The notes under the pieces were generated by a model that ran no database searches, was not told where the DNA came from, and saw only the letters and a program-made list of their open reading frames with translations. Of a stretch of 64,000 nucleotides of DNA, positions 1-64,000 are shown in pieces. The DNA comes from an uncultured virus (IMG/VR IMGVR_UViG_3300025057_000006). Its lineage: Duplodnaviria > Heunggongvirae > Uroviricota > Caudoviricetes. The stretch lies in the IMG/VR virus record IMGVR_UViG_3300025057_000006, one strand, 5' to 3'. The translations under genes and the position numbers were made by a program. Within the stretch, counting starts at the first letter, position 1. Each line of letters starts with the position of its first letter.

Positions 1-379
1 CTGTGTTCTTGAATGCATAGGCATGACCATACACATATTGATCAGCTTCTTTCTTAGGAGGTAGCCATGCTGCGTACCACACTTGTTCGTAGTGATACAA
101 GATGGCAATAACTTTGAGGCGAGCCTGGGGAGTTGCTACGTCCACAGGCGTAGTAAATATCCGATAGCGATCAGGTGCTTTCTGCTGGTTGATGTGATCA
201 ATCGCAGCTTGTTGATCTGCTTCACGCACCACGTTATGTGGGATGAGGTGAGGGATGTTACCCAGTGGGTACTTGGACTTCTTAGTAGTTGCAGGCTTAG
301 CCTTTTGAACCAGCACCTTCAGTGTTGGGTCGTAGGCAAGAAGTTCGGTTTGCAGGTTGGAGGGAAGTTGGAATTGCAT
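1..379 (-). CDS. Hypothetical early-region protein (partial; runs off the left edge)
   Basis: Manual translation from ATG at 379 (MQFQLPSNLQTELLAYDP...) is open to the window edge; preceded by the ACTCAA leader shared with neighbouring genes. Not in the ORF track. Confidence 0.75.
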   Translation of the reverse strand, partial: MQFQLPSNLQTELLAYDPTLKVLVQKAKPATTKKSKYPLGNIPHLIPHNVVREADQQAAIDHINQQKAPDRYRIFTTPVDVATPQARLKVIAILYHYEQVWYAAWLPPKKEADQYVYGHAYAFKNT

Positions 380-401
380 TGAATTGAGTTGGTAAAAGGA
401 A

Positions 402-429
402 TGGGCAGTTTAACGTCGTACCCAGGACG
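402..429 (-). ncRNA. Putative H-type pseudoknot cis-element (family C, copy 1)
   Basis: Minus strand CGUC-C-UGGGUA-C-GACG-UUAAAC-UGCCCA: 4-bp stem 1 and 6-bp stem 2; intergenic. Confidence 0.55.
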
Positions 430-438
430 GTTAGTCAG

Positions 439-696
439 TTAGTCAGGGTCACCTACTGAAGTGTCGAGTAGTTGCCACTGAGGATCGAGGTTATCAAGAT
501 AGGCACAGAAGCCATCTTCATCAAGAGGAATAGGTTCCCCTGGATCCAGTTCAATAGTTGTTTGACACAATGCTGGAGCCCACTCTTCAGGTTCGAAACG
601 AGTTGCCCGATAAAGCAAGCGCATTTCGTCAACAACTGCTGTAACAGTGACATGAGTGTCGGTGAATGAGGTGTCTTCGATTGCAAGGACAGTCAT
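439..696 (-). CDS. Hypothetical acidic protein
   Basis: ORF track 85 aa; coupled to the upstream gene (shared base 696). Confidence 0.75.
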   Translation of the reverse strand: MTVLAIEDTSFTDTHVTVTAVVDEMRLLYRATRFEPEEWAPALCQTTIELDPGEPIPLDEDGFCAYLDNLDPQWQLLDTSVGDPD

Positions 697-881
697 TAGT
701 TATCCTCTATGTAGGAATAGGTGGAGTACTTTACAAGGCGGTACTTCATCCACAGGCGTGCGGTGTCGTACTCACCTTCAAATCGTGTTGAATCCAACAC
801 ATTGTCTGATGCTCTGCGCCGTGCGCAGGCGGCAAGATTGATGCGATCAAACATGTTGATGTTGTCGGTTACTGCAGACAT
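696..881 (-). CDS. Hypothetical protein
   Basis: ORF track 61 aa; leader ACTCAACTCAACTC-ATG. Confidence 0.75.
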   Translation of the reverse strand: MSAVTDNINMFDRINLAACARRRASDNVLDSTRFEGEYDTARLWMKYRLVKYSTYSYIEDN

Positions 882-907
882 GAGTTGAGTTGAGTAGGTG
901 GACAGGG

Positions 908-937
908 ACTGGGACTTACACCGTAAGGATGCCCAGT
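908..937 (-). ncRNA. Bulged-hairpin cis-element (family A, copy 1)
   Basis: ACUGGG-CA-U-CC-UUAC-GG-UG-UAAGU-CCCAGU. Confidence 0.65.
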
Positions 938-940
938 TAC

Positions 941-1117
941 TTATAAATACAATATGGGATGATCTATATCAAGTACACCACATTCTTCTGTGGCAAAAGC
1001 AATTTCATCCTGAATTGCATAATATTCTTCACTGTCACAGACATAAACAGTTACGTCCATGTTCAGTTGTTCTTGACTCATTTCTTCAAGTTGAACTAAA
1101 AGTTCTCGATAGGTCAT
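941..1117 (-). CDS. Small hypothetical protein (58 aa, MTYRELLVQLEEMSQEQLNMDVTVY...)
   Basis: Manual translation; fills the gap in the co-oriented block. Confidence 0.7.
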   Translation of the reverse strand: MTYRELLVQLEEMSQEQLNMDVTVYVCDSEEYYAIQDEIAFATEECGVLDIDHPILYL

Positions 1118-1123
1118 AATTCT

Positions 1124-1324
1124 TCAGAATAATTTAATGTTTCGTTTGCTTAGTCCTGTGCCAGGGATACTGACTGATCCACGGACACCAGACTCACGAG
1201 CATTGAGTGTGAGTTGGAACGGACCAAGCTGAAACGATTTGGTGTACGACTGGATGCCACGTTCTGTGACGTTGAATCCAGCGATGGTCTTGTCAAAGTT
1301 GAGTGGTGATTTGTCTTTAGTCAT
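1124..1324 (-). CDS. DUF4236-like small protein
   Basis: C-terminal GSVSIPGTGLS resembles the IPGTGLS signature of DUF4236. Confidence 0.55.
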   Translation of the reverse strand: MTKDKSPLNFDKTIAGFNVTERGIQSYTKSFQLGPFQLTLNARESGVRGSVSIPGTGLSKRNIKLF

Positions 1325-1482
1325 TCTTTGTGCTCCATAATAATGTCAATTAGTTCATCAACTGATTCACCAATGCCCTCGGCATCTGAATACAATTGAC
1401 CATAAGATTCTTCAGACAGGGCAGCAATAACTAACCACAGAAGAGATTTCAATGCATTAACTTGTCTCTGTTGCTTATTCAT
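1321..1482 (-). CDS. Small hypothetical protein (53 aa)
   Basis: Manual translation MNKQQRQVNALKSLLWLVIAALSEE...; ATGA overlaps with both neighbours. Confidence 0.65.
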   Translation of the reverse strand: MNKQQRQVNALKSLLWLVIAALSEESYGQLYSDAEGIGESVDELIDIIMEHKE

Positions 1483-1688
1483 TTGAGGTCATCCGGTAGG
1501 AGTGCCTGTGAATCTTCTTCGTCCATGTTGGACATAACAAACTTCTCTCCATTGGGGGCAATAAAGCCCCCGATGAAACCAATGCCATACTTGTCTGCAG
1601 ATTCTTTCATCTTGGCAACAAGTTGCATTGCTTGAAGTCTTTCCATATCCAGAGAATCTGGAATACGAGGAAGGTTGGAGTTGCTCAT
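1479..1688 (-). CDS. Hypothetical protein
   Basis: ORF track 1479..1739; start moved to ATG 1688 behind an ACTCAACTCAA leader. Confidence 0.7.
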   Translation of the reverse strand: MSNSNLPRIPDSLDMERLQAMQLVAKMKESADKYGIGFIGGFIAPNGEKFVMSNMDEEDSQALLPDDLK

Positions 1689-1841
1689 TGGAATTGAGTT
1701 GAGTAACGGGAGTAGTCTACCAGTGTTGTCAAGGATCAATAGATAGATAAGTAATGGTTATACATGGTAGATAACATCTATCTATATAAGAGATATCCCT
1801 GGTACTCCCCTGCGGGGGTCCAGGGGGTAAATACTTATGTA

Positions 1842-2117
1842 CTACCTGTGCATTTCTTGATGTTCTTTCCATGCAGCAGTGTGCATTTCATCAAGAGTGC
1901 TGGGTGGTTCACCTGGTTCATTAGGTGTTGGATCGTAGTCGATCTCATCTTCAAGCATTCCAATTACCTCTAATACAACATCTGCTGTATGCGGTGTGAG
2001 ATGCTCGTCCATTTGATGGCGCTTACTCTCACGTTCTTGGATTGCCTTGAGGAGATTCACAACTTCTTGCAGTTGGTGATACTCGTTCTTCTTCCAGTTG
2101 ATTTCAGGGTAGGCCAT
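1842..2117 (-). CDS. Hypothetical protein
   Basis: ORF track 91 aa; ACTCAA leader. Confidence 0.75.
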   Translation of the reverse strand: MAYPEINWKKNEYHQLQEVVNLLKAIQERESKRHQMDEHLTPHTADVVLEVIGMLEDEIDYDPTPNEPGEPPSTLDEMHTAAWKEHQEMHR

Positions 2118-2146
2118 GGTTGAGTTGGAGTTAGGGTTGAGGTAAA

Positions 2147-2189
2147 ACCTGGGACTTACACACCTAGTTGGCGTCGGTGATGCCCAGGT
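2147..2189 (-). ncRNA. Bulged-hairpin cis-element (family A, copy 2)
   Basis: ACCUGGG-CA-U-CACC-loop-GGUG-UG-UAAGU-CCCAGGU. Confidence 0.65.
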
Positions 2190-2193
2190 ATTG

Positions 2194-2439
2194 TTAACGT
2201 ATTAGCTTTGGATCTGTCATGATCCAGCCAGTGTAGTTATCACTGCTGCGATCAACGTGTATTAAACCGTACATTTCCAGTTTGATCAATGCCTGGAGAT
2301 ATTGCTCAAGCCTGGAGCTTTGAGCGGGAAGCCTTGGAACAAAACATGGTGTGTCCCCATGCTTCTTCTTGTGGTTTAAGAAATATGTATAAAGATTACG
2401 TTGGTTGATCGTGAGTGCAACAGGTGCAGCTGCTGGCAT
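2194..2439 (-). CDS. Hypothetical protein, possibly winged-helix
   Basis: ORF track 81 aa; LTxNQRxLY...LxKLExYGLI pattern is wHTH-like. Confidence 0.65.
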   Translation of the reverse strand: MPAAAPVALTINQRNLYTYFLNHKKKHGDTPCFVPRLPAQSSRLEQYLQALIKLEMYGLIHVDRSSDNYTGWIMTDPKLIR

Positions 2440-2442
2440 GAG

Positions 2443-2811
2443 TTAGCAGTAGTGAGGTTTGGTCTGAGGGTACGCACGAGCCAGTGCGTTGGAAAACATT
2501 AGCTCGTAATTCGAGTAGGTGGTTGAGTCTCCAAGGGAAGGCTGACCTTCGATCTCGTACTCTTCGAAGTACTGGATGTAGGTTTGGATCGCTTGCTTCT
2601 TGGAGAAGATGCAGTGGCTAAGGACTGGGTATCCTGCTTGGTACCACCACCCACCTTCTTCTGGACCGCCGTAGTTGAGCGTCGTTTCGTGGATGGTGAT
2701 GACCGTTGGATCTTCATGTTCCCAATACTTGTGCTGGTTGTAGGCTCCGATTGCGTATCGGGCCTTGTAAGTGTTGGGGTAGAACTTCTTGAGTTCTGAG
2801 ATGTAAGACAT
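2443..2811 (-). CDS. Hypothetical protein
   Basis: ORF track 122 aa; YGGPEEGGWWY motif typical of phage hypothetical proteins. Confidence 0.75.
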   Translation of the reverse strand: MSYISELKKFYPNTYKARYAIGAYNQHKYWEHEDPTVITIHETTLNYGGPEEGGWWYQAGYPVLSHCIFSKKQAIQTYIQYFEEYEIEGQPSLGDSTTYSNYELMFSNALARAYPQTKPHYC

Positions 2812-2906
2812 GATGCAAACTCCGTAATGATGATTGAAATGATTGCGATCAGGATGATGATGATGTCACCTTCATCCCATGCTTGTTTCAGTGTGTAGTT
2901 AGTCAT
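2499..2906 (-). CDS. Small membrane protein with an overlapping Ser/Thr-rich tail
   Basis: N-terminal Ile-rich TM helix; start coupled to the stop of 2899..3090; tail overlaps 2443..2811 in another frame. Confidence 0.45.
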   Translation of the reverse strand: MTNYTLKQAWDEGDIIIILIAIISIIITEFASCLTSQNSRSSTPTLTRPDTQSEPTTSTSIGNMKIQRSSPSTKRRSTTAVQKKVGGGTKQDTQSLATASSPRSKRSKPTSSTSKSTRSKVSLPLETQPPTRITS

Positions 2907-3090
2907 TGATTACATACCTCTCGTTGTAATGGTCACAAGCATTTCGTTCGGCACTTGAAATTTCTTCAATGCCGTCCCATTCAAATGCTTCTGATTCACG
3001 CATAGCTTCTTCTTGCTCGTAGGCAATGTCAGACATTGCGTCAAGGAAGTCTGCGTTGCGTTGTTCATCAATGAAGTTAAAGTCTTTCAT
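2899..3090 (-). CDS. Hypothetical acidic protein
   Basis: ORF track 63 aa; ACTCAA leader. Confidence 0.7.
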   Translation of the reverse strand: MKDFNFIDEQRNADFLDAMSDIAYEQEEAMRESEAFEWDGIEEISSAERNACDHYNERYVIND

Positions 3091-3118
3091 GGTTTGAATT
3101 GAGTAAGGTTTGCAGTTG

Positions 3119-3173
3119 ACCTGGGACTTATACCACGTAATTGAGAAGAGTTCTCAACTGTGGATGCCCAGGT
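3119..3173 (-). ncRNA. Bulged-hairpin cis-element (family A, copy 3)
   Basis: ACCUGGG-CA-U-CCAC...GUGG-UA-UAAGU-CCCAGGU; apex contains TTGAGAA-N3-TTCTCAA. Confidence 0.65.
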
Positions 3174-3175
3174 GT

Positions 3176-3400
3176 TCAGTGTGGGATGAAGTCAGTGTCA
3201 TGAAGTAGCTGATGAACTGTCAAACAATCCTCAGCTACTTCGTCTCTGGTACATCCGTCCCAGTCTTCAGTCTGGTCTTCAATCACTTCGCAGCCAGCAT
3301 CTTCGAGCTGATCGACGAAATGATTCCAGCTCCTTGGTACACCCCAGACATGTGCGTAACGTCCGCTGCGATCAGCGACCAGTGCGACTGTGAATGCCAT
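3176..3400 (-). CDS. Hypothetical protein
   Basis: ORF track 3176..3526; start moved to MAFTVALV at 3400. Confidence 0.7.
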   Translation of the reverse strand: MAFTVALVADRSGRYAHVWGVPRSWNHFVDQLEDAGCEVIEDQTEDWDGCTRDEVAEDCLTVHQLLHDTDFIPH

Positions 3401-3581
3401 TGGTGGTGACGGGGGTAGAGGGGGAAGTGATATCAACACCGACAAGGGATGTAGCGGTGATGATGGTGATGATGACAGAGAAGGCGGCAATGGCAATAGA
3501 CCAACGGCGATTCTCATGAGACTCACCGTAAGAATCTAGGGTCACGTACTTGCCCTTGCCCATGGAGTAAATGCGTTTCAT
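3372..3581 (-). CDS. Small membrane protein
   Basis: ORF track 69 aa; one hydrophobic helix. Confidence 0.65.
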   Translation of the reverse strand: MKRIYSMGKGKYVTLDSYGESHENRRWSIAIAAFSVIITIITATSLVGVDITSPSTPVTTNGIHSRTGR

Positions 3582-3582
3582 G

Positions 3583-3738
3583 TCAGTTGTACTCCAGTAA
3601 TGCTGTGTTCTTGATGGTGCCGTTCTGATAACGGTGCACTAAACGTTGCAGGTTAGTCCTGTGAAAAACAACAGTGTTGTATTCCTCGATAGGAACATAA
3701 CCTAGCCTGCGCATTAGCTTGTTGATAATCTGTTTCAT
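3583..3738 (-). CDS. Small hypothetical protein (51 aa)
   Basis: Manual translation MKQIINKLMRRLGYVP...; CTCAACTCAA leader. Confidence 0.6.
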   Translation of the reverse strand: MKQIINKLMRRLGYVPIEEYNTVVFHRTNLQRLVHRYQNGTIKNTALLEYN

Positions 3739-3761
3739 TTGAGTTGAGATGTTGGGTATAC

Positions 3762-3812
3762 GTAGCCCTCGTTGAGGACTACAGAGAAGGGCCGAAGCCC
3801 CTCAGTGTAGTC
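3762..3812 (-). ncRNA. Alternative-pairing double-hairpin element (family B, copy 1)
   Basis: GACUACAC-U-GAGGGGC-UUCG-GCCCUUC-U-CUGUAGUCCUC-AAC-GAGGGCUAC. Confidence 0.6.
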
Positions 3813-3813
3813 G

Positions 3814-4059
3814 TCAGTCTTGTTCCAGTTGCCTCCGTTCCCACCGAAGCAGATCTCGGTTCAGATCTACCTTACGCTGCACGATAGCAACGAAAGGAAC
3901 AAGGTCTTGGAATTGACGCATACCGTCTTGCCACTCGAAAAACAACTCGAGAGCAGCTTGGCGCTGCGCCTCAAGTTCCTGGTCGATAGCAGGGGCATCT
4001 CTCCTGGCGAGCAGACGAGCGTCTTGGATCAGGAGATGTTCAACAGCTTTAGGAGTCAT
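3814..4059 (-). CDS. Hypothetical helical protein
   Basis: ORF track 3814..4134; start moved to MTPKAVEH at 4059. Confidence 0.7.
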   Translation of the reverse strand: MTPKAVEHLLIQDARLLARRDAPAIDQELEAQRQAALELFFEWQDGMRQFQDLVPFVAIVQRKVDLNRDLLRWERRQLEQD

Positions 4060-4090
4060 GGTTGAGTCCAGTTGGTGTCGTGTGGTGTAG

Positions 4091-4150
4091 TGCAGAGCTA
4101 AGCCCTGCAGAAACCCATCACATCCAGTGGACATGATGGGAAAGTGCAGA
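4091..4150 (-). ncRNA. Family B element, copy 2
   Basis: UCUGCAC-UUU-12-bp hairpin-UUU-CUGCAGGGC-UUA-GCUCUGCA. Confidence 0.6.
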
Positions 4151-4152
4151 GA

Positions 4153-4356
4153 TCAGTTGATGTACTTACTGTTGATGCAGTAGTACGTATCGCCAAGGAA
4201 TCCTTGGACGTAAATCAAATTATGTCCTGGTCGGTCATGGCACGTTGCTTGGTAGTGCTTGTTGAGAAGCTTCTGCATTCCAACAGAGCCAAGTAAACCC
4301 ACGCCAGTGCCAAGAATGATAGCCACACAGGAGTCAACAAAGTGATTGCTTGACAT
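4153..4356 (-). CDS. Small membrane protein with a Cys pair
   Basis: ORF track 67 aa; N-terminal TM helix. Confidence 0.7.
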   Translation of the reverse strand: MSSNHFVDSCVAIILGTGVGLLGSVGMQKLLNKHYQATCHDRPGHNLIYVQGFLGDTYYCINSKYIN

Positions 4357-4358
4357 GA

Positions 4359-4547
4359 TCAGATGTTGTTCTTGGGGGTGATGACGAATGCCATGTCGTT
4401 GGGCATCATGAGTGCCGCTGCACGCAGACGATACTCATTCAGCTTGGTACGAGCAGCATCCTTGGTAGGAAGCTTGGCATTCTCTACAGCAGCAGCTGTG
4501 TTGACCAGCAGTGCTGCAATGTTCTTACGAATGTGTAATGCAGTCAT
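4359..4547 (-). CDS. Hypothetical protein
   Basis: ORF track 62 aa; ACTCAACTCA leader. Confidence 0.7.
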   Translation of the reverse strand: MTALHIRKNIAALLVNTAAAVENAKLPTKDAARTKLNEYRLRAAALMMPNDMAFVITPKNNI

Positions 4548-4568
4548 GGTCTGAGTTGAGTTAGTGGA

Positions 4569-4640
4569 TACAGGATGTTGAGTCCTGCAGTAAACCCACC
4601 GCCGATACGAATTCGTATCAACGGAAGGGTTAAGTGCAGA
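4569..4640 (-). ncRNA. Family B element, copy 3
   Basis: UCUGCAC-UUA-hairpin (apex is palindrome GATACGAATTCGTATC)-UUA-CUGCAGGA-CUCAACA-UCCUGUA. Confidence 0.6.
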
Positions 4641-4646
4641 AGTCGA

Positions 4647-4919
4647 TTACATCAGTTGGTACCTACGTTCTTGCTCCATGGCAATGGAGTAGTTGTAATA
4701 GTCTTCCATCTCCATGAGCATATCCTTCATGGATGTTGGTAGACCACTGCCGAGTGTACGTACGTCACGGTCTTGCCACTCTTGCCATTCGGCATTTGTG
4801 TCTGGGTCAAAGAGATTCCAAAGCTTCTCGAAATGAAGCTGGGTAGACTCTCCGCCATACCATGTGACACGATACTTACGTTCGGCAGATGGTTTGTAAA
4901 CGAGTGCAGGAGTTTGCAT
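4647..4919 (-). CDS. Hypothetical protein
   Basis: ORF track 90 aa; ACTCAACTCAA leader. Confidence 0.75.
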   Translation of the reverse strand: MQTPALVYKPSAERKYRVTWYGGESTQLHFEKLWNLFDPDTNAEWQEWQDRDVRTLGSGLPTSMKDMLMEMEDYYNYSIAMEQERRYQLM

Positions 4920-4942
4920 GGTGTTGAGTTGAGTGGACTGTG

Positions 4943-4990
4943 TACAGGATGTTGAGTCCTGTTGAGGGGACCGTAGTCCCCAGAGCAGGA
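4943..4990 (-). ncRNA. Family B element, copy 4
   Basis: UCCUGCUC-U-GGGGAC-UACG-GUCCCC-U-CAACAGGA-CUCAACA-UCCUGUA; shares 19 identical nt with copy 3. Confidence 0.6.
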
Positions 4991-4995
4991 ATCAG

Positions 4996-5184
4996 TTAGA
5001 TCTCGTAGCCGTTGGTGATACACCAATCACGGTGGATTTGATCAGCCTCCTTGGGCCAGTCATGAGTAATACATTGCTTGGCAGTTGCCTTATCAATGAA
5101 GTAAGCAGCAACTGGACCAGCGATGATACCCATGGCGAATGCCTGAATGATGATCAGTGCAGCTACGTTGTGTCCTTTGATCAT
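4996..5184 (-). CDS. Small membrane protein with a Cys pair
   Basis: ORF track 62 aa; N-terminal TM helix. Confidence 0.7.
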   Translation of the reverse strand: MIKGHNVAALIIIQAFAMGIIAGPVAAYFIDKATAKQCITHDWPKEADQIHRDWCITNGYEI

Positions 5185-5210
5185 GGTCGTGTTGAGTGCA
5201 ATGGAACGTC

Positions 5211-5235
5211 GCTACGTTTAACGTCCAGCTCGACG
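5211..5235 (-). ncRNA. Putative pseudoknot (family C, copy 2)
   Basis: CGUC-GAGCUG-GACG-UUAAAC-GUAGC; loop GCUG can pair with UAGC. Confidence 0.5.
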
Positions 5236-5303
5236 AAGCCTCGCTTAATTACTGTCCTATCTCAAACCCGTTGGGGGGCGGGGGATTTCCCAACCTTACG
5301 CAC

Positions 5304-5319
5304 GATACGAATTCGTATC
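5304..5319. promoter_or_regulatory. 16-bp perfect palindrome, putative operator (second copy at 4604-4619)
   Basis: GATACGAATTCGTATC occurs identically twice, both in intergenic DNA. Confidence 0.55.
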
Positions 5320-5398
5320 AGACCAGGAATTGTGTACAGAATGTACGGTGTTGAGGGCTATATAAACCCCTGGCTCTCACCAGGGGAATAGATAACCG

Positions 5399-5680
5399 TC
5401 AGACCTTGTGGATCATGACGCACTTGAGTCCGTCTTCTGTTGTATAGATTCTCATGCTCAGCTTCTCGCCTCGCATGTCACATACAACTTGAAACAGATA
5501 TTGTGGCTGACAGATCTGGCGCAGCTCACTGTAGATGAACTCCGCCGAGCTAAAGTCCTCCAGCAATTCGTATGCCATCTCCACATAGCTGTGGAAAAGC
5601 TTCGCATTGCTTTCGGTCGGTCGCTCGCCTGTCTTCTGGCGCCAGTCATACTGCCAGCGCTTTGCCTGTTGTCCTTGCAT
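5399..5680 (-). CDS. Hypothetical protein
   Basis: ORF track 93 aa; co-oriented with the early block. Confidence 0.45.
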   Translation of the reverse strand: MQGQQAKRWQYDWRQKTGERPTESNAKLFHSYVEMAYELLEDFSSAEFIYSELRQICQPQYLFQVVCDMRGEKLSMRIYTTEDGLKCVMIHKV

Positions 5681-5925
5681 GGTATGGTATGCAGTGGTAC
5701 TCTGCGTGGTACGGATGCGCAGCCCCCGCTATCTATATCAAACCCCTCCACCTTTCTTTTTTTCTATACAGGATCCAATTCGGTCAGGGTGTTGGAGAAG
5801 CGTCAGGTAATTTTGTACCCTATTTGCCCTATATAAGGCCCCTCTTTGTAGTAATAAATACCTATTTTTGTAATTTACATTGTATTTTTGTATGTAATTT
5901 TCCTAATTAACCCCAAAATTCCAAC

Positions 5926-5950
5926 AAAAAACCGGGGTTTTACCCCCGGT
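5926..5950 (-). terminator. Intrinsic terminator
   Basis: ACCGGGG/CCCCGGT stem followed by a T run on the minus strand, downstream of 5977..6183. Confidence 0.7.
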
Positions 5951-5976
5951 AACCAATTAAAATTTAAAATACGTCT

Positions 5977-6183
5977 TTAGAATGTATTTTGTGCTTTTTG
6001 CGATGCTTTTAAAGCAGAGGCATATTGCTGCCAGTCGGGTTTTTGACGCGCTAACTCGCCTCTTGCTGCAGAGACAAACGTTTGTACCTCAAAAGGTTCT
6101 TTGCCCTGGTCTATTAATTCTTCTGCTTTTGATTTAATTGCTTCCAGGCCAATGACCCGTTGCATTCTGTCTTTTTCGTCCAT
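5977..6183 (-). CDS. Hypothetical protein
   Basis: ORF track 68 aa; followed by a terminator. Confidence 0.7.
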   Translation of the reverse strand: MDEKDRMQRVIGLEAIKSKAEELIDQGKEPFEVQTFVSAARGELARQKPDWQQYASALKASQKAQNTF

Positions 6184-6310
6184 GGCTTAATTTTATTTTC
6201 CCCCTAATCGGAGGTAAAACTCGGGCTTGTTTTAAGTCTATAACACTTATTTTTTTAAATTCTTGCCTTTAAAATAAAAATAACAAGCAATATCAAACAT
6301 ATTTATTCTC

Positions 6311-9300
6311 ATGGCCCTTTCCCCCTTGGATTTTGCTGCATATAGTCGTGCAACTGGGACTCCATACCCAGAAGATCCGGAAGAAAGGGCACAATTAGCC
6401 CCGGAAGTGGCGGAATTTCGGCGTAATCAGGTCCGTCAACCGCAAGAAAGCTCCAATTTACTGGAAACTTTGGGTATTGCAGCCTTGGGGCTAGGCACAC
6501 TTGTTGGTGCTGGCCTGGCTGGTAATCGTATGTTGCGTGGTGGCGGCGTAAAAACCACTTCTGCTGCCCCTGGGACGCAAGTAACAAAGATTCCAACCGG
6601 TGCTGTAGAGCAAATCCGGCGAGAAGGGGTGCCAGCTCCTGTTGCACCTTCAAAAGTTGCAGCAATTCCCCAGGCAACTGTTGATTTACCTTCTCCTTTA
6701 CCCAAGCAAGAGCGGATGGTACGTCGTCACGGGCGAATGGTACCTGCTTCCTCTGTTCAACGCACGGCAGCTGCAATTCCAGAGGCAACTGTTGATGTTG
6801 CCGACAAATTAATTGAGAAATATCGAGCTGATTACGAACGTGCTGCCCCATTTGAGTATGGTGCTGAACTTTCGCGTCAATCACGGATTGCCAAAGGTAA
6901 TGAAGCCTTAATTGATGATGTGCTTGAGCAAATTCGCTCAGAGCCATCTGCTCCTGCCCGTGAATTTAATGTCGATCAATTCCTAAAAGAGAACGAAGGT
7001 TTATATCGTCGTCTAGTTTCTGCAGAAGACGTAAAAGAAAAACGTGTCCTTGGGGCAGAGTTTTTTGAACAATTGCGTTCTGGCCAGTTTCCTGAAAGGG
7101 AAGCTCCATCGACGGCGCTCCCAACACGCGCCAATCAACCTGGTGCATTTACTGACCTTACTTCCATTCAGGACCAGCTTTTAAATCAAGCTCGCAATCA
7201 ACAAGTCAATGCTGTTGAAGCAGGGGAAGATCAAGTTACTCAACGCGCACGTCGTAAAACAACTTCGTTGTTTCGGTCGCAAACAGCGGAGACTTCTCCT
7301 GCACTGCAAAAACTATATGATGCTGGTCTTGATGATTTTGAAATCAACGCGCGTATTAATGCGTTTGCTCAATACAACAAACCAGAATTCCTGGATCCCA
7401 ACTATAACTCTGCAACTGTTGGCCCCGAAAACTTTGCACGCACACTCGATGTTAATGCAGCGGAATTTGATCGCTCTGGTAGGTTAATTGGTGGTGAGTA
7501 TGCCAGTGGATCACAAACAGTAGAAGTAGTGGCTGGTTCACCATTAAAAAGAAGTGCTGGTCCTGCTTTGCCAAGCAAATATGTCACTCTTCCCGAAGGA
7601 GAAATTAAACGTTCCGCATTTGCTTCTCAGCAACCAAGGCCGGTTCGTACCCGCAGTCAAAATGACGAAGAAACTTGGGAACCTATCAGTGAAGCACTGA
7701 CTGGTCTAACGGGTGGCGTTAGTACAGCTGCTGTGCCATTGATGCAGTCTGAACAATACCAAGAAGCAATCAACAATTTCCGTGGTTACTGGGACGACCA
7801 AGTTCGTGCTCATCTTGCAGGCGAACAATCCAGCATCACGCGTCCAGCACGCCGTAATCGTTTGGTTGACAGTTATGACCTAGACATGCCGGTGCGTCTG
7901 CGTAACGTGGAAACACGAAACGAAGCTGGCGACCTGGTGAAAACAACTGAAACCGTCTTGTACCGCGATGTATTACCTCAGGAAACAGTGGAGGCAATTG
8001 AACGTGGTGAGCAGATGAACCTTGACGTACCATTCTTGGTCGATAAAAACAGGGCCATTGCTGTTGCAGAAGCCAATCCAACTGTTCAGAATCGTTTGAA
8101 CGCGGAGCAATACAAAGCGACAGGCCGTGCCCTAGTACGTGCACACCAAAAGATTGTTGGTCCCTATGCCGATGATCAGTTCATGGCGGATCTACGGGAA
8201 ACGGCTTATTTCCAGCGTGCAGTCAATCCTGAAGGGCAACTTGATGTGACCCCTGGTTTTGGTCGTGGCTCACAAAAAGGCCGTTTAGTTGGTGGCGTTG
8301 CAGAAGAACTTGTACAGGAACCTGTGTATAACCTTTACTATGCACCACACACGACCAAGGCAGGAAACAAAATCCTTGTTAATAAAACACAGGTGCTTGA
8401 CGAAAACGGCAATGTTGGTGAACTTGGGATTACCGACTTAACCCAACTCAATCAAATTGGTATTGCAAAAGATGCAACAGGTGCAGAACTTGTTGTTTCT
8501 CCTGGCCAACAACTTGAGTACATCACAACCCAACCAATGTCTGTTAAACGTCCCTTAAAACAAGGTGCGCCGCCTGTCGGCCAGATTACCCGAGAAGGTA
8601 AATACGGACAATTCACCAGCGATGTGTATGAAGCAGCTGAAACAATTGTTCAGGCGCCTCTTCAAGTATTAGATGCCAAAACAGGCAAAACTATCAGTGG
8701 TACTGGCCAAATCAAACGTGGTGAACTTGCTGGCTTCCTGAATGGTTTGCGTACTGCCACTGGCATTAAAGATTACGCAGAACTTGGCTCGCTTGCCAAT
8801 CGCATGCTGGCTGAACAAAAGGGAGTAACACTGCCTGTGCTCGATTCGCCAACTGCTTTTGATTTTATCGAAGGTGTGATCGGTCGCCCTGGCAGCCGCT
8901 CATCGCGCAAGTCTTTCGTGACTGTTAACCAAAAAACTGGCGATGTGTATCCGCTCTCCAGAGAAGAAGCACAACAACTTGGATTTTCAGGTGGTTCAGT
9001 TGTTGATCCTTCTCTCTCACGTAAGTATGTTGGCCCACCATCCTTAGATATCCGCCAGTCTCCTAAGAGTATGGAATCGTGGTCTCGCATGGGAGAAGGT
9101 GAGGCTGACTGGGAACAGTACAAAGACTTTGGCGAGGAAGCTCTAGGTGTTGCAAACGTTGGTGTTTTGGCGCCGCGTCGCCCAGGAGAATTACAGCAAC
9201 GCCTATCACCAGCAACAACAGGACCTGGCGCTGAACTGCAAGCATTAAGGGAACAAATTGCTAAAATTGAACCTAAAGAAACACGTATTTCTTCTGAACC

Positions 9301-9382
9301 TCTTCCGTCTAACCTGGAAGTAGTCACCCAACAACTCCTGGCCCAAGCAGGTCGTCGCGCTGGTAAACGTCGGAATCGCTAA
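6311..9382 (+). CDS. Large hypothetical (probable internal virion) protein, 1023 aa
   Basis: Long ORF; N-terminal Gly/Leu hydrophobic helix; heads the virion block. Confidence 0.85.
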   Translation: MALSPLDFAAYSRATGTPYPEDPEERAQLAPEVAEFRRNQVRQPQESSNLLETLGIAALGLGTLVGAGLAGNRMLRGGGVKTTSAAPGTQVTKIPTGAVEQIRREGVPAPVAPSKVAAIPQATVDLPSPLPKQERMVRRHGRMVPASSVQRTAAAIPEATVDVADKLIEKYRADYERAAPFEYGAELSRQSRIAKGNEALIDDVLEQIRSEPSAPAREFNVDQFLKENEGLYRRLVSAEDVKEKRVLGAEFFEQLRSGQFPEREAPSTALPTRANQPGAFTDLTSIQDQLLNQARNQQVNAVEAGEDQVTQRARRKTTSLFRSQTAETSPALQKLYDAGLDDFEINARINAFAQYNKPEFLDPNYNSATVGPENFARTLDVNAAEFDRSGRLIGGEYASGSQTVEVVAGSPLKRSAGPALPSKYVTLPEGEIKRSAFASQQPRPVRTRSQNDEETWEPISEALTGLTGGVSTAAVPLMQSEQYQEAINNFRGYWDDQVRAHLAGEQSSITRPARRNRLVDSYDLDMPVRLRNVETRNEAGDLVKTTETVLYRDVLPQETVEAIERGEQMNLDVPFLVDKNRAIAVAEANPTVQNRLNAEQYKATGRALVRAHQKIVGPYADDQFMADLRETAYFQRAVNPEGQLDVTPGFGRGSQKGRLVGGVAEELVQEPVYNLYYAPHTTKAGNKILVNKTQVLDENGNVGELGITDLTQLNQIGIAKDATGAELVVSPGQQLEYITTQPMSVKRPLKQGAPPVGQITREGKYGQFTSDVYEAAETIVQAPLQVLDAKTGKTISGTGQIKRGELAGFLNGLRTATGIKDYAELGSLANRMLAEQKGVTLPVLDSPTAFDFIEGVIGRPGSRSSRKSFVTVNQKTGDVYPLSREEAQQLGFSGGSVVDPSLSRKYVGPPSLDIRQSPKSMESWSRMGEGEADWEQYKDFGEEALGVANVGVLAPRRPGELQQRLSPATTGPGAELQALREQIAKIEPKETRISSEPLPSNLEVVTQQLLAQAGRRAGKRRNR

Positions 9383-9384
9383 TC

Positions 9385-9603
9385 ATGGCTGAAAAGAAAA
9401 AGAAAGATAAAAAGTGGATTCAAGGCATGAAGATGAAGGAAGGTGCCTTTACTGCTAAAGCCAAACGACGGGGAATTACTTCTGCCCAACTACAAGAAAA
9501 TGTTTTGTCTAATCCTGATCAATATGACGAAAAAACAGTCAAACAAGCACGGCTTCGTCAGACATTGGTAGGATTGCACAAGAAGAAAAAAGCTAAGGAT
9601 TAA
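9385..9603 (+). CDS. Small basic phage protein
   Basis: Lys-rich; KKWIQ...GAF...ARLxQTL pattern seen in phage small basic proteins. Confidence 0.75.
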   Translation: MAEKKKKDKKWIQGMKMKEGAFTAKAKRRGITSAQLQENVLSNPDQYDEKTVKQARLRQTLVGLHKKKKAKD

Positions 9604-10196
9604 TGGCTAAAGACTCACGCCTGGATCTAGGTCGTTACATTGATTACACAAAAGATCCTTTTGTAAAAAAGAAACAACTTAATTTTGACGAACTTTTTCA
9701 GTCTCCTTCAACCGCGGGTCAATATCCTTGGAATCCCTCAAGATTTACTCAGTCTGACTTATTACGCAAAATGATGACGCGCAAACTTGCGCTGAATCCT
9801 CGTCTTAACTTTATTGGTAAAACTGCAGATCAATATGAAGTATTTGCTGGAATGCCAAATTTTGATCGCAATACAGAATATGACTTTATTAATGGAAGAG
9901 CATTGACAACACAAAGACCAGAAATCCAACCGGGCTACAATCCTCTTTGGTCTGAAACTTACAACTTAAGTCCTACTATTCCAGCAGACAAGAAAATTCA
10001 AAATCCAATGCCTAGGGCCAGCAATCCAGATCCCCGTGGATTCCTTATGGCGTCTGCAACAAATCAAGTTGAGTCAGAGCAACAAGGTAAGGTTTCAGTG
10101 TCTCAGTTAATTTCTAAAAACAAAGGAAGTCTTGGCGCATCTCCAGATGTACCAGTACAAGACAACCAACAAAATAAAAAGGCAGCGAAAAAATAA
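9603..10196 (+). CDS. Hypothetical protein
   Basis: ORF track 197 aa; coupled start. Confidence 0.8.
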   Translation: MAKDSRLDLGRYIDYTKDPFVKKKQLNFDELFQSPSTAGQYPWNPSRFTQSDLLRKMMTRKLALNPRLNFIGKTADQYEVFAGMPNFDRNTEYDFINGRALTTQRPEIQPGYNPLWSETYNLSPTIPADKKIQNPMPRASNPDPRGFLMASATNQVESEQQGKVSVSQLISKNKGSLGASPDVPVQDNQQNKKAAKK

Positions 10197-10235
10197 TAAC
10201 TTCTTGTACAATAAACTTAAGTCAAAAGCAATAAA

Positions 10236-10793
10236 GTGAAGTTAGCCGGTTTAGGTAGATTTCTTTCTTCAAATAAAGATCTTGCCGCCAATGTCGGAAC
10301 CGGTAGTGTGTTGGCCGGTGGCTTTGGAACTTTGGTCGGTGGACCTGGCGTAGGCATTGGATCCGCGTTAATTGATTTCGGTGTCACTTATCCATTGACC
10401 GCATTGGCAAGAAAAATAAGGCCGCCAAAACAATCAACAACAAAATTCACACGCACACCTGGAGGTCAATATCAGCCAGCACTTGAGTATTCTCGTTTTG
10501 AAACTGCTTCAAACTTAGGTGGATCTCTTTTGTCAGCGGGTTTATCTGCTGGCTTGATGCCTGGTATGGCAGTTGAGCCAACTGTAAGTTCACAAGATCA
10601 AACTTTATACCACCAAATGTTGCAACGCCAGGTAATTAATGAAATGCAGCTACCACAGGCGGTTTCACCTGGCACCCAATTTCAAATGTCTGGTATTGAA
10701 TTTTTAAACAATTACATTAATCCTTCTGCTGAATTGCCAATTCCAGCAAGAGTACAAGAGGTTTTAAATCAAACCGGCATGAGGTTAATCTGA
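10236..10793 (+). CDS. Gly-rich hydrophobic hypothetical (virion/ejection-type) protein
   Basis: ORF track 185 aa; TACAAT 23 nt upstream. Confidence 0.8.
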   Translation: MKLAGLGRFLSSNKDLAANVGTGSVLAGGFGTLVGGPGVGIGSALIDFGVTYPLTALARKIRPPKQSTTKFTRTPGGQYQPALEYSRFETASNLGGSLLSAGLSAGLMPGMAVEPTVSSQDQTLYHQMLQRQVINEMQLPQAVSPGTQFQMSGIEFLNNYINPSAELPIPARVQEVLNQTGMRLI

Positions 10794-11677
10794 TGTCTTA
10801 TCGTTCGGGCTTCAAAGCAGGAGAAGAACTCCAGAAAAAAAGAACAACACAAACTCTTTCTGTTGCTGATCCGGGTTTTAAAAAACAACTTGCAAAAGAA
10901 GGGATTACTTTACGACAAACACCCGTTGAATTTTTGGGTGCATATTCTGCACGTTTATTAACAGATTTAACCAACGACGGTACGCGTACTGTTTGGTGGC
11001 GTGCAAATCATCCCAATGCTCTTGCCGACATGGCTGCAAGTGCGGCGCTTGGTAAAACGACAGCAGAGAAACTAGGTCCTCTTAAAACAGGTCTGGTTAT
11101 GACATCAGCTCTTGCACCAGCAATGGCTGTATCTGGTGCCTATGATTTATTAAATCTTGGAGAAGCGGGTCGACCTAAAGGTTTTGCACAGACATATGCA
11201 GAGAAAGGATCAGAAGATCGTCGCGAAACCGAACAACCAGTCCAAGAAGCATTTGAACGTTTCTTCTTGGGACGCACTGGTCGACCACTTGCTTACGAAG
11301 AAGCTAAAAAAGATATCCCAGATTTAACGCCACAACGTTATGGTAATTTCTTGCGCAGTTACTATCAAGATCGCGGACTACTTGGTGTTTTAAAAGCAAC
11401 ACCAGAAAACTTACAAGGTGTACCAGAAGCAAGACTGCTTGGTTATCCAATAACACTTCCTTCTGCATTAGGTGTTGCTGGTGGTGCAGCTGCATTGGGC
11501 GTTGCTGCACGTACAACTAAGCAACCGAAGACAACACGCCTAGGACTTGCCGGACTTGCTGGGTCTCTTGGTGGAATTATGACTGGCAATATTATTAATC
11601 AAGCAATTTCTTCTTCTAGTCGATCACAACTTCCAACCACCGCTGAGTATGGTGTGTTGGGTACTGATAGAATCTAA
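10793..11677 (+). CDS. Hypothetical (virion/ejection-type) protein
   Basis: ORF track 294 aa; C-terminal Gly/Ala hydrophobic helices. Confidence 0.8.
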   Translation: MSYRSGFKAGEELQKKRTTQTLSVADPGFKKQLAKEGITLRQTPVEFLGAYSARLLTDLTNDGTRTVWWRANHPNALADMAASAALGKTTAEKLGPLKTGLVMTSALAPAMAVSGAYDLLNLGEAGRPKGFAQTYAEKGSEDRRETEQPVQEAFERFFLGRTGRPLAYEEAKKDIPDLTPQRYGNFLRSYYQDRGLLGVLKATPENLQGVPEARLLGYPITLPSALGVAGGAAALGVAARTTKQPKTTRLGLAGLAGSLGGIMTGNIINQAISSSSRSQLPTTAEYGVLGTDRI

Positions 11678-11696
11678 AAATAAAAGCGTTTTAATA

Positions 11697-12548
11697 ATGG
11701 CATATCCAGATCCTTGGTCAACGCCAGTACAACCCTTATCTAGCCCTTTGTACGCCGGTTCATCTTCGGGAGCCAATGCTTTTGCCGACGCCAATATGCG
11801 TCAACAGCTTGAAAAACTTATCCAAGAAGGTAAAGTTAAAATCGGAAAAGCTGGCGAAGTGCTTCTGTCAGGTGCAGAAGCTGCAGGCGCAGCTATTGGT
11901 AAAGTACCCAAGCGTGCTGTTGTTGGTGGCGGTGCTGTACTTGCAGGCGTCCCTGCGTTGCTTCAAGGAGACATTGCAGGCGCTGCTGGTACAACCGTTG
12001 GCGGCCTGATTGGTGGTGGTATTGGTGCTGCCATTGGCGGACCAGCCGCACCATTTACCGCAGCTGCTGGCACCGCAATTGGTTCAATGATCGGTGGCGG
12101 AATCGTTGGAGGCACCAAGGCTGCTCTGGAGAAAAACCCCCAAGCCGTAAGCATTCCAACGCCCTTTGGTGATTTACCTCTGAACGCTTCTGCTCAACAG
12201 CTGAAGTATTTTCAGCAACTTGGCGAACTTGGCGAGACACAACAACGCAATGCTCTTCAAACACGCATCGGCGGCACAATTGATCTGCTGCAGAAAATTA
12301 ACGCAGAAGATTTAAAGCAACGCCAAGCAATGTACCCCATGGTCCAGAAAGAACAAAACGATGATTTAGCTCGTGCTCAAGCTTTAATCAATACACAAAA
12401 CAATGCTTACATGCAACAGATGGTCTTAGGTGGTGGCATTAACCTTACACTCGATGCCCAGCGTGAGCGCGGTGCATTTATGCGTCAAGCAATTGCAACC
12501 AACCCATATGTAACCGCACTTGCTGCCCCTAACGTTTCGGTTGGATAA
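11697..12548 (+). CDS. Glycine-zipper-rich hypothetical protein
   Basis: GxxxG repeats; start moved to ATG 11697, 23 nt after TAGAAT. Confidence 0.8.
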   Translation: MAYPDPWSTPVQPLSSPLYAGSSSGANAFADANMRQQLEKLIQEGKVKIGKAGEVLLSGAEAAGAAIGKVPKRAVVGGGAVLAGVPALLQGDIAGAAGTTVGGLIGGGIGAAIGGPAAPFTAAAGTAIGSMIGGGIVGGTKAALEKNPQAVSIPTPFGDLPLNASAQQLKYFQQLGELGETQQRNALQTRIGGTIDLLQKINAEDLKQRQAMYPMVQKEQNDDLARAQALINTQNNAYMQQMVLGGGINLTLDAQRERGAFMRQAIATNPYVTALAAPNVSVG

Positions 12549-12550
12549 TC

Positions 12551-13000
12551 ATGGCACCTTACACGTTCACCACTTCTGGTTTTCAATTGGCGGGTAGCCT
12601 TCCCTCATTGGCTTCACCAGCCCCATTCCAGGCACAGCTTGCTGGCACACCCAGTCCAATGACCCCTGGTTATACAGGAACATTTGATTACACAACAATT
12701 TCTGGAATCGACCCTTCCATGGCAGGTTTATTCCGCTATATGGAGTCTCGCGATGAGCGTGAACGGACGCGTCAATTAGAAGATTGGGAACGCGTACGCC
12801 AACAACGACGGGAAGAAGGGAAAGAGGCAGCTAAAATCAAAATGTTAACTGCATTGCCCGGTCAAATTCTTAAAGGGTTTGAATCGATTGCCCGCTTGTC
12901 TTATCCTGCAGCAGCGATTGAAATTGCTAGCCGCACACCAGGATTGTTAGCCGGTGTATATGCAAATAATCCATACGCCAATCGTAAATGGATTTCGTAA
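12551..13000 (+). CDS. Hypothetical protein
   Basis: ORF track 149 aa. Confidence 0.75.
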   Translation: MAPYTFTTSGFQLAGSLPSLASPAPFQAQLAGTPSPMTPGYTGTFDYTTISGIDPSMAGLFRYMESRDERERTRQLEDWERVRQQRREEGKEAAKIKMLTALPGQILKGFESIARLSYPAAAIEIASRTPGLLAGVYANNPYANRKWIS

Positions 13001-13017
13001 TCTAAGGAGTTATAATA

Positions 13018-13488
13018 ATGTCATCTAGTTTTGGAACACCCTTAAGTTCCATTCCTAATACCAGTTACAAAAATCTTAGTAGTCCAGTTTCTTATACAGG
13101 CAGTACAGGTATGGATCCCTTAATCGGTGCAAGTTTAATTAGTGCAGGCGGTAGCGCAATTGCCGGAGGTGCTAGTGCATCAGGCTCTAAAAAAGCAGCC
13201 GATAAAGCGAAATCTGCTGCAGAGGCACAAGCAGAAGCCATCGAAAAAGCTTCCCGTGAAGCACCGCTGATTGGTTTTGGGATGGAAGCAGCAGGCAAAC
13301 AATATGATGCATACAAGGGTGGCCCCATGGATCGCCTAAAAGCTTTTGAAGATGCAAAACTTGAAGGCGCTTTAGCATTTAGCCCAAATGCTTTAGCAAG
13401 ACAACGTTTACAGTTATCGAGAGAACTTGCTGGAATCCGTCAACAAGCATATGGTAAAGAGATGGATCCATTCAGCAGGTTTATTTAA
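13018..13488 (+). CDS. Ala/Gly/Ser-rich ejection/pilot-type protein
   Basis: AAGGAG SD; MDPLIGASLISAGGSAIAGG...KKAA pattern resembles DNA ejection/pilot proteins. Confidence 0.7.
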   Translation: MSSSFGTPLSSIPNTSYKNLSSPVSYTGSTGMDPLIGASLISAGGSAIAGGASASGSKKAADKAKSAAEAQAEAIEKASREAPLIGFGMEAAGKQYDAYKGGPMDRLKAFEDAKLEGALAFSPNALARQRLQLSRELAGIRQQAYGKEMDPFSRFI

Positions 13489-13518
13489 AGTAAAATATAA
13501 TCAACATGAGGGCCACCA

Positions 13519-14175
13519 ATGTCAGATGTTAAATGGGGATCATGGTCCCCTTATGGAAGAAAAGAAACGGTAACTTTAGATTCTGTATCTAAAAAGCTTG
13601 ACGAACTCACTCAGTATTTTTCCGGTGAGGACATCAAAAATAAGGTTCCCAAAGACCCCGTTGACATTGGTCGTTATTATGTAGGTCAAGGCAAGGAAGC
13701 GGAGACAGCGACAAAAAAAGCTCTTCCAGATTTTTTTGAGTCTTATATAGCACGTATCGCTAGTGGCAATCTGACTCCAGAGGAAGCTCGCAGTTCCTTT
13801 TTTGATCTTGTTCGTTCAACTGGTGGTGACATTAAAGAAGGCCTCAAGCAAGCCGATCAATTAGGATCCTTGCCAATGGGCATGCCTTCTACACAAAGTT
13901 ACGATCGATATAAACCAGCAGCTTCATTAGCCTACGAACAATTATTAGGACGCACTATCTCTGATCCTGAGTACCAAAATTTAGTCAGTGCTGCACAAGG
14001 ATTAGGTATCAACAGCGGACAAGCTTTCCAAGATTTCCTTGGTAAAACCATTATGTCAAGTCCAGAGTATAAGAGCAAGGCAGTTGTATTCAATCCCAGC
14101 AAAGTTATGGAAGGTATCCAAGCAGCTAAAACTGGTCCAACCCTACAAGAATACATGACAATGCTAGGTGGGTAA
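13519..14175 (+). CDS. Hypothetical protein
   Basis: ORF track 218 aa. Confidence 0.8.
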   Translation: MSDVKWGSWSPYGRKETVTLDSVSKKLDELTQYFSGEDIKNKVPKDPVDIGRYYVGQGKEAETATKKALPDFFESYIARIASGNLTPEEARSSFFDLVRSTGGDIKEGLKQADQLGSLPMGMPSTQSYDRYKPAASLAYEQLLGRTISDPEYQNLVSAAQGLGINSGQAFQDFLGKTIMSSPEYKSKAVVFNPSKVMEGIQAAKTGPTLQEYMTMLGG

Positions 14176-14236
14176 TTTTAAATGTTTGCCCATCTAAAAC
14201 CCTTTAATTTATAATGTTTTTATTAATGTATTAGTC

Positions 14237-14914
14237 ATGGCAAATTATACCGCTTATGTAAAAAGTTACCCTGATCTAATCGCAGCATATAACGATTGGG
14301 GGAATAAAGGCGGAACCCAGTCAATTGAGCAATTTGGCGCCAAGCATTACGCCCAATGGGGATCCAAGGAGGGACGCAACCTGCCTTCCGCTGGACAGAA
14401 TTATACTCCGGGTGTTTCTATTGGTAAGTATAATATTGCTGCTGGCGCTTACTCGGAAGCAGAGTTCAACGTTTTAAGTGCGGGGATCTTAACGCAATTG
14501 AATGGAGATATTCAAAAAGAACTTGCAGCAATTCAGGGTCAATCAGCTGCTAATGTTGCCAATATTCAAGGTGGCTATAGTGTTAAAACTTCGGAGATTA
14601 CTGCGGCTGCCTCTCGGTATATGGCAGATCGTGATGCAGAAGCACGCAGATATATTGCTGATCAAGATTTGTTGAAAGGAACACGTGTCGCAGAAATCGA
14701 AGGTCAAAATCGCATTGATTTACAAGGCATTATTAATACGGGTTTACAAGAGGTTGAGAATATTCGTGGCACAACTGAGCGAGATGTTGCCACATTGCAG
14801 GGTGAATATGGAATTAAACAAGAGACTGAACGTCAAAAGGGTCAAAAAGACATTGCAAAACTTGGTTCTGAAACAAGTTTCCGTAATGCACTAATTGGTG
14901 CTTTTGCTTTTTAA
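14237..14914 (+). CDS. Hypothetical protein with a YxxxYPDL...HY...GxxEGR module and helical tail
   Basis: N-terminal module shared with 31827..34706. Confidence 0.8.
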   Translation: MANYTAYVKSYPDLIAAYNDWGNKGGTQSIEQFGAKHYAQWGSKEGRNLPSAGQNYTPGVSIGKYNIAAGAYSEAEFNVLSAGILTQLNGDIQKELAAIQGQSAANVANIQGGYSVKTSEITAAASRYMADRDAEARRYIADQDLLKGTRVAEIEGQNRIDLQGIINTGLQEVENIRGTTERDVATLQGEYGIKQETERQKGQKDIAKLGSETSFRNALIGAFAF

Positions 14915-14960
14915 ATCAATTCGAGTTAAAATAATCTAATAAAGCCAGTTTTTCTACCAA

Positions 14961-15215
14961 ATGGCATACGCAGACACCATTGCCGGAATCGACTCAGCCC
15001 TTGCTCGTGGTGAAATTGATGCAGCCACGGCTGCTGAGCTGAAAAAGCAAGCAGCAGAAGGCGAGTTTGGCGCTAAATCTTTTAACATCGGTGAGTTTGA
15101 AGATTTGCTTAGCCGTCTTGAAGGTTCCAAGGTTCGCCAACAACGTCAAAAGAGTGTTGAGGGTCGCCGTGACATCATGAGCCAAGGCCTGGCGTCCATG
15201 ATGAGCAACTTCTGA
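14961..15215 (+). CDS. Hypothetical protein
   Basis: ORF track 84 aa. Confidence 0.75.
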   Translation: MAYADTIAGIDSALARGEIDAATAAELKKQAAEGEFGAKSFNIGEFEDLLSRLEGSKVRQQRQKSVEGRRDIMSQGLASMMSNF

Positions 15216-15225
15216 TCTTTTTGTG

Positions 15226-15390
15226 ATGGCCAACGATTCTGCGCCACAACAAAATGATTCATCTTTAAAAGCTGACTTGAATCTTTACAAGCAGGCTGCA
15301 GATATTGCTTATCAATACGCAAAAGGTAAAGCAACAGCAGAAACAAAAGAAGAAAAGTCTCCCTTCGATGAAACCACAAAAGATTTTTAA
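15226..15390 (+). CDS. Small hypothetical protein (54 aa)
   Basis: Manual translation MANDSAPQQNDSSLKADLNLYKQAADIAYQYAK... Confidence 0.6.
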   Translation: MANDSAPQQNDSSLKADLNLYKQAADIAYQYAKGKATAETKEEKSPFDETTKDF

Positions 15391-15404
15391 ATAAATGAAA
15401 TAAG

Positions 15405-15677
15405 ATGGAAGATGATCTCCTTGGTTTAGAATCTGATCCGTATGGGTTTTTGTTTGATGAAGACAAAGCCCGTAAGGCTGCTGCTGCTGTAAAGATCTTT
15501 CAAGATGTTTCTGTTGGTTCCAGCAAAGAAAAAATGAGGGAATCTGGTGAACAAGAACGTGAAACCATTACCCGAGGCGCAGAAGAGCAGCGCAAGGGGG
15601 CAGAGCAATCGCAGCGCTTCAGTGAAAGCGACGAAGCCCGCGACTACAACCAGGCGCAACGAGCTTATCGATATTGA
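15405..15677 (+). CDS. Hypothetical protein
   Basis: ORF track 90 aa. Confidence 0.7.
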   Translation: MEDDLLGLESDPYGFLFDEDKARKAAAAVKIFQDVSVGSSKEKMRESGEQERETITRGAEEQRKGAEQSQRFSESDEARDYNQAQRAYRY

Positions 15678-16164
15678 GGTTTTTGATACTTGGGTCGACA
15701 ATCTAGACTCTGCTTCTCAAGAATCTTTTACATCTTTTTGTTCAGAAAACTATTCAGTTATTGAATGTTTTCTTTATGCTCGATTTCTTGATTATCGAGG
15801 AAGCATTACTGCGTGTGACCTTTGGATTAATAAACATTATCCAAAGCCTGATCATCGGAAGGTACTGCTCTTTGAGATTGAAGAGATGCGAGAGGACATC
15901 AGAAAACTGCGTAACGATGTGGAAGATGGCATCGTAAAACGTGATGCTGGCGTGGCTCGCATTGCTTCAATGCAAAAAGAATTACGCGGAACAATTCAAC
16001 AAATTGAACAATATACTTCTACAAAAGACCGAAAAGGTTTGTTGATGGCAGGAGCCGATCGCGCCATTCGTGAACTAATGTTTATTTTTAAAGACGATCC
16101 AATTGAATCACCCCTGCATGAAGCATCTATGAGTGTATGGGCACGCATGCAATTAGAAGAATAA
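15547..16164 (+). CDS. Helical hypothetical protein; possible terminase small subunit (start uncertain)
   Basis: Coiled-coil protein shortly upstream of terL; TerS role inferred from position only. Confidence 0.5.
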   Translation: MNKNVKPLPEAQKSSARGQSNRSASVKATKPATTTRRNELIDIEVFDTWVDNLDSASQESFTSFCSENYSVIECFLYARFLDYRGSITACDLWINKHYPKPDHRKVLLFEIEEMREDIRKLRNDVEDGIVKRDAGVARIASMQKELRGTIQQIEQYTSTKDRKGLLMAGADRAIRELMFIFKDDPIESPLHEASMSVWARMQLEE

Positions 16165-16198
16165 ACAAACTAGAATAAAAATTAAATACTGGATTCAA

Positions 16199-16381
16199 AT
16201 GGGAGCCAACGTAGACGCTGGAGATTTTGCTGAAAGATTGCCCTTGATTGTGCGAGAAATTCAGCGTAATCGCATGGGCAGGTCAATACCTGGGCCAAAG
16301 CAAAACGTAGCAGGCACAAAAGAATTTCAGCTTGCAAACCTAAACAAACTTAACGGTAATACCGAAAACAATGGCCAATAA
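16199..16381 (+). CDS. Small hypothetical protein
   Basis: ORF track 60 aa; TAGAAT 22 nt upstream. Confidence 0.65.
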   Translation: MGANVDAGDFAERLPLIVREIQRNRMGRSIPGPKQNVAGTKEFQLANLNKLNGNTENNGQ

Positions 16382-16511
16382 AATGCCGCCAGAAATCCTG
16401 GCACACTTTAAATCTAAAAACTCCGAGGACGACAAAAGTACGGATAAAGATAAGCGTAAAGCCGCACTGGAAAAGGCTCGTCAATACCAAAAAACAAAAA
16501 AACAAAAATAA
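16371..16511 (+). CDS. Small basic protein (46 aa)
   Basis: Manual translation MANKMPPEILAHFKSK...KRKAALEKARQYQKTKKQK. Confidence 0.6.
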   Translation: MANKMPPEILAHFKSKNSEDDKSTDKDKRKAALEKARQYQKTKKQK

Positions 16512-16540
16512 GTTAGTATTTTATTAGCTGCTTATTTCTT

Positions 16541-18067
16541 GTGCCTTCTTATCTTTATCTTGCGCATCGCCGTAACGCCAAAGCGGCAGCACAAAACCAG
16601 CAGATTAAGAAGCCACGGAATTTAGAACTTCTTCAGAAGGCCAGAGAAGATTTTGCCTTCTTTTGTGAGTACGTCGCAGATAAACCTCCGGCAGAGCACC
16701 ATAGGGACTGGCATCGTCATTTTGTCACTAACGAAGACAGCTCATGCTTGATTAAAATTGCTGGGCCTAATATTGACCTGCTTGCCCCTCGTGGTTCAGC
16801 CAAGAGCACCGTACTGGGCCTTTTGACGGCATGGGCAATTGGCATCCATACCGCTGCCAAGCTTCCCCTGCAGATTCTTTATTTGTCCTACACCGTTGAT
16901 ATTGCACGTTCCAAGTCTGCAACCATCAAACGAATTATTGAAAGCAAACGATATCAAGAAGTCTTCCCTACAGTCCGTCTGCTGAAAAACGTTACTAGTA
17001 ATGAGTATTGGTCTATTGACCACAAGTTTGCAGGCATTGACACCACTGGTGAAGAACAATTCACACTCTGTGCTGCAGGTCTAAAAGGTTCGGTGACTTC
17101 CAAGCGTTCTCATCTGGTGATGATTGATGACGCCATCAAATCTGCTGCGGATATCGCCAACCCAGACATCCGCAAACAGATGCAAGAAAACTGGAACGCG
17201 GTGATTGCACCAACAATGTTTGAAGGTGCACGTGCTATCTGTCTTGGTACTCGCTTTAGGCATGATGACATTCACGCAACCACGTTTAATGAACAAAACA
17301 ACTGGACCCAAATTGTTTTGTCAGCAATCAGTTCAGATCCTAAAACCGGGGAAGAAATGTCTTATTGGCCAGAGATGTGGTCATTGGATTACTTAAAAGA
17401 AAAGAAAAGGCAAGCCCCTATTGCTTTCTCTTTCCAATACATGAATAAAATTATCAGGCAAAATGAGCTTTCTCTTGCGCCTGAGTTAATTGTTAAAGCA
17501 GAAATTTCGACGGAATTTGATACGCTTGGAATCGGCGTAGACCTTTCCGCTGGAACAAAAGAAAAGAATGATTACACGGTGTTCGTTCTTGGTGGCAGAA
17601 TCGAAGACAAAATCCATATCATTGATTATCGACGCATGCGTGTCATGGGTAATCTTGAAAAGCTAGATGCCCTCAAAGAATTAATGAACGATTGGTCTAT
17701 TATTGGCAAAGATGAAAATGGAAATTATTTTCCAACCTTTTCCACTTGTGATGTTTGGTCAGAAGCAGTTCAGTACCAGGCTTCTCTAGAAGCAGATTTC
17801 AAACGGATCTGTTTAAACAATGAAGGTCTTTATAACATTCTTTGGCATCCTGTAAAAGGTTTCCGTGCTGATAAACTTGCTCGTTTCCGTGGAATCATGG
17901 GAATGTTTGAGGATCGAAAAATTATTTTTAATCGTTACCGCAATTTCACAGCAATGTTTGAAGAGCTAACTAATTTTGGAGTAAGCGGCCACGACGATTG
18001 TGTAGACGCTCTAGTTTGGCTCGTAAATGGATTAATGAAAAAAAGTAATTTACAACTTGATTACTGA
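16541..18067 (+). CDS. terL: Terminase large subunit
   Basis: Walker A-like APRGSAKST, Walker B LVMIDD, coupling motif GTR, RNase H-like GVD and HDDCVDA. Confidence 0.93.
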   Translation: MPSYLYLAHRRNAKAAAQNQQIKKPRNLELLQKAREDFAFFCEYVADKPPAEHHRDWHRHFVTNEDSSCLIKIAGPNIDLLAPRGSAKSTVLGLLTAWAIGIHTAAKLPLQILYLSYTVDIARSKSATIKRIIESKRYQEVFPTVRLLKNVTSNEYWSIDHKFAGIDTTGEEQFTLCAAGLKGSVTSKRSHLVMIDDAIKSAADIANPDIRKQMQENWNAVIAPTMFEGARAICLGTRFRHDDIHATTFNEQNNWTQIVLSAISSDPKTGEEMSYWPEMWSLDYLKEKKRQAPIAFSFQYMNKIIRQNELSLAPELIVKAEISTEFDTLGIGVDLSAGTKEKNDYTVFVLGGRIEDKIHIIDYRRMRVMGNLEKLDALKELMNDWSIIGKDENGNYFPTFSTCDVWSEAVQYQASLEADFKRICLNNEGLYNILWHPVKGFRADKLARFRGIMGMFEDRKIIFNRYRNFTAMFEELTNFGVSGHDDCVDALVWLVNGLMKKSNLQLDY

Positions 18068-18096
18068 ATTTAGAATAAGAAAAAACGTTTATTCCA

Positions 18097-18390
18097 GTGG
18101 GACCAGAATTTTTTGCTATTGGCCTAACCGCTATAATCTCTGCAGTAACAGGCGGTTCTTGGGTGGCCAACAAAATTTTAGATCGACAACAAGAACGTAT
18201 TCAAAATGCGCTTAGTTATACAAGTTCTCAAAAACGTCGGATTGATATTCTGGAAGATCAAATTAATCGAATGCCAATGGAATATGTTTTGAAGGTTGAT
18301 TTCTTAAGAGAAATTCAAGAAATGCATGACAATTTTCGCGAAATCAACAATAAACTTGATAAGCTTATGGAAAAGCTTTTGTCAAAATGA
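18097..18390 (+). CDS. Membrane-anchored coiled-coil protein (holin-like?)
   Basis: N-terminal TM helix plus heptads ending KLDKLMEKL. Confidence 0.65.
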   Translation: MGPEFFAIGLTAIISAVTGGSWVANKILDRQQERIQNALSYTSSQKRRIDILEDQINRMPMEYVLKVDFLREIQEMHDNFREINNKLDKLMEKLLSK

Positions 18391-18572
18391 GCAGCTACAT
18401 TATCGAGATTGAAGAAGACGAAAACGGAGATCCTTTTATTACCCTACCAGATGAGGTCATTGAGGATCTTGGCTGGCAAGAAGGTGATATTTTGAATTGG
18501 GATGTGAAAGGCGAAGGCATTATTTTATCGAAAGTCCACGACCCTTCCGGGTATGAAGTAATAGAAGAGTAG
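18387..18572 (+). CDS. AbrB/MazE-fold small protein
   Basis: ITLPDEVIEDLGWQEGDILNW matches the SpoVT/AbrB pattern. Confidence 0.7.
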   Translation: MSSYIIEIEEDENGDPFITLPDEVIEDLGWQEGDILNWDVKGEGIILSKVHDPSGYEVIEE

Positions 18573-18598
18573 AATAAACAGATTGAAGTAGTCAAAAA

Positions 18599-19216
18599 AT
18601 GTTACGTTACGGCGGCGAATCTAACGTCCCTGGTGCGCCAGGTAATTTATTTGCAGGTAGCCCAAGTTTTCAAATTGGGCCTCGCAGTCCCTTCAAAGGG
18701 ATGTCACAGGAAGAATTAAACAAATTAAAAGAATGGGATAGTCGTCCCGGCGATCTACAAAAGTATTACGAGCAGCAAAATCAGCCGGGACCACGTTTGC
18801 CGTTTGCTAATCTCCCTGGCGCCGTTGGCAACATGGGCAGCTTAGTTGCACAAGCTCAAACCCCTGGGGGAGCGCTGGGAGCCAGTGCACTTGGAGGAGG
18901 CGTCGGTATGAATATGGAGCAGATGCAGCGCCAAATGCAGGAAATGCAACAACAAGGTGGACCTCCCATTAGGTTTGGCGTCGATATTGAAAATGAAAAA
19001 GTAAAAAATTTACGTGGTTCTGTTAACGCCAATTTAGACGCAAATCAAGCCATTCGTTTTGGTGGCAATTACAACGTTCAAGATCAAAGCGGTCAGCTTG
19101 GCTTGGGGTATCAAACTCCAACCTTTGGTTTTGATGTAAACATCATGCGTACCCCTGGTCTACCCAATGCAGTTCCTGGATATGGAGTACAAGGGAACGT
19201 GATGACTCGTTTCTAA
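18599..19216 (+). CDS. Hypothetical protein with C-terminal amphipathic beta strands
   Basis: ORF track 205 aa; ends ...GYGVQGNVMTRF. Confidence 0.75.
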   Translation: MLRYGGESNVPGAPGNLFAGSPSFQIGPRSPFKGMSQEELNKLKEWDSRPGDLQKYYEQQNQPGPRLPFANLPGAVGNMGSLVAQAQTPGGALGASALGGGVGMNMEQMQRQMQEMQQQGGPPIRFGVDIENEKVKNLRGSVNANLDANQAIRFGGNYNVQDQSGQLGLGYQTPTFGFDVNIMRTPGLPNAVPGYGVQGNVMTRF

Positions 19217-19250
19217 ATCTGTTATCATAAAAATAAAAGAGAGATAACTC

Positions 19251-21566
19251 ATGTCAATGGATGCAAAACTTCGTCTCAAGGAGATGATTGATTCCTATCT
19301 TGAAAAAGATGGGTCGATGACTGTTGATACGGGCATCATTGCATCACACATTGCACAGATGAAACTCTTTGGCATCCGCCAGGGAGTTGAATTTTTTCCA
19401 TCACAAGATAACTTTGGTAGCCAAAGGAAAGACTTTATTGATCGTGTTCTCAAGTACAACAAATTAGACACAAGACTCGATTCCATTTGGGAATATTTTC
19501 TTTGTGATGGAAAAGGTCTTTTCTACATTCGTCCAACTAAATTCAGTTACCGCCTATATTATTTCCGTTCTCACGAATATCGTTCTTTTTACAACGTAGA
19601 CGGCGAGCTTGATGAAGTCGTAATTATTTACAGCTACAAAGTTCGCAAGGGTTTTGGCGCCACAGATGGAATCAATCTCGCCACGCTTGGGCCAGGGGGT
19701 GCTGCATTTGAACAAGGAGCAAAGCGTTATATTCGTTTGTCAATCAAATCGGATGTGATTGAAGAGACTCACTCTGAAGGCGAGCTTTCTTTTGAAACAA
19801 CAAACTATTCGGCATTGGGTCGTACAAAGACATTCAAAAATACTTTAGGTTTTATTCCATGCGTTGAGATCTTTAACAATCCCAAGGGTTTCTCCAACGA
19901 GGGTGTTGGTGAATTTGACTCATTAGCTAATCACATCGTTATTCATGACGAGATGATCCGCACTATGCGAAAGAACGTTCAGTTCTTTGGTAATCCAACC
20001 CTTCTTTCGTCTAGGCCAAAGAGTGATTTGATGGAGGCGGGCGGCGATACCGCTGTACAACGTCCATCAATTGCTGCCAACTCAGGTTTTACTGGTCTTG
20101 GAGCATTAAGTCAATCACGGTTTAAAGCAGATCCAATCATGCGCGGAGTTGATGGTCAGCTCCGTGTTCCACGGATCATTGCAAACCTGGAGCCCAATGA
20201 CCGAGTTGGTTACATCGTTCCCGATGCTATCACCGGCGACCAAAATGCATTTGCTCGTCAGTACAGAGAAGAGATTCGTACATCACTTGGCGGTGTTGAT
20301 GAGCTTTCCATTTCTGCTGGTGTAACGGCAACAGAATACAAATCCTTGTTTGGACGTGTTTCTGCAACTTCCAAGAAAAAAGCAAATGCGATTTATACAC
20401 ATGGTATTTGTCGTTGTCTCGAACTAATTATTTATCAAGAAGAACAGCTTTTTAAAGATAGTCTCGCTCAGGCTGCACGTATTGAAAAACCAATTTCTCC
20501 TTCTCGTGAAGCACAAGAGGAAGAGGTTGCTGCTTATGAAGAAGCTTTAAAGCAATACAATGCACAGATCAAACAACTTATGGTTGCTTGTGTGGAGGCA
20601 CAACAAATACCTCCAGGTGTACAAGGTTTAATTCCAGATGGTGATGTCACCATGCTTTGGAGATGGCTGGGACCTGTATACGAAGATTCCACACAAGATA
20701 TTTTGAATAACTCTATTGTTGTTCGAAATCTCCAGGAATTAGGTGTTGATAGCATTGAAGCACTGAAATACCTCTTTCCGTCTAAGACGGATGAGGAGCG
20801 GGCCGAGATGTTATCTGGGTTCCCGTTCAGGATGGTGAACGAATTGCAGGGTGCTTACTCTGCATTCGCAAAACTAGTGGGGGGCATGATGCAGACTCCT
20901 CACCCGCAAGCTCCGGATCTTCCGATGGCTGCGGATCCAAGATTGGATTTAACGCCATATCTGTATCGAACTTTAGAAGCCTTACAAAAGGAGATGAGTT
21001 ATGCAGGACGCTACCGTCCAATCGATCCCACAGACGAGCCCCGCACAACCGGCGGTGGCTCCGAGCAGCTACGTGGCACCAGCGGCAAGCAATTACCAAG
21101 CAGCTCCGGTGGCGTACCAAGCAGCACAGCAGGGGTACCAGGCAGCGACGCCTCAGCCGAATATCAGTTACCAATCCGCCCCTACTCAGTACGCCCCCCA
21201 ATCCCAATCGGAGGCAACCAACAGCAATCCATGGGAATCGGCGTTCAACAAGGTGGTGAACCTGCTGAGCGCACCAGTTCAATCCCCGTTCCAGGGTCAA
21301 CCGTCAGCTCCGACGACAGCGTATACCCCGGCGAATTACGGACTTCCCAGCGCCCAGCCTACGCCGAACTCGGCAGCGCAGACTTGGTCAACCAACCAGG
21401 CCTCATCGCCCAGCTCTTCCCAAACTTCCTCGAATCCCTCCTTGGAGCAAATCGCGGATTACCTGGGTCTGAGCCAGGAAAGCCGTCAGGTGATCGACGC
21501 GTTCGGGGTGGAGGCTCCAGCCCTTCTAAACCAGTACGCACTAAACCTGGAAGGAATGCTGGATAG
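19251..21566 (+). CDS. Probable portal protein with a long low-complexity C-terminal extension
   Basis: Position between terL and scaffold/MCP; size; NTLGFIPCVEIFNNP...GVGEF is portal-like. Confidence 0.75.
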   Translation: MSMDAKLRLKEMIDSYLEKDGSMTVDTGIIASHIAQMKLFGIRQGVEFFPSQDNFGSQRKDFIDRVLKYNKLDTRLDSIWEYFLCDGKGLFYIRPTKFSYRLYYFRSHEYRSFYNVDGELDEVVIIYSYKVRKGFGATDGINLATLGPGGAAFEQGAKRYIRLSIKSDVIEETHSEGELSFETTNYSALGRTKTFKNTLGFIPCVEIFNNPKGFSNEGVGEFDSLANHIVIHDEMIRTMRKNVQFFGNPTLLSSRPKSDLMEAGGDTAVQRPSIAANSGFTGLGALSQSRFKADPIMRGVDGQLRVPRIIANLEPNDRVGYIVPDAITGDQNAFARQYREEIRTSLGGVDELSISAGVTATEYKSLFGRVSATSKKKANAIYTHGICRCLELIIYQEEQLFKDSLAQAARIEKPISPSREAQEEEVAAYEEALKQYNAQIKQLMVACVEAQQIPPGVQGLIPDGDVTMLWRWLGPVYEDSTQDILNNSIVVRNLQELGVDSIEALKYLFPSKTDEERAEMLSGFPFRMVNELQGAYSAFAKLVGGMMQTPHPQAPDLPMAADPRLDLTPYLYRTLEALQKEMSYAGRYRPIDPTDEPRTTGGGSEQLRGTSGKQLPSSSGGVPSSTAGVPGSDASAEYQLPIRPYSVRPPIPIGGNQQQSMGIGVQQGGEPAERTSSIPVPGSTVSSDDSVYPGELRTSQRPAYAELGSADLVNQPGLIAQLFPNFLESLLGANRGLPGSEPGKPSGDRRVRGGGSSPSKPVRTKPGRNAG

Positions 21567-21957
21567 TGCTGTTGCCTGGGGCCACCAAGCACAGAACTTA
21601 ATCCAAAATTATGCTGAGTTTGCGGTTACTGAGCATACCGAAAATCTTGCTTACAACGAGATTTTGACCAATCCAGACGTTCTGAGTGATTACACTCTGA
21701 AGTTCTTTGGTCCAGAAGGTCCATACCCTGTTTACGAAAACGAGGCTCAGCTTGAGACCCGTGGTTATCCAACCGCACCTGCTCAAGCTGCTTATGGCGA
21801 TTTTCCTGCTCCTCCCGCAGCTTCTGCTCCCCAACAGCCTGAAAACTTCTGGGGCAGCTTCAAGCAGCAAATGGATGTAGACCCCGCTCAAGCTTGGCGT
21901 CTTCTGAACCAAGCTCAGCCTCAAGTTGTCGCAAACAAACTGTTTGTGATGGAGTGA
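21001..21957 (+). CDS. Probable capsid scaffolding protein
   Basis: AAGGAG SD before ATG; Pro/Gln/Ala-rich N-half and helical C-half; upstream of MCP. Confidence 0.7.
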   Translation: MQDATVQSIPQTSPAQPAVAPSSYVAPAASNYQAAPVAYQAAQQGYQAATPQPNISYQSAPTQYAPQSQSEATNSNPWESAFNKVVNLLSAPVQSPFQGQPSAPTTAYTPANYGLPSAQPTPNSAAQTWSTNQASSPSSSQTSSNPSLEQIADYLGLSQESRQVIDAFGVEAPALLNQYALNLEGMLDSAVAWGHQAQNLIQNYAEFAVTEHTENLAYNEILTNPDVLSDYTLKFFGPEGPYPVYENEAQLETRGYPTAPAQAAYGDFPAPPAASAPQQPENFWGSFKQQMDVDPAQAWRLLNQAQPQVVANKLFVME

Positions 21958-21961
21958 TGCC

Positions 21962-22510
21962 ATGCGTGGCACTCTTAAATACGGTGTACCTATCGCCGCC
22001 GGTTTAGGCGTTGGTGGGTACGCCCTTTCTCAAGGTGAAGATCCAGGCTCTGCCGCACTTGCTGCTGCAGCTGGTGGCCTTGGTGGTGCTGCTGGCCTAC
22101 TTGGTGCGCGGGCTCTTGCCGGTAAATATGCCCCAAGTCTTTTAAAAGCATCCAAAGAAGGCAAAGTTGCTGCAGAGAAATCTTTATTAGAATCCGCAAT
22201 CAGAATGCCTGAAGGGTCTAAACGACAAAATGCCATTCTTGGTTTAATCGATAGATCCGTAGGTATTCCTATTCCTTCGGAGCAGCAATTTACCAGGGGT
22301 CTTGGTAAGGCTGCCGCTGCTGGTTTAGTACCTGCCGCTGCACTTACCGCTGGTCTCGGTGGCGTAGCACTTGGCGCTATCCCTGGTTCTATGGGTGTTC
22401 CAGGTTTCCAACAAGGTATGTCTATCGATCCAGAATCCCCTGGATCTAGTAATACAGCAAACGCCAAATACGGTGTAAGTCCGTATGCAACAACGATGCA
22501 GTATAGGTAA
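21962..22510 (+). CDS. Gly/Ala-rich hydrophobic hypothetical protein
   Basis: ORF track 182 aa; GGAG SD. Confidence 0.75.
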   Translation: MRGTLKYGVPIAAGLGVGGYALSQGEDPGSAALAAAAGGLGGAAGLLGARALAGKYAPSLLKASKEGKVAAEKSLLESAIRMPEGSKRQNAILGLIDRSVGIPIPSEQQFTRGLGKAAAAGLVPAAALTAGLGGVALGAIPGSMGVPGFQQGMSIDPESPGSSNTANAKYGVSPYATTMQYR

Positions 22511-22621
22511 TTAATAAATAAATTACCAACTGCTAAAATTTGTGTTAGATAAGACATAATAATGTCTGAATCTTTCACCCGATAAAAAAACACTTCCTGC
22601 GACACTGGAGGATAAAACAAA

Positions 22622-23785
22622 GTGTTCATTGATAACGACTTTCCCAAAATTTTAGGTGCGGAACTTTACCGTCCCCACCCTGCTTACATTGCCGAAATGG
22701 CGGTGGAGCCTGTGGTCGTCCACGACTTCACCCGTCAACCTGGTCAAACCGTTCAGCTTGATCGCTACAAGTTCTGGGGAACTCCTGGTACCAAGGACAG
22801 CCGTGAGCGTATTGCTGACCAAACAATCGGTACCGCCAACAGCCGCAACATCACCAAGGAAAAAGTGCTTGTTGTGCTGAAAGAGTACACTGGTCCCGCA
22901 GATCCGGGCGATCCTACTCAGCCTTCGACCTTCAAGATTGCTCGTGAAACTCTGATTACCGCCCAGCGCCTGCTGCTGGACACCGGTAACCTCAACATGT
23001 TCCACCAGTCCATCGGTAGCCTGACGCTGCTTGATGACTATCGTCGTTGGCGCGATCGCGTGTTCATTGATGAACTCGCCAAAGCCGAAGCCAATGGTGC
23101 CGCTTCCAGCACCCAAGGTGGTTACTACTTCCCTGGCGGTAAGACCAAGGATTCTTCCGGTCGTATTGCTTACACCACTGCCGAGTATGCCGCTCAAGTG
23201 CAGCAGTTCCAAGTGCGCACTGACCTCCTGGAAGTGGTGAAGGATCTGCGTAAGCGCAACGTTCCCACCTTTGCTGATGGTCTGTATCGTTGCATCTGCG
23301 ATCCCACCTTCATGATGCACCTGCGTCGTGATCCTGACTTCCGTGAGATCGCTCGTTACGCTGGTAGCCCTGGCCAAGGCATGTACATGGGTAATCCCAT
23401 GATGCCTAACAACGCCAGCTTCTTCATGGGTCCACAAGCTGGTCAAGGTTACTTCCTGGCCGGTGAGCCCGTGATGCCTACTGGCGTCCAGTTTGAAGGT
23501 GTCAAGTTCTTCGAGTCGACTAACTTCCCGACCAAGAACATTAGCGCAAGCTTCACTGATTCTCCTTCTTACAGCAGCCAAGAAGTTGCACAAGGTTACT
23601 TCTTTGGTCCTCAATCGATTGGTGTTGGTATCGGCGGCCCGAACGCTCAGGTGCTGATCAACAACAACGATGACTTCAGCCGTTTCATCATCTTGATCTG
23701 GCAACTGTATGCTGGCTTCGAGATCCTGAACAAGGACTTCGTGACCACTGCATTCAGCTTCCTGTCTGACGACGGCAGCATCTGA
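22622..23785 (+). CDS. Major capsid protein (N4-gp56-like, HK97 fold)
   Basis: GGAGG SD; strong codon bias; size; G-x-F-E-G-V-x-F-x-E-S motif; position. Confidence 0.85.
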   Translation: MFIDNDFPKILGAELYRPHPAYIAEMAVEPVVVHDFTRQPGQTVQLDRYKFWGTPGTKDSRERIADQTIGTANSRNITKEKVLVVLKEYTGPADPGDPTQPSTFKIARETLITAQRLLLDTGNLNMFHQSIGSLTLLDDYRRWRDRVFIDELAKAEANGAASSTQGGYYFPGGKTKDSSGRIAYTTAEYAAQVQQFQVRTDLLEVVKDLRKRNVPTFADGLYRCICDPTFMMHLRRDPDFREIARYAGSPGQGMYMGNPMMPNNASFFMGPQAGQGYFLAGEPVMPTGVQFEGVKFFESTNFPTKNISASFTDSPSYSSQEVAQGYFFGPQSIGVGIGGPNAQVLINNNDDFSRFIILIWQLYAGFEILNKDFVTTAFSFLSDDGSI

Positions 23786-23818
23786 TAACTTTTAGTTCTA
23801 AAACAACGGGAAAAATAA

Positions 23819-24616
23819 ATGTCCTATTTATCTTCGAAAAAAATCTATCCAGGTAACTGGGTAGAAGCACTGAACGGTTGGTACAGGAACATTGATACCA
23901 CCGATGATGGTTCTAATAACGCTTCCAAGGGCGGCCCTACTTCTGTTCTGGCTGTTCCTGGCTATCGTTATTTCCAACAGCGCGGCTATGTGGCGGTGAC
24001 CCAGACCTCTGGTGCACCACTGGTGACCGGCACCGTGATCGTTCCCTCCCCTTACCGCCAAGACGATACTCGCCCTGATATCACCGGCATGGTGATCTCT
24101 GGTGCAGCTGATCGTCCTGTATATGTGTATCGCACTGCCGTTTCCGTTGGTTCTGGCTGGGGCGATGGCCGCGCCGCTTCTGGCGTATACGCTGCGACTG
24201 GTAACGTGATCTCCTTTGGTCGCGACTCCAGTGGTCCTACCGCTGCATCTGGCGTAGGCGAAGCTATTGTTCAGGCCAACCTGACCTCTACTACTTCTGG
24301 CGACGCAGCCACCAAGATTTTCTTCGCTGGTGGTAGCCAAGGCTTTGGTAGCAATGCATTCCTGACTGCCACTGGTGCAGCCGGTGTGTCTGGTAGTGTA
24401 CTGCATTACACCAGCACTGGTGCCGTCACCATGAAGGTGTTTGCCAAGGGTGCCGCAAACGATACCAGCACCTCTGGCGGTATTTACATCTCTGATGCAG
24501 ATTCCTCTGCAGGCCTGACCGGCTACCTGTTTGTTGAGGTTTGCTACATCCAGCCTGATGAAGCTCCGGCTTATGAGGACATGGATGAGTATCTTCCTGC
24601 TCGCACTGTCAGCTGA
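23819..24616 (+). CDS. Probable capsid decoration/minor structural protein
   Basis: Directly after MCP, similar codon bias, Gly/Ser/Thr beta-rich. Confidence 0.65.
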   Translation: MSYLSSKKIYPGNWVEALNGWYRNIDTTDDGSNNASKGGPTSVLAVPGYRYFQQRGYVAVTQTSGAPLVTGTVIVPSPYRQDDTRPDITGMVISGAADRPVYVYRTAVSVGSGWGDGRAASGVYAATGNVISFGRDSSGPTAASGVGEAIVQANLTSTTSGDAATKIFFAGGSQGFGSNAFLTATGAAGVSGSVLHYTSTGAVTMKVFAKGAANDTSTSGGIYISDADSSAGLTGYLFVEVCYIQPDEAPAYEDMDEYLPARTVS

Positions 24617-24655
24617 ATAATGTAAACTAAGACCAGGTATTTAAATCTGGTCTTT

Positions 24656-25066
24656 ATGCTTTATCAGCACAAAAAAACAGGAGCCCGAGTCAAGGTTGTA
24701 AGCGAATGGGATAACGGCGATTGGTTTATGGTCGAAGATCAGGACGGTCGCCTTTATACCGCTTATAAAACCGAAATCACGCCCGACGAAGATGCCACCA
24801 AAAAGGTGAAGACTCTTCAAGTTAAAGACAAAGCTGCGCAGGAAGAGCCACGTACTTTTCCACCAGATAACCGGTTGAATCTCAACGGCGCTACTGCGCA
24901 GATGATCGCTGATCATATCAAGGGTATCGGTTTGAAGACAGCGCGGGAGATAAAAGATCTTCAGATGTCACTATCGGGTGAAAGATTTAATAATCTTGAG
25001 CAGCTGCGACAAATCAAAAGAGTTGATTGGGATGCTGTGTTTGCAGCAGACTTAATCCGTGTTTAA
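24656..25066 (+). CDS. Helix-hairpin-helix (ComEA-like) domain protein
   Basis: LNLNGATAQMIADHIKGIGLKTAREI...FNNLEQLRQIK. Confidence 0.75.
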   Translation: MLYQHKKTGARVKVVSEWDNGDWFMVEDQDGRLYTAYKTEITPDEDATKKVKTLQVKDKAAQEEPRTFPPDNRLNLNGATAQMIADHIKGIGLKTAREIKDLQMSLSGERFNNLEQLRQIKRVDWDAVFAADLIRV

Positions 25067-25086
25067 TTAGGCTTCTATCATTAATG

Positions 25087-25110
25087 CCCCTGGGAGACCA
25101 GGGGTTTTTT
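25087..25110 (+). terminator. Intrinsic terminator
   Basis: CCCCTGG-GAGA-CCAGGGG followed by T6. Confidence 0.8.
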
Positions 25111-25137
25111 CGTTTTACAATAAAAATAAAACATAAG

Positions 25138-25761
25138 ATGGCTGAAAGATCTATTGTTGACATAGGTAAATACCTAAAGAAGTTTGGTTTAGATATTGGT
25201 GAAAATCCTGCATTCGGCGGTGTTGGAGGTGGGCACTCTCCTACTGGATACCATCCAAAAGGTCTGGCTATTGACGTAAGAGATTGGCGTCCTGACGTTG
25301 CACCGGCATATGCAGGAGGCAAACCCATTCCCTGGAAGCAACGCACGGGTGAACTGAGTTGGCGTGCAAAACAATTAGGTGTATTTAACGAAGCCCTGGG
25401 ACCAGGCGATAAAGGACATGACACGCATGTGCATTTAGCGCTTGAAGGCAAAAAGTATTTAACGGACCAACAGCTTGAGTGGTTGGCTACCGGACGATAT
25501 AAAACACCGGAAGGCAAATTGACAGATGTCATGCCAGGGGCGCCAACTGTATCATCTGAAAACCCTGGTTCTGTTAATGAACAAAATGCAAACGCAACTT
25601 TATTTGGCGCTTTGCTTAATGCAATGCAACCTAGGCAAAAAACAGTTCAAGAACAATTAAAAGAATCTTTACTTGCCAGTGCGATGTCGCCCAGGCGTTC
25701 ATCTTCTCCTTTGATGCAGGCCATGTACTCTGGCCCGATGGATGAAATTATCTACGGATAA
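25138..25761 (+). CDS. Virion-associated Zn peptidase (M15/LAS-like)
   Basis: H-x6-D (HPKGLAID) and HxH (HVH) motifs; start moved to ATG 25138. Confidence 0.7.
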   Translation: MAERSIVDIGKYLKKFGLDIGENPAFGGVGGGHSPTGYHPKGLAIDVRDWRPDVAPAYAGGKPIPWKQRTGELSWRAKQLGVFNEALGPGDKGHDTHVHLALEGKKYLTDQQLEWLATGRYKTPEGKLTDVMPGAPTVSSENPGSVNEQNANATLFGALLNAMQPRQKTVQEQLKESLLASAMSPRRSSSPLMQAMYSGPMDEIIYG

Positions 25762-25798
25762 CTAGCGTTTATAATTGATAACATAACGGAAATAGACT

Positions 25799-26260
25799 GT
25801 GCAGCTGTCTGATTTTGACAAAAGCAGGGTCCGGTATCACCTGGGCTACTTCACGGTTTCCGTGCCAGCGGGCGACTATGCTCGCTTGGAAGAGGCCATG
25901 AATACGGTCCCAGATTCGTATTTTTACGATAAGATCATTATTCAGATTGGTCGCTGTGATACTGCTGAGAAGAAGACAGAGGTTGCGACTTCTCCTTCCA
26001 CTCGCCTTGAGAGTATTGCTGGTGATGTGGATCGTACGATTCGCTCTAGCAACGCTAAGGAGGCGCTTAAGGTCTGGGATGAGATTTATCTCTATGAGAC
26101 CAACCGTTTAGCCGGTATCCTTTACGTTCCAAACTACAAGGATCCGTTCCAGGCTCGTTACCGTTACGAACGCTCTGGTGCCGAATTCATCCAGGCATTA
26201 CCTGGTCCCGCCGACACAGCTGTTGGTTCTCGTCTTTATTTACATGAGGTTTGGAGGTAG
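25799..26260 (+). CDS. Probable head-tail adaptor/neck protein
   Basis: Helical 153 aa; RVRYHLG N-terminal pattern; position after the capsid genes. Confidence 0.5.
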   Translation: MQLSDFDKSRVRYHLGYFTVSVPAGDYARLEEAMNTVPDSYFYDKIIIQIGRCDTAEKKTEVATSPSTRLESIAGDVDRTIRSSNAKEALKVWDEIYLYETNRLAGILYVPNYKDPFQARYRYERSGAEFIQALPGPADTAVGSRLYLHEVWR

Positions 26261-26262
26261 TT

Positions 26263-27078
26263 ATGGCAATTCCTGGCGGAATGATGGACCGTGTTATTCA
26301 GGCACGCAAACAACAGCCTGGCTATAACCCGAATATTCTTGGTCCCCTTGGTCAACTTATGACTGGTGTAGGGAATTTAATTCAAGGACGCCCTTACGGA
26401 ACCAGCTTTACTGGAGTCGGTAACATCCCTCCTAGTGCCAGGGGGGAATCTTATCGTCGTGCCGAATTGCGCCTGGCAGATGCAGCACGCCCCGGCGGAG
26501 GAGGCGGTGGCGGTGGTAATGCCGGTTACTCCGTGACTCCCTTTTCTTTTCCCGCAGCAGAACGTGCTTACCAGTCAGATAAAGCGGCTATTGCTCAACA
26601 AGTAGCTAAGGATCCGCGTTTATCTCAGTACGAGCGTGATAGTGCAGCAGCCGTAGCTTCTGGCGATCAAGCCAGGATGGATGCTGTGCGTGACCAGGGG
26701 ATGGCAATCTGGGCGCAGAAAAATCCAGAATTAGCCAAGAAAGTAAAACCCGGCCAGGTTGGCTACGAAGCGATTCAGAGAGCCTTGTACCCAGGGGGCG
26801 CTCCTCTTCCTGCACTCCCCGCTGAATCAGAAGCAATGCTTAATGCGATTGCGCCAGTCGATGCCACAGGTATTCGTCCCGATGTAACGCCAATGCCTGG
26901 ACAACTGCCTGCATTCGGTACTGCATCTGATGCAATGTATCAAGCAGTTATTGGCAATGGTGCAGCCTTTACTCCAATGCCACAACAACAAGCTTTTATG
27001 ACTCCTCAGTTACAAGCGCAAGAACTTGCTGAAGCAGAAAAACAAGCAATGCTTGCACGTATTTTTGCCCAAAAATAA
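26263..27078 (+). CDS. Low-complexity hypothetical virion protein
   Basis: GGAGG SD before ATG 26263; poly-Gly tract. Confidence 0.75.
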   Translation: MAIPGGMMDRVIQARKQQPGYNPNILGPLGQLMTGVGNLIQGRPYGTSFTGVGNIPPSARGESYRRAELRLADAARPGGGGGGGGNAGYSVTPFSFPAAERAYQSDKAAIAQQVAKDPRLSQYERDSAAAVASGDQARMDAVRDQGMAIWAQKNPELAKKVKPGQVGYEAIQRALYPGGAPLPALPAESEAMLNAIAPVDATGIRPDVTPMPGQLPAFGTASDAMYQAVIGNGAAFTPMPQQQAFMTPQLQAQELAEAEKQAMLARIFAQK

Positions 27079-27083
27079 TATAC

Positions 27084-27110
27084 TTGGCGTTGCTTAGCAT
27101 GTAAGTCCAA
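27084..27110 (+). ncRNA. Family A element, copy 4 (plus strand)
   Basis: UUGG-CG-U-UGC-UUA-GCA-UG-UAAGU-CCAA; same fold as copies 1-3 with compensatory changes. Confidence 0.6.
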
Positions 27111-27164
27111 CCAGCTGGATACGAATCTTTGATTCACGGAGGCCAGTGTTGTTGCTTTAAACCA

Positions 27165-27287
27165 ATGATTCTCTGCCCTAATTTTGTTAAACGCACCCTT
27201 GCGTACCTGGCTACAACCCTGGCGCTACAAACCATTTTTGTTCCTGGTCTCAAGGCAAGTTCAAATTGGGTAGGAGAACAAAGCTAA
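27165..27287 (+). CDS. 40-aa signal-peptide-like small protein
   Basis: Manual translation MILCPNFVKRTLAYLATTLALQTIFVPGLKASSNWVGEQS. Confidence 0.5.
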   Translation: MILCPNFVKRTLAYLATTLALQTIFVPGLKASSNWVGEQS

Positions 27288-27294
27288 TGCAGCC

Positions 27295-27969
27295 ATGTCG
27301 TTAGATCCCAACGCTCTTATTGTTGCCAAGCGCATGCAAGCGGCTGGGTATTCACGCGGTCAAATCGCAGGCGCCCTTGGTAATTTCCAGCTGGAATCCG
27401 GCTTCAATCCTCGCATCAATGAGGGTGGTAAGGTTGGCGCACCCTTAGGTGTAGGTGGTTTTGGCTTAGCGCAGTGGACGGGTGGGCGTCAAAATGCTTT
27501 GATTAACTTTGCCAAACAAAAAGGACTAGATCCTGGCAGCGTTGAAGCACAAGCCGACTTTCTTATCCATGAGCTTCAAGGGCCAGAGAAAGCTGCTGGA
27601 CAATCGTTGCGTGGTGCTGTTTCCCCAGAAGAGGCGGCAAGGCGTTTCGTTACCGATTACGAGCGTGCAGGCATCCCCAAAACGGAAGCTCGCCAAAAAG
27701 CTGCCAGAGCAATTTATGAAAAACTCGGCACTCTAGATCAACCCACACAACAGGCCGCATCTAGATCACTCATTGATCCACAAAGCTTACTTGCTGCGTT
27801 TACAGGAGAACTGCTTTTGAATTCTCCTGCATTACAAGGTTCTGTGCTGAACCTTGCAATGAAACAAATGTCACCTGTACAGCGTGATGCGTTTTCTGCC
27901 CAATCTTTAACACCAGTTAGTCCTTATCTATCGGCATTAACTAGCACCGCTCGATTGCCAGGATTATAA
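27295..27969 (+). CDS. Phage tail lysozyme (Phage_lysozyme2-like)
   Basis: IAGALGNFQLESGFNP...GLAQWTGGR...YERAG motifs. Confidence 0.85.
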   Translation: MSLDPNALIVAKRMQAAGYSRGQIAGALGNFQLESGFNPRINEGGKVGAPLGVGGFGLAQWTGGRQNALINFAKQKGLDPGSVEAQADFLIHELQGPEKAAGQSLRGAVSPEEAARRFVTDYERAGIPKTEARQKAARAIYEKLGTLDQPTQQAASRSLIDPQSLLAAFTGELLLNSPALQGSVLNLAMKQMSPVQRDAFSAQSLTPVSPYLSALTSTARLPGL

Positions 27970-27994
27970 TAAATAAAAAACAAGGTATAGAACA

Positions 27995-28774
27995 TTGTCG
28001 TCAACCTCTACAAACAAGCAGCCGCTGCTGGTTGATCGTCCGTTATTCGACTCCGTTCGAGTAACAACGCAGACTGTTGGCAGTGCAGCATCCAATACCT
28101 TATTTGTTCAGGGTGGACAAGCGCCGTCCATCCTGGTTGACATGGACGCTGAATTAAGCGAAGACAATAACAATGGCGGGGTTGTAGATTCTATTACTAT
28201 TGCCCGCAATGACTTTCACCGTGACCCAGATTACACAGTTAACGTTTCGACTTCTGGCACTGTTATATCTCTTGTCAGTGGTCAGATTGTTTTTATTTCT
28301 GCCACTGGGGTCTTAGGCACTGCTGCAGAGAGTGGCTATGGTTATTACACATATACCGGCGCAACAACTCTCACAGGTGTTAATACTTCTCTAATTTATT
28401 CAGGCGGTACATCGAGCGGATTTACTTACAACGGTTCTGCATATGGCTATAAACCAGCCGTAACTTTTGTGTTTTACCAGACTCGTGGAACAACAACCCC
28501 AGTTCCAGCATCTGGTGATTATCGAGTTCTTTTTGCAAAGACTGTACCCGCAAACAGCGGCATAGTTGATTGCTCCGATGTCATGCCTCAACTTGCTACT
28601 CCCACAGTTCAAGCAGGCAATACTAATGGCCTTGGTGCCAGCGCCCCACTCCGAAACAAAGGAATCTACCTGGAACGTGGCGATCGTATTTACGTTGGGG
28701 TTTTCCCTGATGGCGCTAATATTTCCGGCTATACCCCTGGCGTTCACATTACGGCACAAGGCGGCTTCTTCTGA
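27995..28774 (+). CDS. Probable structural protein
   Basis: Beta-rich Thr/Gly/Ser composition; TATAAT 24 nt upstream. Confidence 0.7.
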   Translation: MSSTSTNKQPLLVDRPLFDSVRVTTQTVGSAASNTLFVQGGQAPSILVDMDAELSEDNNNGGVVDSITIARNDFHRDPDYTVNVSTSGTVISLVSGQIVFISATGVLGTAAESGYGYYTYTGATTLTGVNTSLIYSGGTSSGFTYNGSAYGYKPAVTFVFYQTRGTTTPVPASGDYRVLFAKTVPANSGIVDCSDVMPQLATPTVQAGNTNGLGASAPLRNKGIYLERGDRIYVGVFPDGANISGYTPGVHITAQGGFF

Positions 28775-28776
28775 TT

Positions 28777-30339
28777 ATGGCCAAAAAGAGTGGTAGCTCT
28801 TTTGGAAATTTCAGTAGGAAAGAAGTTTTTATTCCTCGTGCTGTAAAGCCAATTACGACTGAGTTTTCAAAAGGCTCTGTCCCAGATTCTATCTATACAG
28901 TTAACCGAGAAGCGGCATGGTCTCGTTGGCGCAGAGGGTATGAACTTGCGACCGCTGCTTTTTATGATAACTCTTACGATTATCCTTTTACTTATACAAT
29001 ACCCTTACCACCAGGGCTACCACCCTCCAATGGAAATCAGCCTAAGATTCCTGGGGTCTTTAAAGGCTTTCCAACTAAAAACAAGGAATTTGGAATGCAT
29101 TGGGCTGGCGTACGTGTTGCCGGTAGCTTGCGTTTAGACAACATAGAAGATACAAGTGGAACACCCGCTTCAATCGCCTCTGTTACAGAGGATGATAGCT
29201 TCTGGTACGTACAACTTTCTGGTTCATGGAGCGCCCTTAATCCTTTGCCACCTCCACTATATGTACCGATTCCAGGAGTTCCAGGAGGCCTAAAGGCTAT
29301 TAACGGAGAAATCCTAGAAGATAGAATTATCAGCGCAGGTGGGGTGCCTATTGATCGGAATACAATTAATCCGGCGACACAAAAAAGATATGGTTATGTA
29401 TCTGCTGTTCTTGTAGATACAGATCCATTCAATGGGATTCTTAAGTTACAAAAGGCCGGTTCGGTTGAAGCCACTCCCGATAGAACTTTAGTGACGCCTG
29501 CCACTAAACCTCCAGATGTGAGCCGCTTTTTAATGACGGGAACACGATATTGCTGTTCTTGTCAAGACTTCAATAGAAGGGATTACGCATTTGTTTCTTC
29601 TTTGAACAAAGTATCAAATTCGCTAAAAAGTAAATTCCCGAGAACAAACATTGCTGTTTTAAAGCCAGGACGTTACGAAGTATTGACAGAAAATGGTGTC
29701 GTCAATAATGCGGCAATGACTAGCGCAACAACAAACAGAGATATGCGGATTATCTCGCCTGCTCCTGAATATAACGTTCCGCCAACTATTACTCCAACTA
29801 CATCAACAAAAACAGGCGCAAACAGAGATAATCCAGGTGTTTTTAGAGACTTTGGTTCAATGTATTTAAGAAGCACAACAGACCCATCTTTACCTGGCGC
29901 AAAGTCAGAAGGAATGCCTTCTTACGGTGATTACGCAGCAGAAGGAAATGTAATTGTATCCCTTACCGATACATGGACACCTCTACTAGATGAGATGCGT
30001 TACTGCAAACATATCTATGCGATGAAATATGAAGAAGGTGTATTTCCTCCAGAGCCTTCTGATTTTCCCGTTGGAATAGAAAGCATGGCGGCTTGGGAAC
30101 AAGACCTTGTCCAAAAAACAGAAAGCGATCAACTCGAAGCAAGAGCAGCAAATCAACAAAGAATTTCTTTGTCCTTGATGGATGTACCTCCTTACAATTG
30201 TCAGGCTCCAATGATGATGCCAATGATGCAGAAGCTATTCAATGTTCCCTCTACTTTTATCAAGATGGCCGGGTTCACCATGTTTGACAAGAGCGGCAAT
30301 ACGTATATACCAGCATCTGGCGAGCTGCCCTCTTCTTAA
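28777..30339 (+). CDS. Hypothetical protein with a split SWIM-type Zn finger
   Basis: CSCQDF ... YCKHIYA. Confidence 0.7.
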   Translation: MAKKSGSSFGNFSRKEVFIPRAVKPITTEFSKGSVPDSIYTVNREAAWSRWRRGYELATAAFYDNSYDYPFTYTIPLPPGLPPSNGNQPKIPGVFKGFPTKNKEFGMHWAGVRVAGSLRLDNIEDTSGTPASIASVTEDDSFWYVQLSGSWSALNPLPPPLYVPIPGVPGGLKAINGEILEDRIISAGGVPIDRNTINPATQKRYGYVSAVLVDTDPFNGILKLQKAGSVEATPDRTLVTPATKPPDVSRFLMTGTRYCCSCQDFNRRDYAFVSSLNKVSNSLKSKFPRTNIAVLKPGRYEVLTENGVVNNAAMTSATTNRDMRIISPAPEYNVPPTITPTTSTKTGANRDNPGVFRDFGSMYLRSTTDPSLPGAKSEGMPSYGDYAAEGNVIVSLTDTWTPLLDEMRYCKHIYAMKYEEGVFPPEPSDFPVGIESMAAWEQDLVQKTESDQLEARAANQQRISLSLMDVPPYNCQAPMMMPMMQKLFNVPSTFIKMAGFTMFDKSGNTYIPASGELPSS

Positions 30340-30404
30340 AATGTAAAGATGAATTGACCGTCAGTAAGCGTTAGAGTTAAAATTAACTATAATTTTTGAT
30401 TATA

Positions 30405-30647
30405 ATGGCAGCGCCAGATGAGTTAGAACCCAAGTTTGGGGACGTTGTTGAATCTAATTTTATTTATTCTGAACAACAGTTTGGCAAAAGAATTTACGGA
30501 GAAAGCACTGTTTCCTATAGGGGTTCGCCAACTGTTTACCATGTTGGTGATGTAGTACATCTTCCGTATGTGTCCGGAGAGGTTTCAACCATAGAAGCGA
30601 TAGGCCTGGCCTGGGAGGCATATGCCAGTGGAATCCCGCCAGCTTAA
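30405..30647 (+). CDS. Hypothetical protein
   Basis: ORF track; start moved to ATG 30405. Confidence 0.7.
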   Translation: MAAPDELEPKFGDVVESNFIYSEQQFGKRIYGESTVSYRGSPTVYHVGDVVHLPYVSGEVSTIEAIGLAWEAYASGIPPA

Positions 30648-30757
30648 TATAATGTAAACTTATATTAGTCCCGTTGGACTGATTAAGAATTCCTTTAGCA
30701 CTGGCGCGTGGGCCACACGTTTGTTTAGGTTGCGGTTAACTTCATCCCATACGACTC

Positions 30758-31180
30758 ATGACACATCAGCCCCCTTTGGACCAGCGAATAGTAGATGAGT
30801 ATTTTCGCTTGGCTTCTGGCAAAAGAACAAAAGCAATTGCGTGGCTTTATGCCATGGTTGCAACCTATGGTTTGAAACCAGAAGAACTCCTGGGTTTTGC
30901 GTGGCAACCAGATTTTTCTATTTCTGTACCCAGCAAAAAAAGAGCAGTTCATCCATTTCATCCACAGTGGGTTTCTTTATTTGGTTTAAAAGAAAAGCAG
31001 CCCCGTAAAATACAGGACTGCTGGAATCTAGTTTCCTTAGCACTTTATGAAGCAATGGCTTTTCAAGACGTGGAATTAAACATCACGGATTTAATTCTTG
31101 GTCATAGGCTTCGTAAAAACCACTACCGCGATCTCAAGCAGCGACGGGCATCATCCCCTGCTTTTGCAGGTGTTTCCTGA
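30758..31180 (+). CDS. Degenerate tyrosine-recombinase-derived protein
   Basis: WLYAMVATYGLKPEE and HPQWVSLFGL resemble cyanobacterial integrase motifs; catalytic residues apparently lost. Confidence 0.6.
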   Translation: MTHQPPLDQRIVDEYFRLASGKRTKAIAWLYAMVATYGLKPEELLGFAWQPDFSISVPSKKRAVHPFHPQWVSLFGLKEKQPRKIQDCWNLVSLALYEAMAFQDVELNITDLILGHRLRKNHYRDLKQRRASSPAFAGVS

Positions 31181-31352
31181 CCGCCTTTACATTCCAACGA
31201 TAGCTATCGCGGGAACGCGTTTCCGGAAAGGCGGCAAAGTGTGGACCCAGTTTCAAAGTACCGTCATCGCGATACTTAAAAAGAGTCTTGCGGTCGATCC
31301 CAAGAAGCTCTTCAACTTGTTGGGCTGAGACCCAGCCTGGATGCTTAGCCAT
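31134..31352 (-). CDS. Excisionase/MerR-like HTH protein
   Basis: WVSAQQVEELLGIDRKTLFKYR...LKLGPHF. Confidence 0.75.
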   Translation of the reverse strand: MAKHPGWVSAQQVEELLGIDRKTLFKYRDDGTLKLGPHFAAFPETRSRDSYRWNVKAVRKHLQKQGMMPVAA

Positions 31353-31488
31353 TGGACTGGCATTGATTACTCATATACCTTACCTCTCGTCAATAGGCTG
31401 TCAATACGTTTAATTAAAATTTAATCTGTTTGTTTAAGCCAGGAAATTGTGTGGGGAAATTAAAATAAATTAACGGCAATTAAATAGC

Positions 31489-31830
31489 ATGTTTTGCAAC
31501 GAGCACGAGCCCCTCGCCCTGCTAGTTGAATTAACACCAAAACTTGCAAAGAAAAGATTCAGAGAAAGTATATATCAAGCATGGAATCATAAATGTGGTT
31601 ACTGTGGAGACGGCGCAACAAGCCTGGACCATATCATCCCAAGATTTAAATCCGGCTCGTCAAATCGGCACAATCTTATTCCTTGTTGTAGACGCTGCAA
31701 TGCTCACAAAGGATCAGAAGACATGAAAAGCTGGTTTAAGCGACAATCCTTCTTTTCAGTTGAAACTCTTGATAGGATTGAATCCTGGATAAAACAAGAA
31801 GCTACTTTTATTTTTGGTGATTACTCATGA
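31489..31830 (+). CDS. HNH endonuclease
   Basis: CGYC...DHIIPR...NLIPCCRRCNAHK. Confidence 0.9.
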   Translation: MFCNEHEPLALLVELTPKLAKKRFRESIYQAWNHKCGYCGDGATSLDHIIPRFKSGSSNRHNLIPCCRRCNAHKGSEDMKSWFKRQSFFSVETLDRIESWIKQEATFIFGDYS

Positions 31831-34706
31831 CAATCTACGACGACTATGTTGATCAATATAGCGATCTTCGTACTGCGTATGCAAATAGTGGCCCTGATGA
31901 TTTTGTGGCGTATGTAAATAGCTATTCAGATTTAGTTGCAGATTATCAGGTTAATAATAATGGACGAAGTGTAGCACAGTACGGACAAGATCATTACAAT
32001 ACATGGGGACGATCAGAAGGCAGAATCGTACCCAAAGCACCCCCGACACAAACCAAAAGCCAATGGGGCCTTAATCATTGGAATGATTGGGGAAGAAATG
32101 AGGCACGTATGTTGCCAGGAGCAAAAATCGCATTAAATAATAATGGGACAGTTAGTCTTACGGGAACAAATTTAATTGGCTCGAGACTGCTTGATGGCTA
32201 CCGAGATCTTGTGAGCACTATTAACGGTGCAAGGGCCGGCGGATATAAAGCATTGATGAGTGGGCTTGTGCCAGCGCTTGGCGTAAGAGGCTCAACCCAA
32301 CAAAATCTATTGTGGAGAGATTTAGTTGATAACAACATTATTGACATCACCAACGCTAGTTATACAGAAAGAAACATAACGCCATGGAATCCAGTTACCA
32401 GTGGAGCGCAGCCACCGGTAGGTTCATTTAATTCAAGTTATTACATAGACAATACAGATGGAGGAAAAGATGCAAAAAGTGGATGGACTAGGGCGCAAAG
32501 ATCTGCCAGCACAGGACTAAGCACTCGGCCCATTTCTTTACCCGATTTAGACATTACATTAACTTACGGTAGCCAAAGCAATTATGCGCATTGGCATTAT
32601 ACGACTCAAGGTAAAGCAGAAGGAAACCGTGGCAATGCACCCGAAGCAGCAGACGAAGCAGATGGATTCCAGGAAGTGTTGACAGATTATGAAAAACAAC
32701 TGTACAGAGACCAAGTATTGGGCATTGTTACAGATCCCACTGGTGCTGAAAAAGTGGTAATGTCTACACCAGAATTTGACGAAGAAGGTAATCTAATAAA
32801 CACAGAAGAAATTGATACCTTACTTGAGCAAACATTTGGGCAGACCCTCAGTGCACAAGATTACCAAAAAGAAAAACAACTCGGCTCACTTGCCCAGGAC
32901 CTTTTAAAAGTCAGTATTGATGAATTAAAAAAAGCAAAGCTTGAAGAATCAAATCTGGGTTTAATGAAAGGTTTACCAGGATATAACGACATTCTCAATA
33001 TCAACACGACTCTTGCCAATTCAATTATTGGAGACACGGGAATCGGAGGGATTCTGTCTCTCTCTGGATCAAGGCAAAAGGCGACAGAACAAATTGAAAA
33101 AGGAATTGGAGAAATTACCGGACTGAGCTCTAACACTACCATTTATAACTGGCAAAAATGGTTTGATGAAACTTTGATTAAAAGATATGAAGAGTATGAA
33201 ATTGAAGCAAAAGAATTCGGTGAAGAAGAACTGTCTACTTTACAAACAAACGCAAAAGAAGAAATTGCTGCTTATGAAAAAGATCCAACGCTCCCCAGGC
33301 CCATCTTTTTAGATATTGCAGAAAAATATAAGGAGGGGGACAGGGTTTTAGATGTTAACAATATGGAAGATTTTAAAAAAATAATGTTCCATATTGACAT
33401 GGAGTCCAAAAAAGAATTTGTTACTAACTTTATTGATGGCTATCTTAAGCCACGTTTTGACCAATCAAAATCTATGGATGAATTTATTAGTTATTTAGAT
33501 GTGAAAGAAGAAGAGCAAAATGTTTTCCAATCGCAAACAACAATCAATAAACTCAAAGAAATTGCAAACTTAAGATCTAGATCTTTTCTTGATTTATTGC
33601 AAACATCAGAAACAACCACTAAAAATTTTGATACGTCTTTTTACTTTGATCCGGTGGCCAACAACAGCAAGCTTGTTGGGCCTGAAAAATTAAAACAATA
33701 TGAGCTTCAGCGAGATCTTGTCGCTACTGACTTTGAAAATGCAAAGAATGGTGTTGTTGGTGATGATGGGATTGATTGGGCTATTGAAGCTTATCGCTAT
33801 GGAATGGAAGGCACATATGCAACCGATCGCGATGTGTTTGCAAAATTGCACTATCAAGCAAAAGGAAGCACAGGTGCCGTAACAGACGCTGAAGGCAATC
33901 CTTTCCTCCTGGATCCAGCCGAAGACATTTTGCCGTACCAGGAACTTGAGAAGAAGATTAAAAATTTTGGCGTAGAAATGGCGGCAAGGCGAGAGTTCTA
34001 TGGCGGAGCGGGCTTTATGAAATTTGTTACGCCAGAAGAATATGCTGATGCACTTCTTGGATCAATTGACCCACTAAAAGACAAAGAAAGCTGGGATGAA
34101 ATTTTAAAAACAGTTGGCCTTGAAGGTGAGGATATAACGATTGAACAGGTCAAAGAATATTTGATAGAACAATTGCGTACTGAAGAAGCAAGAAATATTC
34201 GAGAAAATATTAAATACTTAAACGAACAACAAGACAAAATTAATCAACAGACTCTTGGGGTTAGTTATATTGAGCGCCCAGAAGATGTCAAAGAAGAACA
34301 GCCTAAAAACCCTACAGCTTTATATACATTCTTTAAAAATGCGGGTTACGGGGGTACCGAAGACGCCTTTTACACAGAATTCTTCCCAGATTTAGATCGC
34401 AGCGAACAAGAATTAGTTACAAAAGTAGGAACAGGCACTCCGTTTGAAAGTGTTCTTTCTGATGCAACGGATCCCTTTAAGGCGTTTTCTACTGTTAGTA
34501 CTTTATTTGCAGATGACGAAAACCTCGAAACCCCAGAATCCCCCTTAGCCATAAAACTGTTCGGATCTAAACAAGAAGAAGAAACAACTTCAGCCGAACC
34601 TTCTTATTTTAAAATATTTGAAAGCGATGAAGAAGTTCCAGAAAAAAGCGAAGCTGCAACTTCTTTCTTAAAAGAATTTACTTCACTGTTTAAAGGATTT
34701 AGCTAA
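31827..34706 (+). CDS. Large acidic hypothetical virion protein, 959 aa
   Basis: Long ORF; repeated HY/HW..G..EGR modules. Confidence 0.85.
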   Translation: MTIYDDYVDQYSDLRTAYANSGPDDFVAYVNSYSDLVADYQVNNNGRSVAQYGQDHYNTWGRSEGRIVPKAPPTQTKSQWGLNHWNDWGRNEARMLPGAKIALNNNGTVSLTGTNLIGSRLLDGYRDLVSTINGARAGGYKALMSGLVPALGVRGSTQQNLLWRDLVDNNIIDITNASYTERNITPWNPVTSGAQPPVGSFNSSYYIDNTDGGKDAKSGWTRAQRSASTGLSTRPISLPDLDITLTYGSQSNYAHWHYTTQGKAEGNRGNAPEAADEADGFQEVLTDYEKQLYRDQVLGIVTDPTGAEKVVMSTPEFDEEGNLINTEEIDTLLEQTFGQTLSAQDYQKEKQLGSLAQDLLKVSIDELKKAKLEESNLGLMKGLPGYNDILNINTTLANSIIGDTGIGGILSLSGSRQKATEQIEKGIGEITGLSSNTTIYNWQKWFDETLIKRYEEYEIEAKEFGEEELSTLQTNAKEEIAAYEKDPTLPRPIFLDIAEKYKEGDRVLDVNNMEDFKKIMFHIDMESKKEFVTNFIDGYLKPRFDQSKSMDEFISYLDVKEEEQNVFQSQTTINKLKEIANLRSRSFLDLLQTSETTTKNFDTSFYFDPVANNSKLVGPEKLKQYELQRDLVATDFENAKNGVVGDDGIDWAIEAYRYGMEGTYATDRDVFAKLHYQAKGSTGAVTDAEGNPFLLDPAEDILPYQELEKKIKNFGVEMAARREFYGGAGFMKFVTPEEYADALLGSIDPLKDKESWDEILKTVGLEGEDITIEQVKEYLIEQLRTEEARNIRENIKYLNEQQDKINQQTLGVSYIERPEDVKEEQPKNPTALYTFFKNAGYGGTEDAFYTEFFPDLDRSEQELVTKVGTGTPFESVLSDATDPFKAFSTVSTLFADDENLETPESPLAIKLFGSKQEEETTSAEPSYFKIFESDEEVPEKSEAATSFLKEFTSLFKGFS

Positions 34707-34993
34707 TGTCAGACAAAAGAAAGAAAGCAGCCGCCGCAGCCGGAAAATATAAGAAAGAAAACATGAAGTGCAATGAGCCTCAACGAGCACCAAAGGGGGA
34801 TAAACATAAATATGTTGTGAAGGCTTGCCAAGGGGGCAAGGAGGCGATTGTCCGTTTTGGGGCGAGAGGTTACGAAGATTATCTACAACACAAAGACGAG
34901 GGAAGACGTGCTAATTTTAAGGCACGCCACAACTGCTCCGAGAAGAAAGACAAACTGACTCCCGGATGGTGGGCTTGTAACTACAACTGGTAA
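34706..34993 (+). CDS. Small basic conserved phage protein
   Basis: IVRFG...RRANFKARHNC...GWWAC..W. Confidence 0.8.
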   Translation: MSDKRKKAAAAAGKYKKENMKCNEPQRAPKGDKHKYVVKACQGGKEAIVRFGARGYEDYLQHKDEGRRANFKARHNCSEKKDKLTPGWWACNYNW

Positions 34994-34996
34994 ATC

Positions 34997-35122
34997 ATGG
35001 CCAAACCAAAATCAGGTTCAATGGTTAAGCTTGAGTCCAAACCCAAGCTCACACGACAAGGGGACGGGAAGCATTCAAAGGCTAATCATGGCCGAAAGCT
35101 CTCTCGTGGTCAAGGCAAATAA
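34997..35122 (+). CDS. Small basic protein (41 aa)
   Basis: Manual translation ...KPKLTRQGDGKHSK...RGQGK, a pattern recurrent in cyanophages. Confidence 0.7.
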   Translation: MAKPKSGSMVKLESKPKLTRQGDGKHSKANHGRKLSRGQGK

Positions 35123-35157
35123 ATTATGTATGATTGGAGATATTGTTGAATATCTCC

Positions 35158-35832
35158 ATGAAAGATTATTGTCTTGCGATTGAACTAATCTGCAAATACG
35201 AGGGCTTCAATGAGAAGGCGTACCCCGATCCAGCGACCGGTGGTGCGCCTTTTACCTTTGGTTTTGGTAGCCAGTATTATCCAGATGGCAGCCCTGTCTT
35301 AAAGGGCCATTGCTGCACAAAACACAAAGCATTGGAATATTTAACACACGAGTTAAACATCATTGACGACCTCTTGGAAAAAGAGAATATAAAACTTGAT
35401 TACCATATGAAGCAATCTTTGTTGTCTTTTATTCATTCTGTTGGTTGGGAACCCTTCCGCTACAGCGAGTTATTAGATGACATTGAAAACGAAGACTGGT
35501 CTGCTGTTGTTGATTGCATGATGAAATGGATCTATGACCATGAAGGACAAGCAACGGGTGGGCTCTTAAGTCGTCGCAAGGAAGAAGTAAGGCTTTTCTT
35601 GTATGACATCAATCCAATTCAGTATTGTTCCTCCAATATTTTGTTAAAAGCTTTCAGATGTTATTCAGGCACTCCCAACCAAATCAACGCGATCCAAGAA
35701 CTGGAAGAGACAATCAACCCCTATGTTCTGACTGATTTTTCCAACTCTTTTGAGTTGAGCAACGTTGTGTGGCTGGATGAACTTCTTGGAGAAGAGGGAT
35801 CGATTGAGAATTTTTCCACCTATGTGGATTGA
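35158..35832 (+). CDS. GH24 phage lysozyme
   Basis: LICKYEG...AYPDP...FTFGFG and GLLSRRKEE. Confidence 0.85.
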   Translation: MKDYCLAIELICKYEGFNEKAYPDPATGGAPFTFGFGSQYYPDGSPVLKGHCCTKHKALEYLTHELNIIDDLLEKENIKLDYHMKQSLLSFIHSVGWEPFRYSELLDDIENEDWSAVVDCMMKWIYDHEGQATGGLLSRRKEEVRLFLYDINPIQYCSSNILLKAFRCYSGTPNQINAIQELEETINPYVLTDFSNSFELSNVVWLDELLGEEGSIENFSTYVD

Positions 35833-35876
35833 TTAATGCGTGGTCGTAGAATAAACTGATAGAAATTGTGGATACC

Positions 35877-36167
35877 ATGGAAAAGTCAGTGGAATCTCGA
35901 CAGTTTGAGCTTCCTTTGGAATTACAGTTTTCCATGCGGCGAGCCGAGCTTGAAGCCCAAGAGATGACATGGGAACAGCTTTATGCTGCTCTATTAAACC
36001 TGTATCACCAACGGCTGATGGAATGGTTTGCAATTAAAGACATTTTGGCCGACGAGAATATTTCTATTGATTTCGATATACCAACAGATCTGGAATTAGC
36101 AGAACTCGCCGCCGCATTTATTTGCGACGACGAGGATGAGGATGACGAAGATCTTCAGCCCTTTTGA
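35877..36167 (+). CDS. nblA: NblA-like phycobilisome degradation protein
   Basis: ELPLELQF...QEMTWEQL...LLNLYHQRLM matches the NblA two-helix consensus L-x-LEQ-x-F. Confidence 0.6.
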   Translation: MEKSVESRQFELPLELQFSMRRAELEAQEMTWEQLYAALLNLYHQRLMEWFAIKDILADENISIDFDIPTDLELAELAAAFICDDEDEDDEDLQPF

Positions 36168-36682
36168 GCTTCATCAAACGCAATAAGACGGTCTAAATAC
36201 CACTGCGCTTTTTTCAGTGATTTAGTACCGCCTTTCAGGCGTTCACGCCAGCCATATTTCATTAGGTTACCCTTGCAATAACCACGAAATTCTTCCGGCG
36301 TCAATGAAGCTTCAATAGCTTCAATACACTCAATCCCACCATCGGTATAGTGCGGAGGATGGTTTACCTCGTCTGGTTGAATGGTGGGCGCTTCTTCTTT
36401 GACTGCCCAAGGCACAGGACAGATACCACCAGCACATTCTGTCATCGCACTTAGACCAGGGTAATCGGGAACTTGCGTAGAAATATCTAGCGCATCAAAC
36501 CCCGCCGTTTTGCCGACAGAACTTTCTCCATCTCCTCTGGCTCTTCCAGCTCCAGTACCAGAGTCTTCGGCCTTGGTGCTGCCCCCATTGCCATCCCCTC
36601 TTCCATCGATGGGATCAAACCAGTCGTTCCAGGACGTTGCCCCTCGAGATTCAACGGATTCCGCTCCAGCCCTTGTTCGCAT
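36155..36682 (-). CDS. DUF3310 (T7 gp1.7-like) domain protein; start uncertain
   Basis: VNHPPHYT...IECIEAI...GNLMKY...LKKAQWYL. Confidence 0.85.
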   Translation of the reverse strand: MRTRAGAESVESRGATSWNDWFDPIDGRGDGNGGSTKAEDSGTGAGRARGDGESSVGKTAGFDALDISTQVPDYPGLSAMTECAGGICPVPWAVKEEAPTIQPDEVNHPPHYTDGGIECIEAIEASLTPEEFRGYCKGNLMKYGWRERLKGGTKSLKKAQWYLDRLIAFDEAQKG

Positions 36683-36840
36683 AAAGTCAACCCTCGATTG
36701 TACATATCATATAAGGGTACATCATTTTCTTCATTATCGAGCGGACCGCCGAAGTCTTCTTCCGTTAAACAACGACACTTCAGTTCATCTTGGACAAAAC
36801 TGTCTAGAAATCCAGCTGCGTTATGCATTGATATGTACAT
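36487..36840 (-). CDS. Hypothetical protein
   Basis: ORF track 117 aa. Confidence 0.7.
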   Translation of the reverse strand: MYISMHNAAGFLDSFVQDELKCRCLTEEDFGGPLDNEENDVPLYDMYNRGLTLCEQGLERNPLNLEGQRPGTTGLIPSMEEGMAMGAAPRPKTLVLELEEPEEMEKVLSAKRRGLMR

Positions 36841-36866
36841 AGGGTTATCTCATTTACAATATTATC

Positions 36867-37244
36867 ATGGCAAGCATATACAGCCCACTTTACGAAACCG
36901 GACAAAGATCTGGTGGAACCTCTGGAGCCGAGGTTTCAGATCTTCGTCCAGAACAGGCGTATGACATTGACTTGCGCCGATTAGATCCAGAAGAAAGAGA
37001 TATTGCTTCTTCTTTAAATAACAAACAAGATCGTGTTGCTCGTTTTACTAAAGCGGTTAAAACGGCAGCAGCTTACAACCAAAGAAAAAATATCATGGAT
37101 CCACAAATAAGAGGCAAAACACCAAGAAGTGAGCTTCTAATTGATGGAACAGTACTCCCCAACCTGGGCGAACGCTTTGGTCGGGGAGGCGGAACAAACT
37201 ATGCTAATAAACCATTGCCACAGTTTGGAAAACCCTTTGGTTAA
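36867..37244 (+). CDS. Hypothetical protein
   Basis: ORF track 125 aa. Confidence 0.75.
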   Translation: MASIYSPLYETGQRSGGTSGAEVSDLRPEQAYDIDLRRLDPEERDIASSLNNKQDRVARFTKAVKTAAAYNQRKNIMDPQIRGKTPRSELLIDGTVLPNLGERFGRGGGTNYANKPLPQFGKPFG

Positions 37245-37828
37245 GCACGAGAAAAAACTATTTCTTTCTTTTGGTTTTGATACTTGCCTTTGCGATCCTG
37301 GTAAGTAACCTCACAAGGATTGCCTCGATAGAAAAGAAGCTGCGTTACTCCCTCATCAGCATAAACACGGTTGTATAGCCCAGTGCAGTTGCTGATTTCT
37401 AGTGTTAAATATCCTTCCCATCCAGATTCAGCTGGAGTGATATTAACTAAAATCCCAGAGCGTGCATAGGTTGATTTGCCAACCGCAACGACAGTAACAT
37501 CACGTGGAAGCTTTAGTTTTTCCTGGGCCACACCAAGACAATACCCATATGGAGGCAAAAGAAAATACTGCCCTTTTTCGTCTTCTAAAAGCTCAGAAGA
37601 GGTCAAAATAGAAGGATTAAAATCCTTTGGATCACATTCACCCTCCGAAATGCGTCCAAAAACAAGGCACTGCTGGGGGGACAAGCGGATATCGTAACCA
37701 TAAGAACTGAGCCCATAGCTTAAGATTTTTTTGTCCTTTTTTTGGTTGACAAGATGATCGACAAATGGTTCAATCATCCCCTCCTTTTCAACCAATTCTC
37801 GGATTTCCCAGTCAGCTAGTACGCTCAT
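37241..37828 (-). CDS. dcd: dCTP deaminase
   Basis: SYGLSSYGYDIRL, GKSTYARSG, GWEGYLTLEISN, YQDRKGKYQNQ. Confidence 0.93.
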   Translation of the reverse strand: MSVLADWEIRELVEKEGMIEPFVDHLVNQKKDKKILSYGLSSYGYDIRLSPQQCLVFGRISEGECDPKDFNPSILTSSELLEDEKGQYFLLPPYGYCLGVAQEKLKLPRDVTVVAVGKSTYARSGILVNITPAESGWEGYLTLEISNCTGLYNRVYADEGVTQLLFYRGNPCEVTYQDRKGKYQNQKKEIVFSRA

Positions 37829-37860
37829 GACAAAACTCAATCGAAGTTACTCTACACAAT

Positions 37861-38448
37861 TCAGAGAAGAATGCGGCCTTTTTCTGAATAAATGTCAATA
37901 AATCGCTCAGTAGCAGATGCTACACGATCTTGTGGTTGCAGATAAACCAAGAATGAGGTGCACGTTTTATGTATAGAGATACCATTGCTTGTGTTTTTTC
38001 TTAAGGTGGGAGCTGTTTTCAAAAAACAAACAGGAAAATCAAAAATGCGCTGATCGTATCTGATCATGTCTGGACAATTTGAAAAGTATAAACCCTGTTC
38101 GATTTCACCAGACAGCCAGGACTTATATAGCTTTTCGAACCATACAGCATGAGAGGAGCGCAACGTTTTAGACGTGGCCCGTGTCATTTTCCAGCGTTCA
38201 TTTTTTGCTTCCCAAAAATAAGCGCCACTTGGAGGAAATAAATAAACGCGCCCGAACCATTGCTGGCAATTCAGCCCATCTTCTGTTGGTGTATAGAAAT
38301 GCTCGGCCTCAACAAAAGAATTTGCTGTTATAGAACTAGCAACATCTAGTTGAATACCATCTAGCAAAGCGTGTGCAGACGATACAAGATCATAGTTTGT
38401 AATAAGCTCCAGGTCTTCTTTTTTATAGCCGGGCGCCGTAATGCTCAT
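37861..38448 (-). CDS. Phage Dam-like N6-adenine methyltransferase homologue with an altered catalytic motif
   Basis: LDVAS...FYT..EDGL..QWFGRVYLFPPS (NPPY expected). Confidence 0.65.
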   Translation of the reverse strand: MSITAPGYKKEDLELITNYDLVSSAHALLDGIQLDVASSITANSFVEAEHFYTPTEDGLNCQQWFGRVYLFPPSGAYFWEAKNERWKMTRATSKTLRSSHAVWFEKLYKSWLSGEIEQGLYFSNCPDMIRYDQRIFDFPVCFLKTAPTLRKNTSNGISIHKTCTSFLVYLQPQDRVASATERFIDIYSEKGRILL

Positions 38449-38834
38449 TTTTCTTCCGCTTTTTTGTTGTAGTCAACTTCAAGGTACCGAATTCCTTCTT
38501 TGTCGTTAATTAAATACCCAGCTTTTTCTTTAGGATCGATTTTCTGGGCTGCCTCTAGTACGCGACGAAAAGTTTCAGCAAGGTCACCGTTGTTCTCGCC
38601 TTCACATTTTTCTTGTGCCGAATGAATTTCTTCTAAAGTCCAAAAGAACATAGAACGCTCTTTATCTTCGGGTTGAAACACCATGATTCCCGGACCCTCT
38701 GCTTCCCACATTTTGTAGTAGTGCTGGCCCATATCACCAAGAATTAGTTTGATGGTACTGGAAAGCATCCGCGCACTTGTCTTGTCCATTTCTGGACCAA
38801 TAACAGAAGTGATTAACTTTTCTCGACGGTTCAT
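38445..38834 (-). CDS. Hypothetical protein
   Basis: ORF track 129 aa; coupled. Confidence 0.8.
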   Translation of the reverse strand: MNRREKLITSVIGPEMDKTSARMLSSTIKLILGDMGQHYYKMWEAEGPGIMVFQPEDKERSMFFWTLEEIHSAQEKCEGENNGDLAETFRRVLEAAQKIDPKEKAGYLINDKEGIRYLEVDYNKKAEEK

Positions 38835-39292
38835 TTTTCTACTAATCCTTGACGTACAAGTGCTTCGAGCAGTTTAGGCAATGGCTGATAGATTACAACC
38901 ATTTTTCCTAGGTTACCTCTTTTTTTAATTAGTTTGCCTCTCTCGTCTTTTAATTTGTCAAACTCTCCGGAACGGATTAGATATTCAGCAACACAACGCA
39001 AACGCCTTTTCAGCGGCAATTCAGCCAAGGGAAATTTGCCACAAATTGTATCTGGCTGCAAATCTTTAAAAGCCATCCTTAGGCGATTGGCCAAAGTCAT
39101 ATTCGAATTCTCATCTTCTTCTTCATAGTTTTTAATATTTTCCAGATACCTCACCAGGCAAGCGGTATCAAAAGATCCTTCAGGCGGTAAGAAGGGCGTC
39201 ACCTGCTGGCACAAAGACGCAGGCAATATTTCAGAATAATTCTCAAGGGTTACCTCATGAATATTCAAACATTCGAAACGATGGCTTGTCAT
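38831..39292 (-). CDS. Hypothetical protein
   Basis: ORF track 153 aa; coupled. Confidence 0.8.
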   Translation of the reverse strand: MTSHRFECLNIHEVTLENYSEILPASLCQQVTPFLPPEGSFDTACLVRYLENIKNYEEEDENSNMTLANRLRMAFKDLQPDTICGKFPLAELPLKRRLRCVAEYLIRSGEFDKLKDERGKLIKKRGNLGKMVVIYQPLPKLLEALVRQGLVEK

Positions 39293-39702
39293 TGATTATT
39301 CCCATTAAGACTTTTGTACAAAACACCCTTATGGAAGTCGGAACTTTCACTCTTTTTATTTTTAGCAAAAGATTGGATCAAATGATTCCAGGGGATTCGA
39401 ATTACGCTTTTCTTGCTTTGATTTGGGTTTATATTGACATAGTGGATTCCTTCGGTCCATCCTTTTTGCGGGTTATGTCTGCCGAGCATGATCCAGTTCC
39501 TGATCGTTTGGTCGGAAACACCCAAGCGCCTGCCACACTCTTCGGTCGAAATATATTCGTCAGCAAATGCTTCCGGATTTAAGAGGTCAGTTTCGCCATC
39601 CTGATAACGACTATGCCACATGGATGAAAGAATGTTTCGAATACCCTTTAGCTCGTGGGCAATGTCCTCCAGCCCTTTTCTAATACCAAAACTTGCCATC
39701 AA
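39289..39702 (-). CDS. HTH (excisionase-like) DNA-binding protein
   Basis: YISTEECGRRLGVSDQTIRNWI...EGIHY. Confidence 0.75.
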   Translation of the reverse strand: MMASFGIRKGLEDIAHELKGIRNILSSMWHSRYQDGETDLLNPEAFADEYISTEECGRRLGVSDQTIRNWIMLGRHNPQKGWTEGIHYVNINPNQSKKSVIRIPWNHLIQSFAKNKKSESSDFHKGVLYKSLNGNNQ

Positions 39703-39753
39703 TGCATTTCCTTTTTAGAAATGCTAATGTATAAACAAAGTTTTTGCTAGATC

Positions 39754-40089
39754 ATGGAAGAGCAAGTCCCAGAAAGTCAGGCGCCCAATTTGCAGCCCGA
39801 CTTCCAAGTGCCGTCCCCCGCTGCTTTGTCTGGATACCCAGATTTTGAAGCAATGAAAGCGCAAGCTCGTGAGCTAGCCGTACAGCAAGTGCTTGCAAGC
39901 AAAGGGATGACAAGTCCAGTGCCAGTGCAAAATTTTCAAAAACCAGAAATTGTTTACGTACGTCGTAACTTAACAGTCGCTGAGCTAATTGTTGTTTTTG
40001 CAATCGCTTGTGGAATTGTCTTTGGAATCCCAGCACTTTGGAATTTTGCAGCAAGTCGACTACCACAAATTGAAATCAAAGTAAAATGA
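39754..40089 (+). CDS. Membrane protein
   Basis: C-terminal TM helix. Confidence 0.75.
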   Translation: MEEQVPESQAPNLQPDFQVPSPAALSGYPDFEAMKAQARELAVQQVLASKGMTSPVPVQNFQKPEIVYVRRNLTVAELIVVFAIACGIVFGIPALWNFAASRLPQIEIKVK

Positions 40090-40138
40090 TAAGTGAAGAC
40101 CTCTTATAATTTTAATTATAAGAAACGTGGTTGAATAG

Positions 40139-43100
40139 GTGGCTAACAGGCGCATCTCTGAGCTGCCAGCTATTACAGCTGGCAATATAAACGATGAAGA
40201 CCTATTGGCAATTGTTGATGTTGCCGAGGTTGATCCCGGCTTAAAAAATAAAAAACTTACTTTTGCAACAACCAAAGAATACTTTAACGGTTATTATCTT
40301 GAACTGACGGGCGGCACCGTCGCCGGATCATTGGTTGTTGCTAACAACCTAGACGTTTCAGGCTCCTTTACTCTTGGCTCTCTTAACATTACGGGAGTCA
40401 GTACTTTTGGTTCGCTTATTGTTACCGGAAACTCTTCTTTTAGTGGCAACGTAAGTGGCACAATTATTACGGGTACACAATTAAATGGTTTAAATGTTAA
40501 CGGAACAACCGGAAATATTACACAGTTAACAGTCGGAACACAAACGGTAGGTACTGGTAATTTTACTCGAATCAGTGGAATTACTATTACAGGTCAAACC
40601 GGCCTTTTTAGTACGATCACCGGACAGACAATCACTGGTGCTACGGGTCTATTTAGTTCTTTAACGGGAACCAATATTACCGGTGTAAATATCGTCGGAA
40701 CCACAACTGTTTCTGGAGCAAATGTTACAGGTGATGCTGGTAACTTCAATAATTTAACTGGTGTTACTGGTATATTTACCACAACTGTTTCTGGTCAAAC
40801 AGTCACAGGCAATACGGGTAAATTTAGCAATTTAACAGGTGTTTCTGGTGTTTTCACCAACAACTTATCCGGTCAGACAATCACTGGAAACACAGGACTA
40901 ATTACAAATTTAACGGGTGTTTCTGGAACATTTACGACGCGAGTTTCAGGTTTAACAGTAACAGGTCAAACCGGTCTCTTTGCAAACATTAATGCTGGTA
41001 TTGGTCGGTTTACAACGCAATTATCCGGTGCGGTTATTACGGGAGATACTGTTCAAGCAACACAACTTACCGGAGTTACTGGTATATTTACCGCAAACCT
41101 TTCTGGTACAACCGTAACGGGAAATACTGGTCTATTCACAAACCTTACAGGTGTTTCCGGAACTTTTACCAATCAGATTTCAGGACAAACCATTACAGGT
41201 ATTAGTGGTTTCTTCCAAAGAGTAGAAGCACTTACAGGTGTTTTTACTGATACACTTGTTATTCCCTCGATTGCAACGACAGGAAATATTGAGGCTGCAG
41301 GTAATTTAACCATCAGTGGCAGCGGTACGATTTCTTCTGGGTTAGTTGTAAGCGGCACTATTTCCGGCAACACGGTTACAGGGATTACTGGAGAATTTGG
41401 AAACCTGACGGGCAACGAAATCTTTGGTTTAACTTCTATATCAGGAGTCACCATTACCGGTGCCTCAGGACTTTTTACTCGCGTACAAGCATTAACTGGG
41501 GTTTTTACAACATCGGTTAGCGGTGCGTTAATTACAGGTCAAACCTTAAACGCAACGACTGGCACGTTTGCAACAGGAACGTTTACAAACTTATCTGGAA
41601 ATGTAATCACAGGCGTTACAGGATTATTTTCAAACCTGACGGCGCTTACTGGTACTTTTACAAATCGTGTTTCAGGACAAACAATAACAGGTCAAAGTGG
41701 TTTATTTAGCAACTTAACCAGTGTTACTGGCGTATTTACTGATCGTGTTTCCGGAGCAATTGTAACGGGTGACGCAGGAAGTTTTACATCCGTAACCGGG
41801 GTAAATGGAATTTTTACAAGTCAAATATCCGGCTTAACACTTACCGGTGCCACGGGATCTTTTACCAATGTAAACGCCATTTCTGGTGTATTTACAACAC
41901 GTGTTTCAGGTCAAACCATTACAGGACAAACTGGTGTTTTCAATCGAATTACAGGCGTAACTGGTGTTTTCACAAGTGAACTATCAGGTTTTAATGTTGT
42001 AGCTGAAAACGGCACTTTTAATTATGTTACTGGAAGCACTCGTGTTGAAGGAGGCGTAGTATCTGGCGGCACGGTTACCGGAAATATTGGACGATTTACA
42101 AATTTAACAGGAATATCCGGTACATTTACAACTCGTGTTTCTGGCGCTTATATCACTGGAACTTTAATTGAAGCAGTTACTGTAACAGCTGCAACAGGTA
42201 ACTTTACCGTTGCAAACTTCACGCAAACCACAACAGGTAATATCTCCGCAAGTGGAAGCGGTTTTTTTGGATCAGGTGTTTTTACAACAGGAGTTATTTC
42301 TGGCAATACATACTATGCAAGCGGGGGAGTAATTATTGTCAGTGGACTGGGAGATATTAAACCTTACGGTTTATATAGTTTTCCAAATGCAACTGGAATA
42401 TCAGGTTATATTTTAAGTACAAATTCAGACGGAACAACAAGTTGGATAACACCACCTGTTTCTTTGACAGATGGAGACAAAGGTGACATTACAGTCAGCG
42501 GTGGCGGAACAGTTTGGACTATTGATTCAGGTGTTGTAACAACTGCGCAGCTTGGTGGAGACATTACAACAGCGGGCAAAGCATTGCTTGACGATGCTGA
42601 TACAGCAGCTCAACGTTTAACACTTGGATTGGTCATCGGGACTGATGTTCAAGCATATGACCCAAACTTGCCGGCAGGCAATACAATCTTAGTCGACGGG
42701 GATGTGGGTGTTACTGTTCAGGGTTACGACGCTGATACAGCTAAGTATGACGACATCACGGCAAACTTTACTGGCACACTTCAAAACGGCGGAAGCAATG
42801 TTCTTGTAGACACTGATATTGGATCAACAGTTCAAGCGTATGATGCGGATACCGCAAAGTATGACGCAACTACTGCCAACTTTACCGGCACCTTGCAAAA
42901 TGGTGGGTCTAACGTTCTCGTTGACAGTGATATTGGTGTCAATGTTCAAGCATACGACGCAGATACAGCTAAATATGATGCTGCAACAGCGAACTTTACC
43001 GGCACACTGCAGAACGGTGGATCCAATGTTCTAGTAGATACAGACATCGGATCAACCGTTCAAGCATATGATGCTGATACAGCTAAGTATGACGACACAA

Positions 43101-43582
43101 CAGCCAACTTTACTGGCACGTTGCAGAACGGTGGGTCCAATGTTCTCGTTGACAGCGACATTGGCTCAACCGTCCAGGCTTACGACGCAGATACGGCAAA
43201 ACTTGATGTAGCTCAAACATTTACAGCAGTACAAACGCTGACCGATCCTGCGATCGTCGGTACGATCCTTGAGGATGTCTACACCATCAGTGATGGCGCA
43301 GCGTTTGAAGTAGATCCTGGTAATGGAAGTGTTCAGCTGATCACGCTCGGCGCCAACCGCACACCTAAAGCAACAAACTTCGCCGCTGGTGAAGCCGTCA
43401 CCATGATGATTGATGATGGCACTGCCTATACCCTGACATGGACAGATGCGACTTGGGGTACAACAGGAGTTATTTGGACTGGCGGCAGTGCGCCTACACT
43501 TGCAACAACTGGATATACGGTCGTGCAGTTTTGGAAAGTTGGAAGCCAAGTGTACGGCGCTTATGTAGGAGATGCAGCATGA
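40139..43582 (+). CDS. Tail fibre protein
   Basis: N-terminal RRISELP anchor; about 26-aa Thr/Gly repeats; 40-aa VQAYDADTAK repeats. Confidence 0.85.
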   Translation: MANRRISELPAITAGNINDEDLLAIVDVAEVDPGLKNKKLTFATTKEYFNGYYLELTGGTVAGSLVVANNLDVSGSFTLGSLNITGVSTFGSLIVTGNSSFSGNVSGTIITGTQLNGLNVNGTTGNITQLTVGTQTVGTGNFTRISGITITGQTGLFSTITGQTITGATGLFSSLTGTNITGVNIVGTTTVSGANVTGDAGNFNNLTGVTGIFTTTVSGQTVTGNTGKFSNLTGVSGVFTNNLSGQTITGNTGLITNLTGVSGTFTTRVSGLTVTGQTGLFANINAGIGRFTTQLSGAVITGDTVQATQLTGVTGIFTANLSGTTVTGNTGLFTNLTGVSGTFTNQISGQTITGISGFFQRVEALTGVFTDTLVIPSIATTGNIEAAGNLTISGSGTISSGLVVSGTISGNTVTGITGEFGNLTGNEIFGLTSISGVTITGASGLFTRVQALTGVFTTSVSGALITGQTLNATTGTFATGTFTNLSGNVITGVTGLFSNLTALTGTFTNRVSGQTITGQSGLFSNLTSVTGVFTDRVSGAIVTGDAGSFTSVTGVNGIFTSQISGLTLTGATGSFTNVNAISGVFTTRVSGQTITGQTGVFNRITGVTGVFTSELSGFNVVAENGTFNYVTGSTRVEGGVVSGGTVTGNIGRFTNLTGISGTFTTRVSGAYITGTLIEAVTVTAATGNFTVANFTQTTTGNISASGSGFFGSGVFTTGVISGNTYYASGGVIIVSGLGDIKPYGLYSFPNATGISGYILSTNSDGTTSWITPPVSLTDGDKGDITVSGGGTVWTIDSGVVTTAQLGGDITTAGKALLDDADTAAQRLTLGLVIGTDVQAYDPNLPAGNTILVDGDVGVTVQGYDADTAKYDDITANFTGTLQNGGSNVLVDTDIGSTVQAYDADTAKYDATTANFTGTLQNGGSNVLVDSDIGVNVQAYDADTAKYDAATANFTGTLQNGGSNVLVDTDIGSTVQAYDADTAKYDDTTANFTGTLQNGGSNVLVDSDIGSTVQAYDADTAKLDVAQTFTAVQTLTDPAIVGTILEDVYTISDGAAFEVDPGNGSVQLITLGANRTPKATNFAAGEAVTMMIDDGTAYTLTWTDATWGTTGVIWTGGSAPTLATTGYTVVQFWKVGSQVYGAYVGDAA
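42691..43205 (+). repeat. About 4 tandem 120-bp (40-aa) repeats within the tail fibre
   Basis: DIGSTVQAYDADTAKYDxTTANFTGTLQNGGSNVLVD repeated. Confidence 0.85.
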
Positions 43583-45201
43583 GGATTCCTCTAGGACTTA
43601 GGGCAGCAGCAGGCAGCGGGGGCGGAGGCCCTGCAAATCCCTGGGACATTGGCTACGCCTCTTTTACTGGGACACCGATAAACTGGTTTAATGTCGAAGC
43701 ACAGGATAACAATATTCACGGAGTTACTTTTAAATCGGACGGGACAAAGATGTTCACGGTAGGTATCAATAACGACAATGTGTATGAGTACACTCTATCT
43801 ACAGCTTGGGTAATACGAACAGCTAGCTATGTCCAAAGTCTTGACGTTAGCGGCCAAGATGTGACACCTGTCGGATTAACTTTTAGCGCAAACGGAGATG
43901 TGCTTTACGTGGTAGGTGCCACTGGAGATAGCGTTTACCAGTACGACCTAACGACGGCTTGGGATTTATCTACCGCTAGCTATACGCAAAGTTTTTCGGT
44001 GTCAACACAAGAAAACACCCCAAACGGAGTTTTTTTCAAAACAGATGGATTAAAGATGTTCGTCTGTGGCAACCAAAGTGACAGCGTAAATGAGTACACT
44101 TTGACTACCGCTTGGGATATTTCAACAGCCAGCTTCTCGCAGTCTTTTTCTGTATCAGCGCAACAAACAGGTGTGCAAGATTTGTTTTTCAAGAATGACG
44201 GCACAGAAATGTATATCATAGGAAACAGTGGCAATCGCATCCAACAGTACTCTTTGTCTACCGCTTGGGATATTTCAACGGCTAGCTACACAGGCTTTTT
44301 CAACATTGGAACGCAAATTGCGAACACCCTTTCTAGAGGTGTGTTTTTGAAAAGTGACGGAACTGTAGCATATATGGCAGATGGTGAATACGATAATATC
44401 TATAGCATCGACCTGAGTACCGCCTGGAGCATTAGTACAGGTTCCTTTAATTATCCTTCGACTGACTATTTTAGCGTTGCCACAGAAGAAACTGTAGCCA
44501 ATGACATTTACTTTAAGGACGACGGCACAAAAATGTATATCATTGGCGCCAATGGAGATGATGTAAATGAGTACTTATTATCTACTGCTTGGGCAATACA
44601 TACTGCATCATATACGCAAAGTTTTTCGGTAACTGGACAGGATACAAATCCCACTGGTTTATTCTTCAAATCCGATGGAGCTGAAATGTTCATCTGTGGC
44701 AACCAAAGTGACAGCGTGCATCAATACACACTCTCAACTCCGTGGGATATTTCAACTGCTAGCTTCACGCGAAGTCTTTCTGTAAGCTCACAAGAGTTAA
44801 CACCACAAGCTGTCTTTTTCAAGAACGATGGAACAAAGATGTACGTTTTAGGAGCTACTGGCGATGATGTAAATGAATACTCATTGTCTACTGCTTGGGA
44901 TATTTCAACAGCCAGCTTCTCGCAGTCTTTTTCTGTATCAGCGCAAGAAACTAACCCAACAGGTTTGTTTTTTAAGAGTGACGGCACAAAGATGTATGTA
45001 ACAGGGGACGTTGGAAATGACATAAACGAGTACAGCCTTTCTACTGCCTGGGATGTATCTACGGCAAGCTATGTACAAAACAATGCATTATTGCCATTTA
45101 AGATAACGGCTCCAGAAGGCGTATTTTTTAAGCCCGATGGTGGGAAAATGTTTATTATTGATTCAGGTGACGACGCTGTTTGGGCCTTTACCATCTCATG
45201 A
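43579..45201 (+). CDS. Beta-propeller repeat (receptor-binding-type) tail protein
   Basis: About 10 repeats of FKxDGTKMY...Y.LSTAWDISTAS; start moved to ATG 43579 (ATGA overlap). Confidence 0.8.
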   Translation: MRIPLGLRAAAGSGGGGPANPWDIGYASFTGTPINWFNVEAQDNNIHGVTFKSDGTKMFTVGINNDNVYEYTLSTAWVIRTASYVQSLDVSGQDVTPVGLTFSANGDVLYVVGATGDSVYQYDLTTAWDLSTASYTQSFSVSTQENTPNGVFFKTDGLKMFVCGNQSDSVNEYTLTTAWDISTASFSQSFSVSAQQTGVQDLFFKNDGTEMYIIGNSGNRIQQYSLSTAWDISTASYTGFFNIGTQIANTLSRGVFLKSDGTVAYMADGEYDNIYSIDLSTAWSISTGSFNYPSTDYFSVATEETVANDIYFKDDGTKMYIIGANGDDVNEYLLSTAWAIHTASYTQSFSVTGQDTNPTGLFFKSDGAEMFICGNQSDSVHQYTLSTPWDISTASFTRSLSVSSQELTPQAVFFKNDGTKMYVLGATGDDVNEYSLSTAWDISTASFSQSFSVSAQETNPTGLFFKSDGTKMYVTGDVGNDINEYSLSTAWDVSTASYVQNNALLPFKITAPEGVFFKPDGGKMFIIDSGDDAVWAFTIS

Positions 45202-45644
45202 CTATGTACGTAAAGCTCTTCAACGGCCAAGCTGGCAAGTTTCCTTACACGCTTGCTGATCTTCGCGCCGAAAACCCTGGGACTTCATTCCCAGACTCAA
45301 TTCCTGTCGCAACTCTTGCATCGTTTGATGTTTTTGAAGTAACGCCGACGCCAGCACCTGCTTTTGATAGCCGCACGCACGCAGTAAAGATGCGGGCGGA
45401 AAAGGTCAATGGGACATGGTTGCAGGCATGGACAGTTAATGAACTCCCAGAACAGCAAGCTGCCACCAATGTGCGTGCTCAACGCAATCAACTGCTTAGT
45501 AACTGTGATTGGACCCAGCTTGCAGACAGCCCTCTAGATGCAGACGCCAAACTTGCTTGGGCGTTGTACCGAGAAACACTACGCATGATTCCACAACAAT
45601 CTGGATTTCCCTGGAACGTACAGTGGCCACCTGAACCGCAGTAA
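45198..45644 (+). CDS. Tail fibre assembly chaperone
   Basis: RAQRNQLLSNCDWTQLAD...WALYRETLRMIPQQSGFPWNVQWP. Confidence 0.85.
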   Translation: MTMYVKLFNGQAGKFPYTLADLRAENPGTSFPDSIPVATLASFDVFEVTPTPAPAFDSRTHAVKMRAEKVNGTWLQAWTVNELPEQQAATNVRAQRNQLLSNCDWTQLADSPLDADAKLAWALYRETLRMIPQQSGFPWNVQWPPEPQ

Positions 45645-45707
45645 TCGTACGTATCTAATCAGGCAAATAAAGTTGACTTAAAGTAAATCAATACGAACAC
45701 AAATAAA

Positions 45708-46715
45708 ATGACAATAAAACTTACAGATGCTGCAGAGTTTTTTAAAAAAGAAAAGCATCAAATTGAAGCCTGGAACTGGTTGCAGGGAAGAATTTCCCCA
45801 GGTGTTATTGATGAGTTTGCCATTCGTTATAGAGCAAAGAAAACAACACAAGACTTGAATACATGGGACGGAGTATATGAAGTTGCTAAAAAAGCAGGTA
45901 GTTTATTCCCCGAATGTGTTTGCGCTCAATGGGCGCTTGAATCTGGCTGGGGAAAACATTTCTCTGGTACTTGGAATGCATTTGGACTAAAAGGATCGGG
46001 AACTAGTGTTGACACACAAGAATTTATAAACGGAAAATGGGTGACCATTAAAGCAGGGTTTATTGATTTTCCTGATTTAAGCACTTGCATATATTATCTG
46101 GTAGATCGCTGGTATAAAGATTTTGGTAAATTTAAGGGCGTAAACAGAGCGAGTAGCAGAAATGATTGCGCTCGTTTACTTGTAAAAGAAGGATACGCCA
46201 CAGATCCCGACTATAGTACAAAATTAATACAGATAATGGATCGCCAACTTCAAACAATTGGCGAGAAGAAAGATGAGAAAAACCCACATAACAACAGTTT
46301 CTCCCCGTGGAGCCCATTTAACTATAAAGTTACTCCGCACATTGCATATGGGGAATTGACTTTAAATCAAGAAGCAAGGCGTTTTACCAAACAGTATCAG
46401 TGCGATACCGCAAAAGAAATTTGTTTTTTCCTAGAGAAAGCAAGAAAAGCATTTGGCGATAAACCTATTATTATCACAAGCGCATCAAGACCTGAACCTA
46501 TTAATCGCCAAGTTGGAGGAGCAAAGAACAGTGAGCACACATACAACGCACCGTTTAAAGGAGCAGTTGATTTTTATTTGGAAGGAGTGGATATTTACAA
46601 AGTTCAGTCTTGGTGTGACAAAAACTGGCCCTATAGCTTAGGCTATGGTGCGTCAAAAGGATTTGTCCATGTTGGGATTCGAGAAGGAAAACCGCGCGTC
46701 CGCTGGGATTACTGA
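45708..46715 (+). CDS. Endolysin: GH73 glucosaminidase plus peptidase M15
   Basis: AQWALESGWG...NAFGLKG...GYATDPDY; ITSASR...GGAKNSEH...AVD...FVHVG. Confidence 0.88.
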   Translation: MTIKLTDAAEFFKKEKHQIEAWNWLQGRISPGVIDEFAIRYRAKKTTQDLNTWDGVYEVAKKAGSLFPECVCAQWALESGWGKHFSGTWNAFGLKGSGTSVDTQEFINGKWVTIKAGFIDFPDLSTCIYYLVDRWYKDFGKFKGVNRASSRNDCARLLVKEGYATDPDYSTKLIQIMDRQLQTIGEKKDEKNPHNNSFSPWSPFNYKVTPHIAYGELTLNQEARRFTKQYQCDTAKEICFFLEKARKAFGDKPIIITSASRPEPINRQVGGAKNSEHTYNAPFKGAVDFYLEGVDIYKVQSWCDKNWPYSLGYGASKGFVHVGIREGKPRVRWDY

Positions 46716-46716
46716 G

Positions 46717-46878
46717 GTGAAAAAATACAAAGATCCACACATACGTGTAAATATTTGCTGGGAAGTTGGGAAAGAAAAAAAATGCGTAACACTTCCAAAA
46801 GCAGAAGCGTACGCAACAAGAGATTGGGTTGAAAAAAGGGGAGGAGTCTGTTTTTGGTTTCAGCCCCTTCCAGATTAA
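46717..46878 (+). CDS. Small hypothetical protein
   Basis: 3' part of the ORF-track entry 46645..46878; GTG right after the endolysin stop. Confidence 0.55.
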   Translation: MKKYKDPHIRVNICWEVGKEKKCVTLPKAEAYATRDWVEKRGGVCFWFQPLPD

Positions 46879-47043
46879 TCAGCGTTGTTTTGCACGCCCA
46901 ATAACAAGGGCTGCAATTTCAATCAATTTGTACAGCTTACCAACAAGCTTATCATCTGCTGGCGTAGGAGTAAGTGCCACAATGGCGGAAGCAGCCGCAT
47001 GAATAGCAAGCGCAACTTCTAAATACTGATTAAGATGGTCCAT
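46879..47043 (-). CDS. Small holin-like membrane protein (54 aa)
   Basis: Manual translation MDHLNQYLEVALAIHAAASAIVALTPTPADDKLVGKLYKLIEIAALVIGRAKQR; GGAG SD; TAGAAT 21 nt upstream. Confidence 0.7.
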   Translation of the reverse strand: MDHLNQYLEVALAIHAAASAIVALTPTPADDKLVGKLYKLIEIAALVIGRAKQR

Positions 47044-47500
47044 GACTCTCCAGGAGTTTCTTGTATTCTACCGCTGGATCTTTAAAGTAGTAAAATGAAT
47101 CGGCAGAAACTATATATTGCCAATCTTTCATTCCCTTTTTTTCAAACCATTTCAAATAAACACGTCTTTGTTTATCTTTTTCTATAGCATCAAACCAAAA
47201 CCATAAACCGTCATACCAAGGAATGTGTTCTTGAAAATCTTTCAACTTGGTAAAGGCCCAGGTCAGCGGTTTTGTTCCAGAGTGACCCGACATTGTATGT
47301 TTTAATTTGCGAGATCGTTTTGTATTACGACTATGCAACCAGTCGCTCAACTGTCGACGCGATTTACTGACACCTAAAACAACAAGCCATACACACGTAC
47401 TCCCAACATAAACCCAGGGTTTTGCAGTAACCGCAACCCATTCCTTGTTTCGTGTTTTTAAAATAAAACGTTTAATGCGACGTTTTGGCCTATACGTCAT
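47030..47500 (-). CDS. Hypothetical protein
   Basis: ORF track; start moved to ATG 47500. Confidence 0.7.
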   Translation of the reverse strand: MTYRPKRRIKRFILKTRNKEWVAVTAKPWVYVGSTCVWLVVLGVSKSRRQLSDWLHSRNTKRSRKLKHTMSGHSGTKPLTWAFTKLKDFQEHIPWYDGLWFWFDAIEKDKQRRVYLKWFEKKGMKDWQYIVSADSFYYFKDPAVEYKKLLESHGPS

Positions 47501-47618
47501 AGATTTTACAAGCGTTTGCGCTTGGGTTATTTTTGCAATATAGCCCAAACGATTGCTGCGTAGTGTTCGATTTTGTTTTACGACTTAAAAAAGATTTTAA
47601 AAGAAAAAGAAAATTCAT
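47490..47618 (-). CDS. CP12-like miniprotein (C-terminal Cys-x8-Cys module only), 42 aa
   Basis: Manual translation ending FGLYCKNNPSANACKIYDV; ATGA-coupled to the upstream gene. Confidence 0.65.
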   Translation of the reverse strand: MNFLFLLKSFLSRKTKSNTTQQSFGLYCKNNPSANACKIYDV

Positions 47619-48358
47619 GGCTGTGTTGTTAAAGGAACTAAGACAGCTGGAAAACGCTGATCTTGTGGGTGTTCACGTTCCCATGCCGTCACCCATTCAG
47701 ATAAAGAATGAGAGTGAAGATCATTAGAAGCAAAATTTTCTGTTACATCTGCAACGATAAAACTTGGATCAGTATTTTCATACAATAAATACGAATAATC
47801 TTCTGTCAACAAATTAAAGTCAGTAGTTGGAAACTCAATGACTACAGCAACTTCATAATCAAGAGGTTCATTGCGAGTTGTGGAAACACATAAAAGATAT
47901 GAACCCGTATCCAATGGGAAATAAAGATTGTTACCCAAATCAACTCGATTTGGATCAAAATTATTGTAAAAGTTAGAGCCAGCACTCATGACGTGCCCCG
48001 TATATGGGTTGTATGGAGTACCGTCAATTGTAGAAACAAGACTGTCCGCATCAAAAATTGCGCGTTCTTGAATTGGATTCAAATTCAAATCATAAGTAGA
48101 TACTTGAATATATTGAGGTCGTATACCACCTTTTGCAACAATAATCCAAGCAGGAGAAGTGATGTTGAATTGAAACCAATGATTGTAAGAACCGCCGCCA
48201 AAACCACCATTGGAATTAAAACGAGTATCAGCCCTTCCGACGATTTGGTTTTTAGGTCCCAAAGCACCTTTTAAATAACGTATAGAAAGCTGAGAAAAAG
48301 TACCAACAACGAGGGGACTGTCTTGTGTTCTTTGTCTTTGTGATTGAGAAACACGCAT
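47615..48358 (-). CDS. Hypothetical beta-rich protein
   Basis: ORF track 247 aa. Confidence 0.8.
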   Translation of the reverse strand: MRVSQSQRQRTQDSPLVVGTFSQLSIRYLKGALGPKNQIVGRADTRFNSNGGFGGGSYNHWFQFNITSPAWIIVAKGGIRPQYIQVSTYDLNLNPIQERAIFDADSLVSTIDGTPYNPYTGHVMSAGSNFYNNFDPNRVDLGNNLYFPLDTGSYLLCVSTTRNEPLDYEVAVVIEFPTTDFNLLTEDYSYLLYENTDPSFIVADVTENFASNDLHSHSLSEWVTAWEREHPQDQRFPAVLVPLTTQP

Positions 48359-48381
48359 TATCTTGACTTTTATTTAGTATT

Positions 48382-49044
48382 TTACTCCGTCGTTTCTTTG
48401 TGTTGTAAAGGATGTGAAATTGTCTTTTTGAAGTCTCTTTCAGTAAGAACTACATTATCTTTATTAGATCCATAAACCATCAGTTTCTCGGCAACAAATG
48501 TTGTTTCAAATGGAGAAATTGTATTTGGTGGAAACAGGCGATTCCAGCTGGAAATAAGATGTAAAGGATTGCAGCACAAAGGGTTTCCGCAAAGCCTGGT
48601 AACCACCATCGAGCCGATGTCACCCCAAGCGCATTGATAAACTGCTTTATGTGCAGTAACGTTTTCAGCTTTTTGATGACTATAAGAAGAGCGATAAGAA
48701 GGGAAGCAAACGCGTCGAGGAGAATAACGACTGCTGTGTTTTAATGGCCAACAATCATCAACGTCTTTAATGTCAATTTTTGCCCAGAGTTTTTGGTATT
48801 TAATTTTATATTCAACGTTTAAATAATTTAAATCAAATCCACAGACATTAGACAGAATTTTCTTAACGCAAAAGTAGCACCAGTGGTTTTTTGAATCCCG
48901 GATGTGATGGTTGTGGGGACAAACAAAACCCCTGTAATAACCATGGTTTTCAAGTTCTGTATCACTAAGTTGCTCAATGTTTTTTATATATCTAAATCCC
49001 GTTTCCTCTAGAGATTGTTTGATGTTTCTGTAGATGTTTGCCAT
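48382..49044 (-). CDS. His-Me finger / Zn-binding endonuclease-like protein
   Basis: CW...AHKAVY...RLCGNPLCCNPLHL. Confidence 0.7.
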   Translation of the reverse strand: MANIYRNIKQSLEETGFRYIKNIEQLSDTELENHGYYRGFVCPHNHHIRDSKNHWCYFCVKKILSNVCGFDLNYLNVEYKIKYQKLWAKIDIKDVDDCWPLKHSSRYSPRRVCFPSYRSSYSHQKAENVTAHKAVYQCAWGDIGSMVVTRLCGNPLCCNPLHLISSWNRLFPPNTISPFETTFVAEKLMVYGSNKDNVVLTERDFKKTISHPLQHKETTE

Positions 49045-49045
49045 G

Positions 49046-49369
49046 TCAGGAAAAACGATTGCTTATGGGAACCGCTATCAGTTCCATCCTGTTGTCTTTT
49101 GTTTTATTTGTATCACGGTGAACAATGTCATAACCTTCAATAGGTGTTTTGTGTCGCATGAGATACACAATGCGATGCGCTAAGTAGCGCTGGTTATCCA
49201 CGCTCACCAAATAGAAGGAGTTAGAGCGGTTCAATCTCCCAGCCTGGTCCCCCCGCTTTTGCTTACCACGGGCAGTGTTATGGGCAAGGCCACTGGGGTA
49301 CTGCTCCGATAGCGAGAAGAGCTCTTCCAGCCTCCAGAGGGGCGGCAGAGGGGTGTGACGAGATCCCAT
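49046..49369 (-). CDS. HNH homing-endonuclease-like protein
   Basis: YLAHRIVY...IVHRDTNKTKDNR; start moved to ATG 49369. Confidence 0.7.
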   Translation of the reverse strand: MGSRHTPLPPLWRLEELFSLSEQYPSGLAHNTARGKQKRGDQAGRLNRSNSFYLVSVDNQRYLAHRIVYLMRHKTPIEGYDIVHRDTNKTKDNRMELIAVPISNRFS

Positions 49370-49400
49370 GGTGAAACGCGAATGAGAGAAGATTAGCAGT

Positions 49401-49594
49401 AAAACAGAGAATGTGACACAAAAACAGAGAATAGGTATTGATTTTCTTTTATATCCCCTAAATGACGCCGTTGTCACAAAGTGTACGTACTTTATTTCTC
49501 TTTGCTTTTTGCCGGAACTTTTCAACATTACACCATTAACCCAAAGTGTAATCTGCTAGCTCTAGGGTACGTACGGCACTTATTCTCTGTTTTT
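49401..49594. repeat. Direct and inverted repeats in non-coding DNA; candidate replication origin
   Basis: AAAACAGAGAAT at 49401 and 49421, inverted at 49582-49593; GTACGTAC at 49483 and 49567. Confidence 0.5.
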
Positions 49595-49652
49595 CTGCAT
49601 CTCATTCTCAGAATCTCTGCACCCCTAGGCTCCACTTGGTAGCAAGACAAAC

Positions 49653-49676
49653 AAAAACCCCCGCCGAAGCAGGGGT
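49653..49676 (-). terminator. Intrinsic terminator
   Basis: ACCCCTGC-TTCG-GCGGGGGT plus T run on the minus strand, after the GT4 gene. Confidence 0.75.
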
Positions 49677-49700
49677 GACAATTGCCGAATTGGCCAAAGT

Positions 49701-50963
49701 TTAGGCAGTTACTAACTCTTTTTTCTTTTTCTTGTTTTTGGTTTTGGGTTTGACAATGCGTGGAGCCTCCTCAGCCTTGGCTAGAACCTCCTGGAAGGTC
49801 TCATCAAACTGGTTGGCGATGGTCTCCCAATCGAAGCAAAGATCCGTGACACGGTCGTAGCAAGCCTGTGCGACTTGATCGAGCTTGTCGCGGTTTTCGT
49901 ATAGGTCAGCAAGGATGGCAGCCAGATGGTTGTCATCAGGGCAGGGCATGATGCGACCAAAATTGGTGTCAACATCAGCGTGAAGGGAGCGGATCAACTC
50001 ACCTGTACCCTCAAAAATCTCTTTACAGGATGTGTGATCAGGCACCACCTGGGCCACACGGCAAGCTGCATGCTCAAAATTAACAAGACCCCATCCCTCT
50101 CCCTTGCAAGTGTTAACGCCTACATCAGCTACGTTATAGATTGTATTGAGCATCTCAACTGGTACAGAAGGTGGATGTTCATGCGGAGTAGTCATAATGA
50201 TCCGATTGTTAGGGTCCAGACCTTGCCGCATCATTTCACGAGCAAATAACGGCATGACATCCCAGCCTTGATCTTTCATCCCCATGTGAAGGTAGAGTTT
50301 TGTATCTGGGCGGTTGATTGCAAATTTTGCAAAGGCACTAATTGTGATATCAATACGTTTGCGGAATTGATTTCGATTTCCATTGAAAACAATAAAATCA
50401 TTGGGGTCCAGCCCCAGCTCCTTACGGGCTTTTGCCTTATCAACAGGGTAGAACTGTTTAGGCGTCATGCCATGTGGAATAACAGTAATCGGAACCCTGG
50501 CACCAGAATTGATTGTTTCTTGCGCACCAAATTCGGTGTAGCAGATTGCCGCGTCCCAATCGTTAAGCGTATCAACTAGAACGCCATACCATTCATAGGA
50601 ATCCATCGGATAGTATCCGACAAATTTGAATTTGAGTTGGTCACGCAAATCGGCAATACGCCGCCATTGTTCATTAATAATCCAGCTGTCGTTAATAGTA
50701 AAAACTACATCAGGTTGGATGCGCTCAACAATTTCACGGATACGATCTTCTCCAAAGGGGGCTTGCTGGAACCGATTGGAGGCAGGATACATGAAATATT
50801 CTTCCTGCAATGGCGTGTAATCTCCATGCCAATTGCATCCCAACACATGAATTTCATACCTATCTTTTAACTTGCTTAAAACATTCTCGGTCACACGAGC
50901 AAAACCAGTGGTGGCAACAATATCGCCAATCCACAAAAGCTTAGGTTTGTTGTCAGTCATCAT
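49701..50963 (-). CDS. GT-B (GT4-like) glycosyltransferase
   Basis: TTGFARV, RNQFRKRID, GEGWGLVNFEHAAC. Confidence 0.88.
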   Translation of the reverse strand: MMTDNKPKLLWIGDIVATTGFARVTENVLSKLKDRYEIHVLGCNWHGDYTPLQEEYFMYPASNRFQQAPFGEDRIREIVERIQPDVVFTINDSWIINEQWRRIADLRDQLKFKFVGYYPMDSYEWYGVLVDTLNDWDAAICYTEFGAQETINSGARVPITVIPHGMTPKQFYPVDKAKARKELGLDPNDFIVFNGNRNQFRKRIDITISAFAKFAINRPDTKLYLHMGMKDQGWDVMPLFAREMMRQGLDPNNRIIMTTPHEHPPSVPVEMLNTIYNVADVGVNTCKGEGWGLVNFEHAACRVAQVVPDHTSCKEIFEGTGELIRSLHADVDTNFGRIMPCPDDNHLAAILADLYENRDKLDQVAQACYDRVTDLCFDWETIANQFDETFQEVLAKAEEAPRIVKPKTKNKKKKKELVTA

Positions 50964-50983
50964 TAATTCATTGACTGACAATA

Positions 50984-51343
50984 CTATACATATTCAACAG
51001 CAGTTATTGAACGAACTAACTCTTTTTCTTCTGTAGTTTTTGCTTTAAGTTTAAATTTTAAAAATTCCGCCGCCTTATGTGAGTTTGTTGTATTTCCACA
51101 TGTATAGAGGTCAACAGCTGCGTAGCCAATTTCTGGCCAGGTGTGAATTGAGCAGTGCGACTCGGCAAGCAGAGCCAGTAAAGTCACACCCTGCGGCTTA
51201 AATTTTTCACCAATAATCCGCAAGATGCGTGCATTAGACATTTGCAGCGCCACCTGCATCAGCTCCTCTAGAGCATTGTAATCATCTAGTAATTGCTTAT
51301 CGCAATCGTAGAGATCAAGAATAAGGTGACGCCCGTTACTCAA
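50984..51343 (-). CDS. speD: S-adenosylmethionine decarboxylase proenzyme
   Basis: GRHLILDL...PQGVT...LAESHCSIHTWPE...DLYTCG. Confidence 0.93.
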   Translation of the reverse strand: MSNGRHLILDLYDCDKQLLDDYNALEELMQVALQMSNARILRIIGEKFKPQGVTLLALLAESHCSIHTWPEIGYAAVDLYTCGNTTNSHKAAEFLKFKLKAKTTEEKELVRSITAVEYV

Positions 51344-53973
51344 TTTACTTTTTCAAGTTCTTCTATTCTTGCATCATTTTTCTTAAATAGTGTTTCACCG
51401 TAAAACTCTTTCCATTTTTCTTTGTCCATCCCAACTTCCACAATTGACGGATAGTCCGCATATTTTGTTTTGTTTGAATCACGGACAGCAATGTTGATAA
51501 CACGAATGCCACGCGCTTGTTTCATTTTGTAAACGTTCAGTCCAAGCTGGTGAACGCATACGTCCATTACCAAGGACTCGAATCGACTACGACCCAAGAT
51601 ATTACTGTTGCTGCCACGAGAAAATTCGCAGTAGCTTGCATATAACCATTCATCCCAATGGGAGTAAATATAGGTTGTGCCTGCGCTTGTCTTAGCCAAA
51701 CCAATAGCACTGGAAATACCAGGATCAAAGACAACACAATGACTCATCCAGTCCATGATTTGGTTGGACTTAAGGATTTGTTCTTGGTGGTGACGAGCAA
51801 AAAACTCAACTTTTTTATTGGTCTCCATCAGATATTCCCGCATCTCGGCCTCAGACATTTCAAGAACCCAGTTCACAAGACCTGGAAGCATGGAGGCAAA
51901 TTCACCAAATGGTTTGCCCTTATCATCCATATCAATAAGTGTTTTTTGTTCTGCAGAAGAGCCAGTGAACGGGCGATCAAAAGGAATTGTCAAACGACGG
52001 CGTGCCAAACCAGAGGTAGGGTCTGTTGTTTGAATTGGTTCATTAGCAGTAATCATGACAAGACCATTGAACTTAAATGGCTTTTGACTGCCAGACTGGA
52101 ACTTTCGTTCGTTACGAATTAAGTCCCGACCGGTGATTGCTTTAAGAACAGAGACAGAGCCGCCATAACGCTCCACATCATTAAAGAGCAGCAACTTTTT
52201 CTTATATAGATTTGAAGTTTCAAAACGATTTTTTTCTAGATGCTCCAAAGAAGAGATCATTGCATTGTCGTCCCCAACCAAAGCATGAGCAAGATTGGAG
52301 TAGGTGGACTTACCCGATTTACCTGGGCCGACAATTTCAACAAACTTTTGAACTTCTGAATGTCCCAAGAGAACAGCACGCAACCATGCACGAAGAACCT
52401 GAGTACGTCCCCAGTGCTGGTCTTGTGTTGATTTCAACCACTTAATGATTGGTTCACATTCTGCATAAGGATCGTAGTCATAGGGCAACTGTTGAGTCAT
52501 ATAGAGTTCTTTTTTGAACTCAGTCAACTCCTTTGTTTCAACGTGGAGAATTCCATTGGTAAAGAGAAGTAAGTCATTGCCTTCATACCACTCATCAAAG
52601 ATGGTGCAAATTTTGAGCTGTTCAAGAACATCATTGATCATCTTCATCCCATAGCCATTGGGCAAGATTTCATCTTTGATTTGCTCTAATTTGTTTTTAA
52701 GATCACCTTTGATTTCCGTGTCTGACAATTGAGACCATAGCCCCTTGCTTTTATATTCGTAAATAAAGAAGGTGTTATGCGCCTGGCTGAAATGCAAATT
52801 ATCTCTATATTGCTGCAATACAACATCAGCAATCACATCATAAGAAGGATTGGAAGGCTTATCTTTTTTGGTTTTTGTTTTTGACTGGGGCTTGACATCA
52901 GATGCTTGCCATTCAACTTTTTCAATAACAGGTGAAGTCTTTGGTTTTATGTTCAAATCAGCTTCTAATTCTTCTAGAAGTTTTGACACGTGATCAAGAG
53001 TTTCATCGGGGACATTTAACGCTTTATATTCCTGTTGCTCTAATGGAGGTTTCCATCCATGCTCCTGCGCGATGTGCAATAAGGTGCCCAAGCCACGGCC
53101 ACCATCTTTACTAAAGGACATCCATCGTTTATGGCACTCTCCATCTTTGTATTTATCAGACTGACGCGACCATTTATCCCATTCATCCAACAAAGAATCG
53201 TCTAGTTGATGTAGAACTTGACCAACGGTAATCCATGTGTCGTAGTCATCTGCGGCATCAGGACCCATTCCCCACATGCCATCGACCGCAAGTTTCATGT
53301 CGCGGTCAAGATCAATAACGGTATTGATGGCAAACCCTGGGCCGATGCGACGACTTACTTCTTTGGCTGGCTTACCTTGCTTAACGTTTTTATTAATAAT
53401 CAAATTCAAAAGCCAGTCTGGGAAGTCGGGAATTTCATCTACCCATTCAAATCCCATGCTTTCAGCAGTGTAATAGCCTTCTGTTTCAGGGTGCAAACCC
53501 ATCAACACACCCTGGTGCTTACACCAAAGAATTTCTAGTTTTTCTAAGTTGCCCTCGGCTTGCCAGGCATATTTATTGCGAACAAAATGCTTTTGCTTTT
53601 CACGAGGAACCTTATATAGCCTGCGCTCTCGTCCGACCTTACCACTACAAATAGTCAGTGTTGGTGGGAGTGCTTCATTAAGTACATCTGTATTTGATAG
53701 CTCTGCGATGAGTTTATAAACGGTTGGGCCATCGATATCAACCCAAACAAAACCGAAGGGATGATTAAAGACAGGCCCAGACAACAGTCCAACCGCCTTG
53801 CATTTTCCAAGGATAATTTGTTCTTCAATATCTTTTACGGTGAAGGGTTTGTTCTGCCAACCAGCAGTATAGGGATCCTTGTTGGCACCCAACGGGGTGA
53901 GCGGCCAATCAATAGGGATGTAATCGAGCCTAATTTCTCCAGGCTTCAGAGCTTGCTGGTTCTTACTGGTCAT
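51340..53973 (-). CDS. Primase-polymerase / PriCT-2 / D5-like SF3 helicase
   Basis: VDID prim-pol motif; DDYDTWITVG PriCT-2; GPGKSGKST Walker A; MITAN motif C. Confidence 0.9.
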   Translation of the reverse strand: MTSKNQQALKPGEIRLDYIPIDWPLTPLGANKDPYTAGWQNKPFTVKDIEEQIILGKCKAVGLLSGPVFNHPFGFVWVDIDGPTVYKLIAELSNTDVLNEALPPTLTICSGKVGRERRLYKVPREKQKHFVRNKYAWQAEGNLEKLEILWCKHQGVLMGLHPETEGYYTAESMGFEWVDEIPDFPDWLLNLIINKNVKQGKPAKEVSRRIGPGFAINTVIDLDRDMKLAVDGMWGMGPDAADDYDTWITVGQVLHQLDDSLLDEWDKWSRQSDKYKDGECHKRWMSFSKDGGRGLGTLLHIAQEHGWKPPLEQQEYKALNVPDETLDHVSKLLEELEADLNIKPKTSPVIEKVEWQASDVKPQSKTKTKKDKPSNPSYDVIADVVLQQYRDNLHFSQAHNTFFIYEYKSKGLWSQLSDTEIKGDLKNKLEQIKDEILPNGYGMKMINDVLEQLKICTIFDEWYEGNDLLLFTNGILHVETKELTEFKKELYMTQQLPYDYDPYAECEPIIKWLKSTQDQHWGRTQVLRAWLRAVLLGHSEVQKFVEIVGPGKSGKSTYSNLAHALVGDDNAMISSLEHLEKNRFETSNLYKKKLLLFNDVERYGGSVSVLKAITGRDLIRNERKFQSGSQKPFKFNGLVMITANEPIQTTDPTSGLARRRLTIPFDRPFTGSSAEQKTLIDMDDKGKPFGEFASMLPGLVNWVLEMSEAEMREYLMETNKKVEFFARHHQEQILKSNQIMDWMSHCVVFDPGISSAIGLAKTSAGTTYIYSHWDEWLYASYCEFSRGSNSNILGRSRFESLVMDVCVHQLGLNVYKMKQARGIRVINIAVRDSNKTKYADYPSIVEVGMDKEKWKEFYGETLFKKNDARIEELEKVN

Positions 53974-54154
53974 GAATCCCTTCCTGTTTTACTAACACTT
54001 TAAAGTCTCTGTGAGAGAAAAAGTCCTCTTTTAAAATTAGAAAAGCATGAAGATGCATGGTGGTGGGCAGGCAAAAACAATCCCCATCAGCCGCATTTGA
54101 CATGAGGCTTTGGAGAGTCTGCATCCACTCACCCACAGAAACGTGGATGTCCAT
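53963..54154 (-). CDS. Hypothetical protein
   Basis: ORF track 63 aa; TAGGAT 23 nt upstream. Confidence 0.7.
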   Translation of the reverse strand: MDIHVSVGEWMQTLQSLMSNAADGDCFCLPTTMHLHAFLILKEDFFSHRDFKVLVKQEGIHDQ

Positions 54155-54225
54155 GGAGGTGATTTGAGTGTCTCTTTATCCTACGGTGACCAATCCAGAG
54201 AGAGTCCCAAGATATTGTTAAATCA

Positions 54226-54405
54226 CTAAGACTTATTAGACTCAAGTTTTTTATATTTGTTTCGTTTATCTATTGAATTGAAGTCATCCATAATTCTGTT
54301 ATAGATTGCGACAGCGTCTTCTTTTGTTACAACAGCTTGCTCACAGGCAATTGTCCATGCTAAACGCTTACGGCATTCCATCGGACTTTGGGGGTTGCGG
54401 TTCAT
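54226..54405 (-). CDS. Small hypothetical protein (59 aa)
   Basis: Manual translation MNRNPQSPMECRKRLAWTIACEQ... Confidence 0.55.
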   Translation of the reverse strand: MNRNPQSPMECRKRLAWTIACEQAVVTKEDAVAIYNRIMDDFNSIDKRNKYKKLESNKS

Positions 54406-54649
54406 CAGTATACCAAGGCGCTTTTAATTCGATTGCTCCACCCAGTTTTGCTGACTCCCCAGGCTGGAGCACTGGGTCAATGGGATGTTCAATGTAGATT
54501 GGCTTGTTTTGTTTCTCTAGTTCTAACTCAGACTCGACTCGATTTTGCAATTCAATCATATCAAGCCTGGCTTTTAATTTTGATTCAAACCATAGTCTTT
54601 TTAACCAGTCAATAAAATATTTTACAAGAGAAGAAAAAAAGCTAGACAT
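54368..54649 (-). CDS. Hypothetical protein
   Basis: 3' part of the ORF-track entry 54368..54814; start moved to ATG 54649. Confidence 0.65.
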   Translation of the reverse strand: MSSFFSSLVKYFIDWLKRLWFESKLKARLDMIELQNRVESELELEKQNKPIYIEHPIDPVLQPGESAKLGGAIELKAPWYTDEPQPPKSDGMP

Positions 54650-54686
54650 ACGCCGTTTAAAATAAATAAAGATTCTTTTATTGTAG

Positions 54687-55154
54687 ATGCTTATTCGAGG
54701 ACCGGGTTTTGCCGAACCCCAAGGCACACTACTTGACAAATATGGCGAATTGATTGAAAGATTAAGGGAAAGCAAAGGAACACAAAGAAGGGATTTAGTA
54801 CGCAGCGTACCCAAAAAAGATCGTAGAGAAGTTCGACAGGCAGCTCGTTCAAATCGAGCAGAAACACGTCAAGAAAGGCGTCAAGAAAGGCGTCCCGCCC
54901 CTGAGCCTCCAGCACGGCGAGAACCACCCACTCCTCCAGCACGGCGAGAACCACCCACTCCTCCAGCACGGCGAGAACCACCCACTCCTCCAAAACGTCC
55001 TACTTTTCCAGTAGGCTACCCGACAGGGCCATCAATGCCTGGCTATCCAACAGCACCACCAAGGCCTGGCTATCCAACAATGTCCGGTTATCCAACAGCA
55101 CCTACACGCCCTAGCTACCCAACAAACCCTGGTGCCCAACAACCTGTTTTTTAA
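54687..55154 (+). CDS. Arg/Pro-rich repeat protein
   Basis: PPARREPPT x3 and PGYPT-type repeats; TAAAAT 23 nt upstream. Confidence 0.7.
   Translation: MLIRGPGFAEPQGTLLDKYGELIERLRESKGTQRRDLVRSVPKKDRREVRQAARSNRAETRQERRQERRPAPEPPARREPPTPPARREPPTPPARREPPTPPKRPTFPVGYPTGPSMPGYPTAPPRPGYPTMSGYPTAPTRPSYPTNPGAQQPVF
54906..54992 (+). repeat. Perfect 27-bp tandem repeat x3.2
   Basis: CCTCCAGCACGGCGAGAACCACCCACT x3 plus CCTCCA. Confidence 0.95.
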
Positions 55155-56009
55155 TCAGATAAGATCAGGATCGTAAACATTACAGTTTTCGATTTGGTTG
55201 TAATATTCCTCTACAATTTTGCACCAATCTTCCCGGAGAGAATCCAAAAATCTCCGGGAGATTTTAAAAATTTGCGTACGCACAGGAGTCGATACAAGTA
55301 TAGCTGCTTGTTGCACAGTCATTCCTAGTGTCTGTTCAATAGCAATGTCATAAGCAGCTAATTGCTTACAGGTTTTTTTAAATTTCATGTGACCACCAAG
55401 CAGATCCCTCCATTCTTGGGATCCTTTTTCTAAATCTTTTGGCCACTTTCGACTGTAAGGTTTGACGCTGGTCTTTAAGTCAGCAAGAGTAAGTTTATTG
55501 TTAACCACAGCGATGATGTCAGGAGCACCAGCCCAGGCACGTCCTTCTTTGTCGCAACCCCATACACGAGCAACGTCATCAGCACCGATAGTAAAGTTAA
55601 ACTTATCAAGAACCGGCGACTCCGCCCAAAGTACCTCCTGGAACTGGTCCAGTATTGATGGCATACCCGACCAAAAATCGGAATATTCTTCAGGAATTTG
55701 CGGATTTTTATTCCCTTTGAGGTAGCACTCCATGCCATAGTGAATTGCAGTTCCGCGTTCAGCGGCAGCCTCCTTAACACCCGGATTGTTTTTCGACCAC
55801 ATTTCAAGCTTCCGTTTGTTTGCTTCGGAAGCTGTCTCGCTAATAATAGTAGTTACGGACGGTGCAGGTCCAGTCGGTAACGGAGTTGTATAGTGACGTT
55901 TTCCGTTAAGCGTAATTCTGGCTGCGGTCCGGTTAAGGCTCCGCATCTTATCTGGTTGCTCATCCTTAGCTTTAATCCAAGGATCTGCTGTATTTAGTTT
56001 AGCAACCAT
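55155..56009 (-). CDS. PD-(D/E)xK exonuclease
   Basis: PSVTTII, RGTAIH, GAPD, ADLKTS, QLAAY. Confidence 0.88.
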   Translation of the reverse strand: MVAKLNTADPWIKAKDEQPDKMRSLNRTAARITLNGKRHYTTPLPTGPAPSVTTIISETASEANKRKLEMWSKNNPGVKEAAAERGTAIHYGMECYLKGNKNPQIPEEYSDFWSGMPSILDQFQEVLWAESPVLDKFNFTIGADDVARVWGCDKEGRAWAGAPDIIAVVNNKLTLADLKTSVKPYSRKWPKDLEKGSQEWRDLLGGHMKFKKTCKQLAAYDIAIEQTLGMTVQQAAILVSTPVRTQIFKISRRFLDSLREDWCKIVEEYYNQIENCNVYDPDLI

Positions 56010-56055
56010 TGACGGTTTTGTATATTGCGTATAGTTTAACAGCTAAAATCAGCGA

Positions 56056-56412
56056 ATGAAAAATAGTGATTTACCGGACTTTCCTTGCACTGGTTGCAGC
56101 CAATGTTGCAAACACATTGGTAAAGTACTCAACAGTAATTTCGATCCCAGCACACCAATTGGAGCATTGGTCAAAGAATTTCCATATAAACCAAACGAGA
56201 ATGGCGATTGTGAAATGTTGGTTGACGGCAAGTGTTCTGTCTACGAAAACAGACCCATGTTGTGCAATATTAAAAAAATGACTGAGGTTTTTTACAGCGA
56301 CGACCCCATAGGTCATTACATTGATTGTGCCTATGTTTGCAATGCGTTAATTAAATACGCAGGACTTGCCCCTGGATATATGATTAACATTGAAGAATTA
56401 GAAAAATTGTAG
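56056..56412 (+). CDS. YkgJ-family CxxCxxCC Fe-S/Zn protein
   Basis: FPCTGCSQCC...CEML...CSVYENRPMLC. Confidence 0.85.
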   Translation: MKNSDLPDFPCTGCSQCCKHIGKVLNSNFDPSTPIGALVKEFPYKPNENGDCEMLVDGKCSVYENRPMLCNIKKMTEVFYSDDPIGHYIDCAYVCNALIKYAGLAPGYMINIEELEKL

Positions 56413-56508
56413 CATCATGGACAATTTTGAATATGCAATTGCCTCAATCCTTGGCGCTATGCTAGTAGTAGTTTCCCTAGACCTTTACATTTTTATTCAC
56501 ACTTTTAA

Positions 56509-56751
56509 ATGAACAAGTTTGTGTTGACGATTCAGGGTTACGCCAGCTGTTTTGGTTGGATTTTTTCTGAAATCTGGAAAGCAATTTTGGAAAAATCCCC
56601 AGATTTAAAATTTTGGAAACCTCCAACTCACCCCGACGACTTCCTTTGGTATGCCGAGAGGGTTAATGGTAGGTTGGCAATGCTTGTACTCACCTTTATC
56701 CTTGCTTCGAAGTACATTAATTTAATTTATTCTGCTCATCATGTCCACTAA
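56509..56751 (+). CDS. hli: High-light-inducible protein-like (atypical)
   Basis: AERVNGRLAML chlorophyll-binding motif followed by a hydrophobic helix. Confidence 0.65.
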   Translation: MNKFVLTIQGYASCFGWIFSEIWKAILEKSPDLKFWKPPTHPDDFLWYAERVNGRLAMLVLTFILASKYINLIYSAHHVH

Positions 56752-56902
56752 TTTAACGAGGTTTTATTACGATATCGACGAAGATTGCCGCACTGGTTGC
56801 CTGAACGGCAAAGCTTTTGACGATATTGAAACAATAGAAGCTGATGCTTTTGAGGAAGAGTTAAAATCCAAAGACATTGAGTATTTGCGAATTGATTTGT
56901 AA
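56741..56902 (+). CDS. Small acidic protein (53 aa)
   Basis: Manual translation MSTNLTRFYYDIDEDCRTGC...; coupled to GT2. Confidence 0.6.
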   Translation: MSTNLTRFYYDIDEDCRTGCLNGKAFDDIETIEADAFEEELKSKDIEYLRIDL

Positions 56903-57636
56903 TGTCACAACCAATTGAAATGATTGGCACCATGATCCTCAATGGTGCTGATGATTTACTTCAGCAATTTACCTCAATTGATTATCCAGTTAAACGTTAT
57001 TTTATTCTTGATAATTCGCAAGGCGATCCAGAAGTTTTAAAGGCAATTAATAGTTTGCCTAAAAGTGGCGACAAATACATACAAGAAATAAAAGTCGTCC
57101 ACAATGTTACAAATGTGGGTTTTTCTGGATCAGTCAACCAGATTATCAAACAAAACATTGACTGCCCATATTGGTGCATCATGTCTGTTGATTGGCATCC
57201 AAAACCAAACCAACTAAAAAAATTAGCAAAACGTTTGGAGAGTCCTTTTATTGGTATCCTTTGTGACGAAACACAAAATGGATACTCTTCTATGGTGTTT
57301 ACCCCAGAGCTTTTATATGAAGTTGGTTATCTAGATGAAAACTTTTTCCCTGCTTATTACGAAGATAACGACCATCGTTATCGAATGGAATTAGCTGATT
57401 TGGAATGGGAGTATGTACCTTTGAAATATAACCATAAGGTTAGCTCAACACTTAAAAGTAGAAATGATTTTCAAAAGAAAAACCAAAAAACTTTTTCAGA
57501 AAATGGACGTTATTACATAGCCAAGTGGGGAGGACTTCCTGGACAAGAGCAGTATGAGACACCATTTAACATGGACTTGCCTATTGATTATTGGCTGTAT
57601 GATCCTGTACGTAGCCAACGCCAACGATGGACTTAA
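56902..57636 (+). CDS. GT2-like glycosyltransferase
   Basis: NVGFSGSVN...VGYLDENFFPAYYEDND. Confidence 0.85.
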   Translation: MSQPIEMIGTMILNGADDLLQQFTSIDYPVKRYFILDNSQGDPEVLKAINSLPKSGDKYIQEIKVVHNVTNVGFSGSVNQIIKQNIDCPYWCIMSVDWHPKPNQLKKLAKRLESPFIGILCDETQNGYSSMVFTPELLYEVGYLDENFFPAYYEDNDHRYRMELADLEWEYVPLKYNHKVSSTLKSRNDFQKKNQKTFSENGRYYIAKWGGLPGQEQYETPFNMDLPIDYWLYDPVRSQRQRWT

Positions 57637-58493
57637 GTCTGTACGGAGGAACCGGAATTATTGGGTCATATTTCCGCGAATTATTTCCATCGCTTTTAAT
57701 ACCAAGGGATCAACTAAATCCTGAAAGTAAGCGTGTCCTGTACCTAATTAGTACAACGGACAATGCTACATTCAAAGAAAATCCCCTTATTGATGTCAAT
57801 ACAAATTTAGTTGAGTTAATGCGTCGGCTCGATGCATGTCGCGAAGCCGGTGTTAAGGAATTTAATTTTGTTAGCAGTTGGTTTGTGTATGGACCAAACT
57901 ACCGGCAACCTCATGAGTATGTCGACTGCAAGCCCCGTGGTTTTTATTCGATTACTAAGTACACTGCCGAGCAGCTGGTCAAGGAATACTGCGAAGAATT
58001 TGGTATTGGTTATCGCATTCTCAGGTTAGGCAATGTGTACGGAGGGCCTGACCCTGGTACGAACAAACGCAATGCACTGCATTTTTTAATCAGTCGCCTG
58101 AAGAAAAAGGAGTCTGTCCGTGTTTTTAACTACATTACACGAGACTTTATTCACATTTTAGATGCGTGTCGTGCCATGGCCCTTGTTGGTGGGCTTGGCG
58201 AATTGAATGCTACGTACAATATTGGCACAGGCAAAGCAACAGAATTATTCAAGGCAGTTGATTATGCCAATGAATTACTTGGAAATCCTGCATCAATCTT
58301 TCGTGTAGACCCTCCGAGTAACTACAATCAAGCCATACGTTTTAGCCTTGATTGTGGACTGTTGAACAATCTTGGTTTTGAACCTATATTTAATGTCTAT
58401 CAAGGGTTAGAAGATCTATGTCTACATCGAAAGTTTTGTACTCCGGACCGTACTTTGATGGAGAAGAAATTAAAGCAGCAATCAAAACCCTAG
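57627..58493 (+). CDS. NAD-dependent epimerase/dehydratase
   Basis: GGTGIIG, YSITK, RLGNVYG, RDFIHI. Confidence 0.9.
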   Translation: MDLSLYGGTGIIGSYFRELFPSLLIPRDQLNPESKRVLYLISTTDNATFKENPLIDVNTNLVELMRRLDACREAGVKEFNFVSSWFVYGPNYRQPHEYVDCKPRGFYSITKYTAEQLVKEYCEEFGIGYRILRLGNVYGGPDPGTNKRNALHFLISRLKKKESVRVFNYITRDFIHILDACRAMALVGGLGELNATYNIGTGKATELFKAVDYANELLGNPASIFRVDPPSNYNQAIRFSLDCGLLNNLGFEPIFNVYQGLEDLCLHRKFCTPDRTLMEKKLKQQSKP

Positions 58494-59674
58494 AAGAAGG
58501 TAAGTGGTTTCCAGCTGGCAGACAGGTTGATCGATTTGAGCGTGCGTTTTCCAAACAATTTGGATTCGAGTCATCGTTAATGGTGAACAGCGGCAGTTCC
58601 GCAAACTTGGTAATGATCGCTGCCCTGAAGAAATATTTTGAATGGCCGGATGGCGCCGAGATTATTGTCAGTGTTGTTGGCTTTCCAACTACAATTAATC
58701 CCATCATTCAAAATGGTTTGACCCCCAAGTTTGTCGACATCACCTGGGACGACCTAAACTGGGACCTCTCGCAAGTAGAAGATGCCATCACGGATAAAAC
58801 AGTTGCAGTTTTTAGTAGCCCTGTTTTGGGTAATTGTTACGACCTGGATCGTCTACTCGATATCTGTGAAAGGCATTCACTGAAGTACATTGCAGATAAT
58901 TGTGATTCCCTTGGCTCCAAGTGGGAGGGCGAGTATCTGACCGAGCATGCTGTAGCAGCTTCTTGTTCTTTTTATCCAGCGCACCACATCACCACACTTG
59001 AGGGTGGCATGGTGTCTTCTAATTTACCTGGATTAACCACATTGGCAAGGCAGTTTGCCTGGTGGGGACGCGATTGTTATTGCGTAGGGGAATGCAACAT
59101 GTTGGCTAATGGCTCATGCGGCAAACGCTTTGATACATGGCTTCCAGATTATGATGTTGTTGTAGATCATAAATATGTATTTAGTCAAATTGGCTACAAC
59201 TTAAAGCCCCTTGATTTACAAGGCGCTGTTGGTCTAGTGCAGCTAGAAAAGTTTAATGAAATCCACACAATTCGGCGTCTTAACTATCAAACAATTGTAA
59301 ATTATTTTCAGGATTATCCACTTGAATTAAGAATTATTGGTGAAAAACTTCAAGCTGAAACATCTTGGTTTGGCGTCCCAATTGTTTGCGACAATCCAAA
59401 AGTCAAGCAAGCACTTCAACAGCATTTGGAAACAAATGGTGTGCAGACGCGTAATTATTTTGCTGGTAATTTATTACTCCATCCAGCTTACGCTCATCTT
59501 GGCAACGCCAAAGATTATCCAAATGCTTACGATGTACTCAAGCGAGTCTTCTTCTTGGGTACATCTCCAGCTCTTACATATGATGACCTTTGTTATGTAG
59601 GGGAAACCATACATTCTTTTGCAGCAAATACACCAATTGCATGTGATGGTTATTCTTGGCGCTTTAGTTTATAG
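58418..59674 (+). CDS. rfbH: CDP-4-keto-6-deoxyglucose 3-dehydratase-like (DegT/DnrJ family)
   Basis: NSGSSANL; SFYPAHHIT (His in place of the Schiff-base Lys); WGRDCYC...C Fe-S motif. Confidence 0.85.
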   Translation: MSTSKVLYSGPYFDGEEIKAAIKTLEEGKWFPAGRQVDRFERAFSKQFGFESSLMVNSGSSANLVMIAALKKYFEWPDGAEIIVSVVGFPTTINPIIQNGLTPKFVDITWDDLNWDLSQVEDAITDKTVAVFSSPVLGNCYDLDRLLDICERHSLKYIADNCDSLGSKWEGEYLTEHAVAASCSFYPAHHITTLEGGMVSSNLPGLTTLARQFAWWGRDCYCVGECNMLANGSCGKRFDTWLPDYDVVVDHKYVFSQIGYNLKPLDLQGAVGLVQLEKFNEIHTIRRLNYQTIVNYFQDYPLELRIIGEKLQAETSWFGVPIVCDNPKVKQALQQHLETNGVQTRNYFAGNLLLHPAYAHLGNAKDYPNAYDVLKRVFFLGTSPALTYDDLCYVGETIHSFAANTPIACDGYSWRFSL

Positions 59675-59743
59675 TTAATTAAGACGTTAAGTAAACACAT
59701 GTTATTAATTGGCCCTATAGTTAGAAAACCCAAGGAATCTGAA

Positions 59744-59956
59744 ATGTCTCTTTCCACCCAGGTAAAAGAATCTCTCGAGCAAGCAGCAAGTTGTTTGCGT
59801 GATGCGCTTGCATTTTCTGCACGTATTGAACACCCTCTAACTATCAATACAATTTCTGATATTTTGTGCCGACTTGAATCTCTGGAGCATGTCGACGAAT
59901 TGATGTCGCAGTTTGGAGGAAAGAATGAAGGAACGTCGCGGCCCAACAGAGGATGA
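59744..59956 (+). CDS. Hypothetical protein
   Basis: Start moved to ATG 59744; TATAGT 22 nt upstream. Confidence 0.7.
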   Translation: MSLSTQVKESLEQAASCLRDALAFSARIEHPLTINTISDILCRLESLEHVDELMSQFGGKNEGTSRPNRG

Positions 59957-60092
59957 ACGCCTCGAAAAATACTTTGAAGATTTAAGGCGTTGGTTTCCAA
60001 ACCCACCTGCTAATTGGCGTGAAAACGCTAAACCATGTAGGTGGGCTAAAATATTAAAAGAACGAAATAATAATCCTGATGCCACAGGATGA
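59925..60092 (+). CDS. Small hypothetical protein (55 aa)
   Basis: Manual translation MKERRGPTEDERLEKYF...; GGAGG SD. Confidence 0.6.
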   Translation: MKERRGPTEDERLEKYFEDLRRWFPNPPANWRENAKPCRWAKILKERNNNPDATG

Positions 60093-60363
60093 TAGTAAAT
60101 ATTCCAAGCCAGAGTTACGCGAGAGCATTAAAGATCGCGTGATGGCTGGTTCTAAGGGCGGTAAGCCAGGCCAGTGGAGCGCACGCAAGGCTCAGCTTGT
60201 TGCACAAGAATATGAGAAAGCAGGTGGGGGATATAAGGGTGGGAAGGGAGAAAAGCAGAAGTCTCTGGAGAAGTGGGGCAAAGAGAAGTGGATGACCAAG
60301 GATGAATATGAAAAACGCGGTAAGGCTAAAGCTGCTGCCAAAAAGTACAAGGAGAGTAAGTGA
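60079..60363 (+). CDS. DUF5872-like protein, N-terminal half
   Basis: GSKGGKPGQWSARKAQL...GGGYKG...QKSLEKW. Confidence 0.75.
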   Translation: MPQDDSKYSKPELRESIKDRVMAGSKGGKPGQWSARKAQLVAQEYEKAGGGYKGGKGEKQKSLEKWGKEKWMTKDEYEKRGKAKAAAKKYKESK

Positions 60364-61268
60364 TGGAATTATTTCAACGGTTTTTAAATCAGGTTAATCA
60401 AGGTTATGGCCAGGTAGATAAGAATGTTTTTGGAGGATTTCTTCCTGGTGGAGCAGCAAGCCCAGCTTCTCCGATTAAAAAGAAAATACAACAACAAACA
60501 GCAGTAACTGCCAAGACTCTTGCTGGTGGTTTAATGAATCAATTGCCAGACCGTGTTAATCTTTTTGGTCGTTATGTTACAGGAATTGGCAATACTAATT
60601 TACAACTTGATCCTTCTACTTTAAGTGGTTTAAGAGCCGCTGCATCCCCTGATCCAATGGCAAGGGGGATGGTTCCAAACCCTTTTAAAGTTCCCGAGGA
60701 AATTTTAGTTGGGTTAGAAAGACAGCTTGAAACAGGAGATCAACGAAATTTAAACAGTCCGTTAGGAGACGAATTAAAACAAGTTGTTGCAGAAGGCAGA
60801 AAAAATAGAACAGCACCTGATTTTGTTTTAGGACCTGTCCCAGCTTATGGACCAGGACTTCCCAGGTCAGGCGCTTACCGACCGTATCAAAATCAAAGTA
60901 TTGGGAAAGAGGTGACAAATACATTAGGATCTTTTAATGCGGAAGTCGTTCCTGGAAAATCAATTCGTTTTATAGATCAATATGACATGACCAATCCTGC
61001 GGAAGACCCTGATCTTGTATCAGGTAAATTTCAACCAATCAAAGCAATAGAAGAAATACAAAGCATTTGGAACCCAACAAAAGGTAGTTTAAATCGAAGC
61101 ATTCCTCAATTTGCAAAAGATGAATTAGGTCAAGGAAAATATGGCGATATTCAAACAAGTTCGTCGTCTTCAACCGCTAGCCCTGCAACTGCAATTGGAA
61201 GAGCGTTACTTTATGCGATGCCCTGGAAACCAACTCCATATTCAGTAGATGTAACAGTTCCTTATTAA
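60360..61268 (+). CDS. Hypothetical protein
   Basis: ORF track 302 aa. Confidence 0.8.
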   Translation: MMELFQRFLNQVNQGYGQVDKNVFGGFLPGGAASPASPIKKKIQQQTAVTAKTLAGGLMNQLPDRVNLFGRYVTGIGNTNLQLDPSTLSGLRAAASPDPMARGMVPNPFKVPEEILVGLERQLETGDQRNLNSPLGDELKQVVAEGRKNRTAPDFVLGPVPAYGPGLPRSGAYRPYQNQSIGKEVTNTLGSFNAEVVPGKSIRFIDQYDMTNPAEDPDLVSGKFQPIKAIEEIQSIWNPTKGSLNRSIPQFAKDELGQGKYGDIQTSSSSSTASPATAIGRALLYAMPWKPTPYSVDVTVPY

Positions 61269-61270
61269 CC

Positions 61271-61474
61271 ATGGCAGACAAGGCTATACAAAAGGGATAT
61301 ACCAAGCGTTACCTACCCGAAAAAGCTTGGGCCTCACTGTCAAAAGAAGAACGGCAGGAGACTGATCAAAAGAAAAGAACTGGTAGCCGCGAAGGTAAAC
61401 AGTTCGTAGCAAACACTGAGAAGGCAAAGAAAGCAGGACGTGCTGCACGCCGTTATCGAGACAGTAAATCCTGA
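61271..61474 (+). CDS. DUF5872-like protein, C-terminal half
   Basis: KRYLPEKAWASLS...KKRTG...GKQFVANT. Confidence 0.7.
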   Translation: MADKAIQKGYTKRYLPEKAWASLSKEERQETDQKKRTGSREGKQFVANTEKAKKAGRAARRYRDSKS

Positions 61475-61574
61475 TATGCTGACACGTGGAGCAATACCGC
61501 TCTAGGGGTAATAGTCGAAACCCCTTCCACGTTACAAATACGTAGTGCTCACAAGAGCGCGGAAGGAAGCTATG

Positions 61575-61602
61575 ATCCCGGCATGATACACCGGGATTTT
61601 TT
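61575..61602 (+). terminator. Terminator-like hairpin abutting the next start codon
   Basis: ATCCCGG/CCGGGAT stem plus T run, then GTG at 61603. Confidence 0.65.
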
Positions 61603-62277
61603 GTGACTACGCTTGTTGCCAACGTACCGCCTACCAAAGTTTGGGTCAGACGTGAGTACTTACGCGACTTGCGTGACGGCCATGGGGAATACACACCTGG
61701 TTATTGGGTCACCTGTAAGTCACTTACTGGGCGTGCTTTGTACTTCGAGACCTATCTCACTGAGTACGGCGCACTGTATGACAAACTCCCCATCAGTGCA
61801 TTCCTTGCTTGGGATCCCGACCACCCTGACAAACCACAAGCACCCACACCAGACCTGGAGTTAACCGACCTGCAGTTCTGGAATGGATTCGATCATGGTC
61901 TGACGATCATCGAAAAGAATCTGATCTTTAACATGCAGTTCCAAGTTATGACACGCACGCAAGGTGTGATGACGGGCACATACTTATTTACAATTGACAA
62001 CTATCATCCACATAGGAACGAACCGGACTTTTACTTTGCGGAATTTCCTGACGAGCACAAGTCGCACAACATTGTGGTTTTGGACAACGGTCAAATTGGC
62101 GCTTATCCCAACAATCGTTGTCGAATGGTTGATCCATCGCTCACCAACCATGAGTTAAAGACGCCAGACTTTAAGGTATCAACTCAATACTTTGATGTTG
62201 AGCACGCCCCCAAGTGGGGTCGCCTTGGTGAATGTGATGATTATTTTTGGAAGACTCCAAATGAAAGTGTAGAATAG
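61603..62277 (+). CDS. Conserved phage hypothetical protein
   Basis: ORF track 224 aa; YDKLPISAF...EHKSHN...AYPNNR pattern recurrent in aquatic phages. Confidence 0.8.
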   Translation: MTTLVANVPPTKVWVRREYLRDLRDGHGEYTPGYWVTCKSLTGRALYFETYLTEYGALYDKLPISAFLAWDPDHPDKPQAPTPDLELTDLQFWNGFDHGLTIIEKNLIFNMQFQVMTRTQGVMTGTYLFTIDNYHPHRNEPDFYFAEFPDEHKSHNIVVLDNGQIGAYPNNRCRMVDPSLTNHELKTPDFKVSTQYFDVEHAPKWGRLGECDDYFWKTPNESVE

Positions 62278-62282
62278 ATAAG

Positions 62283-62365
62283 ATAGAGGTGCAGTCCCTG
62301 TCTGGATACGCCTGGTTAACTCACAGCCCGATTGTCGGTACGCCAGTCACACTGCATCCATCTAT
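62283..62365 (+). ncRNA. Putative structured ncRNA
   Basis: 13-bp closing stem enclosing a multi-branch junction; begins about 7 nt after TAGAAT. Confidence 0.5.
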
Positions 62366-62366
62366 A

Positions 62367-62436
62367 CGGTCGGTAGTCTATTGGTAAGGACAGGCAGACA
62401 ATGCACGGAAAGCTGGTTCGATTCCAGTACGACCGA
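62367..62436 (+). ncRNA. tRNA-like RNA with a non-canonical anticodon arm
   Basis: Acceptor CGGTCG/CGACCG, D arm with GG, T arm GCTGG-TTCGATT-CCAGT; anticodon arm only GCA-GACAA-TGC. Confidence 0.7.
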
Positions 62437-62437
62437 T

Positions 62438-62524
62438 AGGGTACGACAAGGAACGTCGTATTAAACGAAGAGTCCCCTCGGCTGCATCGTAGATGATCGT
62501 AGGCAGACACTCTCGCCCTCCCTT
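62438..62524 (+). ncRNA. Putative structured ncRNA (pseudoknot-like)
   Basis: TACGAC/GTCGTA hairpin, TTAAAC, AGAGT/ACTCT and CTGC/GCAG stems. Confidence 0.45.
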
Positions 62525-62525
62525 C

Positions 62526-62599
62526 CGGGGATTAGCGCAGTTTGGTAGCGCATCTGCTTTGGGAGCAGAGGGTCGCAGGTTCAAATCCTGCATCTCCGA
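62526..62599 (+). tRNA. trnP: tRNA-Pro(TGG)
   Basis: Canonical cloverleaf; anticodon loop TTTGGGA; CCA not encoded. Confidence 0.95.
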
Positions 62600-62652
62600 T
62601 ATCAACAATTTCAATAAAAGCGTTATATTAATTGCACGAATAAAAACTATGA

Positions 62653-62907
62653 ATGCCCTGGAGAGATTCCAAGGAACGCATCAATAAGAATCGACAGAAG
62701 CTTCTGGAGTACAAGAAAACTCTGCAGTGCGAGAAGTGTGGGTTGGATGATCACCGTGTTTTAGAATTTCACCACGTAAGTGACAAGGATAACAATATTT
62801 CATCCATGGTGAACCACGGCTATGCCTGGAGCAGAGTGGAGGATGAGATCAGTAAATGTATTCCGTTATGTTGCAACTGCCACAGGCTTGAGCACTGGGT
62901 TAATTAA
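62653..62907 (+). CDS. Small HNH-like endonuclease
   Basis: CEKCG...LEFHH...KCIPLCCNCHRLEH. Confidence 0.85.
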   Translation: MPWRDSKERINKNRQKLLEYKKTLQCEKCGLDDHRVLEFHHVSDKDNNISSMVNHGYAWSRVEDEISKCIPLCCNCHRLEHWVN

Positions 62908-64000
62908 CGGAAGAATAATCCACCCGCTTCTGTAAGGCCTAGCTCAGGAAAGCGTACTTCACCAAAGGGAGTGGGGAATTTCCACCTGGAACCACGACGA
63001 CGAGCAGCTTCCGCTCTAAGCAACTGCGGATTTGCGCTTGGACCTTGCGCGTTATATGCCTCAGGACTTTGTTGACGTTCTATAGATTGTTGTCGTGTAG
63101 ATGGTTTAGCACTTCCACCTAATTGAGAAACAACAGCAACAGGATTCGCAACGCGTAAAGCACCAGCTGCTACCGGAAGAACAGCAGCAGTTGTCGCAGG
63201 CGCTAAACGTTGAGCGAGTCCAGCACCTGCCCCGACTACTGGAGCAGCCGCTGTCCCAATTGCATATTCAGTAGCAACTTGACGAGCTGCTTTACCTGCA
63301 TCACCTTGTTCAATAGCTTGCCTGAAAGCTGGATCAAACAATGGAACAGAGCCTGCAAGGTCTGTTGTTGTGTTAAAACCGGTTCGGATTGCTTGCGTAA
63401 TGTTTGGCAGAGCTTTATTGTATGCTTCGATTTGTTTTGCCTTAGCGGCCACATCAGTTAATACTTCTCTCGGATCTATGCCTGCACCTTTAAATACGTT
63501 AGTAGTAAAGTTAACAGGATCTAAATTAGCTTGCGATCCCAAGTTTGGAGGATTTAAGTACATTCTTCCTGTTTGACTTAAGTCCAATGGAGCAGCAGCC
63601 GTAACCCCGCGCATTCCAGGTTGAGCACCACGCGCTGTAGTAAATGCTTCACCAAGAGTTGTTTTAAGGTTTATATCATCTTTTATTTCTTCAAAGAAAT
63701 TTGGATTGTTGTAAGGTGATATCAATCTATTGCCCACGTCACTAACTGCTACAGTAACAGGCGCAATGGTACGTGGATAAGGTCTACGTGGTTCAGGTCC
63801 AAGGGTGTCTTCTAAAACATCGCGTGTTGTACGACCACCAATAGCTTTATCCCCTAATAAAGCTTGATACACACGCAAATCTCTTTGGAATTCAGGGGAC
63901 TCTACTTCAATTCCTTGGGCTTTAAGACTGTTAATTGTTTCAGGTAAATAACCTACTTTGCTTATTTCTTTTAAAGCATCCGCTTTGGCCTCCCATTGTT
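62904..64000 (-). CDS. Ala-rich hypothetical protein (5' end probably outside the window)
   Basis: ORF track 62904..63878; frame appears to continue to the edge. Confidence 0.75.
   Translation of the reverse strand, partial: QWEAKADALKEISKVGYLPETINSLKAQGIEVESPEFQRDLRVYQALLGDKAIGGRTTRDVLEDTLGPEPRRPYPRTIAPVTVAVSDVGNRLISPYNNPNFFEEIKDDINLKTTLGEAFTTARGAQPGMRGVTAAAPLDLSQTGRMYLNPPNLGSQANLDPVNFTTNVFKGAGIDPREVLTDVAAKAKQIEAYNKALPNITQAIRTGFNTTTDLAGSVPLFDPAFRQAIEQGDAGKAARQVATEYAIGTAAAPVVGAGAGLAQRLAPATTAAVLPVAAGALRVANPVAVVSQLGGSAKPSTRQQSIERQQSPEAYNAQGPSANPQLLRAEAARRRGSRWKFPTPFGEVRFPELGLTEAGGLFFR

Follow-up and report, generated by a model that had tools for sequence, protein, structure and literature searches.

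Nine structured elements of three RNA families lie between the small genes of an S-EIV1-like lake cyanophage, and we tentatively favour the explanation that they are roadblocks on the 5' side of the downstream cistrons, shielding these from RNase J and from 5'-end-dependent decay. The elements had been picked out in a first-pass annotation of the window (the whole 64-kb stretch that was analysed), and all nine were located on the minus strand at the places claimed (Table 1). The accompanying interpretation, a modular code for processing, stabilisation or antitermination of a host-takeover transcript, is partly supported. Stabilisation gains most, as the core of family C is that of the coremin Xrn1-resistant motif, and antitermination is without positive evidence; the description of the genes as an early or host-takeover operon had no basis beyond their size and arrangement.

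Placement between stop and start codons

Eight of the nine elements begin 2–9 nt past a stop codon, within the 1–10 nt originally proposed; the exception is the family C element at 5211-5235, in a 214-nt spacer. All nine end 22–31 nt ahead of the next ATG, much as estimated (about 20–30 nt). None has a U-tail, and a terminator scan of positions 1-6500 placed terminator-like sites on the minus strand at just two points, 5950-5931 and 5386-5367, neither among the nine. Long spacers do not all hold an element: none of the nine falls in the spacer at 1689-1841 (153 nt) or in the stretch at 2812-2898 (87 nt). That the elements act as RNA is supported by their sense-strand orientation, their covarying stems and their fixed place relative to stop and start codons.

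Table 1. Positions, spacing and make-up of the elements and associated motifs (z, fold z-score; energies of the two conformations in kcal/mol)
Feature	Position	Strand	Stop upstream (nt)	ATG downstream (nt)	z	Make-up and support
Family A hairpin A1	3121-3171	-	4 (stop 3176-3178)	30 (ATG 3090)	-5.1	CUGGG / CAU / long variable upper hairpin / UAUAAGU / CCCAG; pattern match; R1 model 3173-3119, 34.4 bits, E 3e-6
Family A hairpin A2	2149-2187	-	6	31 (ATG 2117)	-2.4	pattern match; R1 35.1 bits, E 2e-6
Family A hairpin A3	909-936	-	4	27 (ATG 881)	-2.3	minimal 28-nt form; pattern match; R1 48.6 bits, E 1e-9
Family B element B1	4938-4993	-	6	25 (ATG 4919)	-4.6	folds; CCUG/CAGG as lower stem; internal loop; UACG-capped GC upper hairpin; alternative hairpin CAGGACUCAACAUCCUG follows; -20.1 vs -19.6
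Family B element B2	4567-4642	-	6	23	-6.9	folds; palindrome GATACGAATTCGTATC inside upper hairpin; orthologues listed; -33.5 vs -31.4
Family B element B3	4088-4152	-	2	31	-5.0	folds; minimum-energy fold is the second conformation; -28.5 vs -29.3
Family B element B4	3758-3813	-	2	22	-3.7	folds; -23.8 vs -24.9
Family C pseudoknot, subtype b	5211-5235	-	163	26 (ATG 5184)		CGUC-GAGCUG-GACG-UUAAAC-GUAGC
Family C pseudoknot, subtype a	402-429	-	9	22 (ATG 379)		CGUC-C-UGGGUA-C-GACG-UUAAAC-UGCCCA; coremin-like core
Weak A-like variant	27081-27113	+			-0.3	UUGG / CGU / UGC..GCA / UGUAAGU / CCAA; R1 13.6 bits, E 0.33
G-poor C/A-rich leader (stands for leaders after the nine elements)	380-401	-		directly ahead		ACUCAAUUCA
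ACTCAAYTCA copies	380-389, 881-890, 886-895, 1695-1704, 3095-3104, 4552-4561, 4925-4934	-		just ahead		exact matches

Three folds and their conservation

Family A is a hairpin whose internal loop (C-A-U / U-R-U-A-A-G-U) hardly varies, and its covariance model found exactly the three A copies at E<=3e-6 in the 64 kb. Pairing reaches 99.4% of cells across 75 distinct model hits, the outer pairs being CG 70/AU 4 and GC 65/AU 5/UA 5 and the inner pairs CG 57/UA 17 and CG 49/AU 17/UA 3/GC 2, counts that lean towards the fold because seed rows were selected for a paired outer stem and the A3 alignment was itself fitted to the model; neither the observed share of paired cells nor the covariation score was reached by any shuffle (0/500), with the same result for the seed alignment (0/500). 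The loop C, the UAAG and the flanking G-C pairs are each present in 75/75, and all else, including the apical loops, is variable. A gene-gap position (a sense ORF ending at most 40 nt upstream and an ATG-initiated ORF at most 70 nt downstream) is occupied by 88 of 123 distinct instances, against 8 in an antisense control, with medians of 4 nt from stop to element and 30 nt from element to ATG (IQR 27–31). The family is not restricted to operons of this kind: it occurs in two other cyanophage-like lineages, in one of them just ahead of a major capsid gene, and the loop is found in lineages that, within the DNA compared, have no detectable protein in common with this phage. The model was not found in 151 cyanobacterial genomes.

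In family B, a single segment has two alternative partners, and pairing with one or the other is nearly equal in energy; 28 of the 37 homologues show a gap of 3 kcal/mol or less (two of the 37 were mis-parsed). Conformation 1 consists of 6–7 bp, an internal loop of 2x2 to 4x4 and a further 5–12 bp, and in the predicted folds the 22–31 nt ahead of the AUG are unpaired in both conformations. Over 14 pairs, 94.4% paired, both sides are altered in 11 (0/500 shuffles); in B4 the three pairing segments have changed jointly (ACUACA / UGUAGU / GGCUACG), a triple change found also in the orthologues L062 and L058. An identical 19-nt stretch occurs in B1 and B2, and a 16-nt palindrome is present in some and absent from other otherwise orthologous B elements.

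Family C is an H-type pseudoknot, and its fold z-scores (-0.3 and -0.8) are not significant, as expected, since nested folding cannot score such a structure. Covariation covers 10 pairs, 85.8% paired with five misaligned subtype-b rows included (0/500 shuffles), and both sides are altered in five of the six stem 2 pairs; G-U pairs stand to A-C oppositions as 15 to 5. Subtype b recurs in L058, L062, L071 and L080, where a U/C change preserves stem 2 pairing. The gene-gap position is taken by 49 of 79 instances (3 in the control), with medians of 6 nt from the stop and 22 nt to the ATG (IQR 20–28). Of 75 distinct IMG/VR instances, selected for a stem 2 of 5 bp or more so that counts on this feature lean towards the fold, 72 have C as the first loop letter, 72 have A in the penultimate position, and 72 have U immediately following UUAAAC. 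For A, B and C alike, the fold is supported by compensatory changes among contigs of related phages.

The modularity that had been proposed is evident in that one orthologous gene can be preceded by A, B or C, depending on the phage. Ahead of one such gene, 24 distinct upstream sequences comprise 16 with C, 2 with A and 6 with neither; ahead of a second, 26 comprise 11 with A, 1 with C and 14 others. This interchange, together with the presence of A ahead of a capsid gene, points to a generic rather than a gene-specific role. No Rfam family matched the elements, and the literature search turned up no account of comparable elements from phages, but C resembles a published motif that lies outside the Rfam hits.

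Proposed protection of downstream cistrons and its alternatives

The nine elements would be cis-acting structures in a polycistronic mRNA transcribed from the block of small minus-strand genes and built of units in the order stop codon, compact fold, G-poor unstructured leader of 22–31 nt, AUG. Were the long transcript to be cut, or its 5' end attacked, the folds would halt 5'-to-3' exonucleolytic and 5'-end-dependent decay (candidate host enzymes being RNase J and RNase E), and the downstream cistron would retain a protected 5' end and a free ribosome landing site. Family C would be a Watson–Crick version of the coremin exoribonuclease-resistant pseudoknot, and A a small hairpin with its shape fixed by the internal loop; in B, loss or occupation of the 5' arm would allow the middle and third segments to form a new 5'-proximal hairpin, the GC-rich upper hairpin staying with the upstream RNA.

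Structures near the 5' end of a cistron, just outside the ribosome-binding site, and with a proposed hindrance of 5'-end-dependent decay, are familiar from bacterial and phage mRNAs, examples being the ompA 5' stem-loop and the stabiliser of SP82 early RNA; to our knowledge these need no conserved sequence, whereas A and C retain nearly invariant letters across unrelated phages. Exonucleases normally unwind simple hairpins, and we know of no resistant counterpart of A or B. Judged by its letters, the invariant UAAG of A opposite (C)AU may correspond to the A-A platform arrangement of the 11-nt GAAA-tetraloop receptor (CCUAAG...UAUGG), from which A differs in having two extra letters (U-R) before UAAG, a C in place of the U opposite G, variable apical loops and no identified partner tetraloop.

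For C, stem 1 and loop 3 match coremin: the two share a first hairpin of 4 bp (C-GUC ... GAC-G) and the run GACGUUAAACU that follows it, 11 consecutive letters being identical to the 20-mer printed in the accessible part of PMC10520033. As in coremin, the first loop letter is a pyrimidine, and the penultimate loop A would pair with the U after UUAAAC, an A-U contact that the accessible part of PMC10321173 proposes; these conserved positions are the ones held essential or proposed to be paired in the available text of PMC6546385 and PMC10321173. Both structures are compact (about 28 nt) and both occur intergenically too. Coremin (xrRNA-C; Watson–Crick variant xrRNA-WCC) belongs to beny-, cucumo- and other plant RNA viruses, whereas C sits in a dsDNA cyanobacterial phage, has a loop of 8 nt with U instead of G at position 2 and a stem 2 of 5–7 Watson–Crick pairs where coremin is proposed to make a non-canonical contact of about 2 pairs, and is without the separate second hairpin that the accessible coremin text gives as necessary for Xrn1 resistance. 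The enzyme facing C would be RNase J rather than Xrn1, its resistance being a candidate property. Excerpts of PMC5760640 and PMC7283877, respectively, describe a block of bacterial RNase J1 by a flavivirus xrRNA and the robust 5'-exonuclease activity of Synechocystis RNase J on 5'-monophosphate RNA; against the roadblock explanation, RNase J is unrelated to Xrn1, and the RNA that blocked J1 in the former excerpt was not coremin.

The parallel for B is with Dianthovirus and luteovirid xrRNAs, in which a stem-loop switches to a pseudoknot by 'co-degradational remodelling' (bioRxiv 10.1101/262683, accessible part). In B also, unwinding of the 5' side of the basal helix would free letters for pairing with a 3' segment, so that the resistant or final fold would form only after decay or cutting had begun; B shows no sequence similarity to those RNAs and is unmatched in Rfam at E up to 10.

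It is conceivable, though unlikely, that the elements are mainly endonucleolytic processing signals, cut in or beside the fold by a host or phage endonuclease, with the hairpins at the new ends secondary. They do lie between genes of one long transcription unit, with A/U-rich stop-codon regions directly 5' of A and C; conformation 1 of B, with its stem / internal loop / stem layout, is similar to the T7 early RNase III signals, and the re-pairing of its segment after loss of the 5' arm would suit a cut in the 3' side of the internal loop. The T7 signals are likewise repeated internal-loop hairpins that separate genes within a single long early-type transcript, are without a U-tail and would leave hairpins at mRNA ends, whereas here there are three unrelated folds rather than one, with cleavage only a candidate event, and we know of no third refolding segment in T7 sites such as B possesses. 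RNase III usually needs roughly two helical turns, and A (5 bp plus 1–2 bp) and C (a 28-nt pseudoknot) fall far below this or have the wrong topology, so canonical recognition by this enzyme is implausible for both; processing also leaves the identity of the C core with a nuclease-blocking motif unexplained. It would nevertheless be compatible with protective roadblocks, as a cut could create the end that is then shielded.

Control of translation, whether by insulating ribosome-binding sites, by stalling ribosomes or, in B, by coupling initiation to termination through a ribosome that covers the first segment from the stop codon and flips the fold, seems distinctly unlikely. The narrow distances to the ATG in A and C, the G-poor leaders that follow the elements, the near-isoenergetic conformations of B and the position of its first arm 2–6 nt past the stop, within a terminating ribosome's footprint, would all suit it, as would the stalling of scanning ribosomes and promotion of frameshifting by coremin in eukaryotic extracts (accessible parts of PMC10520033 and PMC10321173). 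Set against this, the unpaired state of the pre-AUG region in both B folds makes no start-site on/off effect evident, A and C are without an alternative fold, and the elements, being past stop codons, are out of the path of elongating ribosomes.

We consider it very unlikely that the loops are sites for a trans-acting protein, either a phage regulator or antiterminator (compare lambda boxB/nut and HK022 put) or a host RNA-binding protein. The conservation of the A loop amid variable surroundings would fit a protein partner as well as it fits a roadblock, and its occurrence in lineages without shared detectable protein in the DNA compared would suit a picocyanobacterial host factor; but three unrelated folds that swap ahead of the same gene are hard to reconcile with one specific binder, the absence of intergenic intrinsic terminators leaves nothing calling for antitermination, and the A model is unmatched in the 151 cyanobacterial genomes searched.

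A role chiefly at the level of DNA, as cassette boundaries promoting recombination or shuffling (as proposed for promoter-stem-loop cassettes of T4-type phages) or as mobile palindromes without RNA function, is highly improbable: different elements flanking the same gene, the stretch common to B1 and B2, the variably present palindrome and the occurrence of A and C in unrelated lineages would agree with it, but the strict strand bias to genes (88 vs 8 for A, 49 vs 3 for C), the fixed start-codon distance, the G-U excess in C, and the pseudoknot topology and UUCG/GNRA-type loops, which are properties of RNA, do not; recombination at the repeats may be a side effect.

Leaders and an outlying hairpin

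The leaders after the elements are conserved and G-poor, with ACUCAAYUCA and no Shine–Dalgarno sequence. Exact ACTCAAYTCA matches number seven in the window, all of them minus-strand, within 380 to 4934, and each just ahead of an ATG; with at most one mismatch there are 19, against 10.3 +/- 3.2 in shuffles. The copy at 1695-1704 belongs to the spacer noted above as lacking all nine elements. Elsewhere, the weak A-like variant, whose membership of family A is uncertain, is found among the structural genes, where it follows the ORF at 26251-27078 and lies on the sense strand.

Setting of the nine elements

The window is most of one S-EIV1-like cyanophage genome, in which the region from 6.3 to 64 kb encodes (by PHROGs) terminase, virion proteins, a major head protein, endolysins, primase and exonuclease, and about twenty small genes occupy the minus strand of bases 1-6183. 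Synechococcus phage S-EIV1 was the only match to 1-6400 in the phage collection, with a patchy identity of about 73%, and the nearest virus record (G001, a 65%-complete fragment) had nothing resembling 1-6400 and no match to the family A model. All nine folded RNA elements proposed in the first-pass annotation were found where it had placed them, in three families: A, a hairpin; B, a two-state hairpin; and C, a pseudoknot.

Folded RNA elements in the spacers of the small-gene block
Family	Coordinates	Strand
A	3121-3171	minus
A	2149-2187	minus
A	909-936	minus
B	4938-4993	minus
B	4567-4642	minus
B	4088-4152	minus
B	3758-3813	minus
C	5211-5235	minus
C	402-429	minus

Eight of the nine begin 2-9 nt after a stop codon, as had been noted, the exception being the upstream C copy, in a 214-nt spacer of which the first 163 nt precede it. 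From the end of each of the nine to the next ATG there are 22-31 nt, close to the 20-30 nt given in the first-pass annotation. A G-poor leader follows each of them, and the exact sequence ACTCAAYTCA occurs seven times in the 64 kb, always in the small-gene block and immediately 5' of ATGs. The z-scores of the predicted folds ran from -2.3 to -5.1 in A and from -3.7 to -6.9 in B; those of C were not significant, a pseudoknot being invisible to a nested fold.

A scan for intrinsic terminators (a GC-rich hairpin, then a U run) picked up none of the nine, which had been noted to lack a U-tail. Its only minus-strand sites were a strong terminator after the first small gene (5950-5931) and a second hairpin with UUUAUAUAG after the next (5386-5367), and the element-bearing block therefore begins behind 5367. 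The block had been called an early operon: the small genes and their nine elements are indeed there, and 'early' reflects their arrangement only. Sigma-70-type promoters (-35 and -10 hexamers spaced 16-18 nt) were no commoner than in shuffles (6 sites vs 9.9 +/- 3.5), and no promoter-like site overlapped any of the nine elements. Likewise, no Rfam 15 family was matched by the elements, riboswitches, ribozymes and the families of exoribonuclease-resistant RNAs (xrRNAs) included: at the gathering threshold the sole match in the whole window was the tRNA gene at 62526-62599 (+), a search of 300-6300 with E up to 10 gave two chance-level matches (to animal RNAs), and nine loci of other A-bearing lineages, with E up to 1, gave one chance-level match only.

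The statement that most long spacers hold an element needs some qualification, as the 153-nt spacer 1689-1841 (-) holds none of the nine. It has instead (especially at 1713-1734 and 1782-1789) a C-run/G-run hairpin followed by UUAUAUAG and then by CCTTGACAAC.CTGGTAGACT, the last stretch being conserved in many relatives. The GGGG..TTATATAG arrangement of this spacer recurs at 5358-5365 and 5829-5836, and may be a terminator-plus-promoter unit; plus-strand occurrences of TTATATAG appear random.

Three RNA families

The consensus of family A is CUGGG-CAU-(variable hairpin)-URUAAGU-CCCAG. The collection scans were seeded with patterns, so that their counts are lower bounds and are skewed to the consensus; for A, at least 142 stretches of IMG/VR matched, and the matches listed comprised 125 distinct instances and 86 different element sequences. 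The same pattern was run against 596 Gb of prokaryote genomes as a negative control and not as evidence of occurrence: about 500 matches would be expected by chance (a rough estimate), and the matches obtained (at least 120) are read as chance because their lengths are evenly spread from 22 to 51 nt and they have no obvious inner hairpin. The sole real-looking A among those listed (locus L259) resembles a phage contig and has an S-EIV1-type leader. When the arms were relaxed, 93 distinct sequences had complementary arms, AUGGG/CCCAU, CUAGG/CCUAG and CUUGG/CCAAG among them, vs 0 for a reversed control. In a seed alignment of 37 rows, picked for a paired outer stem, 90.1% of cells were paired, a value that none of 500 shuffles reached, and the flanking pair 2-33, which had not been selected for, was represented by six pair types. 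The covariance model found the three A copies of the window together with one weak variant, and it gave 165 matches in 52 S-EIV1-like loci, with several in each of the two loci checked (L009 and L017), all on one strand. The best 150 of these 165 matches comprised 75 distinct sequences, which, in an alignment fitted to the model, had 99.4% of their cells paired, with four of the seven pairs showing compensatory changes.

The internal loop of A is nearly invariant: the C, the UAAG and the two adjoining G-C pairs were each present in 75 of 75, and the distance between the two conserved halves ranged from 8 to 34 nt. This invariance suggests a defined tertiary shape, and could equally be a mark for a binding partner. 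We take the UAAG opposite CAU to recall the A-A platform of the tetraloop receptor; a kink-turn was rejected, there being (by eye) no G-A/A-G tandem at the required places. A promoter reading of TATAAGT was likewise rejected, since most copies read TGTAAGT, the halves lie at a variable distance and the arms are complementary. In context, 88 of 123 distinct instances had the end of a sense-strand ORF within 40 nt on the 5' side and an ATG-initiated ORF within 70 nt on the 3' side (8 in the antisense control), the median distances being 4 nt on the stop-codon side and 30 nt on the ATG side. The weak variant in the window, at 27081-27113 (+), is an A-like hairpin (UUGG/CGU/UGC..GCA/UGUAAGU/CCAA; 13.6 bits, E 0.33) on the sense strand of the structural block, directly after the ORF 26251-27078.

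Orthologous spacers holding B in related contigs have four parts in common: a lower stem, a small internal loop rich in pyrimidines, a GC-rich upper hairpin that varies in length (its loop often UUCG, UACG or GCAA) and a second hairpin. Over 19 aligned rows of the first hairpin, 94.4% of cells were paired (0 of 500 shuffles) and 11 of 14 pairs had changed on both sides. In the lower stem the 3' arm (typically UGCAGG) has two possible partners, the 5' arm and a third, downstream segment; the minimum-energy fold alternates between these two states among homologues, and their constrained energies were at most 3 kcal/mol apart in 28 of 37 (two rows being mis-parsed). Where this middle segment has become UACAG or UGUAG, both partners have changed along with it, and this triple change is counted as two events because each is confined to one orthologous group. 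An exact 20-nt pattern for the second hairpin was present in 60 IMG/VR stretches, the contigs being for the most part shorter than 86 kb (one is 126 kb).

Some further features of the B spacers may be mentioned here. The second hairpins of the first two copies contain an identical 19-nt stretch (4943-4961 and 4569-4587), which suggests recent copying between their spacers. A perfect 16-nt palindrome, GATACGAATTCGTATC, occurs both at the tip of the upper hairpin of the second copy (4604-4619) and in the 214-nt spacer (5304-5319); it behaves like a small insertion, because the orthologous B occurs with it (related contig L078:680-754) and without it (L045:766-826). In six relatives (L016, L071, L062, L080, L001 and L052) the place of B after the orthologue of gene 5184-4996 is taken by a fourth element type, comprising UCCGUUAAAGCGG and then one or two hairpins with UGCAAWCC-like loops, which is not among the nine spacer elements of the window.

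Orthologues of C form an H-type pseudoknot, CGUC-C-UGRRYA-U-GACG-UUAAAC-UGYYYA. Over both stems 85.8% of cells were paired, even with five out-of-register rows (subtype b) included, and there were 15 G-U pairs vs 5 A-C oppositions; in stem 2, double-sided changes were seen at five of six pairs. The score for the whole fold was not reached by any of 500 shuffles. A 14-base pattern for C matched at least 129 distinct sequence contexts of IMG/VR (125 distinct element sequences), and among the matches listed 78 of 129 contexts had a stem 2 of 5 bp or more and shared letters outside the pattern. Instances with such a stem 2 lay between sense-strand ORFs in 49 of 79 cases (3 antisense), with medians of 6 nt after the stop (interquartile range 5-9) and 22 nt before the ATG. 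The copy at 5211-5235 belongs to a subtype with a shorter stem 2, common to four other contigs. Two other roles were rejected: a preQ1-I riboswitch, given the absence of an Rfam match and a junction letter before GACG that may be U, A or C, and a stop-codon readthrough or frameshift signal, as the spacing from the stop varies (about 24 nt in one orthologue) and the next gene in the window is in another frame.

A text search with the conserved 10-mers led to coremin, the Xrn1-resistant motif of plant viruses (xrRNA-C), of which one printed 20-mer has the same first hairpin and GACGUUAAACU as family C (PMC10520033). The portions of the coremin literature drawn on here describe a first hairpin of 3-4 bp (GUC/GAC) whose loop is YGAD or YGNNAD, a conserved 10-nt spacer with essential adenines and C-U, and a required second hairpin (PMC6546385); a proposed pseudoknot of loop letters 6 and 7 with spacer letters 20 and 19, a Watson-Crick variant obtained by selection, an irreplaceable first loop letter, and ribosome stalling (PMC10321173); and one octaloop outside the loop rule that is still functional (PMC10520033). 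Like coremin, C has the stem CGUC/GACG (29 of 34 aligned rows, the other five being shifted by two columns), a pyrimidine at loop position 1 (73 of 75: C 72, U 1) and a penultimate loop A (72 of 75) with its U partner (72 of 75). The coremin spacer is G-UUAAACUAC, of which GUUAAACU is identical in C; the letter after it in C (G in 65 and A in 7 of 75) pairs in stem 2. The UUAAAC of the 75-instance set was fixed by the search pattern, and it was also invariant in 34 rows gathered with only GAC[GA]TTAAAC required. Unlike coremin, C has a loop of 8 nt, C-U-R-R-R-Y-A-U, outside the YGAD/YGNNAD rule, with U rather than G at position 2 (67 of 75) and U, A or C as its last letter (60, 8 and 7 of 75); it also has no hairpin after the spacer, the letters after UUAAAC pairing back into loop 1 to give a stem 2 of 5-7 Watson-Crick bp. 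On paper, then, C would work like coremin and fails two of its tested rules, because its loop departs from the loop rule and the second hairpin is missing; those rules were set with Xrn1 and eukaryotic ribosomes, and C belongs to a phage.

Distribution and interchange

Family A extends to lineages that had no protein similarity to the window at E 1e-4 in the 4-kb flanks compared (hosts of uncultured lineages being inferred from the nearest isolates). In one group, A lies between a 153-aa ORF and a 350-aa ORF whose product shares 66% identity with the S-CBWM1 major capsid protein (S-CBWM1 being a Synechococcus phage); the second group is high in GC, and its terminase shares 51% identity with the terminases of Synechococcus phages S-CBS1 and S-CBS3; and a third has only weak portal matches. 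Among isolates, the A model found two copies in S-EIV1, which infects Synechococcus PCC-A2c and has B elements as well, and none in S-CBWM1 or S-CBS1. It had no match in the 151 cyanobacterial genomes searched (part of the candidates being scored), and the C pattern had none in 401.

One orthologous gene, with 24 distinct upstream sequences, is preceded by C in 16, by A in 2 and by neither in 6; another is preceded by A in 11, by C in 1 and by something else in 14 of 26. This interchange before the same gene, together with the fixed placement, argues for a generic rather than a gene-specific role.

In five contigs (L030, L116, L070, L095 and L042), A is seemingly one arm of a larger fold without an Rfam match, in which A, together with a second hairpin that covaries, lies inside GCGCA...UGCGC and after which comes a boxA-like GCGCUCUUUG. 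In six high-GC loci (L011, L023, L034, L041, L094 and L109) A is followed by many irregular 8-mers that contain GGC (..GGCACGGCGCGGCUGGGC..) and together form a long run.

Possible roles on the transcript

What might elements placed in this way do? We regard them as putative 5'-side roadblocks that would keep each downstream cistron intact, a reading to which we give a little less than an even chance. Once the 5' side of the transcript had been attacked or cut, the fold would shield the cistron behind it, and the leader after the fold would leave just enough room for a ribosome. Were the first arm of B lost or occupied, its middle segment would become available for a new 5' hairpin, and the upstream RNA would retain the upper hairpin at its 3' end. 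Such refolding recalls the switch from stem-loop to pseudoknot of dianthovirus xrRNAs (bioRxiv 10.1101/262683). A flavivirus xrRNA blocks RNase J1 of B. subtilis (PMC5760640). RNase J of Synechocystis shows robust 5' exonuclease activity when the RNA begins with a monophosphate, and the authors of that study propose that RNase E cuts and RNase J then trims (PMC7283877).

Processing of the T7 type would be compatible with roadblocks, and as the explanation we consider it unlikely. RNase III sites of this kind comprise about two turns of mostly double-stranded RNA. Neither A, whose minimal forms have 5 (to 7) bp plus 1-2 bp, nor C, a pseudoknot of 4 + 6 bp, has that much helix, and both are implausible as canonical substrates; B is borderline (6-7 bp, an internal loop and 5-12 bp). 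The stop-codon regions next to A and C are A/U-rich. Translational control or coupling seems distinctly unlikely. Pairing of the GUAAGU of A with an ACUUAC in the leader was rejected, being present in some copies only. A protein site or antitermination is very improbable. HK022 put and lambda nut act on RNA polymerase to let it pass terminators, with one or two sites behind early promoters; the terminator scan found no terminators between the genes served by the elements, and relatives have 3-7 copies per operon. That the elements are cassettes acting at the level of DNA is scarcely credible.

Beyond the roadblock reading, one may picture a cyanophage toolkit of at least three interchangeable xrRNA classes directed against bacterial RNase J, a proposal which is possible and rather doubtful. 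In it, C would share the coremin core through convergence or very old descent, and A and B would be new folds, B becoming protective only after decay had started. If true, no earlier xrRNAs would be known from bacterial DNA viruses (those so far known come from RNA viruses of eukaryotes); C would serve as a Watson-Crick model of the coremin fold, which is still unsolved, A and B could be new minimal resistant or stabilising modules, and all three would be parts for tuning cyanobacterial operon expression. Literature outside the subscription journals on xrRNA and bacteriophage, on exoribonuclease-resistant RNA and RNase J, and on coremin described no such phage elements: the matches listed for the first mention phage only in passing, to judge from titles and the starts of abstracts, 'coremin motif' with phage had no match, and none of the matches listed for S-EIV1, a set not covering the original genome paper, concerned intergenic RNAs. 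Phage protection of single cistrons in bacteria with a 5'-to-3' exonuclease is largely unexplored, and a 28-nt knot with a coremin core, conserved in many phage contigs some 22 nt ahead of the start codon, allows the question to be tested directly on purified RNase J. Whatever the mechanism, three well-supported, uncatalogued RNA families across unrelated cyanophage lineages merit description.

A last observation concerns the small genes themselves. The apparent 87-nt gap before gene 2811-2443 is overlapped by an ORF with a start at 2906 (-), the first 33 residues of which (MTNYTLKQAWDEGDIIIILIAIISIIITEFASC) resemble, when read by eye, a small membrane peptide, so there may be a short unannotated gene at 2812-2906 (-).
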